Source: Nitrosopumilus sp. | GTDB lineage: Archaea > Thermoproteota > Nitrososphaeria > Nitrososphaerales > Nitrosopumilaceae | Length of the DNA: 64,000 nucleotides | Direction of reading: 5' to 3' | Assembly: GCA_965205215.1 (NCBI GenBank) | Contig: OZ242041.1 | Location: forward strand, 2,016,001 to 2,080,000 | Shown here: piece after piece, positions 1-64,000 of the stretch | Position numbering within the stretch: position 1 is the first letter of the stretch | How the letters are laid out: each line of letters begins with the position of its first letter | Position numbers and translations under genes: made by a program | The notes under the pieces: model-generated | The model's input: only the letters and a program-made list of their open reading frames with translations | Told to the model about the DNA's origin: nothing | Database searches by the model: none

Positions 1-403
1 TGGATCGTTTGGAGGAAAACCCGAGGAAGCGCAGTATCCTGCGCACGCTGCACAGGCTGTATTGGATGTACAGCTTTCCCCGTATCCAGTTTCGAAGCTT
101 TCTCGGGGTGAGCATGTTCCTGCTGGCAAGCCTGTCTGCAAGTCTCCTGATCCGCCCGTACCTTGCGCGCAATGCCCTGCCCCTTCCGGGAGCGTCCCAG
201 AGGCCACCGATGCCACCTTCGTCGAACCGGGCAACCCACAGTTGCACTGTGCGCCGGTCCACGTCTGCAAAATCAGAGGCGGTTTTTGTGGAGTGGCATT
301 TGAGTACGCCCATGACCGCCATTATTCTGTTGCGGATCCTGACATCCCTCTCTGCACACATGGCCTCCGTCAGCTCCCGGATCTTCTTGCTGCTTTCGCT
401 CAT
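1..403 (-). mobile_element. IS630-family transposase, N-terminal HTH part (runs off window start)
   Basis: Manual translation from ATG at 403: MSESSKKIRELTEAM...RIMAV...ADVDRRTVQLWVARFDEGGIGGLWDAPGRGR...YSLCSVRRILRFLGFSSKR, typical IS630 HTH plus winged-HTH. Not in the ORF track because it has no stop in the window. Confidence 0.8.
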
Positions 404-768
404 GGACGGTTCGGCGATCTGTCGATCAATAAGCCTTTCTGCGACTGTCCATCATGAGGCAAAATTTTCAATTAGCGCTACTCAAGGTTATGCAGTGCTT
501 CTGCAAACTTCCCCACACTTTAGGGCCGGGGCTCCTGATCCCATAGGATGTACATCCTAAACATGAGGGATTTGATGATTACCCACGCGCCATAAAAGAG
601 GTACACGTACATAAAGCAAAACATCCGGATCGCCTGAACCTTGCACCGCGTCTTTACATTTACGTGCTCAAGTATGTTGTGTTAGTCTGGAGCTGGAAAG
701 TCTAGGAGATATGAGATGGAATAGAGAGTGGGAGGCATGATTGCGCATGATATTTCTTTTGCCTACAC

Positions 769-2148
769 CAGTACATGGAACTGAAGCAGGACACGTCCGG
801 TTCCAGCAGATGCCGCGTTCGCGCATTGTCCGGTCGCTGTACAGTGCCTAGGCCTCTCACATGACATGATCAAATACCACTAGATCTATATGACGGCGTC
901 CACGCCCGCCCCACGGTGTATAGGAAAAGGGGCGGGCAGGCGCGCCGAAGGTGCGGGCTCGAGGATCGTTAATATCTTGTCCGGCCTGCTGGCCGTGTCC
1001 GGCGTGTCGTTCTCGACAAAACGCAGGACGCGGTACGGGCTACAGGAGTGGACGGCGATCCTGATCGAGATGTGCAACAAGCGCACGACGGCCGAGGCCG
1101 CGGCCAGGAACCTCGGCGCCTCGAAAAGGATGCCCACGGGGAGGTGGTTCCGCGACGCGATGCACACGGTCTGCCCCGCCAGAGCCGAGGCCTTCTGCAG
1201 CGAGATGCGGGGGCACACGGTACACCTTGCCAGGAGGGCCGGAATGCGCGGCGGAGGGGACGTGCTGGTGGCAATCGACAAGCACCTCATACCGCGGTTT
1301 GACGCGGGCAGCATGCTGTTCCTGGTGTTCGCGGCGCGAAAGGGCGGCACCAACAGATTCGAGGCGTACGCCACGATGCAGGTCGTGGCGGGGCCGATAA
1401 ACGCGGTGCTGGACTGCGTAAAATTCACCCGAGACATGGACAACGTGGATTTCGTGCGTCGATTTGTACACATTCTGGACGGGTACGGGATCCGCCCGCG
1501 CCTCATGCTGGTCGACCGCGAGTTCTTCGCGGTGGACGTGATGCTGGCGCTGAACGGGCTGGGCAAAAAATTCCTCATGCCGGCCGCGAAGACCGCCGGG
1601 ATCAAAAGGGCCGTCCTAGAGCACCACCGCGGGAGGAGGGCCGCCGTGTCCTCGTACGTGATGAGAAACGTCGCGGGGCAGTCGGTCACGTACAGGCTGG
1701 TCATACAGAGGGTCAAAAAATGGTCCGAGGTGGGGGGACTACGAGCCGGAAAAGAGGGACGGCAAGAAGAGAACGAGGGACCAGAAGATCATGGAGATGT
1801 ACGTGGTGTTTGCCACCAACCTTGCCGCCGCGCGCGTGCGGCGCGAGATCAGGAAGCTGCCGGAGGACTACCGCAGTCGGTGGGGCATCGAGACCGGGTA
1901 CAGGCAGATCGAGGGGGTCAGGCCGTGGACTACAAGTCGCGACCTGGCGTTCCGCCTGATGCTGTTCTACACCTCGCTGTTCATGTACAACATGTGGGCC
2001 ATAGAGCGCAGCAGGGAGGGGGCAGACCGGGCAGACATCACGCTTGCATCACTAGTACACGTGGCGGTCCTGGTCATCTCTTGCAGCATTGCGGGGGTGC
2101 CGTTTGATCCGGGCGGCCCTGGCTAACGTGCTTCAGTTCCATGTACTG
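769..2148 (+). mobile_element. ISH3-like (IS4 superfamily) insertion sequence, 1380 bp
   Basis: Perfect 20-bp TIRs CAGTACATGGAACTGAAGCA (769-788) and its reverse complement (2129-2148). 5-bp TSD TACAC at 764-768 and 2149-2153. Confidence 0.92.
890..2126 (+). pseudogene. DDE transposase (ISH3 type), frameshifted near 1715-1737
   Basis: Motifs VAIDKH, LVDREF in frame 1. YRSRWGIETGYR lies in the +1 frame (ORF 1791-2126). The frame switch is around A6 (1715-1720) / G6 (1732-1737). Confidence 0.85.
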
Positions 2149-2159
2149 TACACGCATTG

Positions 2160-3257
2160 CTAGTTAGAATCGAGAAATTCGATCACCGAATCAACGTCAT
2201 ATGCATGGGCGCCGTCGTGAACCACATATCGAAACGTCCCCGCGGCCCCGTGCAGATCATATGCCGTTTGAACCGTGCGTTGTACGTCCCCAGACGTTGC
2301 GGCATAACCAGGAGGACCCGCCTCCAGAGAGCCGTATGACATGTAGAGTGGCATGGGGGCAAGGGCCCTTACCCTGTCTATGTCCTCTACGTTGTATTCC
2401 GTTGCAATATATGGGCCTGCAGTGACGAACATGGGCCACCCATGTACTATGTTTATTCCACTGGCCAGCACCGTGGCGTTTATCGTGTCGGGGTTTGCAA
2501 GCGCGACTGACAACGCTCTTGGGACGCCTCCGGAGAGTCCCGATATTGCAATCCAGTCGTGCTTGCTTGACACGTATGACAGCACTGTGGCGACTTCCTT
2601 TTCATGCATGGACATCAAGCTTAACCCATATCTGGCAAGTTTCTCTTGAAATGCAAAATATTCACAATTATTCGCAATGCCACTATTTGGACACGTGCTT
2701 CCGACGTCCTTTTGTCTTTCGCCCCAGCCGTCCAGTTCTAGCGTGTATGCGTCATATCCCGCCTCGGCCAGTCTCAAGCCGATCTTATCGTGGTAGGGTT
2801 CATGCCGCGTCATTATGCCCATTATCTCCCGGGCCGCTCCATCGCCACTACCAGGTATCACGAGAACCGCTTTGCCGTTAGATCTGTCGGGGGGGGCGGC
2901 ATGATATACTATTATCTCACCCAAAAACAGTTTCTCAAGACCGGGTGAGACAGCTTCGGGATCTGTAGACTCCGGGTGCTGGTTGTGTTCTATAAGCAGA
3001 TTAGGATCCATTAGACTGTCTTTCCACATCGCAAAATCACCGATGTCTCGTACGTGCCTTTCATATGAGAGCGGCGGCGGAATCTCAACATTGTGGTAAT
3101 ATTTGGGATCAAGAAACCTGTATTCCTGCTCCATTGGTTCAATGAGTTGACTGGACAGAAGATAGTTTGTAATAGTTCGATCAAACAACATGCTGGCAGT
3201 CACGGATGTTGCTACAAACACTACCAAGATTACAAAAAATCCCACCTTGTAGTTCAT
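2160..3257 (-). CDS. Membrane-anchored/secreted alpha/beta hydrolase
   Basis: N-terminal hydrophobic helix, VLVIPGSG, nucleophile elbow GLSGG, C-terminal HDGAH. Confidence 0.75.
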   Translation of the reverse strand: MNYKVGFFVILVVFVATSVTASMLFDRTITNYLLSSQLIEPMEQEYRFLDPKYYHNVEIPPPLSYERHVRDIGDFAMWKDSLMDPNLLIEHNQHPESTDPEAVSPGLEKLFLGEIIVYHAAPPDRSNGKAVLVIPGSGDGAAREIMGIMTRHEPYHDKIGLRLAEAGYDAYTLELDGWGERQKDVGSTCPNSGIANNCEYFAFQEKLARYGLSLMSMHEKEVATVLSYVSSKHDWIAISGLSGGVPRALSVALANPDTINATVLASGINIVHGWPMFVTAGPYIATEYNVEDIDRVRALAPMPLYMSYGSLEAGPPGYAATSGDVQRTVQTAYDLHGAAGTFRYVVHDGAHAYDVDSVIEFLDSN

Positions 3258-3445
3258 AATATGAGTTATCAGTAGTTGGGAGTTATATGTTTCTTGAACG
3301 ATCTAGGTACGGAATCGTACCATCCACTGTCGAATTATGGAACCCTTCATGTCCCCATTTTTCAGAGGGTTTCACGTCCCTGTAACTTTTGAGCCACTCG
3401 CTATAATGTATTATATAAAGGACTACACAAATCGGAGATATTATC

Positions 3446-4318
3446 ATGCGTCGGATCTTTTACGAACGACACGACGATGACGCGCGCAAATCGCGTCTAC
3501 GCAACGTATTAGGCAAATGGATAAGGCGCAGCAAACACCTATGGCCGCTATATGATATGCCATACAGATACGTCACGTCAGTGGCTCGTGCGCTGCCCAG
3601 TTGGCACATCATCGGTGCGCCCAAGTGTGGTACCTCATCGCTGTACGACTACATCGTACAACACACAGACATAGATCCTTGCATGTCAAAAGAGCCCATG
3701 TATTACATCGCATGGCACAGGTACGGCCCGCATTACTACAGATCCTTTTTCCCGTACCGCCGCCGCGGGCACATCACAGGCGAGTCCACCGTTTATTATC
3801 TAATGCACCCGCGGGTCGCCCCTCGTATGTACGCGCTGACACCTGATGCCAAGATCATAGTTATGATGCGCAACCCTGTAGATCGGGCGTACTCACACTA
3901 CCACTTTATGCGCCGCATTGGCGTAGAGACAATACCGACGTTTGAGCAGGCAATGGCGTACGAGGAGCAGCGGCAGCGCAAATACGAGCAGGGTGACATG
4001 ACAGAGTTCGCATGGCATATGTACCGCGGTAGTGGGCATTACGTGCATCATCTTATGCGCTGGGATCAGTATTTCCCCATTGAGAAAATGCTGATCATCA
4101 ACTATGATGATTTTGCCTCCGGTCCACAAGGAGTGCTCGACAGGGTATGGGACCACTTGGGCGTCCGGCCACTGAGCATCCCGGACCGCCCCCCGCTGAA
4201 AGTAGGCAGATATCCTCCCATGCGCCAGAATACGCGCGACGAGCTGATCGAGTATTTCAGGCCGCATAACAAGAGGTTGAGCCGCCTGACAAAACAAGAA
4301 TTTGACTGGGATTGCTAG
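3446..4318 (+). CDS. PAPS-dependent sulfotransferase (Sulfotransfer_1)
   Basis: 5'-PSB IIGAPKCGTSSL, KEP, 3'-PB RNPVDRAYSHY, C-terminal YFRPHNKRL..FDW. Confidence 0.92.
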   Translation: MRRIFYERHDDDARKSRLRNVLGKWIRRSKHLWPLYDMPYRYVTSVARALPSWHIIGAPKCGTSSLYDYIVQHTDIDPCMSKEPMYYIAWHRYGPHYYRSFFPYRRRGHITGESTVYYLMHPRVAPRMYALTPDAKIIVMMRNPVDRAYSHYHFMRRIGVETIPTFEQAMAYEEQRQRKYEQGDMTEFAWHMYRGSGHYVHHLMRWDQYFPIEKMLIINYDDFASGPQGVLDRVWDHLGVRPLSIPDRPPLKVGRYPPMRQNTRDELIEYFRPHNKRLSRLTKQEFDWDC

Positions 4319-4497
4319 CCGGGATCCAGGTATGCAGAGTCATCGCACACACGTCACGGCTCCAGATTAGGTGATTGGGTGCCCCTGTCGTTATCAGCGC
4401 CACACATGCCAAACGCCCCGGACCGTTCGGAAACACGGCCGCCGAGCTTGCCAGAACCCTACGTCTGGTTTAAATTTCATTATACGCGGGCCCTGTC

Positions 4498-5577
4498 ATG
4501 ACCGGCGCTGCTGGCATGAGGCTCCTTATAGGCTCCGCGCCCTCCAAGCTCTTTCACCAAAAAGAGTTTGCCGCGGCCATGGCAAGAAAGGGCTCAGAAT
4601 GCAGGGTGGTGGTGGACTCTGACGTATACGACGGGTTTCCCAACCACAGGATCCCGTCATGGTTCCAGACCGCGAAAAAGGCAAACCAGCTGTTTGACGA
4701 GTTTGGGCCGGATGCGGTGCTGGTTGACAGGAACGGGCACTTTGCCAAGGCGGCATTAGACAGAGGGCTGCCGCTGCTAGTGCAGCTGCGCGGGGATTAC
4801 TGGTCGGAGATGCGGTGGTACAGGGAAACGATTGGCGGGGATCCGGTCAGGAGGGTGGGCAGGTACATCAAGTCCAGAATGGAGGAGAAATGTTTTCGCG
4901 AATCCTCCGCGATACTGCCCATATGCAACTACCTCAGGGATATAGTGGAGCGGAGGTATCCCGACAAGCCTGCGGGCACCATATACCAGGGGATAGACCC
5001 GGCCAAATGGGACAACAGCGGTGCAGGCGGCATGGACCTCAAGCATCCCTGCGTGGGCCTGCTGCAGAGCGCCAACATCTGGGGCAAGGCGCGCGAGATG
5101 CTCGTGCTGCCAAGGGTCATGGAGGAGCTCCCGGACGTCACGTTTTACTGGGCCGGTGACGGCCCGTACCGCGACAGGATACTCCCTACACTCTCAAAAC
5201 ATGACAACTTTGTATGGCTTGGAAACCTGGACTACCCGGACGCAGTAAGCCGGTACCTTGCAGAGATCGACGTATACGCCCTGATCAGCGGGATTGACAT
5301 GTCGCCCCTGACGCTACAGGAGGCCCAGCTCGTGCAGAAGCCCGTGGTCGCCACCGACGTGGGCGGCATACCGGAACTAATGCGGGACAAGGTTACCGGC
5401 TTTCTGGTAGAACGGCAGAACGCCGAGGACGCGGTTGCGAGAATTAGGGAGATTCTCGGCGATGAGGATAGAGCAAGGGAGATGGGCAGAAACGGCAGGC
5501 GGTTTGTGCAGGACAGCTTTAACTGGGACAAGATATGCGGTGATTTTGCCGAGGCGGTGAATCCGGTAATAGGCTAG
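4498..5577 (+). CDS. Glycosyltransferase family 4
   Basis: EA..xxKPVVATDVGGIPE..G GT-B signature. Confidence 0.9.
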   Translation: MTGAAGMRLLIGSAPSKLFHQKEFAAAMARKGSECRVVVDSDVYDGFPNHRIPSWFQTAKKANQLFDEFGPDAVLVDRNGHFAKAALDRGLPLLVQLRGDYWSEMRWYRETIGGDPVRRVGRYIKSRMEEKCFRESSAILPICNYLRDIVERRYPDKPAGTIYQGIDPAKWDNSGAGGMDLKHPCVGLLQSANIWGKAREMLVLPRVMEELPDVTFYWAGDGPYRDRILPTLSKHDNFVWLGNLDYPDAVSRYLAEIDVYALISGIDMSPLTLQEAQLVQKPVVATDVGGIPELMRDKVTGFLVERQNAEDAVARIREILGDEDRAREMGRNGRRFVQDSFNWDKICGDFAEAVNPVIG

Positions 5578-6845
5578 GAGAGCCTTGCCTCCGGGTCAAG
5601 GTCCCCCGTTATGAATATGCGGTACCAGATCTCGAAGGCGAGCAGCCCCAGAAACTTGTTGACATATCTTACATCCTGCAGATCGCGGGACATGTTCTGC
5701 GCGACCCACTCTCCGCTTATCCATCCATCTGATACGGTCCTAGACGAGCCGCCCCCCAGGTAGAGGGAGCACAGGTCGTAGCCGCGCCGCCGCCAGTACG
5801 ACACGGTGTCCGGGGAGAACCCCATCTTGGAGTCTGACATCAGGCGGTCCGCGTCCATCGTTGATCGCAGCAGGGCGCGAAGCGGCAGCTTTCCCACGCC
5901 GCGCGCCGCGTCGTATTTTTCGGTGGCTTGTATCCCCATGGCGTGCCGTATCATGTCGTTTGAGAGGAGGGGGGAGGCAGTCCTGACGCCAAAGCGGCGC
6001 GCCATCGCGCCGCTTACGTGGGCAAAGTTATATGCCAGCTTGCCGTTGTAGTCTGCCAGGAACACCTGCTCCAGCGGATCCAGCCCGTTGTCTCCAAAGT
6101 ACGGGAGCAGCACCCCCCGCACGTCGTCCCATGAAAAGTTCATGCGGGGTCCGAAAACCCTTTCCTGATCTGGCACGTAGTCGCGTGCGTGGTTGTCCAG
6201 GTACGCGCGCACCCTCTGATCCGGGGAGGCAGGCCCGGCAGCGCCGCCCTTGTCCGCTGACAGAAAGCCCTCATACCGGAACGTGTACCCCCCAAAGAGC
6301 TCGTCGCCGCCGTCCCCGGATATCAGGACGTCGGCCGATTCGGCGGCGGCCCGCTTGGCCACGTGGTACCAGTGGAGATCCCACATGGGCAGCGCCGCGG
6401 CGGATACCGCCGCGGGCAGCTCCCGCATATAGTCCTCGACTGTCACTATGACGTGCCGCTCCACCCCGAGGGACTCTGCAATGCGTGCGGCACGTCCCGT
6501 CTCGTCGTATCCGTCCTCAAAGCGCACCGATATGGCGGTTACGTCCAGGTCCGGAAAGTGCTTTCGTATCAGGCCAAGCACCAGGGCCGAGTCGACCCCG
6601 CCGCTCAGCGAGACGGCGGCCCGCGCGTCCGGGGCCGCGCCGACTATGTCGCGCAGGGCGGCCGCGGCCAGGCGCTCTATGGCTTCGGGCGAGGACGAGC
6701 AATGGGAGGACGGACGCATGTCGCGGGGCGTAACGGCAGGCAGCACGGGCGCCAGCAGGGGGTTGTAGCGCAGCGTCAGGATGTACCGCGCCGCGGCGGG
6801 GCCGTAGGCCTCGCCGTCAGGAAGGGTGCCTGCCAGAATTGCCAC
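5574..6845 (-). CDS. Asparagine synthase C-terminal-domain protein (probable sugar amidotransferase)
   Basis: PP-loop SLSGGVDS, SGDGGDELFGGY, K.GF. No N-terminal Ntn glutaminase domain. Confidence 0.85.
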   Translation of the reverse strand: MAILAGTLPDGEAYGPAAARYILTLRYNPLLAPVLPAVTPRDMRPSSHCSSSPEAIERLAAAALRDIVGAAPDARAAVSLSGGVDSALVLGLIRKHFPDLDVTAISVRFEDGYDETGRAARIAESLGVERHVIVTVEDYMRELPAAVSAAALPMWDLHWYHVAKRAAAESADVLISGDGGDELFGGYTFRYEGFLSADKGGAAGPASPDQRVRAYLDNHARDYVPDQERVFGPRMNFSWDDVRGVLLPYFGDNGLDPLEQVFLADYNGKLAYNFAHVSGAMARRFGVRTASPLLSNDMIRHAMGIQATEKYDAARGVGKLPLRALLRSTMDADRLMSDSKMGFSPDTVSYWRRRGYDLCSLYLGGGSSRTVSDGWISGEWVAQNMSRDLQDVRYVNKFLGLLAFEIWYRIFITGDLDPEARLS

Positions 6846-8262
6846 CTTCGTAGTTACGTGTCCCGCGCCCCACCCCCCTGTACACCAGTCCCGCGGACGC
6901 GGCCTCCGCGGGGCTCATCACGCCCATGCAGTCGACAAACACCCTGCAGCCGGACTCGGAGACGGTGCGCGCGTCCAGTGTCAGCAGCTCCTTGTGCGCC
7001 GTGACTAGTACGGCCGCATCTGCCCCGCGCATCGCGTCTGTCGCGGACGCGGCCGTCTCCACCCCAAGAACCTTTTCCCCCACATAGTACGGGTCATACA
7101 GCCCGAGGCGCGCCACGCCCTTGGACCGCAGCAGTCGCGCGATCTCCCGGGAGGGGGCCAGCTGCATGTCGCGCACGTTGGGCTTGTATGACACGCCCAG
7201 CAGGGCCACTGCGGGCTCGGAGTCCGCTGTGATGCCCGCCTCCCGCAGCCCGTCAAACATCAGGCTTACCACGTGCGACGGCATGGCCTCGTTGGCGCGC
7301 CGCCCGGCGCGGACCATGCCAAGCAGCGAGTCGCCGCCCTCCAGCCCGGATGCGGTGTTGAGTAGCTGGTACGAGTTTACAGGCAGGCAGGGCCCGCCGA
7401 CCCCGGCCCCCGGATAGTGCGGCTCAAAGTTGTACTTTCGCTTGGCGGCATCCAGCACCGTGTTGACGTCTATGCCGAGCCTCTCAAAGAGGATCGCCAG
7501 CTCGTTTACAAACGCCACGTTGACATCGCGAAACACGTTGGTGGTAAGCTTGACCGCGTTGGCCGTGCGGCAGTCGGGCATCCTGATCATATCCACAGGG
7601 AATACGTGCCCGTACACCTCGGATATTATGTCGGCGGTGCGCGCATCCAGGGCGCCCACCAGCCTCGGCAGGCTCTCAAAGTTGCGCAGGATCTCGCTGG
7701 GGTTGGCAGTCTCCGGGCAGGCCCCGAGGCCAAAGTTTTCAGAGACCCTCAGCCTCGAGCGGTCGCCCTCGATGAGTGGCGCCATCTTGGACTCTACAAA
7801 GCCCGGCTCCACCGTGCTCTCTACCACCACCACGGAGCCCGGCGCCAGCAGGGTGCTCAGGTCCGACGCGACCGATTCGAGGGCCGTATAGTACGGGGTG
7901 CCGGAGTCGTCCATGGGGGTGGGCAGGGAGAGCAGCACGACGTCCGAACCCGGTATGGCCTCGGCGGGATCCGTAGTAACGGAGAACAGGTCCGTGCCAT
8001 GCACGGCCTCGAAGATCTCGCGGTACCCGGGCTCGTCTTCCAGCGGAAAGTCGGCCGAGCGTATACGCGACACCAGCGCCTCGTTTACGTCCAGTCCGGT
8101 TACCGGTAGTCCAGACTTTGCAAATGAGAGCGCGGTCGGCAGGCCGATCCGGCCTATGCCGATGACGCATACGCGTACACATCCCGTGCGTAGGCGCGTA
8201 CTAACATCAGGGGCGTCGAGGATTGGCGTGCTGACGCCACCGTGCCGGGCTTTGTGCGTCAT
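6817..8262 (-). CDS. UDP-N-acetylhexosamine 6-dehydrogenase (WbpA/WecC family)
   Basis: GIGRIGLP Rossmann motif, ESTV.PG, PGAGVGGPCLP, GVSYKPNV.D. Confidence 0.92.
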   Translation of the reverse strand: MTHKARHGGVSTPILDAPDVSTRLRTGCVRVCVIGIGRIGLPTALSFAKSGLPVTGLDVNEALVSRIRSADFPLEDEPGYREIFEAVHGTDLFSVTTDPAEAIPGSDVVLLSLPTPMDDSGTPYYTALESVASDLSTLLAPGSVVVVESTVEPGFVESKMAPLIEGDRSRLRVSENFGLGACPETANPSEILRNFESLPRLVGALDARTADIISEVYGHVFPVDMIRMPDCRTANAVKLTTNVFRDVNVAFVNELAILFERLGIDVNTVLDAAKRKYNFEPHYPGAGVGGPCLPVNSYQLLNTASGLEGGDSLLGMVRAGRRANEAMPSHVVSLMFDGLREAGITADSEPAVALLGVSYKPNVRDMQLAPSREIARLLRSKGVARLGLYDPYYVGEKVLGVETAASATDAMRGADAAVLVTAHKELLTLDARTVSESGCRVFVDCMGVMSPAEAASAGLVYRGVGRGTRNYEGGNSGRHPS

Positions 8263-8833
8263 ATGTATGCGACGAGATCCGAGTAATCCATATTTCTACC
8301 TTGAGTTGAGAGTTTTGCCAATACGAAAGCACAGTCGGCAGTCTTGGTTCTGGAGACTCAGAATAATAGACCCAAACGCGCACGCGGCCGGCTCGGGAGG
8401 GGGTCGGTTTCGCGGTGGGTTTGGTGGTACACAGTTTCACTGGTATTGCATCCCTGCGACGTCAGCTGTTCAGTTCATTTGGCGGGCCCTTTGGCCGTAC
8501 GGCGCCATCCCGCCGTCATTTTGTAGGACGCGGTCCTGCCAAGGAACCGTCGCACGGCAGCGCCTTCAGCGGCGTTTCACCAAGCCGACTCTTGGATACG
8601 TCGCGTTGTGCCCAGTCGAGGCAGGCACGATCGAACCTGTGGCGCTGACGGGCCCCCGGCCGCATATCCTAGAGCGCGCCTGCCACCCCCTCTGATTCTG
8701 GGCCCTGCACGCCAAACCATCGCAAATGCTATCACGCGTTAGATCAACCGGTTTCCAATCCTGCGGGCAGTCGGAGCATACCTGCCAAGCACAGCTGGGC
8801 GCACCAAGGTGACTTTAACCCGCGTCATGGAGC

Positions 8834-9808
8834 ATGTCTGTGCGGCTACTTTTCATATCATCGAGGTATGATGACGGCATAGGCGGCCATGCGGCCATGC
8901 TGGCCGGCCAGCTTCAAAGGCGCGGCCATGGTGTGGACCTGCTAAAGGCGCCGCATATACCAATAAAAAACCTCAAAAACCCCAGCTTTGCCATTTTTGC
9001 CACGCTTAAGACCCTCTTGACAAACAAGCGATACGACATCGTTCACGCCTTTAACGTGCCGTCGGCGCTTCCCATGCGGTACGCAAGGGCGGCAAAAAAA
9101 GTACTCTCCGTGCACGGCGTATACGGGGAGCAGGTGGGCATGATACACTCACGCTCCGCCGCTAGACTTGCGGACGCGGCCGAGACCAAGGCCTTCGGGT
9201 GGGCCGACGTCCTGACCACGGACTCCATGAGGACGGCGGCGGCGTACGGCGCCATGGGGTATGATTTTGCATACCTGCCGTCTGCCATAGACCCCGCCAT
9301 GTTTGAAGGTCTTGCAGATGCCCAAAAGTGCACAGGCCAAGTGGCGTACGTGGGGCGCGACAGCTACGAGAAGGGGATAGACATACTGCGCGGAATCGAG
9401 CCGGACATACGCGGCTCCGTGCGATACTGCACCAGCATGAAGTGGCGCGACGCGATGTCCGCTCTGGCAGGGTCGTCCGTAATGGTGCTGCCCTCAAGGG
9501 TGGAGAGCCTTCCCACGGCCGTAAAGGAGGCGTTCTACCTGGGAGTCCCGGTAGTCGCCATGTCAGTCGGCGGCGTCCCGGAGCTCGTAGAGGACGGCAA
9601 GACGGGATTCCTGATAGAGCCGGGCGATGCTCGGCGCATGGCAGAGGTCGTAAACGGCATACTAGACGGCTCCATACCCACGCAGGAGGTGGTGGACGCC
9701 GCACACAGCTACGTGATGCGGCACATGACGTGGGACGCGGTCATGCCCCGGTACGAGGAGGCATACGAAAAGCTGCTCTCAGGGGAGAAGCAGAGCCGAC
9801 CGGCATAG
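8834..9808 (+). CDS. Glycosyltransferase family 4
   Basis: VGR...EKG.D, LPSRVESLP...EA..GVPVVA..VGGVPE. Confidence 0.9.
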   Translation: MSVRLLFISSRYDDGIGGHAAMLAGQLQRRGHGVDLLKAPHIPIKNLKNPSFAIFATLKTLLTNKRYDIVHAFNVPSALPMRYARAAKKVLSVHGVYGEQVGMIHSRSAARLADAAETKAFGWADVLTTDSMRTAAAYGAMGYDFAYLPSAIDPAMFEGLADAQKCTGQVAYVGRDSYEKGIDILRGIEPDIRGSVRYCTSMKWRDAMSALAGSSVMVLPSRVESLPTAVKEAFYLGVPVVAMSVGGVPELVEDGKTGFLIEPGDARRMAEVVNGILDGSIPTQEVVDAAHSYVMRHMTWDAVMPRYEEAYEKLLSGEKQSRPA

Positions 9809-9932
9809 CTAGCCCATCCTTCCGCTCACCGGAGTGCGCACACGGCGCGGACATGGCGGCCAGCTGGACGTCGGCCCTGATCGCCGCCGCGGCACTTGCA
9901 GCGGCGGCGGGCGGCGCAGGACGGGCTGGACC

Positions 9933-11033
9933 TCACGCGATCTTGTCCACGATCTCGCTCATTTTCTTCAAGTGGTGTGGCTTCACGCCCGGATGGACGG
10001 GCAGCGACAGTACGCGTCCCGCAGCCCGCTCCGTGACCGGCAGCTTCCCACGGCGGCCCTTCATGGCCGTCGCATAGAACGGTATCTGGTGCACCGGTAT
10101 CGGATAGTACACGTTTGCCCCAAACCCCGCCGCGTTGAGCGCCTCTTTGAGATCTCCCTGCCTCCCGGTAGATATGGTGTACAGGTACCAGTTGACCTCC
10201 TCGTGCGCCCGCTGCTCCGGAATGGTGACGTGATCCGCGCCATCAAGCAGTCTGGACAGCGCCCTTGCGTTTGCCCTCCTCTTCTCAAGAAACGACGGAA
10301 GCCTGCCCATCTGCACCTTTGCTATCGCCGCGCTGACCTCCGGCATCCTCAGGTTCAGGCCGAAGGCTTCAGAGTCGTATCCGCGTATCATGCCGTGGTT
10401 GCGCACCATCCGCAGCTCGTCGTACAGCTTCTTGCTGTCAGTCACTACCAGTCCCCCCTCCCCCGCGGTAATCACCTTTGCCGGATACAGGCTAAAGCAC
10501 CCCATGTCTCCGAACGTGCCCGACTGCTTCTTCCTGTATGTGGAGCCCATGGACTGCGCCGCGTCCTCGACCACCCTCAGTCCGCGTTCGTCTGCGATCC
10601 TGCAGATCTCCTCCACCCTTGCCACGTTCCCGTAAAGGTGCACCGGAATCACAGCCTTTGAGCGCCGGCTTACCTTCTTCTCCAGGTCTTCCGGGTCCAT
10701 GGTATGGTGCGTCTTGTCAATGTCAACAAATACGGGCTTTGCGCCCGCGGCCACCACCGCGTTTGCGGTGGCCACAAATGTAAACGACGGGACTAAAACC
10801 TCGTCCCCCCTCCCTATGCCAAGCGCGTGCAGAGCGGCCTGGATGGCCGCCGTCCCGGAGTTTACCGCCACCGCATAAGACGATCCCAGAAACCGCCTTG
10901 CTGCGTCCTCAAACTCGCGTACGTTGGGGCCGCCCCCCATGGAAGCGTCCGTCAGTGCCCCCCCTCTCAGTACCCGGCCCACCTCGCGCATCTCCTCCCT
11001 GCCCAGAACGGGCATGTTAATCGGGACGTTCAT
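9933..11033 (-). CDS. DegT/DnrJ/EryC1/StrS PLP aminotransferase
   Basis: VNSGTAA, PVHLYG, EDAAQS, FSLYPAKVITAGEGG, LSLPVHP. Confidence 0.95.
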   Translation of the reverse strand: MNVPINMPVLGREEMREVGRVLRGGALTDASMGGGPNVREFEDAARRFLGSSYAVAVNSGTAAIQAALHALGIGRGDEVLVPSFTFVATANAVVAAGAKPVFVDIDKTHHTMDPEDLEKKVSRRSKAVIPVHLYGNVARVEEICRIADERGLRVVEDAAQSMGSTYRKKQSGTFGDMGCFSLYPAKVITAGEGGLVVTDSKKLYDELRMVRNHGMIRGYDSEAFGLNLRMPEVSAAIAKVQMGRLPSFLEKRRANARALSRLLDGADHVTIPEQRAHEEVNWYLYTISTGRQGDLKEALNAAGFGANVYYPIPVHQIPFYATAMKGRRGKLPVTERAAGRVLSLPVHPGVKPHHLKKMSEIVDKIA

Positions 11034-11120
11034 GCCAGTGGTGGGACACGCAGATCTTAAAAGCCGAACGGTTGGAGGGTGGCAGGGGCGCAGGGCGGGG
11101 GAATGGCAGGAGGGTCCGGC

Positions 11121-12200
11121 TCACCCCAGGGATGCAATGGACTTCTCCAGCACTGGATACGGATCCTCCATCGATCGCACAAGCCGCGCGGCCTTTCTGG
11201 CGTACACGCTTCGTGGAGTACCAAGCATCCTCTTTGCAAGTTTGACAGCCTTGCCAGGATCTGATGTACGGTACAGCACCCCCTTGCGCGCCAAGAACCG
11301 CTCACCCCAGTTAGGTGCGGCGCCAGTCGATATTGTGGGCACGCCCAGCAGTGCGGACTCTGACGTCATGGTGCCACCCGAGCCCACGAACAGATCGGTG
11401 TTCTCCAGCAGGGAACGGCCGTCATACGACTTGGTCAGGACTGTCACCTTGCCTCCAAGCTCCTTTTGCAGCCTTCTTATCTGATCTGCATATCTTGCAA
11501 GTACCACGATTCTGGCGCCTTCCAGTTGATCCGCAAAGGCTTCAAGTATCTGCCGCATGTTGTCGTCACTCTTCCTTATGTACGCAGACTGCTCCTCGGC
11601 CATCCTAAACAGGATTATCTTGCTCGGGCTTGCCCCTTTGCCGCTGCCCTTGTTGTAACGGAAGAACGGCGCCGCGCCGCGCGAAGCGGCGGGCGCATAC
11701 TGGGATATGATGTAGGCCGCATCAAAGGCCCTGTATGTCATTATCTGGCCTGCCCCAATCCCGTACCTGACAAATGCGGACTTTGGTATGTACGAGGGTA
11801 TGATCAACCGCTGCACGAGCGGAACGGCAAGCCGCATCTGCGGTATGATGTGTGGCGAGTCAAAAAAGGCCACGTGGTTCATGCCAAGGCCGTATGAGAC
11901 CCGTGCGGCCTCGGGCGAGCAGAAGCTTATCGCAAGGTCCACGCCTCCCGCATGCTCCTCCTCAACAAATCGCTGCAGGCGCGCCACGCGCGAGGTACTG
12001 GCCCGTAGCTTTTCGGCCTTGTCGCCCCCGCCGTGCCGCCCAACAATCGTGAGGTCGATATCGTGTATCTTGGCAAGGTTTTCCAGCTCCCTGTATTTGC
12101 GGCCTGTACAGACCACCTCGTGCTTCCGGGCCAGTCTCCTTGCCATGGGCGTAAAGAACAGTATCTCCTTCGGGGTCAGTATGTCAAACCAGATCTTCAA
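11121..12200 (-). CDS. DUF354 GT-B family protein
   Basis: KIWFDILTPK, VGRHGG, GSGGTMTSESALLGVP. Probable TTG start at 12200. Confidence 0.85.
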   Translation of the reverse strand: MKIWFDILTPKEILFFTPMARRLARKHEVVCTGRKYRELENLAKIHDIDLTIVGRHGGGDKAEKLRASTSRVARLQRFVEEEHAGGVDLAISFCSPEAARVSYGLGMNHVAFFDSPHIIPQMRLAVPLVQRLIIPSYIPKSAFVRYGIGAGQIMTYRAFDAAYIISQYAPAASRGAAPFFRYNKGSGKGASPSKIILFRMAEEQSAYIRKSDDNMRQILEAFADQLEGARIVVLARYADQIRRLQKELGGKVTVLTKSYDGRSLLENTDLFVGSGGTMTSESALLGVPTISTGAAPNWGERFLARKGVLYRTSDPGKAVKLAKRMLGTPRSVYARKAARLVRSMEDPYPVLEKSIASLG

Positions 12201-12262
12201 CGGGCTTGGTTCGGGACACCTACTAATAATGCAATGCAACGAGGCCAGGAGATCCTCCGGCC

Positions 12263-12373
12263 CTCATCGTCATCACCGCAATCACCATCATCATCACCAT
12301 CATCATCATCATCACCATCATCATCACCATCATCATCATCACCATCATCATCACCATCACCAGCAACAGCAAT
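12263..12373. repeat. (CAT/CAC)n trinucleotide microsatellite
   Basis: About 30 consecutive CAT/CAC triplets followed by CAG/CAA. Confidence 0.95.
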
Positions 12374-12600
12374 AGCGACGATGTTGGTAGCATGTTGCCA
12401 GACAGGCTCGCACAAGTGAGGCCGAGAAACGGGGGGACGAAAACGGTATTTTGTGGCAACTTTTGCATATCCGAAGATTTCACGTGTTGCGCCACGGGTG
12501 CTTTATCACAACAAGCACGAATACAAGCTACTATGCCTGCAAACTTCGGACAAGGGAATCGTTCCGCGGCCATACGCGTGACGCGGTAGCAGTTCCCCCG

Positions 12601-13539
12601 TTATTTCAGGTCCAAGTAGACCGGGACACCCCTCCTGGCCGACAGGAGCGCGGATTCGGCTATCTTTGTCACGTTGATTGCGTGCTGTGGCTTTACCCGC
12701 AGCTCTGCCTCCCCCCTGACTGCGTCAATAAAGTTCCGTATCTCCAGCAGCAGCGGTTCTTGCGCCTCCCCTTCCACGAGCGACACGCCGTCGCTCTTCT
12801 CCACCTTGATCTCCTGCGTGATAAAGTCAGAAGAGATTACCGCCTCGGTGCAGACGGCGCCGAACCTCCGCACCTTTACAGGCGTCAGCCAGTTGGAGAG
12901 TATCATTGCGACCTTGTTGTCGTCAAACCCCAGCATGATGGAGGAAAAGTCCTCATGCTCGTGCTTTATGCGCCCCGCGCTTGCAAACACCACGTTGGGC
13001 GTCCTGTCAAACAGCCACAGGGCCGTGTCGATGTCGTGTACCGCGGTATCATAAATTATTCCCACGTCCTTTATGTGGAGGGGCATGCGGTTCTCCCTGT
13101 GGAACTCTAGCATCACAAGATCCCCGTATTTTTTCGAGCTGACAAAGTCCTTTACTATATCCACGGCCGGATTGAACCGCTCTATGTATCCGCACGTCAG
13201 CAGGACGCCGTTTCTGTCGGCAAGGTCGCGCAAGCGTTCCCCGTCCCCAGAGTCATACGTCAGCGGCTTTTCGACAAATACGTGCTTTTTGCGGTTCAGC
13301 AGCTTTGTGGCAATGTCCGCGTGCGTCTTTGTGGGCGTGCACACGAGCGCCGCATCAAACTCCTCGCCGTCCAGCAGGCCGTCCACCGAGCCATAACCAG
13401 GTACCGAATACTGCTGTGAGAACTGCCTGCGGCGCTCACCGTCTGAGTCGCATACGGCGCAAAGGGCCCCCAGATGCGAGAGGACGCGCGCGTGGTGCCT
13501 GCCCCACCCGCCCGTGCCTATCTGCGCGACGCGTACCAT
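12601..13539 (-). CDS. Gfo/Idh/MocA oxidoreductase (WbpB/WlbA-like)
   Basis: IGTGGWG..H, HVFVEKP, GYIERFNPA, DTAVHDID. Confidence 0.92.
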   Translation of the reverse strand: MVRVAQIGTGGWGRHHARVLSHLGALCAVCDSDGERRRQFSQQYSVPGYGSVDGLLDGEEFDAALVCTPTKTHADIATKLLNRKKHVFVEKPLTYDSGDGERLRDLADRNGVLLTCGYIERFNPAVDIVKDFVSSKKYGDLVMLEFHRENRMPLHIKDVGIIYDTAVHDIDTALWLFDRTPNVVFASAGRIKHEHEDFSSIMLGFDDNKVAMILSNWLTPVKVRRFGAVCTEAVISSDFITQEIKVEKSDGVSLVEGEAQEPLLLEIRNFIDAVRGEAELRVKPQHAINVTKIAESALLSARRGVPVYLDLK

Positions 13540-13673
13540 CGGCAGTACGCCCCCACATCTCACTTAAAACTTGACCCGTCCAGTCCTTCGGATTGTAGGC
13601 CGCCATACTGTCATAAAACCCGGCCGGCGGATCCATAGGGCAAGCCACCGGCAGCCTGCAGCTGCTGCCGTTG

Positions 13674-14243
13674 TTACAGCCCACCAAAGCTCTCCGGCCT
13701 CTTCAGTATGCCCCCGCCCGCCAGAAACCCGAGCTTCTCGTCCAAGTTCCTCATGGCCTTGACGTCGTCCGGGGTCAGGCTCTCCCCCGCGTCGGCCTTT
13801 TTGAGCGCGCCCAGAACCTCGTAAAGCAGCGGCGCCAGCACCTCCCGTTGCACGCCTGGCGGAAGCTTGTACATGTACGGGTTGCTCTCGACGCTTATCT
13901 CGATTTCGGAGCGGAACGCGCTCGTACGGCGCATGTGCAGGTAGCCGACCAGTATCATAATCGGGAACCCGGCCAAGGTTACGAGCGCGATGTACAGCGT
14001 AAAGCTTGAGAATACGGACTGCAGGGCCGGATAGTTGTTCACCGCCAGATAGTACGTCAGGGTGAGCGTGTTGGCCGCGCCAAATATGAACATGAAGTAT
14101 TCCGAGTATCCGGTCCGGAAGTAAAACCAGGAGCGGAAGGGCACCGACCGCTTAGAACCGTGGCTGCCGTGGTTGCCGTCGCGCACCTTGCTGCTGCGCA
14201 GGTCGCCGCTGCTGCCGCTGCCGTCCCCGCCGTCATCGCTCAA
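13674..14243 (-). CDS. Two-TM hypothetical membrane protein (paralog of next gene)
   Basis: FR.WFYFRTGY..Y, LT.TYYLA, GY.H shared with the neighbouring gene. Confidence 0.75.
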   Translation of the reverse strand: MSDDGGDGSGSSGDLRSSKVRDGNHGSHGSKRSVPFRSWFYFRTGYSEYFMFIFGAANTLTLTYYLAVNNYPALQSVFSSFTLYIALVTLAGFPIMILVGYLHMRRTSAFRSEIEISVESNPYMYKLPPGVQREVLAPLLYEVLGALKKADAGESLTPDDVKAMRNLDEKLGFLAGGGILKRPESFGGL

Positions 14244-14728
14244 TCGTCTATCACGCCCCTCGCATACGAGCCCACGCTCCCCCCGTCGATCAGGTGCCGG
14301 AGGCGCTCCCGGAGACGGTCAATCTCGCCGAGCTCCTCGTCGGTAAGCTTCTCAGATATGGAGCTCTTGAGTACGGCCCTCAGGATCATCTTGTAGGCCG
14401 GCCCGAACACCTCACGCATGAACCCGGGCTGGAACTTGTAGTTGAATATGTTGTTCTGCATGTTGATTGCCACGGCGGCGGAGTGCGCGCCTATCCTCTT
14501 GTAGTGGGCGTACCCTACAACCGTAACCGTGGGAATTGCCACCAGCACCGCCGTTACGACGTACATCTCAAACGTGGGAAAGACCTCCTTGATAAACGGA
14601 ATCTCATCTATGGCCAGAAAGTAGGTGGACGTCAGGACGTTGACGGCCCCCAGCAACATGATTAGGTATGCGGCGTATCCCGTCCTAAAGTAGAACAGGG
14701 TGCGAAAGCCCCTCCTAGTCGCCTTCAT
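14240..14728 (-). CDS. Two-TM hypothetical membrane protein
   Basis: FR.LFYFRTGY..Y, LTSTYFLA, GYAH. 4-bp overlap with the downstream paralog. Confidence 0.75.
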   Translation of the reverse strand: MKATRRGFRTLFYFRTGYAAYLIMLLGAVNVLTSTYFLAIDEIPFIKEVFPTFEMYVVTAVLVAIPTVTVVGYAHYKRIGAHSAAVAINMQNNIFNYKFQPGFMREVFGPAYKMILRAVLKSSISEKLTDEELGEIDRLRERLRHLIDGGSVGSYARGVIDD

Positions 14729-14844
14729 GCCGGCAATACCCGTGATAGGCATAAAAAGATCACGACGTTGCGGTCGGCCTAAATCCTTTTTAGATCGGCT
14801 GTGCAACGCACGTCGCCCAAGAGCAGGCACGCAGACGGACCGGG

Positions 14845-14980
14845 ATGATGCGATCGTACGATACCGGTGACTTTCGGTTCACCCAGGCGTGCTACACAGA
14901 GGGCGACCCCCGGTTAGAGAACCTGGTGAGGGTTTGGCTAAAGCACCGATGATCCCGCGCGAGTCAGAACCGGGGCACAA
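14845..14980 (+). ncRNA. Candidate two-hairpin H/ACA-like sRNA
   Basis: Stem CCCCGGTT/AACCGGGG followed by CACA. Internal TGA...GATGA K-turn-like motif. The upstream hairpin GGTGA/TCACC is also followed by ACA. Confidence 0.35.
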
Positions 14981-15018
14981 TCCCAAGCCATATAGCGGGG
15001 GCCGCGCCACCCGACACG

Positions 15019-15432
15019 TTGGCAAACCGCTGGCTTGCAAAGCAGGAACCCAGCGCCTACTCGTTTGAGCAGCTGAGGCGCGACCGCACCACCATGTGGG
15101 ACGGCGTCCACAACAATTTGGCGCTCAAGCACATACGCAACATGAGGCCCGGCGACCAGGTGCTGTTCTACCACACGGGCAAGGAGAAGAGGGCAGTCGG
15201 GATCATGCAGGTTACCTCAAAGCCGTACCCGAACCCCGAGGAGGCAGACGAGCGGTTCGTGGTGGTGGATGTAAAGTACAAAAAGCCGCTGAAGCGGCCC
15301 GTCACGCTGGCGGAGATCAAGCAGAACGAAAGGATGGCAGGGTGGGATCTCCTGCGCATATCGCGCCTGTCAGTCATGCCGGTCCCCAAGGACGTGTGGG
15401 ACGAGGTAATCCGGATGTCAGAGCAGGCATGA
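15019..15432 (+). CDS. EVE domain protein
   Basis: WL.K.EP..YS, WDGV.N..A, M.PGD..LFYHTG, RLSV.PV...W. Confidence 0.93.
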   Translation: MANRWLAKQEPSAYSFEQLRRDRTTMWDGVHNNLALKHIRNMRPGDQVLFYHTGKEKRAVGIMQVTSKPYPNPEEADERFVVVDVKYKKPLKRPVTLAEIKQNERMAGWDLLRISRLSVMPVPKDVWDEVIRMSEQA

Positions 15433-15514
15433 CGCAGGCCCCGGACGGCGGCGGATCATGTCCTGCGGTTCGGCCGCGCGAACTGTTGATATATGCCCCG
15501 TATTGACAGCTGCC

Positions 15515-15754
15515 ATGGCAACAGCGTATGTCTTGATAAACTGTGAGCTGGGTTCCGAGGAGGACATCATCAGCCAGCTGAAGGGGCTTGAGGGCGTCAT
15601 CGAGGTTCACGGCACGTTTGGTGCGTATGACATACTGGCAAAGATCGAGTCTGAGACGGTCGAAAAGCTCAGGGAGACGATCACCTGGAAGATCAGGAAG
15701 ATCGAAAAGATCCGCTCGACGCTCACCCTGATGGGCATCGAGGGCCAGACGTGA
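15515..15754 (+). CDS. Lrp/AsnC ligand-binding (RAM) domain protein
   Basis: AYVLINCELG.E, FGAYDI.AK, KIRKI..IRSTLTL. Confidence 0.9.
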   Translation: MATAYVLINCELGSEEDIISQLKGLEGVIEVHGTFGAYDILAKIESETVEKLRETITWKIRKIEKIRSTLTLMGIEGQT

Positions 15755-15869
15755 GCCGCGCACCACTGACTTTTTCTCATTTCCACATACCACAGCGGAT
15801 GACTGCGAGCACCCGCCCACAAGCGGCAGCGCAACAACACCAATAACCCGCCCAAGCACACCACACGCA

Positions 15870-16460
15870 ATGCCCGTGCTCCACTTCATATTCGTCACAA
15901 AGCACGAGCAGGACAGGGCCGCCTCGGGCCGCGACTACAACTACGTCCAGAGGATGGCCGCGTTCTACGGCTCCTGGATACGCGAAAAGTTCGGCATCTC
16001 ATACGAGATCAAATGCGACGAGCTGGTCGCAAACCCCCGCGGCGTTCTTGACCGCATCAACATGCACACGCTCGTCAGGGACCACGAGCACCGCGGCAGG
16101 GACACCTACCACTTCTACCTGACATACTTCAGGCCCATCTGGACCGACTGCACGTGCGAGGGGTACCACGCCGAGAACTTTGGCATGGCGTACTGGCAGT
16201 CCCCCAAGGATGCGGACATCTCCGGTGAGGACGCCGACCTGTTCTTTGCAGAGAAGAACTGCACCGTCGTGTCGCACCAGATACTGCACGAGATGCTGCG
16301 CATGCAGGGCAACAAGCGCCACATACAGGACGTGCACGACCTGTGGACCAAGCACGTCTTCTCGCAGCTGGAGTTCGTCCAGTATGACGGCTCGCACGAG
16401 GTTACGGAGGAGAGGCCGTCGTTTCTCGTCGTGGATGTATCCGCGCTCGAATCGGGCTGA
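15870..16460 (+). CDS. Conserved hypothetical protein (zincin-like HxxxH)
   Basis: Clean ORF, WTDCTCEGYHAENFG, SHQILHE. Confidence 0.7.
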   Translation: MPVLHFIFVTKHEQDRAASGRDYNYVQRMAAFYGSWIREKFGISYEIKCDELVANPRGVLDRINMHTLVRDHEHRGRDTYHFYLTYFRPIWTDCTCEGYHAENFGMAYWQSPKDADISGEDADLFFAEKNCTVVSHQILHEMLRMQGNKRHIQDVHDLWTKHVFSQLEFVQYDGSHEVTEERPSFLVVDVSALESG

Positions 16461-17096
16461 TCAGCACTTTGTCACGGAATATATCGTGTTCTCAAAGTTT
16501 GCCGCCTTGAACTCCAGCCTGTTCTCCGGGTCGTCCGGCCTCTGGCCGTTGAGCCTTGCAAGCTCTTTGGTGGCGTCCCTCTTGAACCCGGTGGAGGATC
16601 CGTATATGGCATCAGTAAGCATTGTCCCCTGCTCGCCGCTCTTTATGTCGTCGACCACCTTGTAGAACCTCTCCGTGTCCTTTGCTCCCACGGGGTTGCC
16701 GGTGGCCTTGTTCGTGGCGACGGCGATGTACACGCCCCCCGCGTTCTTTACGGCGACCTGAACGCGGTGGTTCTTGCCCGACGCGCCGGGGATCGTCTCG
16801 TTGACCAGCACGGTGCACTTGTGGTACACGCTGGACACGAACGCGTAGAACCTGTACTGGGCGTACTTGCCGGCCTCGTCCTCCTCGCACTCTACGAATA
16901 TCCTGTGTAGCATCGAGAGCGCATCGTCGTTCATGCTCTGCAGGCGGTCGTCTATCCTGCCGCGCTCCAAGAGGTCGGACTTGCACTCCTTTGCTATCAT
17001 GACAAGTATAAAGTCCGGCAGGTTGTAGTTCTTGAGGGCCGCCACGAACGCGCCCGCCTGCGACATGCCGAACTTTGGAAAGCCCTTGTTGACCAT
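16461..17096 (-). CDS. Conserved hypothetical protein, possible degenerate Mrr-like C-terminal domain
   Basis: Clean ORF. GASGKNH.V.V.V and STGF...A resemble an Mrr_cat scaffold. Confidence 0.65.
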   Translation of the reverse strand: MVNKGFPKFGMSQAGAFVAALKNYNLPDFILVMIAKECKSDLLERGRIDDRLQSMNDDALSMLHRIFVECEEDEAGKYAQYRFYAFVSSVYHKCTVLVNETIPGASGKNHRVQVAVKNAGGVYIAVATNKATGNPVGAKDTERFYKVVDDIKSGEQGTMLTDAIYGSSTGFKRDATKELARLNGQRPDDPENRLEFKAANFENTIYSVTKC

Positions 17097-17275
17097 TATG
17101 CGCGGCTCCTGGGGGCGGTGCTGGGGATGGCTGACAACGCCCTGTATGGCCGCTTTTTGCTTATAATTGTATATTGCTGTAAGGCGGCGCCTGCTACACG
17201 GCTCCCCGACATCCCGGTGCGGCGGCGCAGTCTAGAGTTAAATTCGGGCCGGCCCCCGCCAAGCTCGTAACGATA

Positions 17276-19570
17276 ATGAGCAAGACCACGCTTGACATGG
17301 TGCGCGGCGCATACGGCGCAATGTCCGAGAGGCTGAAGGAATACCGCAGCAAGGTGGGGGGCGCAAGGCCGCTGACCCTGGCCGAGAAGATACTGGCGGG
17401 GCACCTTGACTGCGCGCCGTCCGGCCCCATTGCAAGGGGCAAAGACTACGTGTTTCTGAGGCCCGACAGGGTCGCCCTGCAGGACGTGACGGGGCAGATG
17501 GTGATGCTGCAGTTCATGCAGACCGGGCTGGGCCGCGTTACAATACCCACGACGGTCCACTGCGACCACCTGATACGGGCCGAGTCCGGCGGCGAGGAGG
17601 ACATGAAGGCGTCGCTCGGCAAGAACAACGAGGTCTTCGAGTTTCTGCGCACCGCCGCGGCCAGGTACGGGTGCGGGTTCTGGAAGCCGGGCGCCGGCAT
17701 CATACACCAGGTGGTGCTTGAGAACTACGCGTTCCCGGGGGGGCTGATGATAGGCACCGACTCCCACACCCCGAACGCAGGAGGCCTCGGCATGGTGGCA
17801 GTCGGGGTCGGGGGGCTTGACGCCGCCGAGGTGATGGCCGGAAGCCCGTGGGAGCTGCTGTATCCGAAGATGATCGGGGTCAAACTCACCGGCTCCCTGC
17901 GCGGGTGGGCGGCACCCAAGGACGTCATACTGAAGGTGGCCGAGACCCTGACCGTATCCGGCGGCACCAACTCGATTGTGGAATACTTTGGGGAGGGCTC
18001 CTCGTCGATAAGCTGCACGGGCAAGGCGACGATCACGAACATGGGCGCGGAGATAGGCGCGACCTGCTCCGTGTTCCCGTACGACGAGAAAATGTCGGCA
18101 TACCTGAGGATGACCGAGCGCGCCGAGATTGCGGATCTGGCAGACAAGTACGCGGACGAACTGCTCGCAGCCGATCCGGAAGTCGGGGCCGACCCCGAAA
18201 AGTACTTTGACCAGGTGATAGAGATCAACCTCTCCAAACTGGAGCCCCACATCGTGGGGCCGCACACGCCGGACCTGGCAAGGCCCATCTCGGGGCTTGC
18301 CAAGGACGTGGAGTCGAACTCGTACACGGACGAGATCTCCGTGGCGCTGATCGGCAGCTGCACCAACTCGTCCTACGAGGACATGTCGCGCGCAGCCAGC
18401 CTGGCAGAGCAGGCAAGCAGGCTCGGCATCACGTCAAAGGCGCCGCTGCTTGTAACTCCGGGCTCCGAGCAGATACGGGCCACGATCGAGCGCGACGGGC
18501 AGATGGAATCGCTGCGTGGCATAGGCGCGACCGTCCTTGCAAACGCCTGCGGGCCCTGCATAGGGCAGTGGAACAGGCCCGAGCTCGAGCCCGGCGCCGA
18601 GAACACCATCGTAACGACGTTCAACCGCAACTTTCCGGGCCGCAACGACGGCAGGCGCTCGACTTTGAACTTTATCGGCAGCCCCGAGATGATCATAGCG
18701 CTGGCGCTCGGGGGCCGGCTCTCGTTTGACCCCACGAGGGACGAGCTCGTGTCGGCCGACGGCACGAGGCACGTGCTCGAGCCGCCCCCGCCGGCGCCCG
18801 AGGTGCCGCCCCGGGGGTTCGCGGGCACCGACTCGGTGTACGTGGAGCCGCCCGCGGCAGGGGATGCTGAGAGCATAAGGGTCGCGATAGACCCGGACAG
18901 CGGCAGGCTGCAGAAACTGGAGCCATTCGAGCCGTGGGACGGGCAGGACTACGAGGAGATGTCCGTAATGGCAAAGGCCCGCGGCAAGTGCACCACCGAC
19001 CACATCTCGCCTGCCGGCGCGTGGCTGTCACTGAGGGGCCACCTTGACAGGCTGAGCGACAACCTGCTGCTTGGCGCCGTAAACGCGTTCACGGGGGACG
19101 TGGGCTCCGGAAAGAACGCGCTGACCGGCAAGACGGAGCAGTTCGCGGCCATCGCAAGGCAGTACAAGGAGCAGCGCATGAAGTGGGTCATAGTGGGAGA
19201 CCACAACTACGGCGAGGGCAGCAGCAGGGAGCACGCCGCAATGACGCCGCGCTACCTGGGGTGCGCGGCGGTCATTGCAAGGAGCCTTGCACGCATACAC
19301 GAGACCAACCTCAAAAAGCAGGGGGTGCTGGCCCTGACCTTTGCGGACCACGCGGACTACGACCGCATACGGGAGGACGACCGCATAAGCCTGCACGGGC
19401 TGTCGCACATGGAGCCCGGCAGGCCCGTAGCATGCACGATAACGCACGCGGACGGCGAGTCGGAGGACATACAACTGGCGCACTCGTACAACGAGCTCCA
19501 GATAGAATGGTTCAAGGCGGGCTCCGCCCTGAACGTGCTCAAGCGCGGGCGGGACGGGCAGGACGCGTGA
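17276..19570 (+). CDS. acn: Aconitate hydratase
   Basis: TLAEKIL, HCDH, GTDSHTPNAGG, IGSCTNSSYED, NACGPCIG, TTDHISPAG, YGEGSSREHAA. Confidence 0.97.
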   Translation: MSKTTLDMVRGAYGAMSERLKEYRSKVGGARPLTLAEKILAGHLDCAPSGPIARGKDYVFLRPDRVALQDVTGQMVMLQFMQTGLGRVTIPTTVHCDHLIRAESGGEEDMKASLGKNNEVFEFLRTAAARYGCGFWKPGAGIIHQVVLENYAFPGGLMIGTDSHTPNAGGLGMVAVGVGGLDAAEVMAGSPWELLYPKMIGVKLTGSLRGWAAPKDVILKVAETLTVSGGTNSIVEYFGEGSSSISCTGKATITNMGAEIGATCSVFPYDEKMSAYLRMTERAEIADLADKYADELLAADPEVGADPEKYFDQVIEINLSKLEPHIVGPHTPDLARPISGLAKDVESNSYTDEISVALIGSCTNSSYEDMSRAASLAEQASRLGITSKAPLLVTPGSEQIRATIERDGQMESLRGIGATVLANACGPCIGQWNRPELEPGAENTIVTTFNRNFPGRNDGRRSTLNFIGSPEMIIALALGGRLSFDPTRDELVSADGTRHVLEPPPPAPEVPPRGFAGTDSVYVEPPAAGDAESIRVAIDPDSGRLQKLEPFEPWDGQDYEEMSVMAKARGKCTTDHISPAGAWLSLRGHLDRLSDNLLLGAVNAFTGDVGSGKNALTGKTEQFAAIARQYKEQRMKWVIVGDHNYGEGSSREHAAMTPRYLGCAAVIARSLARIHETNLKKQGVLALTFADHADYDRIREDDRISLHGLSHMEPGRPVACTITHADGESEDIQLAHSYNELQIEWFKAGSALNVLKRGRDGQDA

Positions 19571-19668
19571 TCTTGGTTCCATGCGGTTACGAACCGTACG
19601 GACTACTAGGGGGCGCCATCACGGTGCATGCCGCGCGCAGTCAGTGTGACCGCGCTGTTAAGGGGACG

Positions 19669-19818
19669 TGGGGCCGACCGGAATCGAACCGGCGACCTAC
19701 GGGTCACTACAGCTCCAAACTTACATCATCCGTGAGTCAGTTTGCTTAGTTTACCTCTGGAGCCCTTAGCGGTGATCTGTGTAGATACTGTCGCCCTACC
19801 AGGCTAGGCTACGACCCC
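19669..19818 (-). tRNA. tRNA-Trp(CCA) with two introns (19766-19789 at 28/29; 19705-19756 at 37/38)
   Basis: Acceptor GGGGTCG/CGGCCCC-A, T-arm GCCGG TTCGATT CCGGT. The spliced anticodon arm reads ACGGG-CT CCA GA-CCCGT. BHB motifs at both junctions. Confidence 0.85.
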
Positions 19819-19989
19819 ACAATACTGCGTCTGCATGCTTGAATTTTAAGCTATATGAGGCAGCAGTATGATCCAGGCCCATTGAAGGTTCATGCCCGTC
19901 GTCCTGCGTCCTAAGGCATCACAGGAGACCGTGCCATGCCCCAAAGCGCTTGGAATCAAACTTATTTGACGACACGGCGTACATACCGC

Positions 19990-20532
19990 ATGGTAAGGCC
20001 GTTCTATCTGGCTCTGGGCGCCATTCCAGTCGTCATGGCGCTCCTCATCTCGGTGCCCCTCCTGACCAAAAACGAGATACCCGTGTCAGCAGCACACTCC
20101 TTTGACACGATAGACATCGAGTATACAAAGCACCAGCTCAAAAAGGTCTCGCACGGCATAACGGAGCGGGTGGGCTCGCAGTACACGGAGATTCTGGTCA
20201 TAAAGAACGACGGCGAGGTGAGGTATACAGTCTCCGACCAGGGGTACCTCAGGCCCGACATAAAGTCCGAGCTTGACGACGCAAAGCTTGCAAAGATCAG
20301 GGCCCTCATAAAGGAGACGGGGTTCATCTCCATCCCGTCGGAGTCGTTTCCGGTGTTTGAGAACGCGACCGAATACCAAAAGTCAAACGTAAAGGTGACG
20401 CTCAACGGCAGGACCAACCAGCTCCACTGGCCGGAGCAGAACGTCACGTCCGGATTCATACCGCCCATAATCACGATGGTGGAGTCGGAGCTCGACGGGA
20501 TCATAGAGGACCTGCAGAAGCGGCAGCCGTGA
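19990..20532 (+). CDS. Membrane-anchored hypothetical protein
   Basis: N-terminal TM helix, clean ORF. Confidence 0.7.
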   Translation: MVRPFYLALGAIPVVMALLISVPLLTKNEIPVSAAHSFDTIDIEYTKHQLKKVSHGITERVGSQYTEILVIKNDGEVRYTVSDQGYLRPDIKSELDDAKLAKIRALIKETGFISIPSESFPVFENATEYQKSNVKVTLNGRTNQLHWPEQNVTSGFIPPIITMVESELDGIIEDLQKRQP

Positions 20533-20636
20533 CGACGATTGCGACAACTGGGGGGAGGGCCGCGTTGGAACTCGCATCCTTACACCATAACCCGGGCCTG
20601 CTGGCTGCGGGCGCCTGTGGATTCTAGTGATGCCAG

Positions 20637-20776
20637 TCCGGTTTGGACGCAGACGCCGCACGAGGCGGACTCCCGCCGTGTCGTGACTGCACGCCCTGCC
20701 CTTGGGCACAAATCACAATCACCTGAATTCACGCGCTGGCAAGAAACGAACCGGATCTCAGAGATGGTAGGGGAGT
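20637..20776 (+). repeat. ~140-bp imperfect direct repeat, copy 1
   Basis: Aligns without gaps to 21662-21801 (shared TTGGACGCAG, CGTGACTGCACGCCCTG, TTGGGCAC, GCTGGCAAGA, CGGATCTCA). Confidence 0.9.
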
Positions 20777-20849
20777 CGGGCCATCACCCGACAATACACA
20801 GAAACCTGAGAGCGAGTAGCTTGGAAACACACTCTCAACTACTAATCTT

Positions 20850-21482
20850 TCAGGAATCGCCTCGATTGCGCATGTTGTCTATAGCTTTGGCGCTGTCAGT
20901 GAGGGTGCGTGCCAGAAACTGGGCGATGTCTGTAATTTCTGCTTCATAGTCAGGATGAAAATCTACGGCAAACCAGTCATCAAGGGCGCGTTTGGCATGG
21001 ACCTCCCCAAGATTCTCTAAATCATGCACAGGCTTGATAACGTATTCTTCCATTTTTTCTATGTATGATTCCTTGTCGGTCGCAGTACGCTCCTCCAACC
21101 AGATGGCGACTCGATCAATCAGCGCGTCGACTTCGCCCTCCGTGCCTCCTTCCTCCCTTGCAACATCCACAAGAAACCTTACCGTGTCAAGTGGAAGCAC
21201 CAGATAATGCCCATTTTTCTGCAAAAAAAACGCGACAAGTATGGCAGTCCGTTTGTTGCCGTCCGGAAACGGGTGTAGGCGCGTTATGCCCTCCAGATAG
21301 CACGCCGCCTTCCTGTAGATGGTGTCATATTTCACGCGTCCGTACAGTTGCATGTGTGGCTTTTCCGCTATCGCCTTGATCTTGCCCTCGTCAATCTTTC
21401 CTTCCGTTATGCCGTGCGGAAACTGCTATCGAACCACTTCGTGCAACGCCACAAGGCCCTGCTCTGTTATTTCCCTGTACAT
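20850..21482 (-). pseudogene. doc: Fic/Doc family toxin with in-frame TAG at codon 19
   Basis: HPFPDGNKRT Doc motif. From ATG at 21482: MYREITEQGLVALHEVVR*QFPHGITEG.... The frame continues into ORF 20850-21353. Confidence 0.85.
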
Positions 21483-21589
21483 CAGATTTCGGACAGTCGC
21501 TGAAAGACAGCCCTGTTTTCGTTTATCACCTTTTCTGCGATGGACTTTAGTTCCTTTATCTCTTCATCCTCACTCTGCTCGGTGGCCAT
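21482..21589 (-). CDS. 35-aa putative Doc antitoxin peptide
   Basis: MATEQSEDEEIKELKSIAEKVINENRAVFQRLSEI. TGATG overlap with the doc start. Resembles the C-terminal helices of Doc antidotes. Confidence 0.65.
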   Translation of the reverse strand: MATEQSEDEEIKELKSIAEKVINENRAVFQRLSEI

Positions 21590-21661
21590 TGTTTTGGATA
21601 AGACATCTTCGTTATTAAAATTAACTAAGGTCGGTTCCTGTGCGTTGCCGGATAAGAAGGA

Positions 21662-21801
21662 TCCGGCTTGGACGCAGGCGCCTCAGGAGGCAGATTTCCG
21701 CCGCGCCGTGACTGCACGCCCTGTCTTTGGGCACGGATTATAGCCACTTGGATTCGCGTGCTGGCAAGAGGCGGATCGGATCTCATAGACAGGGTTGGAG
21801 C
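21662..21801 (+). repeat. ~140-bp imperfect direct repeat, copy 2
   Basis: Ungapped alignment to 20637-20776. Confidence 0.9.
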
Positions 21802-21869
21802 CACCGCCGGATAACGCACGGGAACCGGCGGGCAAATAGATAAAATAGCCCGAGGCGTCGATCCCACGT

Positions 21870-22838
21870 ATGATATCACTATCGGGGCAGCGCGGTGACG
21901 CGGCCGGGGTCGTGCGCGACAAGTCCGGCTCTACGGACTCCATGCGGGGCACCGCCAGGCTGAAGCGCGGGTTCGCGCACATGCTCAAAAACGGGGTCGT
22001 CATGGACGTGACCAATGCGGAGCAGGCCAGAATAGCGGAGGAGGCGGGCGCCGTGTCGGTCATGGTGCTTGACAAGCTGCCCTCCGACGTCAGGCGCGCA
22101 GGCGGGGTCGCCCGCACGGCGAGCATCAAGGTCATAGAGGAGATCATGGACTCTGTTACGATACCCGTAATGGCAAAGTGCCGGATAGGGCACGTGGCCG
22201 AGGCCCGGGTGCTGGCATCCTGCAACGTCGACATGGTCGACGAGTCCGAGGTGCTCACGCCCGCCGACGAGTCACACCACATATGGAAGTGGGACTTTAC
22301 CACGCCGTTTGTAAACGGGGCGCGATCGCTTGCCGAGGCCCTCAGGCGCATAGAGGAGGGCGCTGCCATGATACGCACAAAGGGCGAGCCGGGAACCGGC
22401 AACGTGGCCGAGGCCGTCACGCACATCAAAAAGCTCAACGACGAGATGCGCGTCATAAGGGCGGTCAGGGACTCCGGGGATAAACAGGACATGATAAGGC
22501 TGGCCAGGGAGTTCCGCGTCTCGTACGACATGCTGGACCAGACTGCAAAGCTGGGAAGGCTGCCGGTCGTAAACTTTGCGGCCGGCGGCATCGCCACACC
22601 CGCGGACACGGCATACCTGATGTCGCTTGGATGCGACGGGATATTCGTCGGGTCCGGCATATTCAGTTCCGATGACGCGGCCGAGCGGGCGCGGTCCATA
22701 GTCATGGCGACCACGTACTGGGACGATCCCGACGTGGTGTGCGAGGCGCAGAAGATGATCGACGAGAGGCAGTCCATGCTGGGACTGGACGTAAAGACGC
22801 TTGACTTGCGCATGCAGGAGAGGGGGGCGTCGGCATGA
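21870..22838 (+). CDS. pdxS: Pyridoxal 5'-phosphate synthase lyase subunit
   Basis: [46 protein letters not shown]. Confidence 0.97.
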
Positions 22839-23596
22839 GCGACGGCGGCGGCGGCAGTAGCAGTGGTAGCGGCAACAGAAAAGGCGTCCGCATAGGGGTG
22901 CTTTCTATACAGGGCGACGTGGCAGAGAACGTGGCCGCCATATCAAGCGCGCTAAAGGCGCCGCGCGGCTTTGAGGACGACGCCGTGCTGCAGGTAAAGA
23001 CCGCCGGCGAGATAGCAGGGCTGGACGGACTCGTGATTCCGGGAGGCGAGAGCACCACAATCGGCAGGCTCTCCGCTGCAGGCGGCGTGCTTGACGCCAT
23101 ACGGGAAAGGGTCAACGGCGACGGCATGCCGGTCCTGGGCATATGCGCGGGACTGATCCTGCTTGCAAGATCAGCCGACGACCGGACGGTCGGAAGGCTC
23201 GACGGGCAGCCGCTCCTGGGGGTGCTCGACGTCGAGGTGCAGCGCAACGCCTTCGGGCGCCAGCGCCAGTCCTTTGAGGCCAAGCTGGACATCAGGCCGC
23301 TTGCGATATCAAACTTCAAGGGCGTCTTTATCCGGGCCCCCGTCGTGTGCGGGACGGGGCCTGACGTGGAGGCGCTCTGCGAGCTGCCGCCTAGCGCGGG
23401 CGACGGCGGTGGGGATGGCGAGAATAATGATAGTGGCGATACGGCCCCCGATGCCGGCGGCAACAGCCCGCGGCGCAGGATAGTAGCGGTCCGCAAGGGC
23501 GACATAATCGGCACGGCGTTCCACCCCGAGCTGTCCGGCGACCTTGCCGTGCACAAGTACTTTGTGGACGCGGTGCGGCGCAAAAGGCGCGGTTAA
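22835..23596 (+). CDS. pdxT: PLP synthase glutaminase subunit
   Basis: [33 protein letters not shown]. Confidence 0.97.
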
Positions 23597-26073
23597 CCAC
23601 TGTTTGTTATGTTGTGCATCGCCCTCAGGTCCCTCTCAAACGGCTTTAGGGCGTCCGGAATCTCCAATGCAATCCCGTCCTTTAGCGACAGGCTCTCGGA
23701 CTTTTTCCTGTTCCACACCATGGAGTTGAACTCTGTTATCGCCCTGGTGGTGGCGTCGTCACCGCCGTCGGGGCCGCCCGGTGCGGGCGCGCGGCCGGGC
23801 AGCGCCTCGAGGTGTATGCTCCTGCCGTCCGGCGCGGCGTACATCCTCTGCCACAAATACTCCGTGATGAACGGCGTGATGGGGGCAAGCAGCCTCAGTA
23901 TGGCCTGCAGCACGGCGTGGAGCGTCCGCACGGCCGCCCGCCGCTCCTCCTCGGAGAAGCCCATCCCGTACGCCCTCCCCTTCACCATCTCGATATAGTG
24001 CGCGGCAAACACGTTCCACGTAAACTCCCTGACCGCGATGGCGGGGGTGAAAAAGTTGTACTCCGAATACCCCCTGCGGCACCGCTCTACCAGCGCGTCA
24101 AGCTCCCCGAGTATCCACCGGTCCGTGTCCTGCAGGCTGTCGCGCGCCGGCTTGTCCTGCACCAGCAGGTCCGCGCCCTCGTCCCCCACGTCCGGGACCT
24201 CGAATGAGGACAGGAACCTGGAGACGTTCCACAGCTTGCTGAGGAACTTTTTTGCCGACTCTATCTTCTGCTCGCTGCACCTAAAGTCGTACCCGTGGTT
24301 CACCTCACTTGCGTTCCAGAACCGGAACGTGTCGGCCCCTAGCCTCTCTATCACAGGTAGAGGGTCTATCGCGTTGCCCTTGCTCTTGCTCATCTTCAGC
24401 CCATGCTCGTCAAGCCCGTACCCCATTATCCACGCCTCCGACCAGGGCGCCGTGCCGGTCATCTTGTCGCACCGCAGCAGCGTATAGTACAGCCAGGTCC
24501 TGACGATATCCTTTGCCTGGGGCCTGATGGAGGCCGGATACAGCCTCTCGAACCTGTCGTCCGCCCCGTCGCCGTCGTCGGCGGCGGCGCCCGCGTACCC
24601 GCATATGAACAGCGGCGATATGCTCGAGTCCATCCACGTGTCAAACGTGCGCTCCTCGCCGGCAAAGTCCGACGCCCCGCACTTGGGGCACTCCCGGGCG
24701 GGGCACTCCTCAGTCCAGGGCCTGTAGTACCTTCCGGGTTCCGGCACGTACGTGTCGCCGCACTTTTGGCAGCGCCATGCAGGAATCTCGGTGCCGTAGT
24801 AGCGGCGCCTCGATATGGGCCAGTCCATGCTTATGGACTCGAGCCAGTTGAACAGGACCTGCTTGTGCATGGGGGGATGGAAGGTTATCTTCTCTGCCAT
24901 CTCCCTGATCCTGTCCGTGTAGTCCATCTGCTTCATGTAGTACTCCTCCATCGGGATTATCTCTATGGGGTTCCTGCTCCTCTCCGCCACCGGGGTACGG
25001 TGCGTGATCTCCTCCACCCTGCTGATGATGTCTCCGGACCCTTGCATGTCCTCGATGATCTTGGCCCTCGCCTGTTTTGGCCTGAGGCCCGCGTAGGGGC
25101 CCGCGGCGTCGGCCATGCGGCCGTCGAGGCCGATGGCGGCCACCTCCTCGAGCCCCAGCTCCCGGAACAGCGCCACGTCGTTCTGGTCGCCATAGCTGCA
25201 CACCATCACGGCGCCCGACCCGAACTCGGCCCTTGCCGAGTGGTGCTCCAGTATGGGCACCTTCTGGTTCGTAACGGGCACCGTAACGGTCCGGCCCGCG
25301 CATCCCGAGTACCTCTCGTCGTCGGCGTTCACTATCACGGCCCTGCAGGCGCACAGCAGCTCGGGCCTGGTGCTCGCGACTATGATGTGGTCTTCTCCGT
25401 CCTCCCGCGGGGCCTCGAGTTTGAACCTCATGTGCACGAGCTTTGCGGGCATCTCGACGTACGCGATCTCCGCGTCCGCTATGGTGGTGCCGGACACCCA
25501 GTCGTAGTTGTTGGGCCTGTTTGCCAGGTAGACGTCCCCGTTGCGCCACATTTTGATGAACGTGGCCTGCGTGAGCGCCCTGTACTGGGGCGTGTCGGTG
25601 CGGTACCTGTTGGACGTGTCGCCGCTGAGCCCCAGCCCGTCCATTATCTGGACCATCTCGGCCTCCAGCTCGTCAAGCGAGTCGCTGCACATCTCCAGGA
25701 ACTTGGTGCGGCCAGTCTCCCGCATCCGGATGTTGTGCTTTTTCTCCGTGTATATCTCGACTGGCAGCCCGTTTCGGTCTATCCCTATTGGAAAGTAGAC
25801 GTTCTTGCCGGACATGCGGGCGGTGCGGGCTATCATGTCTATCTGCGAATAGTGGGCCGCGGCCCCGATGTGCCAGGGCCTGCCCGACGGGTACGGGGGC
25901 GGCGTGTCGATAGTATAGTTGCGGCCCTTCTCCTGCAGGGTGAACCTGTAGGTGTCCTCTTGCTGCCACTTTCTTCGTATCTCCGACTCGAGCCCCGGGT
26001 TCCAGGCCTTTTCTGTTATTGCGGGGGCCCTCCTGCCGTTGTCGCCCCCGTCGCCGTCACTGCCTCCGCTCAT
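23593..26073 (-). CDS. valS: Valyl-tRNA synthetase
   Basis: IDTPPPYPSG..HIG, DW.ISR, DTWMDSS, KMSKSKGN. Confidence 0.96.
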   Translation of the reverse strand: MSGGSDGDGGDNGRRAPAITEKAWNPGLESEIRRKWQQEDTYRFTLQEKGRNYTIDTPPPYPSGRPWHIGAAAHYSQIDMIARTARMSGKNVYFPIGIDRNGLPVEIYTEKKHNIRMRETGRTKFLEMCSDSLDELEAEMVQIMDGLGLSGDTSNRYRTDTPQYRALTQATFIKMWRNGDVYLANRPNNYDWVSGTTIADAEIAYVEMPAKLVHMRFKLEAPREDGEDHIIVASTRPELLCACRAVIVNADDERYSGCAGRTVTVPVTNQKVPILEHHSARAEFGSGAVMVCSYGDQNDVALFRELGLEEVAAIGLDGRMADAAGPYAGLRPKQARAKIIEDMQGSGDIISRVEEITHRTPVAERSRNPIEIIPMEEYYMKQMDYTDRIREMAEKITFHPPMHKQVLFNWLESISMDWPISRRRYYGTEIPAWRCQKCGDTYVPEPGRYYRPWTEECPARECPKCGASDFAGEERTFDTWMDSSISPLFICGYAGAAADDGDGADDRFERLYPASIRPQAKDIVRTWLYYTLLRCDKMTGTAPWSEAWIMGYGLDEHGLKMSKSKGNAIDPLPVIERLGADTFRFWNASEVNHGYDFRCSEQKIESAKKFLSKLWNVSRFLSSFEVPDVGDEGADLLVQDKPARDSLQDTDRWILGELDALVERCRRGYSEYNFFTPAIAVREFTWNVFAAHYIEMVKGRAYGMGFSEEERRAAVRTLHAVLQAILRLLAPITPFITEYLWQRMYAAPDGRSIHLEALPGRAPAPGGPDGGDDATTRAITEFNSMVWNRKKSESLSLKDGIALEIPDALKPFERDLRAMHNITNSG

Positions 26074-26999
26074 TGCGCAATGTCCCTGATCTTTGTTATG
26101 ATGTGGGAGCCCTTGTTGTATCCCTCGTATATGTAGACGCCGACTGCCTCCACGTTTGGCGGCATCTTTGGCGCAAGCAGCCTGATCAGCTCCGTCGCCA
26201 GGTTCTCCACGGTCGCCTCGCCCTGTAACAGGTACGTCGTGTCCTTTGGCACCTGCAGGTCGAACCTGCCCCGCGGGCCGTCGAACCTTATCGTATAGTG
26301 TGCGTCGTCCCGCCCCGCCACGTACCTCTCGTTTATGAAGAACTTGTGGTCAAACACGGACACCGCCTCCCTTATGATCTCCTTTGCCACCCCAAAGTCA
26401 ACCAGCAGGTTGTCCTTCATCTGCCCGACCAGCTCGACCATCACAGACGACGTGTGGCCGTGCAGTATTGAGCACTTTTCGACGAGTGGCAGTATGTGGG
26501 CATAGTCAAACGAGAACGAGGGATCCTCCAGGAATATGGAGCCCGTCTGGGGCGCCTTGTTGTCATAGCATATGATGTCGCCAATCTCGCTTATGCGCGC
26601 CACGTTCCTGGCCCCCCCTATTGCCATGATCCGCGTGCCGGACGACGCAGTCGAGGGGTGGGATCTCACCATCTCATACTTGGCAAGATCGTCCTCGCCG
26701 TCTACCACCTCTATGAGGCCTTTGTCGGTCTTAAAGTCGATACGTACCGTCCGGCCCTTGCCGTCGCCCAAGTCCATGGCGTGCCCGTACTCGTACGCGA
26801 TGCCGAGAAAGTCCAGCATCTGGGACACGGCAAGCTCCGTCCTGCTCTTCATCATGTTCCCCTTCCCGTCCACGTACACAAAGTCCGAGTCGAGTATCTG
26901 GGACTGGTCGGCGGGGGGCGGCCGCGACGGGCGCGTTGACGGCGGAGATGCCGGCGATGGTGCGGCAGACGGCGTCGAGTCCATAATACCGTGCCCCAC
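26070..26999 (-). CDS. queD: 6-carboxytetrahydropterin synthase with extra N-terminal domain
   Basis: YAH, CSILHGH, VDFG..K, DHKF, TVENLA. Confidence 0.85.
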   Translation of the reverse strand: MGHGIMDSTPSAAPSPASPPSTRPSRPPPADQSQILDSDFVYVDGKGNMMKSRTELAVSQMLDFLGIAYEYGHAMDLGDGKGRTVRIDFKTDKGLIEVVDGEDDLAKYEMVRSHPSTASSGTRIMAIGGARNVARISEIGDIICYDNKAPQTGSIFLEDPSFSFDYAHILPLVEKCSILHGHTSSVMVELVGQMKDNLLVDFGVAKEIIREAVSVFDHKFFINERYVAGRDDAHYTIRFDGPRGRFDLQVPKDTTYLLQGEATVENLATELIRLLAPKMPPNVEAVGVYIYEGYNKGSHIITKIRDIAQ

Positions 27000-27184
27000 A
27001 CGAGTTCGTTATAAATTCTATAAACGGGCGGCTCTCAAAGCCGCGGCGCAACAGGTCGTCCCCTCCCCAAACCGGACTGCCTAGATCCGTCTTACCGGCA
27101 TCAGGATTCCAGAGTCCATGCGTGGGGTGCAAGAGAGTGTGAGGGTGGAGCAAACAGCTACATGGAGCTGGAGAGCAGTCCGGC

Positions 27185-27469
27185 CTATGCAATCAGCGAG
27201 TCAAGCACCCTTGCCAGGTTGATGTCGTTTGACGTGATGCCCCCCGCGTCGTGGGTGGTCAGGTCTATGGTCAGCCTGTTGTACACGTTGAGCCATTCGG
27301 GATGGTGGTTTGCCTTTTCGATCTCCATTGCGGCCCTCGTCATGAATCCGAACGCGGCGTTGAACGTGTCAAACAGGTATTCCTTGTGGAGTTTGCCGTT
27401 GACGACCTCCCATCCGGCCATGCCGCTTGTCGCATTCATTATCTCTTCTTCGGACAGCACGGCAGGCAT
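27185..27469 (-). CDS. Pterin-4-alpha-carbinolamine dehydratase
   Basis: NHHPEW.NVYN, LTTHDAGGIT..D..LA. Confidence 0.95.
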   Translation of the reverse strand: MPAVLSEEEIMNATSGMAGWEVVNGKLHKEYLFDTFNAAFGFMTRAAMEIEKANHHPEWLNVYNRLTIDLTTHDAGGITSNDINLARVLDSLIA

Positions 27470-27642
27470 GACATCCAGTGCCGCATGACAGTTAAATGGA
27501 TTGCGGATGCACGTTTCTATGCGGATTCATAATCTCGAACCCTCAAACCAATCCCGCAAATAGTATGACGCCAATCGACCGTGTTTTCCAGAGGCTGCTC
27601 CGCTCAATCTTATATACTGCCATATACAAGGATATGCACAAC

Positions 27643-27873
27643 ATGACTGCAACCACTGTGAGGATCGACGCCGAGACAAAAGCGCTAATCTCAGATAGAA
27701 AGAACCACCCCCGGGAGTCATTGGAGGATGTCATAAAAAGAATGATAGCAGTCTATGACATGGATCGCCACTTGAGTGACGACGAGCTTAAAGCGGTCGA
27801 ACTGGGAATGCGAGACGTTCGGACGGGGAGAACCATATCCGGTGCGGATCTGAGGAAAAAATTAGGGCTGTGA
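27643..27873 (+). CDS. Antitoxin (RHH-like N-terminus)
   Basis: ATTVRID..TK, RES.EDVI.R, GRTIS...LRKKLGL. Directly upstream of the RelE gene. Confidence 0.85.
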   Translation: MTATTVRIDAETKALISDRKNHPRESLEDVIKRMIAVYDMDRHLSDDELKAVELGMRDVRTGRTISGADLRKKLGL

Positions 27874-27877
27874 CGCA

Positions 27878-28150
27878 TTGGCATGGGATGTCGTTTATAC
27901 CAAACAAGCTGCAAACAGTCTGGGAAGAATAGCCAAAAGTGACAAAAAAATGGCAGCCCGCATAATGGACCGCATCGACGAGGTTGCAAAACAGGATCCA
28001 TACGCGTCTACGATGCGCCTATCCGGGGTGCCATTACACAGGCTGCGCGTGGGGGATTACAGAGCAATACTGGATTTACAAAATGGATTGATGAGAGTTT
28101 ATGTGATAATGGTCGACAAGCGAGCACGATCCTATAGAGAACTCCGATGA
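27878..28150 (+). CDS. RelE/ParE family toxin
   Basis: W.V.YTKQA...L, RLRVGDYRAI, V..R...YR. Confidence 0.92.
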   Translation: MAWDVVYTKQAANSLGRIAKSDKKMAARIMDRIDEVAKQDPYASTMRLSGVPLHRLRVGDYRAILDLQNGLMRVYVIMVDKRARSYRELR

Positions 28151-28156
28151 CGGGCG

Positions 28157-29089
28157 ATGATCAAGGCGATGGACGAGGCATGCCGTACGATACTTGACAC
28201 CATGCAGCTCTCAATACGCGACGCCCTGGGCGAACCAAGCGCGGGCGGCCGCATAGGCGTCGCCTTTTCAGGCGGGGTCGACAGCACGCTACTTGCAACC
28301 GTGTGCGACGCGATGGGATACGACATCGCGCTCCTGACCGTCGGGTTTGAAGGGTCACATGACATGGAGTTTGCCCGCGTCGTCGCGTCGGAGATGCCGC
28401 ACATGAGGGAGCGCCACCGCACGCTGACTATCGGAGACACGCCAGACTTTGCCGACGCATACGAGTCGGTGCGAGACGTGATACGCACGGACGACCTCTC
28501 ATGGATAGAGAACTCTGTGGCCTTTTACCACATATTCCGCCTAGCGCGCACCATACCGGTTGACGTCGTGCTGACGGCAAACGGGATCGACGAGCTGTTC
28601 TGCGGGTATGACGCGTACAGGCGCGCGCTGCACGAACGTAGCAATGGCGGTGACAATGCTGCAGGTGACGCTGCTGCAGGTGACGGCCGCAGCCCTCCTG
28701 CAGATACCAATACGGATTACGCCGTCACGGCTACATACAGCCCCGCCCAAACCGGCAGCAACGTCGAGGACGTCATTTATGAAATAATGCGCCAAAAGCT
28801 GGACAACGAGCTGCGCATGATGCGCGCGATCGACAAGGTGGCGTCCCTGTGCGGCGTGTCCGTGCTCCAGCCGCTCCTAAGCAAAGGGTTCTGCAGGGCC
28901 GCATACGGCATACCGCTCCCCGAGAAGATACGTGGGCCCTTCGACATGTACCGCAAGCACGTGATAAGGCGTCTTGCCGGCGCAGTGGGTGTGCCCCGCA
29001 CGTCATACCAAAAGAGGAAAAAGGCCATGCAGTACGGATCCGGGATCCACAAGGCCGTCCTCAGGATCAGAAAGAGGCCCGCCGCCTGA
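28157..29089 (+). CDS. Asparagine synthase C-terminal-domain ATP pyrophosphatase
   Basis: VAFSGGVDS, TANGIDELFCGY, RKKKAMQYGSG. Confidence 0.85.
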   Translation: MIKAMDEACRTILDTMQLSIRDALGEPSAGGRIGVAFSGGVDSTLLATVCDAMGYDIALLTVGFEGSHDMEFARVVASEMPHMRERHRTLTIGDTPDFADAYESVRDVIRTDDLSWIENSVAFYHIFRLARTIPVDVVLTANGIDELFCGYDAYRRALHERSNGGDNAAGDAAAGDGRSPPADTNTDYAVTATYSPAQTGSNVEDVIYEIMRQKLDNELRMMRAIDKVASLCGVSVLQPLLSKGFCRAAYGIPLPEKIRGPFDMYRKHVIRRLAGAVGVPRTSYQKRKKAMQYGSGIHKAVLRIRKRPAA

Positions 29090-30434
29090 CCCTGCCCCGC
29101 ACCATCCTGCCCACGCCGGATATTATCCGGGAAGACGCGCCCAGGTGCCTTGCGGGGTCGAATATGCGGTCCACCTCCCGCGGATCCAGTATGGCTGAAG
29201 TCGTTTTGTCCATCTTTATGGCCTCGTCGTACGGCGTGCCGGTCCGGCTTGCCTCAAACGCGACCCTCTGCACGGCCTCGTACGCCGTGATCCGCGGCAC
29301 TCCCTTCCTAATCATGGCCTCCAGCACAAACTCTGCAAATATCTGGCCCCCCGTGGCGCCAAGGTTGCCGCGTATACGGCCGGTGTCGACGCTCAGGTTC
29401 TGCACCACCCGCAGCATCGTGCGCAGCATCTCGTCGGCGAGGATGGATACGGTAGGTATGACAAACCGCTCGTTTGCCGAGTTTGACAGGTCGCGCTCGT
29501 GCCACAGCGGTATGTTGTCCATGGATATGCCGATCTGCCCCTTGAGGATCCGGGCAAGGGACGTTATGCGCTCGCTCTTTATCGGGTTGCGCTTGACTGG
29601 GACGGCGCTGCTTCCCATCTGGCCCTTCCTGAAGGACTCGGCCACTTCGCCTATCTCCGTCCTCTGGAGGTTTCTGATCTCGACTGCAATCTTCTCAAGC
29701 GTCGCGCCGATCAGCGCCGCGCCGAACACGTACTCGGCGTACCTCTCCCTCGGCACGATCTGGGTCGCCACCATAATCGGGTGCAGTCCGAGCGTGCGGG
29801 CCACCCTCCTCTGCACGTCGGGCGCCCTCCTTCCCATCAGGGAGCCGGTTCCAACCACCCCCAGCGTCTTGCATACCAGTATCCTTTCTTTCATCTCGTT
29901 CATCCTGTCCATGTGGGCCGCCATCTCGGCCGCCCAGTTTGCAAACTTTAGCCCGAACGACACTATGCTTGCATGCTGCCCGTGGGTCCTGCCGACTGCC
30001 GGGACATCGGCGTACCTTGCCGCCATGTCCGCCAGCACGGATGCCAGCTTGGCGGCCTTGGGATACATGATGTTCATGGCATCGCGCATCAGCATCGAGT
30101 TGCTGGTGTCGACCAGATCGTTGCTTGTAAGCCCGTAGTGAATCCAGGGCCTGGCGTGCTCGGGGCATATCCGGCCCAGCGCCTCCACCAGCGCGGCCGT
30201 GTCGTGGTCGCGCTTTGCCTCCAGCGCGGCCACGCGCCTTGCGGGTACGGCCCCGGGCCTGGCGGCCCTCCTGATTGCCGAGGCCGCCCTCCTCGGTATC
30301 ATGCCGATCTCGCCCTGCGCCGAGGCGACCGCGGCCTCTATCAGCACCTGGCAGTCTATCTTGTTCTGGCCCCCAAACACGGCCTTCATCTCGTCGGTGC
30401 CGTACCGTCCGTCGTCGATCGGGAGGATGGCCAT
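29067..30434 (-). CDS. purB: Adenylosuccinate lyase
   Basis: HYGLTSND, GRTHGQHA, GSSAVPVKRNP, HERDLSNS. Confidence 0.96.
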   Translation of the reverse strand: MAILPIDDGRYGTDEMKAVFGGQNKIDCQVLIEAAVASAQGEIGMIPRRAASAIRRAARPGAVPARRVAALEAKRDHDTAALVEALGRICPEHARPWIHYGLTSNDLVDTSNSMLMRDAMNIMYPKAAKLASVLADMAARYADVPAVGRTHGQHASIVSFGLKFANWAAEMAAHMDRMNEMKERILVCKTLGVVGTGSLMGRRAPDVQRRVARTLGLHPIMVATQIVPRERYAEYVFGAALIGATLEKIAVEIRNLQRTEIGEVAESFRKGQMGSSAVPVKRNPIKSERITSLARILKGQIGISMDNIPLWHERDLSNSANERFVIPTVSILADEMLRTMLRVVQNLSVDTGRIRGNLGATGGQIFAEFVLEAMIRKGVPRITAYEAVQRVAFEASRTGTPYDEAIKMDKTTSAILDPREVDRIFDPARHLGASSRIISGVGRMVRGRVRRRASF

Positions 30435-30670
30435 CGCGTCGCGTATCATGCGTTTCAAAATAAATCCTTTCTTGGCGACATTTTGTGACATGCGGGGCCC
30501 GGGATGACCGGCAGTCCTCCCGAATGGGCGCGCATAGCCGTGCCGGTAGCGCGCCGAGCGGCCCTGCGGTGGATGGAAGGGGAGAAGTTGGAAGCAGGAA
30601 CGAGGCGCCTGCAGGGCCGGCCGGATGCCGACCTTAGGATTTAAAATGCCATTGCCCGTTTTGCAGGTAA

Positions 30671-32125
30671 ATGCCAGACCACACAGTACGGCCGGTACGG
30701 GCCGGAAAGAACCAGTACGTCATAGAGCCCGACGAGTCGTCCGGCCGTATCGCGCCCGTCCGCATATACGCCGACGACGCGCTGCTTGACAAAATGATGA
30801 CCGACCGCACCATAAGGCAGGCCTGCAACGTGGCGTCCATACCAGGCATAGTGGGGCACGGGGTGGTACTGCCCGACGGGCACGAGGGGTACGGGTTCCC
30901 GGTCGGCGGCGTGGCGGCCATGGACGCCGACGAGGGCATGATCAGCCCCGGCGGCGTCGGATACGACATCAACTGCGGCGTCAGGCTGCTGAGGACGGAC
31001 CTTGACGAGGCGCAGATGCGCCCGCGCATAAAGGACGTAATATCGGACCTGTTTGGCGCCATCCCCTCCGGCGTCGGCTCAAAGGGCGCCGTCCGGCTCA
31101 GAAGGTCGGAGCTTGACGAGGTGATGGTAAGGGGGGTGGACTGGGCAGTGGAGAACGGGTACGGCTCCGCGGACGACGCGGACTCCTGCGAGGAGTCCGG
31201 GCGCATCGGCGGCGCCGATCCCGGCGCGGTCTCCGAGAAGGCAAAGAGCAGGGGCGCCCCCCAGCTTGGCAGCCTGGGCTCCGGAAACCACTTTCTGGAG
31301 ATCCAGAAGGTGGCGGAGATACACGACGAGGTTGCGGCCGAGCGGATGGGGATCAGGCTGGGCGCCATAACCATACTGATCCACTGCGGGTCCCGCGGGT
31401 TCGGGCACCAGATATGCAGCGACTACCTGAGGGTGTCGGAGCGGTGCATGCCAAAGTACGGCATCACCCTGCCGGACAGGGAGCTTGCGTGCGTCCCCAA
31501 CTCGTCGGAGGAGGGCGAGTCGTATCGCAGGGCGATGTTTGCCGCGCTCAACTTTGCGTGGAGCAACAGGCAGATGATAACCCACTGGACGCGCAAGTCG
31601 TTTGAGCGCGTCTTTTCGCGGTCCGAGACCGACCTGGGCATGCGGCTGGTGTACGACGTGGCCCACAACATCGCAAAGGTGGAGGAGCACGAGGTGGACG
31701 GCGAGAGGCGCAGGCTGGTGGTGCACCGCAAGGGGGCCACCAGGTCGTTCCCGGCCGACCGCAGCGAGGTTCCCTCCAGGTACAGGGACATCGGGCAGCC
31801 GGTGCTGGTGCCCGGCTCGATGGGCACCGCAAGCTGGATTCTCCTGGGGCAGCCAAACGCAATGAGCCTGAGCTTTGGATCCACGGCGCACGGCGCGGGG
31901 CGCATGATGTCTAGGTCCAAGGCGCGCCGCAACTATACGGAACAGCAGGTCAGGGCGTCGCTCAACAGCAGGGGCATATTCATAAAGTCACTCACGCGGG
32001 ACGGGGTGGTCGAGGAGACGCCGGAGGCATACAAGGACGTGGACGCCGTGGTGGAGGTGTCGCACGCGCTCGGCATCGGCACAAAGGTCGCAAAGCTCGT
32101 CCCCATGGGCGTCATGAAGGGGTGA
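30671..32125 (+). CDS. rtcB: tRNA-splicing ligase RtcB
   Basis: PDGH.GYGFPVGGV, GYDINCG, GSGNHFLE, HRKGAT, PGSMG, HGAGR, AYKD. Confidence 0.97.
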   Translation: MPDHTVRPVRAGKNQYVIEPDESSGRIAPVRIYADDALLDKMMTDRTIRQACNVASIPGIVGHGVVLPDGHEGYGFPVGGVAAMDADEGMISPGGVGYDINCGVRLLRTDLDEAQMRPRIKDVISDLFGAIPSGVGSKGAVRLRRSELDEVMVRGVDWAVENGYGSADDADSCEESGRIGGADPGAVSEKAKSRGAPQLGSLGSGNHFLEIQKVAEIHDEVAAERMGIRLGAITILIHCGSRGFGHQICSDYLRVSERCMPKYGITLPDRELACVPNSSEEGESYRRAMFAALNFAWSNRQMITHWTRKSFERVFSRSETDLGMRLVYDVAHNIAKVEEHEVDGERRRLVVHRKGATRSFPADRSEVPSRYRDIGQPVLVPGSMGTASWILLGQPNAMSLSFGSTAHGAGRMMSRSKARRNYTEQQVRASLNSRGIFIKSLTRDGVVEETPEAYKDVDAVVEVSHALGIGTKVAKLVPMGVMKG

Positions 32126-32129
32126 TTGC

Positions 32130-32594
32130 TTGGCAGAGGGCGGCGACGCGGAGCTCGAGAGGCTAAAGGCCAGGAGGCTGGCGGAGATGCAGAGGAACAT
32201 CTCCGCAAAAAAGGGGCGCGAGGAGGCGGGCAAGGACGCCGGTTCGGAGAAGGGGAGTGGCGGGCCGGCAGCCGCGCGCGACGTGGTGGTGGCGTCGCTC
32301 GGGTTCAGGGGGCTCGAGGTGCTCGAGAGCGCAGAGGCCCAGTATCCGGCAGAGGCCAAGGTGATAGTGGGCAGGCTTGCAGAGATAATACGCTCAGAGA
32401 ACATCCCAGACAAGATTGACGGGGGACAGCTGCTAGCCGTATTCCGCATGGTGGGGCTTCCAGTAAAGATCAGGACGTCGATCAAGATAGAGAAGGACGG
32501 AAAGTTTGTCTCCATTTCAGACAGGCTGAAGAATGTAAGAAACGGCAGCGCCGTTGCTGCTGCTGCGGCGGCGGGGGAGGATGACGCCAACTGA
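32130..32594 (+). CDS. PDCD5-like dsDNA-binding domain protein
   Basis: D.ELERLK.RRLAEM N-terminus, RG.EVL..A..QYP. Confidence 0.7.
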   Translation: MAEGGDAELERLKARRLAEMQRNISAKKGREEAGKDAGSEKGSGGPAAARDVVVASLGFRGLEVLESAEAQYPAEAKVIVGRLAEIIRSENIPDKIDGGQLLAVFRMVGLPVKIRTSIKIEKDGKFVSISDRLKNVRNGSAVAAAAAAGEDDAN

Positions 32595-32646
32595 CGCCTC
32601 GCCGTATGCGTCGCGGCGCATGCAGTGTCGCGGTACGCTGTTGTAG

Positions 32647-33081
32647 TTGTTGCAGCGGCGATGGCAGCAGTCGCGCTCATCCCAATCTTGGACTACGTGC
32701 GGGCGCAGCTACCGCCGCCGCTGTCGCCGCTGTCGCCGGGAGGCCACGTGCACATTGAGCGCGCACGACGCGGGAGTCTCGCTTGAGATTGCCGGGCACG
32801 ACTATACCGGCGACAAGCTTGCAATCAAGATGGCCCTCTCCCACATGGAGAGCCTGGTAGGCGCGTACAACGGGTATGAGACGGGGCCGCCGTCGGAGCG
32901 CTTTGGATGGACGTTCTTTGGCCTGTCGATAAAGCCAGACCTCCAGGCCGGAATCGAGTCCGAGTTCTCCGACATGCTTGCCAAATACCAGAAGGAGAAG
33001 GACCGCTCAAGGCGCTTTGCCATGTTTCTCTCGGACTATTTCGCGTCAAGAAACTGCAGCGTAAAGGTGAGGGTGGCATAA
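32647..33081 (+). CDS. Conserved hypothetical protein (start uncertain)
   Basis: Clean C-terminal ~105 aa (FGWTFF...KP.L, C.VKV). Confidence 0.6.
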   Translation: MLQRRWQQSRSSQSWTTCGRSYRRRCRRCRREATCTLSAHDAGVSLEIAGHDYTGDKLAIKMALSHMESLVGAYNGYETGPPSERFGWTFFGLSIKPDLQAGIESEFSDMLAKYQKEKDRSRRFAMFLSDYFASRNCSVKVRVA

Positions 33082-33213
33082 CAAGCCACTGATGCCGCAC
33101 GGTTGCTCCATGTAGCCATGTCCGTCACGCGGGAGGATGCTATGCCGCGCACGGCGCGACGCCTGCAGTCTTGATGAAAATCGGCTCTCGAGGGCTGCCG
33201 TGCTCTGGAACGC

Positions 33214-34134
33214 TCAGACTCTTCTGCCGCGCTTGCCACCCTTCTTTCTGGTGGTGTCGTGTGGGATCGGCGTCACGTCGTCAATCCTGCCTATCTTGAA
33301 CCCGCCTCTTGCCAATGCCCTGATTGCAGACTGGGCCCCGGGTCCCGGCACCCTTGATCCCACGCCGCCTACCGCGCGCACCCTGATGTGAAATCCTACA
33401 AACCCCTTTGCCCTTGCAGACTCGATTACCGCATTTGCGGCCTTCATCGCGGCAAACGGCGACGACTCGTACCTGTCGGCGTTGACGTGTATGCCGCCCG
33501 AGCTGATCGCAACGGTCTCCCCGCCGGTCAAGTCCGTCATGTGGATTATCGTATTGTTGTAGCTGCTAAAGATGTGGGCTATCCCCCACTTTTCATTCTC
33601 GTGTCTTACGGACTCTTGCGCCGCGTCCGGATCCTGCTGCTGCTTGCGGCGGGCCTGGGACATGTCTTCGGCCTTTATCGCGTCCACCATGCTCTCTGAG
33701 GACTCGGCGTCGGCCTGTATGGCCTTGGCGCGCGTCTCGGTTGCAGTACGCAGCTTTGCAAGCTGGGCCTGCGCGTCGGACGCAGAGATCTCTACTGTCT
33801 GCGTCTCATTGCCATCATCATCATCACCATCATCATCATCACCATCGCCGTCCCCGCCCGAGTCTGCCTTATCAGGAGAGCCTTCTGCCGCGGCCCCGTC
33901 AGGGTCGGACTGACCGCCGGCGTCATTAGCCTGATCACCCTTGTCATTGTCATCACTCTTGCCATCTTTCACATCATCATTCCTGCCACCGTCGCCGTCT
34001 GCCGCAACGTCCTTGTCCCCTCCGGCGCCCTCCGCCTGCGGTACGTCCTGTTCAGCCTCCGCGGCACTCTCTTCGGGGGCCTTGTCGGTGGCCTCCTTGT
34101 ACTCTTCTTCCCCATCTGGCAATAACCCATCCAT
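33214..34134 (-). CDS. rps11: 30S ribosomal protein S11 (uS11) with long acidic N-terminal extension
   Basis: [45 protein letters not shown]. Confidence 0.97.
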
Positions 34135-34239
34135 CCATGGGGGTTTAAAATACACTACGCATCGGGCTGTACGGTGCGTACGCCGCATGCAGGCGGCATA
34201 CGCCGATGCTTCAAATACGCGCCGCCGCCATATGTTGTG

Positions 34240-34566
34240 ATGGCATACGGCATGATGCTTGCAGTGGCCGGGACTGCCGTTGCGGCCGCCATATTCGGCT
34301 CCATAGCGCTACAGTATGTGGTGCCGACAGGGGACAACATCGTGACGCCCCTAGAGCAGAGGTGCACGGACGTGGCGCGGCAGGGCTATGCAATACATTC
34401 CGCCTACCCGGACATGACTCTTGACGAGATACCCGTCGATGACGCGAGGCTCCTGATCAAGCTTGACGAGATATGGATGAACGAGTGCGTTCCAAGGCTT
34501 CCGGCAAGTGTCATTATTGAGATTGCAGACGGCGTGGAGCGCGGCTCGCCCACGAGGGGCGAGTAG
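34240..34566 (+). CDS. Membrane-anchored hypothetical protein
   Basis: N-terminal TM helix, two Cys. Confidence 0.6.
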
Positions 34567-34625
34567 CCCCCGACCGCAGGCCCGTATGCAATTCGTGCAG
34601 CTGCACTCATTGTGGGTTGCACCCG

Positions 34626-35681
34626 TCAGGATGCAAGGTGATCCCACCCGGAATCCTCTATCCTGATGCGGGTGTCGTCGTCGCCTCCACCGCGCCGCAC
34701 ATACACGGGGTACCTCCAACCCCTCCCCGTGGCCTTTACGGTACCGATCCTCATCAGAGGAACCCCGAGCCTGCCCGCAACCTTGGCCATTCTCCTGCCA
34801 CCGGACTCCGTTGCCGTGAACACTATCTCGTACTCTTCCCCGCCATAAAACACCAGATTATCCAGACTCATCCTGTTCTGGCGCGCGTATCTCTCAAGCT
34901 GTACCGTGGCGGGGATGTCGTGCACCTCAAATGCGCGGCCGCTCTGCCTTGCCATCTCGTTGAGCGTGAACCCGAGCCCGTCACTTGAGTCCATCGCGGA
35001 CGTGAAATACTTGGCGCACCTTGCCCCGAACTCGGCCCTGGCCACAGGATGCAGCACCGAGCGCACGGCCCTTCTGGCCGCGCCTCCGCTCCCGGCATGC
35101 CCCTCCAGAAGCACCTTGAACCCGAGCGCCGTGTACCCGAACGGGCCCGTCACGAATATCCCGTCCCCCGGCCCTGCTCCCCCCCGGGCCACCTTTCGTT
35201 CCAGGGCGTGCTCCCCGACCATGCACACGTTGAAGACAAACTCCCTCCCGGCGTTGGTGTCCCCCGCCACTATCCTGACGTTGTATTCGCCCGCGGCGTC
35301 TGCAAACCCGTGTGCCATGCCCCTGATGTCGCCGCGGGTCGCGCCCTTTGGTATGTTGACCGATATGGTCCCGAACCGGGGCCTGGCCCCCTTGGCGGCC
35401 AAGTCGCTTATGCAGGATACGACGCTCTTCCTTGCGGCCTGCCTCAGGGTCATGCGCGGCGGCATGTCCGTGCTCTGGACCCAGGTGTCGGTGTTGATGA
35501 CAAGGGTCTTTTTGCCGACCCGCGCATATCCGATGTCGTCGGGCTCCGGCGTGCCGCCTCCCAGCATCCGGCGCATCGTCGCAGCCACGTCACGCTCGCT
35601 TACTGCTGCCGCTGCCGCTGCCGCTGTCGCTGCCGTCGCGCCGCCCCTGCGTGGCGATGCCGTCTTCCTCCCTTTGCCCAT
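34626..35681 (-). CDS. thiL: Thiamine-monophosphate kinase
   Basis: DD, SDLAAKGA.P, AGDT, MDSSDGL, GGEEYE. Confidence 0.93.
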   Translation of the reverse strand: MGKGRKTASPRRGGATAATAAAAAAAVSERDVAATMRRMLGGGTPEPDDIGYARVGKKTLVINTDTWVQSTDMPPRMTLRQAARKSVVSCISDLAAKGARPRFGTISVNIPKGATRGDIRGMAHGFADAAGEYNVRIVAGDTNAGREFVFNVCMVGEHALERKVARGGAGPGDGIFVTGPFGYTALGFKVLLEGHAGSGGAARRAVRSVLHPVARAEFGARCAKYFTSAMDSSDGLGFTLNEMARQSGRAFEVHDIPATVQLERYARQNRMSLDNLVFYGGEEYEIVFTATESGGRRMAKVAGRLGVPLMRIGTVKATGRGWRYPVYVRRGGGDDDTRIRIEDSGWDHLAS

Positions 35682-35698
35682 TGCGCTCGCCTGCCGGC

Positions 35699-37042
35699 TT
35701 ATCCCCCCGCCATGGCGCGCCTCACGCTCCCGATCACGGCCTCGCACCTCGCCGCGTCATCGGACTCTGCGGACAGCCTGACTGCGTTCTCGGTGTTCGA
35801 TTCCCGCACCAGCACCCAGCTGTCATCGTCTATCACCCCCCTGACGCCGTCAAGCCTCTGGACCTCGGAGCACTCCGATTCCAGCCACTTGAGGGCGCGC
35901 TCCATCATGTCGTGCTGCCGCAGGCCTGCCCCCGCAGGCATCTTGGTCCGGATTATGTGGTATCTGCCCAGCATGCCAAGCACCTCCCTGAACCGCGCCC
36001 CGCCACCGTCCTCCCGAAGCATTCTTGCTATCACGCCCCCGGCCAGGATGCCGTCCCTGCAGTGGTTGAACTCGGGCAGGATAAAGCCCCCGCTGCTCCC
36101 CTCGCCCCCGGCCTGGGCCCCGACCTTTGTCATCTCCTCTACTACATTTGCCTCCCCGACCTTTGCCCTCGTGTGGATTCCGCCGTGCGACTCTATGAGC
36201 CTCTCCACTCCACGGCTGGTGTCCGCGCTCAGGACAAACCTTTCGTATCCCATGTCGAGCGCGCCCGCAATGCCAAGCCCCAGGGTTGTATCGGGCGTCT
36301 GCTTTGTTCCGTCAGCGACGATGACAAGCCTGTCGCCGTCAAGATCAAATGCAAACCCTATGCTGCCCTTTGCTCTTGACAGCGACACGAGGCCGTCGAG
36401 GCCGTCCGTGGTGGGGTCGGGCCCCCTGGAGCGCGGTTCGGAGTTTATCACGCTGACGCTGCAGCCGATCTTTTCGTACAGGCGGGGCGCCACGTGCGCG
36501 GCTGCGCCCCCGCCCACGTCCACTGCAATCCGCGGACTGCCCCCTATCTCCCCGATTACCTCTGCTGCCTCCTCCACGTACGTCGACGCGTGGCTGCGCC
36601 TTACCCCGGGCTCTGTTGCCGTTGCCAGGGCCGCGGCATCCCTGCCGCCGTCCTCCTGTGCGCCGTTCCCGCGACCGCGCGCCCCCGTTATGAGTGGGAG
36701 CTCCGACTCGTTTATCCCCCTGCCGCCCGTGACGAACTTTAACCCGTTCCATTCTAGCGGATTGTGCGACGACGTTATCACCACGCCGGCGCCGATCCTT
36801 CTTGCCTCCCGGAACACCACGGGCGTGGGCGCCACGCCCATATCGTACACGTCCACGCCTCCCTCCATCAGCCCCGCGTGGGCGGCGCGCTCCATCATGG
36901 GCCCCGACGGCCTAGTGTCCCTGCCGGTCACGCACCTGCCGCCGGACAGGCTTGCAAAATTGCCGCAGAATCTGATTACGTCCCTGATGCCAATGTCGTC
37001 CCCGACAATCCCCCTGATCCCCGAGATCGTCTTCTTCACCAC
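35699..37042 (-). CDS. Phosphomannomutase/phosphoglucomutase
   Basis: SGIRG, GRDTR.SG, TSSHNP..WNG.K, FDLDGDR, GGEGSSG, VRESNTE. Confidence 0.95.
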   Translation of the reverse strand: MVKKTISGIRGIVGDDIGIRDVIRFCGNFASLSGGRCVTGRDTRPSGPMMERAAHAGLMEGGVDVYDMGVAPTPVVFREARRIGAGVVITSSHNPLEWNGLKFVTGGRGINESELPLITGARGRGNGAQEDGGRDAAALATATEPGVRRSHASTYVEEAAEVIGEIGGSPRIAVDVGGGAAAHVAPRLYEKIGCSVSVINSEPRSRGPDPTTDGLDGLVSLSRAKGSIGFAFDLDGDRLVIVADGTKQTPDTTLGLGIAGALDMGYERFVLSADTSRGVERLIESHGGIHTRAKVGEANVVEEMTKVGAQAGGEGSSGGFILPEFNHCRDGILAGGVIARMLREDGGGARFREVLGMLGRYHIIRTKMPAGAGLRQHDMMERALKWLESECSEVQRLDGVRGVIDDDSWVLVRESNTENAVRLSAESDDAARCEAVIGSVRRAMAGG

Positions 37043-37090
37043 AGCGCTTTGGGATACTTTTTATTAACTCTGATGATGACCGCCACACAT

Positions 37091-37164
37091 GCCTTGGTAG
37101 CTCAGCCCGGTAGAGCGAACGCCTCGTAAGCGTTAGGTCGCGGGTTCAGATCCCGTCCGAGGCT
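37091..37164 (+). tRNA. tRNA-Thr(CGT)
   Basis: GCCTTGG/CCGAGGC acceptor, AACGC-CT CGT AA-GCGTT anticodon arm, GGTTC T-loop. Confidence 0.95.
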
Positions 37165-37603
37165 TCATACTAATCCCGATAAAACTCCCAGAGGGTTGGA
37201 AACCCGAGCGTGCGGCGCCTCACCGCGCCTGAGACTCGTGCTCGTCAAGGGACTCTAGGTCGACTTGGAGTTCCTCGCCGAGGCCCTCCCACCATCTCTC
37301 CTCACCGGATGTCCCCATGACTACTCTTGGAGTCTGATCCTTCCTTATAGATCTGTCGGTATTTCCCAGCGGATCAGGAGCCGCCGCCACTGCCACCATG
37401 ATCATCAGCGCCGTTGTGACTGAGTTTCCGGTACTGCGGGGCAATGCCGGCGGTGCGGCCATGTCTGGGAATGGACGTGAACATGCGCGGCGTCGCTGTC
37501 ACCACCGTGCTCACCGTGATGATCATAATAAATATGATCAATGACGCGCCTGCCCGTCACGCCACAAGATGTTACGCGGTCAGCGGAATCGGCATGGCGC
37601 CCG

Positions 37604-37810
37604 TCAGGCGCCGGCCCCGCTGTCGTGGGACTCTGCGCCTTCCTTCTTGTTCTTCATCTTTCTGTATACGATTATGCCAAGCGCCCCGGCGGCGCAGCCC
37701 CAGAACACGTACGACGTGCCGGCGTCGACTGCGGGGCGGAACGCCCCGACGTAGCTCAGTATCATTATGGCCACCAGTCCGAGCCCCGCGACTTCCAGTC
37801 CCCTTGCCAT
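37604..37810 (-). CDS. Small two-TM protein
   Basis: MARGLEVAGLGLVAIMIL...; two hydrophobic helices and a basic tail. Confidence 0.55.
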   Translation of the reverse strand: MARGLEVAGLGLVAIMILSYVGAFRPAVDAGTSYVFWGCAAGALGIIVYRKMKNKKEGAESHDSGAGA

Positions 37811-37838
37811 CTGAATGTGGGGCGGATCAAAAAGATAT

Positions 37839-38072
37839 ATGGTTTTCCCGCGTGCGCGTATCGTGGACAAGTATCTTACCGTGATTCTGATATTCATGTT
37901 TGTCGGGATTCCAATCTCCTTTGTGAGCCCGACCACCGGCGAGCTCAGGTTCCTTCCGGTTCTCTTTTACACCTCGATTGGCGGAATAGTCGCAATATTC
38001 CTGTATGACTCATACAAGACTCGAAAGCAGCGGCAGCTTACAAGGGACAAGCGCAAGAGGTCTAAAAAGTAG
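37839..38072 (+). CDS. Small two-TM protein
   Basis: MVFPRARIVD...; two TM helices and a KR-rich tail. Confidence 0.6.
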   Translation: MVFPRARIVDKYLTVILIFMFVGIPISFVSPTTGELRFLPVLFYTSIGGIVAIFLYDSYKTRKQRQLTRDKRKRSKK

Positions 38073-38190
38073 GCGGCTTGGCCGTGCGCCATGGGCATGC
38101 CTGGCGCCTGCCGTAACGGCGCCATGCACCGCAGACGCGCGCAGGCCGCACCGGGATCTTGCAAAAAATGAAAAAAAGACGGCTAGCCGC

Positions 38191-38472
38191 CTACAGGTCC
38201 AGTCCGAAGGACTCTGCAATGCTGGAGAACTTTACGTACGACTCCAGATACTGCCTGCCCTTGGGGGTTATTACGAAAGTGTTCCTGCCGTCATATTCGA
38301 TACGGTTTACGAGTCCGGCACCGGTCAGGTTGTCCATGAACTTTGATAATCGCGAGTGTGAGATGTTGGCCTTTGTCAGCAGGGACGTGGTCTTGATGCC
38401 GTCCCGTCCAGATTCCTGTGTTACGGTCAGTAGATCCGCTACAATCTGCATGCTTGTTCTGTATGCTACCAT
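38191..38472 (-). CDS. Winged-helix transcriptional regulator
   Basis: YRT...I..D.L, KAN.S..RL, ITPKGRQYL. Confidence 0.88.
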   Translation of the reverse strand: MVAYRTSMQIVADLLTVTQESGRDGIKTTSLLTKANISHSRLSKFMDNLTGAGLVNRIEYDGRNTFVITPKGRQYLESYVKFSSIAESFGLDL

Positions 38473-38767
38473 GTTTCACCATTACATACCTCCGTTATAA
38501 CTATATCTTATCCAACTATTACATTCTCGGACATAACTACAACTTACCTAACCATTACATAACTATGATAACCTTATTGTCCTCCGGCGGCACCCGGACC
38601 TTTCCCGCCAAAGCCGCGAAGGGCTCAAAGATCGCGATGCCCCGGGGCGGCAAGGCTCATGGATCATATGATAGCCGCCACGCCTAACTGGCAGGAGGTG
38701 TCGGCTCAAGGCAGGTGCTGCACGCGAGCTGCAGGTGCCGCAGTCACATAGGCGGCGGCAGGAGCGG

Positions 38768-41700
38768 CTACTGGACCGGCGCGCTCCGGACTGTTACGAC
38801 TACCGTGTCGGTGGCAGTGTCAGTGCCGTCAGAGACTGTAAGGGTGAGGGTGTAGTTGGTGTCGGCCGAGATGTCCGGCGCCGTGAAGGACGGGGCGGGG
38901 GCGTCGGCATTCTTGAGTGGGATGGGCGGCGAGATCGTCCAGCCGTACGTGATCGAGTCGCCGTCCGGGTCGGAGGATGCGAAGCCGTTGAGGTAGACGA
39001 TGGCGCCCTCAGAGACGGTCAAGTCTGCCCCCGCGTCGGCTGTGGGCGGCAGGTTGTTCTCGACTGTTACGACTACCGTGTCGGTGGCAGTGTCAGTGCC
39101 GTCAGAGACTGTAAGGGTGAGGGTGTAGTTGGTGTCGGCCGAGATGTCCGGCGCCGTGAAGGACGGGGCGGGGGCGTCGGCATTCTTGAGGGTGACGGAT
39201 GGCGAGATCGTCCAGCCGTACGTGATCGAGTCGCCGTCCGGATCGGAGGATGCGAAGCCGCTGAGGTAGACGGTGGCGCCCTCGCGCACGGTCAGGTCGG
39301 CTCCCGCGTCGGCTGTGGGCGCCCGGTTCGTCGGCTGCTGCTGCTGCTGGGCCGACACGCTCCGGACCGTTACTACCATGGTGTCGGTGTCGGTGTCGGT
39401 GCCGTCGGAGACCGTAAGGGTGATGGTGTAGGGGGTGTCTGACGTGACGGAGGGCGCCGCGAACGACGGGGCCGCGGTGTTGGCGTTCTGGAGGGTTATG
39501 CCCTGCGGAGCAGTCCAGCTGTACGACAGGGAATCGCCGTCGGGGTCGGAGGACGACGAGCCGTTCAGATTCACGGTGGCGCCCTCAGAGACGGTCTGGT
39601 CTGCTCCCGCGTCGGCTGTGGGCGGCAGGTTGACGTTCCGGACCGTTACTATCACCGTGTCGGTGTCGGTGTCGGTGCCGTCGGAGACTGCAAGGGTGAT
39701 GGTGTAGGGGGTGTCTGACGTGACGGAGGGCGCCGCGAACGACGGGGCCGCGGTGTTGGCGTTCTGGAGGGTTATGCCCTGCGGGGCAGTCCAGCTGTAC
39801 GACAGGGAATCGCCGTCGGGGTCGGAGGACGACGAGCCGTTCAGATTCACGGTGGCGCCCTCAGAGACGGTCTGGTCTGCTCCCGCGTCGGCTGTGGGCG
39901 GCAGGTTGACGTTCCGGACCGTTACTATCATGGTATCGGTGTCGGTGTCGGTGCCGTCGGAGACTGCAAGGGTGATGGTGTAGGGGGTGTCTGACGCGAC
40001 TGGGGGCGCCGCGAACGACGGGGCCGCGGTGTTGGCGTTCTGGAGGGTTATGCCCTGCGGGGCAACCCAGAGGTATGACAGGGTATCGCCGTCCGGGTCG
40101 GAGGACGACGAGCCGTCCAAGCTGACGGCGGAACCCTCAGAGACGGTCTGGTCTGTTCCCGCGTCGGCCGCGGGCGGCCGGTTCAGGTGCGAGGAGGCGT
40201 AAATTTCAAGCTGCCGCGTGTTGCCGGTGCCGAACGAATCTGCGGACTCGGCCCCGATGTTTATGAGATACTTGTCTTTCGGGGGGGCGTTTGGCTTTAT
40301 CATCAGGACGTTGTCAGAAGATATGGTAAAGTTTGCGTTGTCCGGATATGCACCGGTGTCCACAAGCGAGTAGGACGGATTATGGCGGTGCAGTACGGCG
40401 TTCTGTGCGGCAATCTCCGCCGCGTACGTGCCGTCCCCGCCAATGCGCGTGCTGTTGAGCGTAATGTACCAGGGCCCCAGATTTTGACTAAAGGCGCTGG
40501 CGTAGTAGAACATGTAGTACATGTCGGCCACGTTTGAGACGTCCCAGCCGGAGATGTCGGAGTTGAACTCGTAGGTTATATAGAACATTTCGCTCATGTC
40601 GGTTACACTGGAGGTGTCCCAGCCGGAGAGGTCGGCGGCAATGTTGTAGGCGTGGGAGAACATGCCCCTCATGTCGGTTACGCTGGAGGTGTCCCAGCCG
40701 GAGATGTCTCCGTTGAAATCCATGGCGTCCTGGAACATGCGGCTCATGTCGGTTACGCTGGAGGTGTTCCAGCCGGAGAGGTCGGCGTTGAAATACATGG
40801 CGCCGTAGAACATGCCGCTCATGTCGGTTACGCTGGAGGTGTTCCAGCCGGAGAGGTCGGGGGTGGCACCGGATTCAAAAAACATGTAGCTCATGTCGGT
40901 TACGCGCGAGGTGTCCCAGCCGGAGAGGTCGGCGTCGAAGTAGTAGGCATTGTAGAACATGCCGCTCATGTCGGTTACGCTGGAGGTGTTCCAGCCGGAG
41001 AGGTCGCCGTTGAAGTGACTGGAGCGGAACATTTCGCTCATGTTGGTCACGCGCGAGGTGTCCCAGCCGGAGAGACAAGGGGACGTGTTCCAGTCACCGC
41101 AGAAGCCGCTGATTTCGGAGAACATTCTGTTCATGTCGGTTACGCTGGAGGTGTCCCAGTCGGAGATGTTTGCACTGAAGCTGTAAGCGCGGAAGAATGT
41201 TTCGCCCATGTCGGTTACGCTGGAGGTGTCCCAGTCGGAGAGGTCGGCGTCGAAGTAAGCGGCACCGCGGAACATGCGGTTCATGTCGGTTACGCTGGAG
41301 GTGTCCCAGTCGGAGAGGTCGGCGTCGAAGTTGTGGGCATTGTAGAACATGCGGTTCATGTCGGTTACGCTGGAGATGTCCCAGCCGGAGAGGTCGGCGT
41401 CGAAGTTGTGGGCGCCGTCGAACATGCCGCTCATGTCGGTTACGCTGGAGGTGTTCCAGCCGGAGAGGTCGCCGTTGAAATAGTAGGCAGAGCTGAACAT
41501 CCTCGACAGACTGGACACGCCCGAGAGGTTCGGGCTGTCGTCCGCGGCGTATCTCACGTTTCTTGCGTCCGCGAATGCAGACTCCATGGACGACCACCGC
41601 ATGGAGCCCCACTGGTCGATGCTCTTCAGCTTTTCGGCGTTTGTGACATCCCCGCCCAGAAGTATTCTCGTAAAGTCGCCCGAGATTCGCACGGTATAGG

Positions 41701-41986
41701 TGCCTGCCCACGCGTACGTGTGCTCCTGGTCGCCGCTCACGCCCAAGCTGGTGTTGCCGTCACCCCAGTCTATGGCGTAGGTACCGGTGGCGCCGCCCAC
41801 CGGAATTTTTATCGTCCTGTCATCCCAGGTGACGCTCCATACGGTGACAAAGTCGTCAGAAGGGGCGGCCGCGGCCGGCACGGCGGCCGGCAGCAACGCA
41901 AACGCGGCGCATGCCCCGCCCACCACCAAGACAGCAACTGACACAATCAATACACGAGCCGCACTCGAGAGTAACGCGCGTGTCAA
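38768..41986 (-). CDS. Secreted DUF285 (BspA-like 25-aa repeat) surface protein with five PKD/Ig-like repeats
   Basis: Signal peptide, IDWGDG domain, ~13 repeats of FxxDLSGWxTSSVTDMxxMF, five N.PP.ADAG.D.TV.EG..V.L.G..SSDPDGD units. Confidence 0.93.
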   Translation of the reverse strand: MTRALLSSAARVLIVSVAVLVVGGACAAFALLPAAVPAAAAPSDDFVTVWSVTWDDRTIKIPVGGATGTYAIDWGDGNTSLGVSGDQEHTYAWAGTYTVRISGDFTRILLGGDVTNAEKLKSIDQWGSMRWSSMESAFADARNVRYAADDSPNLSGVSSLSRMFSSAYYFNGDLSGWNTSSVTDMSGMFDGAHNFDADLSGWDISSVTDMNRMFYNAHNFDADLSDWDTSSVTDMNRMFRGAAYFDADLSDWDTSSVTDMGETFFRAYSFSANISDWDTSSVTDMNRMFSEISGFCGDWNTSPCLSGWDTSRVTNMSEMFRSSHFNGDLSGWNTSSVTDMSGMFYNAYYFDADLSGWDTSRVTDMSYMFFESGATPDLSGWNTSSVTDMSGMFYGAMYFNADLSGWNTSSVTDMSRMFQDAMDFNGDISGWDTSSVTDMRGMFSHAYNIAADLSGWDTSSVTDMSEMFYITYEFNSDISGWDVSNVADMYYMFYYASAFSQNLGPWYITLNSTRIGGDGTYAAEIAAQNAVLHRHNPSYSLVDTGAYPDNANFTISSDNVLMIKPNAPPKDKYLINIGAESADSFGTGNTRQLEIYASSHLNRPPAADAGTDQTVSEGSAVSLDGSSSSDPDGDTLSYLWVAPQGITLQNANTAAPSFAAPPVASDTPYTITLAVSDGTDTDTDTMIVTVRNVNLPPTADAGADQTVSEGATVNLNGSSSSDPDGDSLSYSWTAPQGITLQNANTAAPSFAAPSVTSDTPYTITLAVSDGTDTDTDTVIVTVRNVNLPPTADAGADQTVSEGATVNLNGSSSSDPDGDSLSYSWTAPQGITLQNANTAAPSFAAPSVTSDTPYTITLTVSDGTDTDTDTMVVTVRSVSAQQQQQPTNRAPTADAGADLTVREGATVYLSGFASSDPDGDSITYGWTISPSVTLKNADAPAPSFTAPDISADTNYTLTLTVSDGTDTATDTVVVTVENNLPPTADAGADLTVSEGAIVYLNGFASSDPDGDSITYGWTISPPIPLKNADAPAPSFTAPDISADTNYTLTLTVSDGTDTATDTVVVTVRSAPVQ
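38775..40185 (-). repeat. Five ~273-276-bp intragenic repeats (PKD-like domains)
   Basis: Near-identical units with 276-bp period at 39435/39711/39987, plus two units of a second subtype at 38775-39330. Confidence 0.93.
40520..41500 (-). repeat. ~75-bp intragenic DUF285 repeats
   Basis: Recurring CATGTCGGTTACGCTGGAGGTGT(C/T)CCAG(C/T)CGGAGAGGTCG separated by variable segments. Confidence 0.93.
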
Positions 41987-42098
41987 TACTGCCCATCATG
42001 ACATCAGTATATAACGTAACGGTAAATGTAACTATATGTTTCCTAATTGTACCAGTAGACGCGTCATACCGTCGTCGACAGGGACACGGCAGGTGTGC

Positions 42099-42776
42099 AT
42101 GGGGCGGATTAGGGAACAAAGTTACGGCCTGCGATCAGATAAATATCGCACGTGCCGCTTTTTCCTCGTGTCTTCGTCCTCCCCCCTCTCGCCCATACCG
42201 TGGTTTGACGACATACAGGGCGTTGCGTACCGGTACTATGACCTGCGGATGAACGTGGCCCCGCTGATTGCGGACCAAAAGCAGTCACTGTACATATGGC
42301 AAGAGACCATACACTGGTGGCTCGACCACACCATCAAGATCAGGTTCGTCGAGTCCGACGGCGACGGCACCTACTGGTTCATCATGGGCGCCCAGACCCA
42401 GAGGCCCTCCTCGAACCTCTCGTTTTACAAGAATCTCCCGATATCAGACAATTATGAGCGCTTCAAAAAGGGGCACGACGGCGAGGCATATCTGCGGCTT
42501 GGCGTGTACAAGAAAAAGGCGCTCGAGGAGGCCAAGGGAGGCGAGATCTGCAAGTGTGGCCACGAGGCAAGTGATCACGACGAGAACGACAATGACGCGT
42601 GCCTCTACAAGGTATGCGACTGCAAGGAGTTTGTCACGTTCCAGGTTACGCTGTCCCGCAGAAAAAAGACGGTGACCGACATTGAATTCATCAGCGAATC
42701 CGACGAGGAGGCGGTCCGGGGCGACCCGCTCGTATGGAACTGCATGTACACGCACAAGTACTCCAAGGAATCATGA
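42099..42776 (+). CDS. Hypothetical protein with Cys/His metal-binding motif
   Basis: CKCGH...DH.....C....CDC. Start uncertain. Confidence 0.65.
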   Translation: MGRIREQSYGLRSDKYRTCRFFLVSSSSPLSPIPWFDDIQGVAYRYYDLRMNVAPLIADQKQSLYIWQETIHWWLDHTIKIRFVESDGDGTYWFIMGAQTQRPSSNLSFYKNLPISDNYERFKKGHDGEAYLRLGVYKKKALEEAKGGEICKCGHEASDHDENDNDACLYKVCDCKEFVTFQVTLSRRKKTVTDIEFISESDEEAVRGDPLVWNCMYTHKYSKES

Positions 42777-42822
42777 TGATAATGACTATAGGTAGCAGTG
42801 GCGGCGACAGACGCAGACGCGG

Positions 42823-42990
42823 CTAGTCAAGATCCCTGTTGACCCTGACGTGCTCTCCGGGATAATGATCGTGTATCCTCTTTGAATAGCAGTTGCCGCA
42901 TAGCGGGCCCTCCACGTCCCACTCCTTCATAGGGTAGAATTCACGCTGGGTCGATGCCTTGCACACGGTGCACGTCTTCTCCCTTGCCAT
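42823..42990 (-). CDS. Small zinc-finger protein
   Basis: CTVC...PMKEW.V.G.LCGNCYSK. Confidence 0.75.
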   Translation of the reverse strand: MAREKTCTVCKASTQREFYPMKEWDVEGPLCGNCYSKRIHDHYPGEHVRVNRDLD

Positions 42991-43151
42991 CGGCCGCGCT
43001 ATCTTGCATCTGTATAAAAACGATCTTTCAGGCGGGTTCCACATGGTGACGCGTGCCCGTACATGGATCGGACGGGGCATGCGCGGCCCTTGGACTCAAC
43101 TATTTAGCACCCTGCGGGCCGCGCCAATGCGTGGAGGGCAACATCCGGCTG

Positions 43152-43616
43152 ATGGTTGTGGCCGCGATAGCGGCATCCGTACTTGCGGTTTCGGTGGTGG
43201 CGGTGGTGGCGGTAATCGCGATTGACGAGTCTGATCCCTCCGGCAACGGCTCGGGGGCCGGCGATAACGGCGCGACCAATATGGACGGCACCGTGCAGAC
43301 ACTGGACCCGGATGGCCGCGACACAGACGTCTCAATGCCGACAAAGGTGTCGCGGCCAGGCTGCGAGGAGACCGACGGCTGCTACATGCCGTCCGTATAC
43401 GAGGCGCCTGCCGGGGAGCCCATAACGTGGACAAACGAGGACTCTGCATTCCACACCGTGACGGCCGGCACGTACGACAGCCCGGCAGGTACCTTTGATA
43501 GCGGGTACATGGACCCGTACGACTCCTACACGCTCTCCTTCAAGGCCCCAGGCACGTACAAGTACTACTGCACGCTGCATCCCTGGATGGAGGGTACGGT
43601 AATCATAACCCCCTGA
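43152..43616 (+). CDS. Cupredoxin (plastocyanin/azurin family)
   Basis: N-terminal TM, W.N.D...HTVT, FDSG, YYCTLHPWM.G type-1 copper site. Confidence 0.93.
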   Translation: MVVAAIAASVLAVSVVAVVAVIAIDESDPSGNGSGAGDNGATNMDGTVQTLDPDGRDTDVSMPTKVSRPGCEETDGCYMPSVYEAPAGEPITWTNEDSAFHTVTAGTYDSPAGTFDSGYMDPYDSYTLSFKAPGTYKYYCTLHPWMEGTVIITP

Positions 43617-43624
43617 TAATTACG

Positions 43625-43696
43625 AGGTAAGAGAGGGAGTCGAACCCCCTTGTATAGGCTTTGCAGGCCCACGCATAACCGTTCTGCCACCTTACC
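43625..43696 (-). tRNA. tRNA-Cys(GCA)
   Basis: GGTAAGG/TCTTACC-T acceptor, TGGGC-CT GCA AA-GCCTA anticodon arm, GGTTCGACTCC. Confidence 0.92.
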
Positions 43697-43730
43697 GGCG
43701 TGCGTGAGGCGCGCAAGCAATTAATCCTTG

Positions 43731-43949
43731 CTATATCCGGTAGTGGCGCGTCGCCATCCTGACGTCCTCGCCCTTGACGGTCCGGCGGTTTGCATGCCCC
43801 GCCATCTCTACGGCGCCCTTTGCTATGCCGTCTGCTACCTCCTCTACGGTTCTTCTAAGCTCCTCGGCCGACTCGTCGCTGACCCGGGCGGCCCCCGCTT
43901 TTTTGAGGATCCTGTACATGACGGTGATGCCAAACTCTGATTTTGCCAT
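43731..43949 (-). CDS. Archaeal histone (HMf-like)
   Basis: RILKKAGA.RVSD.., A.HANRRTVK.EDV. Confidence 0.95.
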   Translation of the reverse strand: MAKSEFGITVMYRILKKAGAARVSDESAEELRRTVEEVADGIAKGAVEMAGHANRRTVKGEDVRMATRHYRI

Positions 43950-44041
43950 GCGCGCGTATGCGCGTCCCGCTCAAAAAGACACTAGGCAAAAAAAATGCAA
44001 CCATTGAATCGATTTATACAAACCAACTTTGCTGTGCCAGC

Positions 44042-44815
44042 ATGGCGCGATACGTGGACTCCCATGTCCACCTGTCAGACGCCGAATATGCCGGCGAGTT
44101 GGATTACACGGTCTCGTACATGGAGCGCTTGGACATAGCCGCATGCGCCGTGTCCATGGACTACGCAGACTCGGTCAGGACGCTGGAGATATCCGACATG
44201 GGCGCCTGCATTCTGCCCTTTGTCGGGATACACCCCGAGCGCGTCGCGGGTCCCGACACGGAGGATGCGCTGCGCGATACCTCGGTTCTTGCCGAACAGA
44301 ACGCCGACCGCATAGCCGGGATAGGCGAGATCGGGCTCGACCCCACCTATGCCAGTGACGGCAGGATACCCTCGGGCCAAGTGCGCGTCTTTGAGCACAT
44401 GCTGGAACTGGCGTCGCGACTCGGAAAGCCCGTCTCCATACACTCGAGAAAGAGCCTCGAGCGCGTGTTTGACGTCATGACATCTTTTGATGCGGAACGC
44501 GCGTCGCTGCACTGGTTTGACGGCAGCAAGAGGCAGCTTGCGCGGGCGCGCGACATGGGCTTTTACGTGTCATTTGGGCCAGTCGCCACATATGCAAACG
44601 ACAAGCAGAGGCTGATTGAGCTGTCCGACATGGACAGGATTCTGGTGGAGACAGACGGGCCCGTGCGGTTCTCAAGGTGCTTTGAGCTCAAGGCGGGACA
44701 CCCCTGTTTTGTTGCAAGCGTGCTCCATGCCGTGGCAGAGGTGCGCCGCATGCCATTTGACTCCGCGGTGGACGCGGTTGCAGAAAACTCTGCAAACTAT
44801 CTCGGGATGAGATGA
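44042..44815 (+). CDS. tatD: TatD family DNase
   Basis: DSHVHL, GIHPE, IGEIGLD, IHSR, LVETDGP. Confidence 0.95.
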   Translation: MARYVDSHVHLSDAEYAGELDYTVSYMERLDIAACAVSMDYADSVRTLEISDMGACILPFVGIHPERVAGPDTEDALRDTSVLAEQNADRIAGIGEIGLDPTYASDGRIPSGQVRVFEHMLELASRLGKPVSIHSRKSLERVFDVMTSFDAERASLHWFDGSKRQLARARDMGFYVSFGPVATYANDKQRLIELSDMDRILVETDGPVRFSRCFELKAGHPCFVASVLHAVAEVRRMPFDSAVDAVAENSANYLGMR

Positions 44816-45021
44816 TCCCTCGGAGGCCGGTGCGACACGCATGCGCCGGCCGCAGCGTGCCGGGCCGCATGCGGTGGTGGCAAGGGTCGGCAATGATAAC
44901 GATATGGCGGTAGAGACGGCAACGGCGAGAGCGGCGCGGCCAGCCTGCTCGGCCCCCGCGCCAGCCTGCGACGGCACGGCGAGACTCATAGGTATAAAAT
45001 ACCCCCGCAGCATGTGGCGTT

Positions 45022-45507
45022 GTGGACAGGGTAAGACGCCTCTCACTTGAGGTACTGGAGAAACACCGGTCGGAGTTCGGCGAAGATTTTGCCCACAACA
45101 AAAAGACGCTCGACTGCATCTCCGTCGTACGCTCAAAGGGACTCAAGAACGAGATTGCAGGCTACATCACAAAGACGGTCAAAAACGAGATGCGCGCAGC
45201 AAGGGCGCGGGAGGCGCAGGAACGGGCAAGGGCCGAGGAGGAAGAGGCGCAGAGAGTCGCCGAGGAGGAGGCTGCCGCTGCCGCTGCAAAGGCGGCCGCG
45301 GCCAAGGACGAGCAGGGTGACGACGCGTCCGGCGGCGATGTTGAACGCGCAAATGACAATAATGACGACGGTACTATAGACGACGGCAAGGAACCTGGCA
45401 TGGTTGCCACTGCCGATGCCACTGCAGAAGGCGTCGAAACCACGCTAGACGCGGCTTCCACCGCGCCACCTGCAAGCGACAGCGACAGTGCCGGAAGCAG
45501 TGCCTGA
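45022..45507 (+). CDS. rps17e: 30S ribosomal protein S17e with acidic tail
   Basis: F..DF..NKK, SK.LKN.IAGYIT. Confidence 0.92.
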   Translation: MDRVRRLSLEVLEKHRSEFGEDFAHNKKTLDCISVVRSKGLKNEIAGYITKTVKNEMRAARAREAQERARAEEEEAQRVAEEEAAAAAAKAAAAKDEQGDDASGGDVERANDNNDDGTIDDGKEPGMVATADATAEGVETTLDAASTAPPASDSDSAGSSA

Positions 45508-45545
45508 TCTGATACAGTCTTAAGGCCTGCACGGGCGGGCCACGG

Positions 45546-46346
45546 ATGATGATTACAGTAGAGCTTGTCGGCGGCGCAAAAAAGTCGTTTGGGACCGACA
45601 GGGTGCACATAGAGAGATCCGAGATCACGATAACCGGGATCTTTGAGGTGCTGCAGGGCATGCGCGTGGAGGGAGCCCCCGCACTGGATCCGCGCAACAC
45701 GCTTGTCGCAATAAACGGCATCGACACATCTGCCGCCGACGGCATGGACTCTGTTGCCAAAAGCGGCGACACGGTCAGCGTCATACCTGTGATACACGGG
45801 GGCGCCCGCGGCCGGGAGCGCGTCAGGTTTGAGATCGGGGGCAGGCGCCTAGAGGTTCTGGCGGTGCGGCCGGAGGGGCCGCCGGGTTCCGCGTTCCTCG
45901 ATGATCTGCGCGGACGCCACCCAAGGCTGAGCATACAGGCGCTGTCCGCCAGGTTCGTACTGAACAGGTCCCACGCGCAAAAGATACTGGCCCTGTCAGT
46001 AGAGTCCGACAAGAGGGGCATCCTGATTGCAAACCGCGTCGAGACGGACATCCTGATGCGGTTTGCCCTCACCACGCAGATATCTGCCGCCATAAGGACT
46101 GCAGGCATCAGGCCCTCCTCATCGGACGCCTTTCTGGTCGTGTCCATGGGGCCCACAAGGGCGCTCGACTCGCTGTACAGGGAACTGGAGCCCCTTCTGA
46201 CCGAGCCGTTCACGGCAGACAATGCGGGATTCCTGCGCAAAGAGTTCCGCATCACCAAGAGGACTATAAACTCGGCCCCGTCTGAGACGCCGCTCGAGGA
46301 CGTCCTGGCAGAGCGCGCCGCGGTGCTAAACGCCTCTGCCGCGTGA
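45546..46346 (+). CDS. Ubiquitin-like ThiS/MoaD domain fused to KEOPS subunit Cgi121
   Basis: Beta-grasp N-terminus ending IPVIHGG, followed by H...A......ETDILMRFALT.QIS.AI...G (Cgi121). Confidence 0.82.
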   Translation: MMITVELVGGAKKSFGTDRVHIERSEITITGIFEVLQGMRVEGAPALDPRNTLVAINGIDTSAADGMDSVAKSGDTVSVIPVIHGGARGRERVRFEIGGRRLEVLAVRPEGPPGSAFLDDLRGRHPRLSIQALSARFVLNRSHAQKILALSVESDKRGILIANRVETDILMRFALTTQISAAIRTAGIRPSSSDAFLVVSMGPTRALDSLYRELEPLLTEPFTADNAGFLRKEFRITKRTINSAPSETPLEDVLAERAAVLNASAA

Positions 46347-46347
46347 G

Positions 46348-46872
46348 TCACGCGTTCATGCCGCGGCGTACCTTTTCTGCACTAAAGATCTCCGAGTCGC
46401 GCAGTACGGAGATGCCGGTGGTCCCACCAAGTACCTCTATCAGCACGGTCGCGTCGGCATGCTCAAGTGAGACGGGGTTGCTGATGCCGCGGGCGATTCC
46501 GGATATTATCTCGCTTCCGGAGACGCCCGTGTTGCGCTTTTCGACCGTGATCCTGTACGTCGCATCCCCGGGTATCTCTTGCAGGGCCATCGCAGTCGCC
46601 GCGTCAACAATCTCCCCGACGTCTGTCTTGACGGTCTCGAATACCGGGATGACCCTCAGGCAGTACCTTATCGACCACGGCTCGTCTTCGAGCGTCTCCC
46701 TGAACTTGGCCGGGACTGACGCCGGCTCGACCCCCGTGCTGGCAGTCAGGATTCCCGACATGGGGGTGACCGTAATGTCGGGGCTGTCGTCGCCCATCGA
46801 TCCCAGCACTCTGGCAAGCTCGCCTGCCGCGTCCTCCTCAGTGTGCCTCGCGCACGTTATGATCAGGTTCAT
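46348..46872 (-). CDS. THUMP domain RNA-binding protein
   Basis: RVIPV, YRITVEKR, VSLE.AD..VLIEVLG..TGIS. Confidence 0.9.
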   Translation of the reverse strand: MNLIITCARHTEEDAAGELARVLGSMGDDSPDITVTPMSGILTASTGVEPASVPAKFRETLEDEPWSIRYCLRVIPVFETVKTDVGEIVDAATAMALQEIPGDATYRITVEKRNTGVSGSEIISGIARGISNPVSLEHADATVLIEVLGGTTGISVLRDSEIFSAEKVRRGMNA

Positions 46873-47513
46873 GCCCCTAGCAGCTCCTGCATGCTCAGCC
46901 GGCCGCCCTCCCTTATCATGGTGACGCGCCCGCCCCTGGCGTCCACGACGGTGGACTCCGCGGGGTCGCGTATGACTCCGCCGTCGAGGATCATGTCGTA
47001 TCCCTTCATTGCGCCGGCGCACGCATCAGGATCGCCTGTCGACCCCGCGCCGGACACGTTGGCGCTGGTGCCTGCAATCATGCGGCAGGAGCCAAGCAGC
47101 ATCTGGGCGCACCTGTGGGCGGGGACCCGGAGGGCGATCCCGCCCCCGTGCCCACCAAGGTGCAGGGACTCGGCAAGCCGCCTGTCGCGCACGTCGAGGA
47201 TCATCGTAAGGGGGCCCGGCCAGAACCTGCTTGCCATGCGCCGAACCGCCTCGTCGTCCATTACGGATATCCTGCCGGCGGTCCTGGCGGAGTCGACTAG
47301 TACTGGCAGCGGCTTTGTCCGCTCCCTCGACTTTATGTCGTATACCCTCTGGACCGCCCTGGCGTTGTAGGGGTCGCATCCTATGCCGTATACCGTATCG
47401 GTCGGGAATATTATGACCCCCCCGCTTCTGACCAGCCGTGCGGCAGCAGCAATCCCGTCGCTGTCGCAGGCCACCCTGGTCATGGCCCCCTCGCCGCCGG
47501 TGTCCTCTGTCAT
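46869..47513 (-). CDS. Threonylcarbamoyl-AMP synthase (Sua5/TsaC)
   Basis: FPTDTVYGIG, K.R...KPL, FWPGPLT, TSANVSG, STVVD, IREG. Confidence 0.95.
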   Translation of the reverse strand: MTEDTGGEGAMTRVACDSDGIAAAARLVRSGGVIIFPTDTVYGIGCDPYNARAVQRVYDIKSRERTKPLPVLVDSARTAGRISVMDDEAVRRMASRFWPGPLTMILDVRDRRLAESLHLGGHGGGIALRVPAHRCAQMLLGSCRMIAGTSANVSGAGSTGDPDACAGAMKGYDMILDGGVIRDPAESTVVDARGGRVTMIREGGRLSMQELLGA

Positions 47514-47622
47514 GGATGTGCTGCGCCGGCGCATCTAATATTTTGTACAGGGCCGCGTTCCGGCGGCCGTGCCTTGCAGGGGCGCGTCAAAGCTTTAATT
47601 CGGCCGCCGCGACGGGGCGCGC

Positions 47623-47823
47623 ATGTCCGACCCGACCGACTACGGCGACACCGAGTTCGAGGACGACTTTGACGACGAGTTCGAGGACGACTTTGACGAC
47701 GAGTTCGAGGCGGGGTTGCCGCCCTTGTCGTACAGCCGGGCATCATCGCCACCCTTGCCGCCACAACTGCCACCACAATCACCGACGGCGTCTCCCCCTG
47801 TATGTGACTCGGCATGGTCATGA
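47623..47823 (+). CDS. Possible small acidic/Pro-rich protein containing a 24-bp tandem repeat (47653-47710)
   Basis: GAGTTCGAGGACGACTTTGACGAC x2.4 (EFEDDFDD). TATA-like TTTAAT ~30 bp upstream. Confidence 0.35.
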   Translation: MSDPTDYGDTEFEDDFDDEFEDDFDDEFEAGLPPLSYSRASSPPLPPQLPPQSPTASPPVCDSAWS

Positions 47824-47864
47824 CGGAGGAGCCCGCTTCTGGCCGGGCGGCCTCGTGCCTGCCG

Positions 47865-48152
47865 TCATATGTTCAGGCCGTAGTCGCTTGAAAACTCCGT
47901 GAACGTGTTGTATGCCAGGAGGAACTCTCTTCCGTTCTCGCTTATCCTGTACTTGCTGGAGTTCTTTGTCCTGTCCACTTCCAAGAGTCCCTGCTTGACT
48001 AGCATGCTCAGTATCTCGGACAGCCGGGGGTACGAGACGTTGGCTTTCTTAATCAGGTATGTTACGGTGGCCCCCTGCTCGTCCTGGCAGTCGTCCCTGG
48101 TCGTGGATAGTATGTCTCCGATTATTTCCATGCGGGTGCGGTATCCTGCCAT
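47865..48152 (-). CDS. Winged-helix transcriptional regulator (paralog of 38191-38472)
   Basis: YRTR.EI..DIL, KANVSY.RL, ISENGREFL, FGL/YGL C-terminus. Confidence 0.88.
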   Translation of the reverse strand: MAGYRTRMEIIGDILSTTRDDCQDEQGATVTYLIKKANVSYPRLSEILSMLVKQGLLEVDRTKNSSKYRISENGREFLLAYNTFTEFSSDYGLNI

Positions 48153-48264
48153 GCATATGATACGCGCATCTTGTATGATAAAGTACTGATTTTGACTGGT
48201 AAACCAAAGAGCAAAAAGATCTTGACTAACTCTGCATGCGGCGTGCTCTCGGCCTGCGATCGCG

Positions 48265-49110
48265 TCATCTGCCGTCCTTCGGCTCCCCGCGTCCGGGGCT
48301 TCCGCCGCCTAGCGCCGGTGCGGACCGCGCCCCCTCTGCTGCCGCCGGCCCCTGCCCGCGCCCGTGCGCATAGGCGCCTCCGTCACCCTTGCCTTCCTCG
48401 CGGCGCGCGCCGTCATCTTCTCTCCCCTCCTCCTCCTCCTCCCCTTCCTCTTCCCACTCGTCCCCCTCGCCATCCAGGCCGTCGTCGACCCTTATGCGCG
48501 TGAGCGGCAGCCTGCTTACGGGTATGAAGAGGGCGACAAGCCCGGCGATCTTTATCGATATGGACGTCGTGTACAGTATGGACTCTGGGAATACAAACGA
48601 GTACCATCCGAGAAACTCGCCGAGCGCCAAGAGCGCCAGCCCCGACGCCACCGATATGGCCCCGCGGTTGCGGGTGTCCAGATACGACAGTATGGTCTCG
48701 ATGGCCCCGTATGCCAAGAGTATGAACGAGATGGACCTGAATATGTGCTCTATCTGTACGGACGATATCAGGAACAGCGGCACCACGCCCACCGACCTAA
48801 AGTAGCTTGACTTTGGCAGAAAGGCCTTGATGCTGTGTGAAAAGGCGATGAAGAAATACCCGACCGTCTGGACTATGATGCCGGTGGTCTGCACCCACCT
48901 CTCTATGTCGCCGGACTTTGTCACAAAATCCGCGGCCAGGTAGCCGACCCATATGATCAGGAACCCGGCGCTTATGGCAAAGAATGCGATTGTGAGTCTA
49001 AAGAGTGTCGGACTGCCGGTATTGCGGAATCCGATCAGCGACATCAGGCCTATGGCCAGCCCCACGATAAACCCTATCATGTTGAGTATGTTCTCTAGCA
49101 GAAACTCCAC
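48265..49110 (-). CDS. Polytopic membrane protein (~7 TM) with acidic/Gly tail
   Basis: Seven hydrophobic segments. GTG start. Confidence 0.75.
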   Translation of the reverse strand: MEFLLENILNMIGFIVGLAIGLMSLIGFRNTGSPTLFRLTIAFFAISAGFLIIWVGYLAADFVTKSGDIERWVQTTGIIVQTVGYFFIAFSHSIKAFLPKSSYFRSVGVVPLFLISSVQIEHIFRSISFILLAYGAIETILSYLDTRNRGAISVASGLALLALGEFLGWYSFVFPESILYTTSISIKIAGLVALFIPVSRLPLTRIRVDDGLDGEGDEWEEEGEEEEEGREDDGARREEGKGDGGAYAHGRGQGPAAAEGARSAPALGGGSPGRGEPKDGR

Positions 49111-49157
49111 GGTGTCTGATTGTCGTTGCAGTATTTAGTCTCTAGGCCCACTACTGC

Positions 49158-49370
49158 CTAGTCCCACTCGTCGAGGGTACCGGACGACTGCCCCTTGCTG
49201 GCGGCCCCGGCATAGTCGCTCAGTATGTCCGAGTATGTGGGATCGTTGTGCGCGACGTACTCTACATAGTCCCCATAACTCATGTCAAACTCGCACGTGC
49301 CGCACTTTACCTTGGCAAAGTCCGGTGAGAGTACCGCATCCTCCCTGCACTTGGGGCACTTTATCTTCAC
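49158..49370 (-). CDS. Zinc-ribbon protein
   Basis: CPKC...C.TC. Ends TLDEWD. Confidence 0.7.
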   Translation of the reverse strand: MKIKCPKCREDAVLSPDFAKVKCGTCEFDMSYGDYVEYVAHNDPTYSDILSDYAGAASKGQSSGTLDEWD

Positions 49371-49418
49371 GCGCGGCCGTAGGTGTCGGCCACTATTATG
49401 ACTTGTGAGAACCGGTTC

Positions 49419-50929
49419 CGCTTCCAATCCGTGATATGTCCTGACTGATGCTCCGGCCAATGGACAGGATGCAGCCGGCAGCCACATGGCGGCGCGCCCG
49501 TCACATTGGAAACAAGGCATAATAACATGATCACCTTGCGTGTTACGTGTTGCATGCATACCGCAAGTACCGGGTCGCCATATCGCTGGCGGCCGACCAG
49601 GTGCGCCTCATCGACTCGTACCGCGCTGCCCAGCGCCACGCGTACAACTGGTCCGTCGGGAGGATCATGTCGGGCGGTGCCGTAAGCGAGTACGGGCTGT
49701 ACAAGGAGCTGACGGCCAGGCGCCTGGAACAGGAGTGGATGCGCGCCGTTCCCGCGTGGATACAGCGTGCGGGCATCCAAGACGCATGCACCGCGCACAA
49801 ACTGGCAGCGAGGTCCGGCGGCGGCCTCAGGCACCGCACGAGGAAACGGCACTCCGCAATCTCCGTGAGGTGCGCGCTCGCGCCGCGCACAGTCGACAGG
49901 TACGGCATCATGCTGCCGTCGTTTGGAACTGTCCGCGCGGCCGTACCCAACGAGGTCATGGAGCACGAACCAAGATCGTACGAGTTCACCAGGACGCGGA
50001 GCGGCCGGTACGTGCTGTACGTGTCGTGCCGCGTCGGGATGCCGCCGCAGCGGAGCGTGCCCGCGGACGCGACGGTCAAGGGGGTTGACCGCGGCGTCGC
50101 GGAGCCCACGGTGGTCGTGACCATGGACCGCGGGGGAAGTGCAGTCGCAAAGGACTCCTACGACACGGCCGCGCCGTTCAGGGACGGCCGCGCGGAATAC
50201 CAAGAAATGCAGTCAAGGATGTCCAAGATGAACAGGCACTCCAACAGGTTCAGGAGGCTGCACGCGCGGCTCCGCAGGCGCCTGCAGAAGACCGGAAGCC
50301 GCCGCCAGTACGCGGAGTGCATCGCGGCCAAGCACGTGTGCGACGACCATGCACCCGGCGTGATCGTGCTCGAGGACCTCAAGGTATCAAGCATGACCCG
50401 CAGGGGGCGCGGCTCCCACAAGAGGGGGCTCAACCGCGAGATGCGCTTCGTGCGGCACCGCGCCGTCGAGCAGCGCATACGAAACCGCGCCGAGCTCGCG
50501 GGCATACAGATCATCACGGTCGACCCCAGGTACACGTCGCAGGAGTGCGCGAGGTGCGGGCACGTCGACAAGTCCTCGAGGGTGACGAGGGACATGTTCA
50601 GGTGCACCAAGTGCAGTTACGTTCAACAGGCCGACGTCAACGCGGCCATGGTAATCGGGGGATACGGCCTGCCGCCCACAGACCCCGGTGACACGACGAG
50701 AAAATGGCAGGCCACGGGGGCAGGAACGGCCCTCGTAAGACGCGAACTGGACGCGCGCCTCAACTGCTTCTCAGAGGCGGTCGGGGGCCCCGCGAGGGGG
50801 CACGAGAGCCAAGTGCCGGCGCGTTCCCTTTCCCGCAGCGGAATGGAGAAAGAACGTCAGAGTGCAGGCGTGGTGTTTGGCCGGGCTGCCGATTACGGCA
50901 TGCCCAACTAATATCACGGACTGGAAGCA
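49419..50929 (+). mobile_element. Non-autonomous TnpB-only element bounded by terminal inverted repeats
   Basis: IR GCTTCCAATCCGTGATAT (49420-49437) vs ATATCACGGACTGGAAGC (50911-50928), 17/18 match. GTTC(C) duplicated at 49415 and 50930. Confidence 0.72.
49547..50911 (+). CDS. tnpB: RNA-guided endonuclease TnpB
   Basis: RuvC-I GVDRG, RuvC-II VLEDL, TSQECARCGH/CTKC zinc finger, RuvC-III ADVNAA. All three catalytic residues are intact. Confidence 0.93.
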   Translation: MLHAYRKYRVAISLAADQVRLIDSYRAAQRHAYNWSVGRIMSGGAVSEYGLYKELTARRLEQEWMRAVPAWIQRAGIQDACTAHKLAARSGGGLRHRTRKRHSAISVRCALAPRTVDRYGIMLPSFGTVRAAVPNEVMEHEPRSYEFTRTRSGRYVLYVSCRVGMPPQRSVPADATVKGVDRGVAEPTVVVTMDRGGSAVAKDSYDTAAPFRDGRAEYQEMQSRMSKMNRHSNRFRRLHARLRRRLQKTGSRRQYAECIAAKHVCDDHAPGVIVLEDLKVSSMTRRGRGSHKRGLNREMRFVRHRAVEQRIRNRAELAGIQIITVDPRYTSQECARCGHVDKSSRVTRDMFRCTKCSYVQQADVNAAMVIGGYGLPPTDPGDTTRKWQATGAGTALVRRELDARLNCFSEAVGGPARGHESQVPARSLSRSGMEKERQSAGVVFGRAADYGMPN

Positions 50930-50973
50930 GTTCCTCAACAAGAGATAAAAGAGACGTCCGGAGACGGTGCGCC

Positions 50974-51264
50974 ATGGGGCGGCAGTGCACCAAGTGCAAG
51001 CTACAGATACAGGACTCCGAGGTTCTGGATATGGGGGCCGAGAAGTATCCCACGTGCAACAAGTGCTGGGCCGAGTGGAAAGAGTACCGCGTCATGGTCA
51101 TGAACGAGATGCGGCTTGACATGTCCATGCCGGATCACCGCAAGATGCTCCGCAAGAACGAAAAGATATTCGTCGGCGTCATGTCTCCTGACGGCGATGT
51201 CATAGATTTCACAAACGAGGACAACCGGCGCCCAGACGATCCCCCTCCCGGTTCTCAGGCCTAG
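50974..51264 (+). CDS. YggX-like Fe(II)-trafficking protein
   Basis: CW.EWK.....MNE.RLDMS....RKML. Confidence 0.8.
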   Translation: MGRQCTKCKLQIQDSEVLDMGAEKYPTCNKCWAEWKEYRVMVMNEMRLDMSMPDHRKMLRKNEKIFVGVMSPDGDVIDFTNEDNRRPDDPPPGSQA

Positions 51265-51277
51265 GGTACCCCGCCGG

Positions 51278-51742
51278 TCATGCGATGCCGACGCGCGCCT
51301 GCGCCGCATCGGGCACAATCATCCTGATCGTTCTTTGATCCCGCGCGCCGAGCGCCGATACCGCGTCCCTTACGGACGAGGCGACTGATTCCTGCTGGTC
51401 GGGGCTCAGCGTCAGGAATATGCCATATATGGCATCCATGTTAAAGGCGACCAGTCTTTCGGGGCTCTGCGAGATCTCCGCGGCGTACGCACCCACGAGC
51501 TCCGCCCGCCGGTCCTGCGGCAGGCCCGCCAGCACCTCAAGCCACGTCCTGAAGAGCTTCTCAAACCTGCCAAAATCCACGGTGGGTCCCGCCTCCAGTG
51601 CATTGCGTATGATCTCCTGCTTTTCAGGTTCCGACAGCGCAAAGAATTCGTTCATCCGCTTTGTCAATATGGGCTTTCTCAGAAAGTCCGGCAGGCTTGC
51701 CAAACTGACTATGATGTTGCCGGCAAAGTTCTCAGTCGCCAT
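51278..51742 (-). CDS. Conserved hypothetical helical protein
   Basis: LPDFLRKPIL..RM.EFF; clean ORF. Confidence 0.7.
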   Translation of the reverse strand: MATENFAGNIIVSLASLPDFLRKPILTKRMNEFFALSEPEKQEIIRNALEAGPTVDFGRFEKLFRTWLEVLAGLPQDRRAELVGAYAAEISQSPERLVAFNMDAIYGIFLTLSPDQQESVASSVRDAVSALGARDQRTIRMIVPDAAQARVGIA

Positions 51743-51922
51743 CACATGGCGGCGCCGCGGCGAGAATATAACGACTCCGCCGCGGCGGTTTCGAGGTCGG
51801 TGGCGACGGCGGTGGCAGTAGCGGCATCCAGCGCGGCCGGGCGCCTCCATGCGCGGCGCCGCGGGCACCCGGCCGGGTTGCCCCATACTACATTAATTAA
51901 GATGCAATGCGCCCGCCGTACC

Positions 51923-52927
51923 GTGGCAGCGACCGTAGTGGTTGGCGGATTCTTTGGGGACGAGGGCAAGGGCAAGATCATCTCGTACCTTGCAACCAAG
52001 GACTCGCCGGGAATCGTGGTGAGGGGCGGCGCGGGCCCCAACGCGGGGCACACCATACGGGACGGGGAAAGGACGTACAAGGTGCGCATGCTGCCAAGCG
52101 GATTCCTCAACCGCAATGCAAGGGTGATGATAGGCCCCGGCGTGGTGGTGGATCCCGACGTACTGCTAAGGGAGGTCGAGGACTTTGGCGCGCAAAAGCA
52201 GGCGTACCTGGACGCCAACTGCGGCATAATAGACCCCACTCACCGCGAGAGGGACGCGGGCGGCCGGCTCAAGGAAACGATAGGAAGCACGGGATCCGGA
52301 ACAGGCCCTGCAAACTCGGACCGCGCGATGCGCACGCTGAGGCTTGCACGCGACGTCGAGTCCCTGTCAGATATGATCGCCGACGTGCCCCACGAGATAA
52401 ACTCGGCACTTGCGGCGGGCCGAGACGTGCTGGTGGAGGGCACCCAGGGCACGTTCCTGTCGCTGTGGCACGGAACGTACCCGTACGTGACATCAAAGGA
52501 CGTGACCGCGTCAGGCATATGCGCCGACGTCGGACTGGGCCCCACAAAGGTGGACGAAGTCATGGTGGTTTTCAAGTCGTATGTCACGCGGGTGGGGACA
52601 GGGCCCCTGGAAAACGCCCTGTCTGACGAGGAGTCCTCGCAGAGGGGATGGTCGGAGTTCGGAACAGTAACCGGCAGGCCGCGGCGCGCGGCGGACTTTG
52701 ACATGAGCCTGGCCGCGCGGGCCGCGATGCTCAACGGGGCGACGCAGTTTGCCCTGACAAAGCTTGACGTACTGTATCCGGAGTGCGCGGGCGGCAGGTC
52801 GTTTGGCGACCTTCCCGCCGAAGCAAAAAAGTTCGTCTCAAGCATAGAGGACGCGCTGGGGATCCCGGCCGCCGTCATAGGGACGGGTCCCAACGTCAAG
52901 GACGTAATCGACAGGCGCGCCGCATGA
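51923..52927 (+). CDS. purA: Adenylosuccinate synthetase (short archaeal type)
   Basis: GDEGKGK, GPNAGHT, EGTQG, YPYVTS, TRVG.GP, GTVTGRPRR, TKLD. Confidence 0.97.
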   Translation: MAATVVVGGFFGDEGKGKIISYLATKDSPGIVVRGGAGPNAGHTIRDGERTYKVRMLPSGFLNRNARVMIGPGVVVDPDVLLREVEDFGAQKQAYLDANCGIIDPTHRERDAGGRLKETIGSTGSGTGPANSDRAMRTLRLARDVESLSDMIADVPHEINSALAAGRDVLVEGTQGTFLSLWHGTYPYVTSKDVTASGICADVGLGPTKVDEVMVVFKSYVTRVGTGPLENALSDEESSQRGWSEFGTVTGRPRRAADFDMSLAARAAMLNGATQFALTKLDVLYPECAGGRSFGDLPAEAKKFVSSIEDALGIPAAVIGTGPNVKDVIDRRAA

Positions 52928-53023
52928 CGGGGCCCGTGCTCGGATGGCTCTAATAGGTTTAATTTGATACTGCGCTCTGGTCTGAGTGTGGTGACGACGG
53001 CGACGGCAACAGCAGCGACAATC

Positions 53024-53773
53024 ATGCCTGCAGGCAAGGAGGACGCAGTAGGATCGGCCTCTGCTGCAGAAAGCAGAGAAGACCACCAGGGCATGCGCCC
53101 GTACTATATCCAGCTTGAGTCGCGCCTCGACTTTTCGCGGTTCGTATGCGCGCTGGAAAACGTGCCTCTTGCATGCATGGCCCACAAGCACGACGGCGTG
53201 GACATACTCTGCACCCAGATGAACATGCTGCATGGCAGGCCCATCATGTACTATGTGCCGTTTGACGGCGACGGCGACGGCGGCCCCGCAATGGGGCGCC
53301 ACCTGTACTATGGCCTGAGACGCGGGAGGGAGGAGTACGGGACGTCCTCTGCAATGTCCGACTCGAGCATGGCGTACTCCCCGATAATACGCATAAGATC
53401 GCGTCCCGAAGTACTGCTTCCGGACAACGACGCGGCGGACAGGTATCATCCCATAATACTGGAAGACCTCTCCAGCCTGGCCGGCATGATGTGGGGGCGC
53501 GGGGACTCCTCGTTTCCGCTATTCCTGTTCCGGCGCGGCCACAAGTGGCTTCTTGGCATAACGCTGGAGCAGGACCACGGCGTCGCGGAGACGCCTGCAT
53601 TTTTTGCGTACGTCGAGCTTGACTCTGATCCCGCAAAGCCGTTTCTGATGTTCTCTACGCAAAGCGACGCAGAGCCCGCGTTCGTGGACGCCCCAACCGA
53701 GCACGGCTATTCGTACATGAAGATTATTAGGCTCAAAGGCAGCCACCCACTGATAGACTATGAGGACGTTTAA
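53024..53773 (+). CDS. Conserved hypothetical protein
   Basis: Clean ORF, RFVCALE, IIRLK..HPL. Overlaps the pyrF start. Confidence 0.65.
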   Translation: MPAGKEDAVGSASAAESREDHQGMRPYYIQLESRLDFSRFVCALENVPLACMAHKHDGVDILCTQMNMLHGRPIMYYVPFDGDGDGGPAMGRHLYYGLRRGREEYGTSSAMSDSSMAYSPIIRIRSRPEVLLPDNDAADRYHPIILEDLSSLAGMMWGRGDSSFPLFLFRRGHKWLLGITLEQDHGVAETPAFFAYVELDSDPAKPFLMFSTQSDAEPAFVDAPTEHGYSYMKIIRLKGSHPLIDYEDV

Positions 53774-54518
53774 TGCCAAGCTGGCAGGCGCAACGGGACG
53801 GCGCGTGATACTTGCCTGCGACTACACGGGCCGCCCCCTGACCGCCTCCCCCGTAATACGCGACGTCAAGAGACTGTCGGCGTACATCTGCGCCATAAAG
53901 ATCAACTACCACCTGCTGCTGCCGCTTGGCGCCAGGCAGGTGTCCCGCATAACCGACGCTGCCCACGGACTCGGGCTGCAGGCCATTGCGGACATAAAAC
54001 TCAACGACATAGGCAACACCAACGATGTCGCGACTGGGATCCTGTGGGACATGGGCTTTGATGCCGTGATCGCAAACCCGATAATGGGGCTTGACGGCCT
54101 CAGGAATCTGGTCCGGTCCGCGCACGGGCGCGGCAGGGGCGTGATCACGCTGTGCCACATGAGCGCGCCGGAGGCCCGCACGTCCTACGAGATGAGGGCC
54201 CATCTCACGCCGAGGTCTAGGAACCCCCGGAGGATGCATGAGATCTTTCTTGACTGGGCGCTCGACTCGGGCGCGGACGGCGTCATAGTGGGCGCCACGT
54301 TTCCAGGTGTCATAAGGGAGTGCTCGAGGCGCATACAAAAGAGCGGACGGCGCCTGCTCATAATATCCCCCGGGGTGGGGGCGCAGGGGGCCGGCGCCGC
54401 GGATACTATACGCGCCGGCGCCGACTATGTAATCGCGGGGCGCTCCATCATACAGGCCGATGATATGGTACGAGCGGCCATGTCCATGCATCAGAGCATC
54501 GCACATGGAAGAACCTGA
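53760..54518 (+). CDS. pyrF: Orotidine 5'-phosphate decarboxylase
   Basis: ILACD, ADIKLNDIGNT, VGAT.P, SPGVGAQG, AGRSI. Confidence 0.96.
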   Translation: MRTFNAKLAGATGRRVILACDYTGRPLTASPVIRDVKRLSAYICAIKINYHLLLPLGARQVSRITDAAHGLGLQAIADIKLNDIGNTNDVATGILWDMGFDAVIANPIMGLDGLRNLVRSAHGRGRGVITLCHMSAPEARTSYEMRAHLTPRSRNPRRMHEIFLDWALDSGADGVIVGATFPGVIRECSRRIQKSGRRLLIISPGVGAQGAGAADTIRAGADYVIAGRSIIQADDMVRAAMSMHQSIAHGRT

Positions 54519-54575
54519 TTGTCACCGGGATTGCTTTTCTAGCTCTGCCCCCGGAAGAGTACGCGCGTCCTGACG

Positions 54576-55013
54576 TTACATGGCTGCCGCGTTGGCGCCG
54601 CCGTCAAGCCACGCGTCAGCGGCACCGAGCAGGCCCGCCGCCGCGGGGTACGTGACGGCGCGCACCGCGTCGCCATACTCATGCCATGCATAGTCCAGGT
54701 GCTCGTCGGACAGCGTGACGTCCCTAGCTCGGGTCTCCCCGAGAAAGAACGTCACGGTCTTGTGCACCTCGTCACTGCCGTCCAGAAACTCGTACTCGAT
54801 GCGCCTTGCAAAGCCCTCGTGCAGGGACACGTCTGAAATCCCGGTCTCCTCCCTGACCTCCCTGAGTGCCGCCTGCACATCCGACTCGCCCGGCTCCCTC
54901 TTGCCCTTTGCGAGGTCCCAGTGCCCGGCCGCGTACTGGAGTACTAGGTACAGGCGCCTCGAGTCCCGCATGCAGTACAGGACAACGCCTGCAGAGATCT
55001 CCTCCCGCGCCAT
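54576..55013 (-). CDS. NUDIX hydrolase (Ap4A hydrolase-like)
   Basis: HWD.AKG..EPGES...AALREV.EETG, LSDEH..Y.W. Confidence 0.93.
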   Translation of the reverse strand: MAREEISAGVVLYCMRDSRRLYLVLQYAAGHWDLAKGKREPGESDVQAALREVREETGISDVSLHEGFARRIEYEFLDGSDEVHKTVTFFLGETRARDVTLSDEHLDYAWHEYGDAVRAVTYPAAAGLLGAADAWLDGGANAAAM

Positions 55014-55015
55014 GC

Positions 55016-55819
55016 TCACCGGCCAAGCCTCCTCCTTCTCTTCTGGAACGTGCGGATCGCCCTCATCAGGTCTATCTTCCTGAACTCGGGCCAGAATATG
55101 TCCATGAACACAAGCTCGCTGTACGCGCTCTGCCACATCAGGAACCCGCTCAGCCGCTTCTCGCCGGACGTGCGGAGTATCATGTCCGGCGAGGGCTGGG
55201 GCAGGTGCGACGTGTAAAGGTTAGACTCTATCACGCCCCTGTCAATCTCTTCCACCTTGAGCCTGCCCTCCCTTATCTTCTCCCCTATCTTTTTCACGGC
55301 ATCGACCATCTCGTACTGGCCCCCGTATGCGAGCGCGATGTTCAGGAACCTGCAGTCATATCCCTTTGTGGCCTCCTCAAGCCGGTGCAGCACGTCGCGT
55401 ATCGTATCCGGAAGCATCCCTATCCTCCCGATCGCCTTTACCCTCATTCGGCTCCGGTGTATGCGCGGGTCGGCCAGCAGCTTTTCAAGCCTGGCCCTTA
55501 TCAGCTCAAAGAGGTCCCGCAGCTCTTGGTCGTTTCTTGACAGGTTCTCCGCCGAGAGCGCGTACAGCGTGACTATCTTGATGTCGAGCTCCTCGCACCA
55601 GTCAAGCAGGTTCTCGACCGCGTCGGCGCCCCTGCCGTGCCCGTCCCTTTCCATTGCAAGATGGCGCCTCGCCCACCTGCGGTTGCCGTCGAGTATCAGC
55701 GCCATGTGGTTCGGTATGTCCCCGGCCCTTATCTCGCGCTCAAGCCTTCCGCTGTACAGTTTGTAAAAGCCAAAGAGGCCGAACGCCGCACTCCTTATGC
55801 CTCCTGCCATGCTGTCCAA
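55016..55819 (-). CDS. uppS: cis-prenyltransferase (polyprenyl diphosphate synthase)
   Basis: ILDGNRRWA, S.ENL.R, YGG, RTSGE.RLSGF, WQSAYSE. Confidence 0.96.
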   Translation of the reverse strand: MDSMAGGIRSAAFGLFGFYKLYSGRLEREIRAGDIPNHMALILDGNRRWARRHLAMERDGHGRGADAVENLLDWCEELDIKIVTLYALSAENLSRNDQELRDLFELIRARLEKLLADPRIHRSRMRVKAIGRIGMLPDTIRDVLHRLEEATKGYDCRFLNIALAYGGQYEMVDAVKKIGEKIREGRLKVEEIDRGVIESNLYTSHLPQPSPDMILRTSGEKRLSGFLMWQSAYSELVFMDIFWPEFRKIDLMRAIRTFQKRRRRLGR

Positions 55820-55834
55820 GCATACCGAATATTG

Positions 55835-57049
55835 TTATAACTGCCTTTCCTTGCTCGGTTCCGTTTCAGCATCGCTGCCGCTGCCGCCGCCGTCTTCGTC
55901 GGCATCGGCCGCCGCGTCCTTGTCCGTCCTGCGCCTGCGATACTTCTTGAACAGGACGGACGCTATGGCCAGCGTGACTGCCAGCCCCACAATAAGCGGC
56001 GGGATCAGGGTAAAGGAGCTCTCGTCGTGGATCATGATGTTCGTAAACTGGTACGCAGTCGGATAGATTGCCACCAGGACGACCGGCCTCAGGATGTCGA
56101 CCGTATGCCTTGGCGTGCCCCCTATCAGGTTGCTCAGCAGCGAGCCGGCAAGTATGGCGCCAAGCCCTATCCACAGTATGGGCAGGGCGCCCGAGATGAA
56201 CTGCCCGATCAGCACCTTGTCCGACACCATGGCGACTATGTCCGCGTCCAGCTCCAACAGGCTTTCATCCACGGCCCCGATCCCGGCGGGGATGGACGAC
56301 ATGATGAGGATGATCCCGGTCACCATTGTAAAGATGCGTATGAACCCCATCGGCGTCGGCTTTGACAGGCTGGCCCAAGCCCTGTCTATGTCAAAGGCCC
56401 TGATCAGAAAGGCCCCTCCCAGTATGCTGATCACTGCGGCGAATATTATCTCTGTAAAGTTAAAGACCGTGGCGATGCCCGCCATCAGCAGCAGTATTCC
56501 GGGGACCCCCAGAAAGAATTTCGAGTACCGGGAGTCGTATGCGATTGTCTTCAGGTACTTTCCCAGCACCGCATACGAGTACTCCACGCTCCGGCTCACC
56601 TTCATTACGACGCGCTGCACAGACACGACGGGTAGCGCGTTCTGTATCACGGGTATGACGCTCTCGTCGTCCTCGCCGTCTGACACTATGACGGCGCCGT
56701 TTGCGCCAAACTCGCTCTGGATCTTCTTGATCTCCGCGAGTATCTTTTCGTCGGCCTGCACGCCCCTGTTCTTCACGCCCGCGACCGTGACGACCTCGAC
56801 GGTATACCCCTTGCTGATGAGATCCTCGTACGTCTTTATGGCGGCGAATATAGAGTTGGAGTCCGCGTCCTCGGGATCCTCCAGCGCCAGCCGCTGGGCC
56901 GCCTCTATGCAAGAGTCCCTCCCTATCACGGGGGTCTCGATGCCGGCCTTCTCCCCCACGTCGTTGTCCCTGTCGACGCACACCACAAGCAGCTTGCTTG
57001 CAGAAGAGGAGCTCACGTCCTTCTCGACCTTGCCTGCGCGCTGCGACAT
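55835..57049 (-). CDS. DUF373 family membrane protein
   Basis: CVDRDNDVG.K.G..TPVIGR, DPEDADSN, VSDG.DDE, C-terminal TMs. Confidence 0.92.
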   Translation of the reverse strand: MSQRAGKVEKDVSSSSASKLLVVCVDRDNDVGEKAGIETPVIGRDSCIEAAQRLALEDPEDADSNSIFAAIKTYEDLISKGYTVEVVTVAGVKNRGVQADEKILAEIKKIQSEFGANGAVIVSDGEDDESVIPVIQNALPVVSVQRVVMKVSRSVEYSYAVLGKYLKTIAYDSRYSKFFLGVPGILLLMAGIATVFNFTEIIFAAVISILGGAFLIRAFDIDRAWASLSKPTPMGFIRIFTMVTGIILIMSSIPAGIGAVDESLLELDADIVAMVSDKVLIGQFISGALPILWIGLGAILAGSLLSNLIGGTPRHTVDILRPVVLVAIYPTAYQFTNIMIHDESSFTLIPPLIVGLAVTLAIASVLFKKYRRRRTDKDAAADADEDGGGSGSDAETEPSKERQL

Positions 57050-57215
57050 GTCGTTATATAGTGCAGATTGCTTTTAACGATTTCCGGCATGCGGGCGAAC
57101 CCGCCATGTATGTGGCCTTATGCGTGAGTCCGGGCCGGCGAACGGCGGCCCTGCCGTCGATCGTCCCGCGGCCGCAAGCCCCGCGCATCCCAGACGCCCG
57201 AGGTGCCGGCGGCAG

Positions 57216-58217
57216 TCACATCCTCATGGTGAACCAGCCGCCTTGGCCGCTGCCGTCCCCCACGCGCATACTTCTCATGTATGTGAGCGCCCCCTGCTCG
57301 CCGCCCTCCCCCTCCGGCAGCAGGTTCCAGCACGAGGAGGCGGTGGCAGACACGGTGCCCGTGCTCAGCGAGTACCTGTGGGCCAACAGCTCGCAGTCGG
57401 CCCCGGGCCATTGGCCCCTGCACCCGATGCACAGTATGTAGCGATCCCTCGGGATTGCAAGCTTTATGCGCCTGACCACCTCGTACCTCGAGTCGCCGTA
57501 CGGGACGACGTCTATGTACCCGTCGGACTCGAACACCTTGACGTTGCGCCGCATTGGCGCGCCGGCGCCCGCCATCGCGCGGATGATCATATCTGCGCTG
57601 TATTTTTTGGCGCCGGCGCCGCCGCTGTTTTTGATCGATACCTGGCCTCCGCAATATGTAACGTCGTATTCCGAGATCATGTCGCTTGACTCGATCGCGT
57701 TAGTGACAAACTCAACGTGATCGTTATTTGCACGAGTTTGGCTTGCCTCCGCATCGCTCAGCGCCCTGATGTCGGTCCCGTTGCAATATCCGACACGCGT
57801 GTCATCCCAGTATTCGGGCCTTATCATGTGCCGGAGCTCCGCGGCCATCGATTCGTGGCCGCTCCTTGACGCGATTCCGACTATAATTCCGCCGCGCATA
57901 ATTCTTTCAAGCTCGGCGCCAATCTCCTTGAGCGGCATGGTGTGTCCGCCGCCGTAATCGCGCAGCACCCCCTCGTATCCGAATATTATGGCGCCGAACT
58001 TTTTGGAGCTTAGATCCCCCACGAACCGGGTCAGGAGCCTGGCCCGGGTTATGCCCCGCGAGTCGGACATCTCGTCACCGCCAAACTTTCTGCGGAGCGC
58101 CGTCATGCCCCTCCCCGTTACGACGGGCATCCCGGCCCTTGGATTACCCGCGCGCGCGTCACCGCCGTTGGAGCCACGGGTGTCGCCGATGCTGCTGCTG
58201 CTGCTGCCGCCGTTCAT
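57216..58217 (-). CDS. HAD-superfamily-like protein with degenerate catalytic motifs
   Basis: IIFGYEGVL (motif I), GIASRSG (II), ILCIGCRG.WPGAD (IV). Confidence 0.6.
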   Translation of the reverse strand: MNGGSSSSSIGDTRGSNGGDARAGNPRAGMPVVTGRGMTALRRKFGGDEMSDSRGITRARLLTRFVGDLSSKKFGAIIFGYEGVLRDYGGGHTMPLKEIGAELERIMRGGIIVGIASRSGHESMAAELRHMIRPEYWDDTRVGYCNGTDIRALSDAEASQTRANNDHVEFVTNAIESSDMISEYDVTYCGGQVSIKNSGGAGAKKYSADMIIRAMAGAGAPMRRNVKVFESDGYIDVVPYGDSRYEVVRRIKLAIPRDRYILCIGCRGQWPGADCELLAHRYSLSTGTVSATASSCWNLLPEGEGGEQGALTYMRSMRVGDGSGQGGWFTMRM

Positions 58218-58284
58218 GCCCTTGGAGCCTGCGGTGCCCAAATAAAGACTGGTTCGGTGCCGCAAGCCGTGGGCGCTGCCAAGA

Positions 58285-58815
58285 CTACGCGGGAGGCCTT
58301 GCGGCATCGGATCTCTTGACGTACTCGTCGGACTCTGAGAGCAGGGACTCTGTCCTCTGGAGCGACTCGCGCAGGTGCGCGTCGGAGATGCCGTCCGGTC
58401 CCCCCTCTTCGATCAGGCTGGCCACCGCCTGGGTCTCTGCCACGTACGTGTTAAACGACCTGAGCGCCTCGCCGTACAGTATGTAACTTTCCTGCCACTC
58501 CTCCGGGGGCTTTGAGGTGATGAACTCGCGTATCTGCATGGCAGTCTGCGTCGAGGTGGTCTCCGAGCTTCTTGTGTACTGGGCCGCCGTGATCTCGCCG
58601 TCCAGTAACATCTCAAACTCGATCGCGGTGGATTCGACCAGAACCTCGTGTATGTTCTTGACGCTGTCAAGGTACTCCTTGTGGTCTGATATCACAAAGG
58701 TGGCCTGGTTTGACGCGCCGCCGCCACCGCTCCCCGGCAGCCAGGCCAGAAAACTTGCGCCGGTAATGCCGGCCAGTATAACCGCCGTTATGACAATTCC
58801 CCGTTTGGAGGCCAA
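58285..58815 (-). CDS. Membrane-anchored hypothetical protein
   Basis: TM N-terminus, PPEEWQESY, ends ARP. Confidence 0.7.
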   Translation of the reverse strand: MASKRGIVITAVILAGITGASFLAWLPGSGGGGASNQATFVISDHKEYLDSVKNIHEVLVESTAIEFEMLLDGEITAAQYTRSSETTSTQTAMQIREFITSKPPEEWQESYILYGEALRSFNTYVAETQAVASLIEEGGPDGISDAHLRESLQRTESLLSESDEYVKRSDAARPPA

Positions 58816-59066
58816 TACCGGTTGTCAGTGCACGTAACTTATAATTCGTGGGCGCGACATCATGCGGCTATTCTGATCAAAAAATCCACGAAATGCCCGC
58901 AATACGTGCAATTCTTGTATTATTGCATTATAAAACGCACGATTCAGCGATTTCCCCCCTTCTAGAGGAACCCGAAGGGCGGAATTTATACATAAAAAAT
59001 TAATTATATTGTTAAACAAATTTCACTGACTCTTACTATATACATGCACAGAAAAGCAATTTTGAA

Positions 59067-59210
59067 ATGGTTGAAGCATATTGCGTCAAATGCAGAGCAA
59101 AGTGTGAGATCAAGAACCCACAAGAGACCACGCTAAAGAACGGAAGGCCAGCCGTCAAGGGCACCTGTCCCGTATGTGGAACCGGCGTCTTTAGGATTGG
59201 CAAGCCATAA
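59067..59210 (+). CDS. 47-aa DUF5679-type zinc ribbon
   Basis: Manual translation MVEAYCVKCRAKCEIKNPQETTLKNGRPAVKGTCPVCGTGVFRIGKP. Below the ORF-track size cutoff. Confidence 0.88.
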   Translation: MVEAYCVKCRAKCEIKNPQETTLKNGRPAVKGTCPVCGTGVFRIGKP

Positions 59211-59274
59211 CACCCGGAGTTCCGACTCCATTTTTTCAAAACCCATATAGCGTGTGCTGTCGAGGGCCCCTGTA

Positions 59275-59706
59275 ATGGCGGCAAAAGACTACGAGGCCCT
59301 GCTCAAGAGGATCGAGGGGGAGATCGGCCGGGGGCAGAGGCGCGACGACGGCCGGTCCGCGCGGTTCGAGCTGCCGGTGGTCGACGTGATGCGGGAGGGG
59401 CAGAAGACCTTTCTGCGGAACTTTGCAGAGTTCCCAAAGGTGCTGAGGCGCGATCCGGACAAGCTGCTCCAGTACCTGTCAAAGGAGTTCGCGGTGCCGG
59501 CCGAGCGGATAGGCGACAAGGCCATGTTCATCGGCAGGAGGGACCCCGACGACTTTACGCGTCTGTTCCAGATATACGTAAAGGACTATCTCGAGTGCCC
59601 CACCTGCAAGAGCCCGGACACGAAGACGTCCAGGGAGAACCGGATATCGTTTCTGATATGCGAGGCGTGCGGGGCAAAATCCACGCTAAAGGGCAAGTAC
59701 GCGTGA
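59275..59706 (+). CDS. eif2b: Translation initiation factor aIF-2 beta
   Basis: RFE.P, T..RNF, L.R, CPTCKSPDT, CEACGA. Confidence 0.95.
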   Translation: MAAKDYEALLKRIEGEIGRGQRRDDGRSARFELPVVDVMREGQKTFLRNFAEFPKVLRRDPDKLLQYLSKEFAVPAERIGDKAMFIGRRDPDDFTRLFQIYVKDYLECPTCKSPDTKTSRENRISFLICEACGAKSTLKGKYA

Positions 59707-59710
59707 TAGC

Positions 59711-60010
59711 ATGTTTTCGGCGCGCGTCTCCGAATACCAAGGAAACATGATGCTCAACATGTGCGATGCGGAACTGCTCGGCAGGAGCATAGGACAGGAG
59801 GGCGACGATCACACCATGCACATCAGCGAGGAATATTATGGCGGGGAAATAATATCCAGAGAAAAGGCGTCGAGGCTGCTCAGGGACTCGTCCATCATCA
59901 ACATGGCCGGAGAAAAGGCCGTCTCGCTGGCCGCCGAGCTCGGCGTCGGCTCAAGGGACGGCGCCAGAATAATATCCAACGTTCCGTTTCTCCTGATTTT
60001 CAAAATGTAG
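59711..60010 (+). CDS. DUF424 family protein
   Basis: CD.ELLG, I.E.YYGG, IIN..G..AV, I.NVP. Confidence 0.9.
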   Translation: MFSARVSEYQGNMMLNMCDAELLGRSIGQEGDDHTMHISEEYYGGEIISREKASRLLRDSSIINMAGEKAVSLAAELGVGSRDGARIISNVPFLLIFKM

Positions 60011-60387
60011 GCTATGCGCCCGTGTGACGGGATCGTACGCGCCAAACATGATCCAAATTTAAAATGACGGCCTGAAATCTGTTGCCGCAGTGCGCGAAGT
60101 TGTTATGCGCATGGCGGGTAATTTTGCTGTCGGTGACTATATTGGATATGGCAGATACGATCTTTCATGCAATGCGGGGGCCGGCGCGCCGCGCCACACA
60201 GCGCCGCGTACGGGCCCGGCGCGCGTCCACGAGCTGATAATATGATCAACTCTATGCGCCCGGCCGCCGCATGCGGCTACATGGCATCGCGCCGCACGCC
60301 CCGCCTGAAAACCGTAGGGTTCGTCCGGCGGCGGGGCCATGCAAGCCGGACGGAAATCAATTTTAGCCGGCGGCGCGATACACTGTC

Positions 60388-61287
60388 ATGAGCAGGGGGA
60401 CGGGCAGCCATACCGGCGATGATCATAACGGGCATGGTGACGGCGATGGCGGCATGCAGGACGGCCCGGCCCCCGGCGAGGCATTTGAGGAGATGCTAGA
60501 GCCCAAGCTGCACCACCGCAGGCGGAGGGAGCTGGCAGACGGCTTCAAGAAGAACAAGGTGGTAAACGAGGTGCTTGACAAGCGCACCGTGATGACCCTC
60601 TACAAGATGATAACTGACGGCATACTCTCAGGCGTCAACGGCTCGGTGAGCGCAGGCAAGGAGTCGCTGGTGTTCTGGGGCCTGGGCCCCACGGGGGCGG
60701 ACGTCGCCCTCAAGATATACCTGGTCAGCACCTCCAACTTCAAGCGCCGGCAGGCATACATGGAGGGCGACCCGAGGTTTGCCTCAGTCAGGGGGGGCAC
60801 GCGCAACATGGTGTACCTCTGGGCAAGAAAGGAGTTCCGCAACCTGACGCAGTGCGCCGAGGCCGGCATTCCCGTTCCGAGGCCCATCCATGTCGCAAAC
60901 AACGTCCTGGCAATGGAGTTCATAGACGCGGGACACGCCCCCGATTCTGGCGTCGACGACGACGGCAGCGCCAGAGGCCGCCCTGCCGCGCAGCTGCTGC
61001 ACTGGCCTGTCGACGACAGCGACTACCGCGGGGCCCTGTCCATGCTCAGGGACATGTATGCAAAGGCAAACCTCGTACACGGGGACTACTCAGAGTATAA
61101 CATTTTCAAGGTGCGCGGCAGGGGGCTTGTCGTGTTCGACCTGGGGTCTGCAGTGGACCGGCGGCACCCTAACGCGCGCATGTTTCTTCAAAGAGATATT
61201 AACAACATTACAAGATTCTTTGAGAAGAAGGGGGTAAGCGTGGACGATCCAGGCCGTATCATGGAGGAGATGACATCATCATCATGA
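60388..61287 (+). CDS. rio1: RIO1 serine kinase
   Basis: S.GKES.V, A.KIY, W..KEF.NL, LVHGD.SEYNI, FDLG.AV. Confidence 0.95.
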   Translation: MSRGTGSHTGDDHNGHGDGDGGMQDGPAPGEAFEEMLEPKLHHRRRRELADGFKKNKVVNEVLDKRTVMTLYKMITDGILSGVNGSVSAGKESLVFWGLGPTGADVALKIYLVSTSNFKRRQAYMEGDPRFASVRGGTRNMVYLWARKEFRNLTQCAEAGIPVPRPIHVANNVLAMEFIDAGHAPDSGVDDDGSARGRPAAQLLHWPVDDSDYRGALSMLRDMYAKANLVHGDYSEYNIFKVRGRGLVVFDLGSAVDRRHPNARMFLQRDINNITRFFEKKGVSVDDPGRIMEEMTSSS

Positions 61288-61874
61288 TGTTTGACAAGAT
61301 GATCCGAATACCGCACGAGCGGGTGGCGGTGCTGATCGGAAAAAAAGGCTCGGTGAAATCCGAGATAGAGCGCAGGTGCGGGGTCGCTATCTCAGTGGAC
61401 GGCTCAACCGGCGAGGTGTGGGTGTCCGCGGAGGGTGACGCGGCCGGCGAGAAGTACGCCCCCTTCAAGGCAGTAGAGATAGTAATGGCCATCGGCAGGG
61501 GTTTTGCGCCCGACATCGCCATGACGCTGCTCGAGGATGAGAACTCGCTGCACGTGATAAGCCTGGCCGATTTCGGGGGCAAGTCGCGCGCCAACATCGA
61601 GAGGATAAGGGGTAGGATTATAGGAGAGCGCGGCAGAGCAAGGAAAAACATGGAGCAGCTCAGCGGCACCCGGATATCCGTATATGGAAAGACGGTTTCG
61701 ATTATCGGGGCAGGAAGCAGGCTGAAGCGCGCCGCCGACGCGGTCGGCGCAATATCCGGTGGAAGCATGCACGGGGCGGTATACAACCGGCTCGAGGCCG
61801 CGAACCGGCGGCAGAGGCAGGAACGAATGATCCTGTGGGAAGAGAAGACGGGTGTCGTTCATGGTTCAGATTAA
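61284..61874 (+). CDS. KH-domain pre-rRNA processing protein (Dim2/Pno1)
   Basis: LIGKKG, AIGRGF, RGRIIG..G, G..H..VY..L. Confidence 0.93.
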   Translation: MMFDKMIRIPHERVAVLIGKKGSVKSEIERRCGVAISVDGSTGEVWVSAEGDAAGEKYAPFKAVEIVMAIGRGFAPDIAMTLLEDENSLHVISLADFGGKSRANIERIRGRIIGERGRARKNMEQLSGTRISVYGKTVSIIGAGSRLKRAADAVGAISGGSMHGAVYNRLEAANRRQRQERMILWEEKTGVVHGSD

Positions 61875-64000
61875 GGAGCGGTTCAACCAGATCTCGCCGA
61901 GCGAATTCTTCTACAGCAACAGGGACCTTGCAGGATTCAGCAACCCTACGCGCTCGCTGTATACTGCCGTCCGCGAACTGGTCGAGAACTCCCTTGACGC
62001 ATGCGACCAGAAGGGCATACTTCCAAACGTGCACCTCATGATAAAGGCAGTGGACCCGTCAAAGCCGGATCCGCGCCACTACATACTGACCGTCAAGGAC
62101 AACGGTCCCGGGGTCGACGCAGACCACATACCGCTTGCGTTTGGAACGGTCCTGTACGGCTCAAAGTTCGGGCTCAAGCAGGCGCGCGGCATGTTCGGGC
62201 TCGGGGCCACCATGGCGATACTGTACGGGCAGATCACCACCAACACGCCGGTCGTGGTGCACAGCTCCGTGGACGGAAAGACGCAGGACAGGTTTGAGAT
62301 ACTGCTCGACATACAGAAGAACAAGCCCGTGATAGTAAGGCACGAGACGCGCGAGGTGTCCAAGGTGGGGTTGTCGGTAAGCATATGCCTGGAGGGCGAC
62401 TACTCAAAGGCCGGCTCCAAGATACGCGACTATGTGTACGAGACGTCGCTGATTACGCCGTATGCGACCATAAAGTTTGACGATCCGAAGGGGCAGTCCT
62501 TTTCGCACCCCAGGTTCGTAAAGGAGATACCGCCCCCGCCCACCATAATCAGGCCGCACCCGCACGGGGTGGACGTGGAGCGCATACGGCGCATGATCGT
62601 CGAGTCGCAGTTTGACATACCCGTGGTGAACAGCGCGATGATCTCAAAGATATGCAAGGACATAGGGGTCAAGAAGGACGCCGACTTTGCAAAGATAATG
62701 TCGCGCACCGCAAAAAAATGGAAGGGGCTCACGAGGCACGTCAGGATCGTACTTGCCATGATGTCGTTTATGAAGATGGGATTCGACGCCATTAGCCGCG
62801 TCCGGATAGAGGACATCGACGTGGCAAACGGCCTGATATCATACTGGGACTTTGCGACATCCGATACAAAGTCCGTCCCGATGAGCAGCGACAGCCCCTA
62901 CTACAGGCAGCTTGCAAACACGGTTCAGGGAGAGCAGCTTGCGGCGTTCCTCACGAAGCGGTTCCAGCGCGTGGGCGCGAGCACGGCCGCCAAGTTTTCC
63001 GAGTTCGCGGGGTTCAAGCCGGAGAAGAGGGTGGGCACCCTGACGAACCAGGAGCTTGTGGGCCTGAGCGACTCGCTTCAAAAGTATGACGCGTTCTTGG
63101 CGCCCGACTCCAGCTGCCTTGCGCCCCTCGGAGCCGAGCCGCTTGAAAAGGGGATTGCAAAGTTCTTTGAGCCGGACTTTTCGGCGGTGGTGCAGCGGCC
63201 CGCGTCGGCGTACTCTGGATTCCCGTTCGTCGTGGAGATGGGGATCGCGTACGGGGGGCAGATACCGTCCGGAGGTCCGCACGTGTACCGGTTTGCCAAC
63301 CGCATCCCCCTGCTGTACGACGAGGGGAGCGACGTGGTACTGAAGGTGGTAAACGACATCGACTGGGCCCGCTACAAGGTAAAGGGCGACCCGCCGTTTG
63401 TCATCGTGTCGCACATATGCTCCACGCGCGTCCCGTACAAGACGGCCGGAAAGGAGAACGTGGCCGACAGGCCCGAGATAGAGCGCGAACTGCGGCTGGC
63501 CCTGCAGTACCTGTCCAGAAAGCTTGCCGGCTACATGTCCAAGAGGGGGCAGGCCGAGGCTGCAAAGAGGCGCGCAAACCTGTACGCAAAATACGTTCCG
63601 ATGATCGCCCAGTTCTGCACCGAACTGTCAGGCAGAAGGAAAGAGCCGGCATACCAGAAGGTTCTCCGAAATACGTCCTTTGGGAATACGCTTGACGCAG
63701 AGGTGGCATCGGCCTCATCATCATCATCATCATCATCGCTACAACAATCCAAGACCGGCGAGCGCGGTGCAAGCAGCGACCATGACGATAACGACGCGTC
63801 CGGCAACGGTCAGGATCAAACCGATGATGCAGCACCCGCCGGCGCGCCCGACATAAAAGGCAGTAGCTCCGACATCTCAGTTGGGGAAATGAAGGCGTTT
63901 GACGACACCGGCGGTACTTTGGTCTCCGCCCCCGGCGGCAGGAAAAAGGCTGCAGTCCGAAGAACCGCTGCATCCTCAAAGAAGGCCCGCTCTTCGAAGA
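61861..64000 (+). CDS. top6B: DNA topoisomerase VI subunit B (3' end beyond window)
   Basis: MVQIKERFNQISPSEFFYSNRDLAGFSNP, RELVENSLDA, DNGPG, YGSKF..KQARG.FGLG, PHPHG, RFANRIPL. No stop seen before the window end. Confidence 0.95.
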   Translation, partial: MVQIKERFNQISPSEFFYSNRDLAGFSNPTRSLYTAVRELVENSLDACDQKGILPNVHLMIKAVDPSKPDPRHYILTVKDNGPGVDADHIPLAFGTVLYGSKFGLKQARGMFGLGATMAILYGQITTNTPVVVHSSVDGKTQDRFEILLDIQKNKPVIVRHETREVSKVGLSVSICLEGDYSKAGSKIRDYVYETSLITPYATIKFDDPKGQSFSHPRFVKEIPPPPTIIRPHPHGVDVERIRRMIVESQFDIPVVNSAMISKICKDIGVKKDADFAKIMSRTAKKWKGLTRHVRIVLAMMSFMKMGFDAISRVRIEDIDVANGLISYWDFATSDTKSVPMSSDSPYYRQLANTVQGEQLAAFLTKRFQRVGASTAAKFSEFAGFKPEKRVGTLTNQELVGLSDSLQKYDAFLAPDSSCLAPLGAEPLEKGIAKFFEPDFSAVVQRPASAYSGFPFVVEMGIAYGGQIPSGGPHVYRFANRIPLLYDEGSDVVLKVVNDIDWARYKVKGDPPFVIVSHICSTRVPYKTAGKENVADRPEIERELRLALQYLSRKLAGYMSKRGQAEAAKRRANLYAKYVPMIAQFCTELSGRRKEPAYQKVLRNTSFGNTLDAEVASASSSSSSSSLQQSKTGERGASSDHDDNDASGNGQDQTDDAAPAGAPDIKGSSSDISVGEMKAFDDTGGTLVSAPGGRKKAAVRRTAASSKKARSSK

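Follow-up and report, generated by a model that had tools for sequence, protein, structure and literature searches.

How does a gene for an RNA-guided nuclease move when it is enclosed by terminal inverted repeats (TIRs) that hold no transposase, and what could the nuclease contribute to the element that carries it? Both questions are raised by a tnpB locus in Nitrosopumilus sp. (GCA_965205215.1), which lies in a 64,000-nt stretch of contig OZ242041.1 (positions 2,016,001-2,080,000, forward strand), hereafter the window, whose numbering is used for all element coordinates. In the usual account of TnpB, the nuclease restores a transposon after its scarless excision by TnpA. This restoration account has no obvious fit to DDE elements, and we know of no scarless excision sites for IS6-like or IS1595-like DDE transposons. 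A preliminary description of the locus had proposed a non-autonomous TIR element carrying tnpB and mobilised in trans by a DDE transposase. The TIRs, the target duplications and a matching DDE transposon are present, movement in trans being what we infer from them, and we consider it probable that the element is a non-autonomous archaeal IS6-like TIR transposon that carries tnpB and its RNA scaffold, is moved in trans and takes its guide from the flanking DNA.

The extent of the element (Table 1) follows from comparison of the window copy (copy A) with its sister copy B (98%), in which identity spans 49414 to 50934/36, from loose ends of metagenome contigs at 49414 and 50936, and from the empty copy-B site in the related genome G062, which fixes the element ends exactly as GGTTCC (left) and AGTTCC (right). 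The TIRs are imperfect and 24 bp long. Their inner 18 nt (49420-49437 and 50911-50928) are identical at 17 of 18 positions, as had been described, and none of 300 shuffles of 49400-50960 reached 17, the best shuffle giving only 15. The outer ends had been misread, the true ends being 49414 and 50934. GTTCC, present at 49415-49419 and 50930-50934, had been taken as GTTC(C), a target-site duplication of 4-6 bp; with the neighbouring base it makes up the outermost 6 nt of the 24-nt TIR. Because GTTC(C) occurs at both ends of copy B and lies inside the element according to the G062 empty site, it is not a target duplication, and the real duplication is 8 bp long. The right tip AGTTCC, or a near variant of it, is seen again in 8 class-1 tnpB elements.

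Table 1. Features of the tnpB element and its junctions (window positions).
Feature	Position	Strand	Basis
Whole non-autonomous TIR element with tnpB, 1,521 bp	49414..50934	+	Identity with copy B, G062 empty site, contig ends
Left TIR, 24 nt, GGTTCCGCTTCCAATCCGTGATAT	49414..49437	+	Pairs with 50911-50934
Right TIR, 24 nt, ATATCACGGACTGGAAGCAGTTCC	50911..50934	+	Pairs with 49414-49437
tnpB ORF, 454 aa, GTG start, stop included	49547..50911	+	ORF and profile matches
Conserved structured RNA core, presumed omega-RNA scaffold; closing helix GACG 50739-50742 / CGTC 50855-50858	50715..50858	+	RNAalifold
Predicted guide-encoding flank TCAACAAGAGATAAAAGAGA	50935..50954	+	First base outside element; G 5' of target in empty alleles
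AACC, 4 extra left-junction bases missing from empty allele	49410..49413		X5/X6 joint 49409->50935
GTGAG, 5' of target in empty allele; candidate TAM, G at -1	49405..49409	+	Empty allele and G pattern

The gene between these ends encodes an intact TnpB with the D-E-D residues and zinc finger first ascribed to it. The protein matches the NCBIfam guided_TnpB profile NF040570 (124 bits, cut-off 100) and the Pfam TNB domain PF07282 (E=3.9e-19), residues D181, E276, C334, C337, C353 and C356 are invariant in the TnpB alignment, and the CxxC...CxxC motif is present. QQADVN is kept in the three full-length members of the alignment, and the PDB matches comprise Cas12f and TnpB chains, ADVNA being aligned to ADFNA of a Cas12f chain. 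The stop codon, TAA at 50909-50911, adjoins the right repeat as had been noted, overlapping it by one base. Against subfamilies that are 55-60% identical, dN/dS for tnpB is 0.22-0.33; between copies A and B there are just 10 ORF differences and a dN/dS near 1, which is uninformative on current function, and the changes between copy A and L088 are too few for dN/dS to be informative. No transposase gene lies within 49414-50934, in agreement with the preliminary description.

Comparison of occupied and empty sites establishes what the element does to its target. Copy B has the layout TCGCCAAG-(GGTTCC...AGTTCC)-TCGCCAAG, and TCGCCAAG occurs once at the empty site in G062. Perfect 8-bp duplications also flank copy C (TAAAAAGA, by eye), L095 (CTAAATAG), L089 (CAGAAAAA), L092 (ACAAGGTT) and the 567-bp deletion derivative L096 (TGCAATGA); 8 bp is the true target duplication of the element family. 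The window copy itself has none, its flanks TGAGAACC and TCAACAAG matching at 3 of 8 positions, so that of the proposed footprint of TIRs plus target duplication the TIRs and the family's habit of duplicating its target stand, while the duplication at this copy does not. The search for empty alleles succeeded for the window copy as it had for copy B: metagenome contigs from two studies (runs X5 and X6) join 49409 to 50935, skipping 1,525 nt, which comprise the element and the 4 extra bases AACC on its left. The bases 5' of the target had been predicted as ..GAACCG; the empty allele instead reads ...GTGAG. The metagenome scan returned 3 loci, among them L099, in which the left flank is that of the window site and the right flank differs; copies may have recombined there, or the assembly may be chimeric.

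We asked which transposases the genome, a 2.1-Mb single contig that is 95% complete, could offer. It gave no match to Y1 TnpA (PF01797) or to serine TnpA (PF00239), for which 6 and 12 of 14 control genomes, respectively, were positive. It does contain a DDE transposase with matching TIRs, as the preliminary description had anticipated, in a complete 3.85-kb transposon of the same TIR family (G000:C1:437752-441602), the TIRs of which (GGTTCTAGTGCAAATTCGGGAGCT) match at 25 of 26 positions within an 8-bp duplication (CAATCAGC). The IS6-like ORF of this transposon is intact (309 aa; L007:1183-2109, minus strand), scores above the cut-off for PF13610 and matches NF033587 over positions 1-199 of 202 (E=1.4e-30) at 106.5 bits, under the curated cut-off of 125. 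The family to which the window TIRs belong is defined by GG at positions 1-2, G at position 7 and a CGTGATAT block, and is common to IS6-like transposons and TIR-only copies; the TIR starts GGTTCCG... and GGAACTG... follow the archaeal IS6-like rule, which asks for the same GG and G at these positions and for a length of 18 bp or more. In G081, an IS6-like element has a perfect 29-bp TIR (GGTTCTGTGTAATCTTCGTGATATGGAAT) and the duplication CTATTGTG, and the transposase remnants e1/e2 have a TIR nearly identical to those of the tnpB elements L101 and L095. The Nitrosopumilus genome holds 4 copies of the tnpB element and dozens of TIR-only copies, with at least 34 TIR tips of the family free of tnpB. 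No tnpB element examined combines tnpB and a transposase within one TIR pair. Automatic end-finding at 30 IS6-like loci gave a clean TIR with a duplication only at L047; L058, L063 and L067 have perfect TIRs and no duplication, and the other results are chance pairs. For the IS6-like elements of G104, right ends alone were found, with no left TIR in the DNA examined. A second tnpB-carrying TIR family, of IS1595 type, is present in a sister genus (G211). Judged from these sequence matches, the element is probably mobilised in trans by a DDE enzyme.

The 3' part of the element also encodes a conserved RNA. RNAalifold of 10 elements yielded 31 consensus pairs, compensatory changes being seen in 14, and an Rfam scan of 49300-51100 matched no family. 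The conserved structure ends 76 nt short of the end of the window element, and 42-73 nt short in other elements, so the guide could lie inside the element. Contigs from RNA library X1 cover parts of tnpB, and one spans 50621-50968; they show neither transcript ends nor strand and may derive from DNA, and none covers 48900-49595. The contig across the right end is a weak hint in favour of a guide-encoding flank.

A further indication comes from the base directly outside the left duplication. In G211 elements this base (-1) is G in 11 of 11 cases against a background G frequency of 0.20, a motif that was spotted post hoc in the same data and whose significance is therefore only rough, and the mirrored position on the right is G in 3 of 11. 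Class-1 elements of the window lineage have G at -1 in 7 of 7, and three further left ends have it as well. Among controls without tnpB, G is found at 5 of 21 ends in G211 and, by eye, at 10 of 34 TIR tips in the Nitrosopumilus genome. These counts leave L112 outside the 11 G211 elements, L151 (a 324-bp TIR pair without duplication, its two ends A and G) outside the control, and copy D, which has degenerate ends with CTGACGG at either side, 2 nt out of register, outside all of them. The G is not universal: other subfamilies have A (L092), C (L093 and L094) or T (L091), it is also missing in L103 (A), L107 (T) and L126 (T), and L143 and L111, both without a clean duplication, have A. The one-sided G fits a target-adjacent motif (TAM) beside a guide that is copied from the right flank. 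The first proposal, in which the guide RNA continues past the right TIR and the TAM precedes the target in the empty allele, accords with the G at -1; the predicted start of the guide moves from GTTCC to 50935 (TCAACAAG...).

These elements of the system could act together as follows. A DDE transposase supplied in trans, for which the IS6-like enzyme of the 3.85-kb transposon is the candidate, would move the element, enzymes of this type making 8-bp target duplications. TnpB would be expressed together with an omega-RNA built around the conserved core at about 50715-50858, and the transcript would continue through the right TIR, such that the guide is copied from the flank, comprising the duplicated 8 bp and the bases that follow. 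The nuclease would then recognise the empty allele only, by way of a short TAM ending in G directly 5' of the target, and cutting of that allele may lead to its conversion to, or to retention of, the occupied allele, a homing role.

The distance between the RNA core and the right end of the element leaves room for a different history. The covarying structure ends at 50858, and no conserved pairing was found in the last 76 nt, as might be expected if an IS1341-type solo tnpB had landed in an IS6-type TIR-only element and become its cargo. Its omega-RNA would then end soon after the core (...AACGTCAGAG, 50852-50861), and the guide would be internal, identical in all copies and directed at a fixed target, for instance the TIR-only copies without tnpB, of which the tnpB-less tips counted above are potential examples. 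Such a nested origin leaves the G 5' of the left duplication, which is one-sided and specific to tnpB elements, without a reason, and is at odds with the variation of the core-to-TIR stretch between subfamilies; nor does a 169-bp TIR-only copy (C1:752825-752993) show clear similarity by eye to the window element past the TIR. We regard a fixed internal guide as unlikely, if worth keeping in mind. The right flank, by comparison, remains in our reading the probable source of the guide.

Mobility itself may also be questioned. It could be supposed that the TIR element is immobile and that its tnpB is decaying or has been adopted by the host for another role, given that the window insertion is old (G449 shares it, and G062 too is occupied at this site), that its left junction is damaged, that the genome has just 4 copies and that copies A and B give a dN/dS of about 1. 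Set against this are the intact ORF and catalytic residues, the long-term dN/dS of 0.22-0.33, an insertion site that is polymorphic in metagenomes, and the perfect duplications of copy B and the deletion derivative L096, which imply fairly recent movement; we find an immobile relic improbable. An ordinary IS200/IS605 or IS607 solo tnpB of the IS1341 group, moved by TnpA without duplication, would have GTTCC as its left TAM and right end motif, and GTTCC at both ends of both near-identical copies does look as a conserved TAM and end motif would. The NCBIfam profiles IS607_TnpB and IS200_TnpB also match, weakly, with scores far under the required values (76 for a cut-off of 350 and 65 for one of 425). 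However, the empty site places GGTTCC and AGTTCC within the inserted DNA and shows 8 bp of target to be duplicated, the ends are true inverted repeats common to DDE transposons, and neither Y1 nor serine recombinase gave a match in the genome, all of which make TnpA-driven movement hardly credible. A non-autonomous TIR transposon moved in trans and guided from its flank is thus the reading we prefer.

A broader proposal can be advanced tentatively, as one possibility. Archaeal DDE transposons may have acquired TnpB at least twice (IS6-like and IS1595-like, with variable 8-bp duplications), the nuclease serving as an RNA-guided allele drive, in which only insertions directly 3' of a short TAM (...G; A-T-N-G in G211) would gain a guide that cuts the empty allele and would hence persist. 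If true, survivorship would link a random-target transposase to a TAM-dependent nuclease, and the one-sided motif beyond the duplication would be its visible trace. These loci, with their precisely placed ends, their empty alleles, their numerous independent insertions and the motif on one side, form a clean natural data set in which the role of an RNA-guided nuclease for a DDE transposon is directly testable. They also enlarge the set of compact archaeal TnpB and omega-RNA pairs, with a short TAM predicted, and they caution that the label 'IS200/IS605 accessory protein' on such genes can misstate their mode of movement.

Among known systems, IS200/IS605 elements are described as having neither TIRs nor a target duplication, their Y1 TnpA inserting 3' of a fixed TAM (in the text of PMC13565253); the window element family, in contrast, has 24-bp TIRs and 8-bp duplications, and the genome search for TnpA found none. 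The TIRs and duplications likewise set it apart from IS607, for which the genome gave no serine recombinase match. With IS1341-group solo tnpB it shares a single tnpB of typical size, a scaffold overlapping the 3' end and the absence of a transposase in cis. The repeats instead resemble those of IS6/IS26, which start with GG and carry G at position 7; in archaea they measure at least 18 bp, and the 8-bp duplications that go with such repeats are often lacking, as outlined by Harmer and Hall 2019 (PMC6807381). The TIR rule, the 8-bp duplications and the existence of copies without duplication are all shared with IS6/IS26 and the archaeal 'IS6' group as described there, although the same text doubts the membership of that group in IS6/IS26 and states that no archaeal member has been experimentally tested. 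Classical IS6 members carry only a transposase, whereas here the TIRs enclose tnpB instead.

A TnpB-type nuclease between duplication-making TIRs is also found where Fanzors reside in eukaryotic DDE transposons. The preliminary description drew this parallel, and TIRs of a duplication-making family do surround the nuclease; it overstated the novelty, since the main text of Altae-Tran et al. (PNAS, 2023, PMC10691335) already reports prokaryotic TnpBs with DDE transposases and inverted terminal repeats, as well as solo TnpBs within such ends. Where a solo tnpB lies between ends resembling those of elements that carry a transposase, that text takes this to suggest trans-mobilisation. Fanzors are eukaryotic or viral, and their 5' duplication is read as part of the TAM in PMC13565253, whereas here the duplicated 8 bp are variable and it is a base beyond them that is conserved. 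In the DDE-1 to DDE-6 TnpB branches of PMC10691335, as here, tnpB lies inside inverted terminal repeats with its 3' end less than 250 bp from the transposon end, the stop in the present case overlapping the right TIR. By the main-text description of those branches, the present elements differ in having no transposase inside, variable 8-bp duplications and a conserved G outside, though they may overlap DDE-1 to DDE-5. The transposase partners named in these texts are IS630 (PMC10691335) and ISL2, IS630 and IS1031 (PMC13565253), as against IS6-like here and IS1595 in the sister genus; none of the open-access main texts searched links TnpB to IS6-like or IS1595 elements or describes TnpB in Nitrosopumilaceae. 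The arrangement has been known in outline since 2023, and what is new here is the partner families and the motif beside the insertion sites.

The genome, a single contig of 2.1 Mb (60% G+C), holds four tnpB copies: the window copy (A) and the three others (B, C and D) found in the genome-wide search that the preliminary description had proposed, with B 98% identical to A, and C and D at ~55% amino-acid identity. The similarity between A and B spans 49414 (GGTTCC...) to 50934 (...AGTTCC), with the next two bases matching by chance, so that GTTCC is common to both copies. The 18-nt inverted repeat described earlier is real (17/18 identical; none of 300 shuffles reached 17, the maximum being 15), and GTTCC does occur at 49415-49419 and 50930-50934; its interpretation as a 4-6 bp target-site duplication must be abandoned. 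In the related genome G062, the flanks of copy B give two matches (84-85% identity) that overlap by 8 bp, and the empty site reads ...attgTCGCCAAGcaagg..., compared with ...attgTCGCCAAG[GGTTCC...AGTTCC]TCGCCAAGcaagg... where copy B is present. This empty allele in a relative holds the 8-bp target once; it fixes the ends, places GTTCC inside the element and sets the duplication at 8 bp, so that the terminal inverted repeat (TIR) is 24 nt long (GGTTCCGCTTCCAATCCGTGATAT vs GGAACTGCTTCCAGTCCGTGATAT). The right tip is AGTTCC or a close variant in class-1 tnpB elements (window 50929-50934; L082, L089, L095, L097 and others), unlike the transposase-bearing and TIR-only relatives, which end in AGAACC or AGTACC. 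In some elements the left end holds two left-TIR-like sequences, spaced 35-60 nt from each other (L039 / L095, ~277-400; L091, ~2380-2440).

Features of the window, of the candidate mover and of other family members
Feature	Location	Strand	Remarks
tnpB ORF	window 49547-50911	+	454-aa TnpB
Small gene, one flank	window 49161-49373	-	divergent from 50974-51261
Small gene, other flank	window 50974-51261	+	divergent from 49161-49373; element in between
AACC	window 49410-49413		between ancestral flank and left TIR; missing from empty allele; G062 has TAAC there
Conserved RNA core	window ~50715-50858		10-element consensus structure
IS6-like DDE transposase gene	C1:438199-439125		309 aa; one present in the genome
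Complete IS6-like transposon	G000:C1:437752-441602 (partly L007, L044)		3,851 bp; contains transposase gene
TIR-only copies, examples	G000:C1 752825-752993, 1982408-1982492, 942795-942860, 945398-945463, 86570-86635
Copy C			perfect 8-bp duplication TAAAAAGA, read by eye
L095			perfect 8-bp duplication CTAAATAG
L089			perfect 8-bp duplication CAGAAAAA
L092			perfect 8-bp duplication ACAAGGTT
L096			perfect 8-bp duplication TGCAATGA; 567-bp internal-deletion derivative
L091			8-bp duplication fits TGTCAAGC if outer left TIR taken; read by eye

The window TnpB scores 124 bits against NCBIfam guided_TnpB (cut-off 100) in a profile search and contains a Pfam TNB domain (E=3.9e-19); in the PDB it matches chains of Cas12f and TnpB. 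Members of the aligned family share the RuvC residues and the CxxC...CxxC finger, and the tnpB stop codon overlaps the right inverted repeat. The TnpB family was found in 4/401 genomes of the taxonomic family (E<=1e-60) and 2/101 of the genus (E<=1e-40).

At the window site, the flanks TGAGAACC / TCAACAAG match at 3/8 positions. In contigs from two DNA runs, which come from two studies, position 49409 is followed immediately by 50935 (shorter side 63 and 50 letters), giving ...GACTTGTGAG|TCAACAAGAG... as the empty allele, relative to which the occupied allele contains the 1,521-bp element plus four extra bases, AACC. More distant relatives are also empty here (...TTACATTCAA[CA]AAAAGATAAAAG; all seven loci read). 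The window insertion is old. The same site is occupied in G449 by a 95-96% identical copy (L088), and in G062 (L043 / L097, G062:C89) by another family member that is 69% identical inside, between flanks 93-94% identical to the window's; there the flanks TGAGTAAC / TCAATAAG match at 5/8 positions. Either cargo was swapped at the G062 site by recombination among family members, or a second insertion occurred at the same spot. A contig from metagenome run X5 matches the element over 49414-50930, beyond which its sequence is unrelated; it may represent a further copy with another right junction. Metagenome contig L099 has the window site's left flank and a different right flank (CGTCTATT); a chimeric assembly or recombination between copies could account for this.

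G211, from another genus, provides a parallel case, with 77 tips of GGGAATTATATAC (1 for a control pattern) and many tnpB elements of ~1,466 bp whose 24-bp TIRs are perfect; among 13 examined, ten have perfect 8-bp duplications and one matches at 7/8. A large burst of these elements (L109-L124, G211:C1) has AT-rich perfect 8-bp duplications preceded by A-T-N-G on the tnpB-upstream side. The same tip bounds two IS1595-family transposons (L122 and L147), both with perfect duplications, whose transposase matches NF033547 above cut-off (E=5.9e-52); L122 (G211:C1:1770047-1772736) has as cargo a fusion of a DNA methyltransferase with an HNH domain. This second TIR type also occurs on copy D and on L092/L093 of G449; no IS1595 transposase was found in the Nitrosopumilus genome.

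With elements oriented by tnpB, all 11 G211 elements with good duplications have G directly 5' of the left duplication (background G 0.20), with T at -3 and A at -4 in 8/11 each. Three further left ends have G and one has A. In the window's lineage, G precedes the left duplication in 7/7 class-1 elements (A, by its empty allele, B, C, L095, L089, L096 and L101); the exceptions (L092, L093/L094, L091, L103, L107, L126) belong to other subfamilies. A symmetric transposase preference would place G on both sides, but the mirrored right-side position is G in only 3/11 G211 elements. Ends with the same TIR and no tnpB show G at background level only, 5/21 in G211 and, counted by eye, 10/34 in the Nitrosopumilus genome. 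The simplest reading of this one-sided G, a motif spotted post hoc, is that it is the target-adjacent motif (TAM), the motif 5' of the target. An empty allele would have the TAM immediately 5' of the stretch that would be supplied as guide by the right flank. In the occupied allele, the base before the right junction is always C (...TTCC), so self-cutting would be prevented.

A candidate guide-RNA scaffold lies near the right end: when the last 235 nt of 10 elements are aligned, the consensus structure has 31 pairs, 14 with compensatory changes, and includes a hairpin whose loop, GAGA[AG]CCAA, is conserved, together with a closing helix GACG/CGTC. The 42-76 nt between this core and the right tip vary among subfamilies and often contain a hairpin that takes in the inner part of the TIR.

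Profile searches of the Nitrosopumilus genome found neither Y1 TnpA nor serine recombinase, while positive controls matched. A DDE transposase with matching TIRs, as the preliminary description had anticipated, was found in an IS6-like transposon whose TIRs (GGTTCTAGTGCAAATTCGGGAGCT) match at 25/26 positions within a perfect 8-bp duplication, CAATCAGC. Its transposase matches PF13610 above cut-off and NF033587 over nearly the full model (E=1.4e-30), yet below the curated cut-off. Also inside the transposon are a tRNA-Arg gene and a 418-aa ORF resembling a DNA methyltransferase. Homologues of the transposase occur in 38/101 genomes of the genus, one of them, in G081, with a perfect 29-bp TIR (GGTTCTGTGTAATCTTCGTGATATGGAAT) and duplication CTATTGTG. 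Transposase remnants in the Nitrosopumilus genome consist of the TIR GGTACTGGTGCAAATTCGTGATATGG and the 3' end of the transposase gene, and at least 34 further TIR tips match at 19/26 positions or better, including those of an 85-bp TIR-only copy with flanks CTGTATGC and CCGTATGC. Short TIR-only copies from this TIR family, 66-170 bp long, number in the dozens. The TIRs of the tnpB elements are members of this IS6-like family, those of L101 and L095 being nearly identical to it. None of 21 tnpB loci has a transposase within the same TIR pair, and one has only a C-terminal transposase fragment nearby. We infer that the tnpB element is moved in trans by a DDE transposase.

The architecture is already known in kind, while the partner families are new; what deserves pursuit is the motif next to the duplication. 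The literature search, covering the texts of open-access articles, found no TnpB linked to IS6-like or IS1595 elements and none described in Nitrosopumilaceae. Six DDE-associated TnpB branches, all with inverted terminal repeats, and some solo TnpBs within DDE-type inverted-repeat ends appear in the portions consulted of Altae-Tran et al. 2023 (PMC10691335), and the DDE partners named in the consulted portion of a 2026 review are ISL2, IS630 and IS1031 (PMC13565253). IS6/IS26 and the archaeal group, in the consulted sections of PMC6807381, have GG at positions 1-2, G at 7, long archaeal TIRs and 8-bp duplications that are often lost; as far as those sections go, the tnpB-element family fits them in TIR bases, TIR length, 8-bp duplication and duplication loss.
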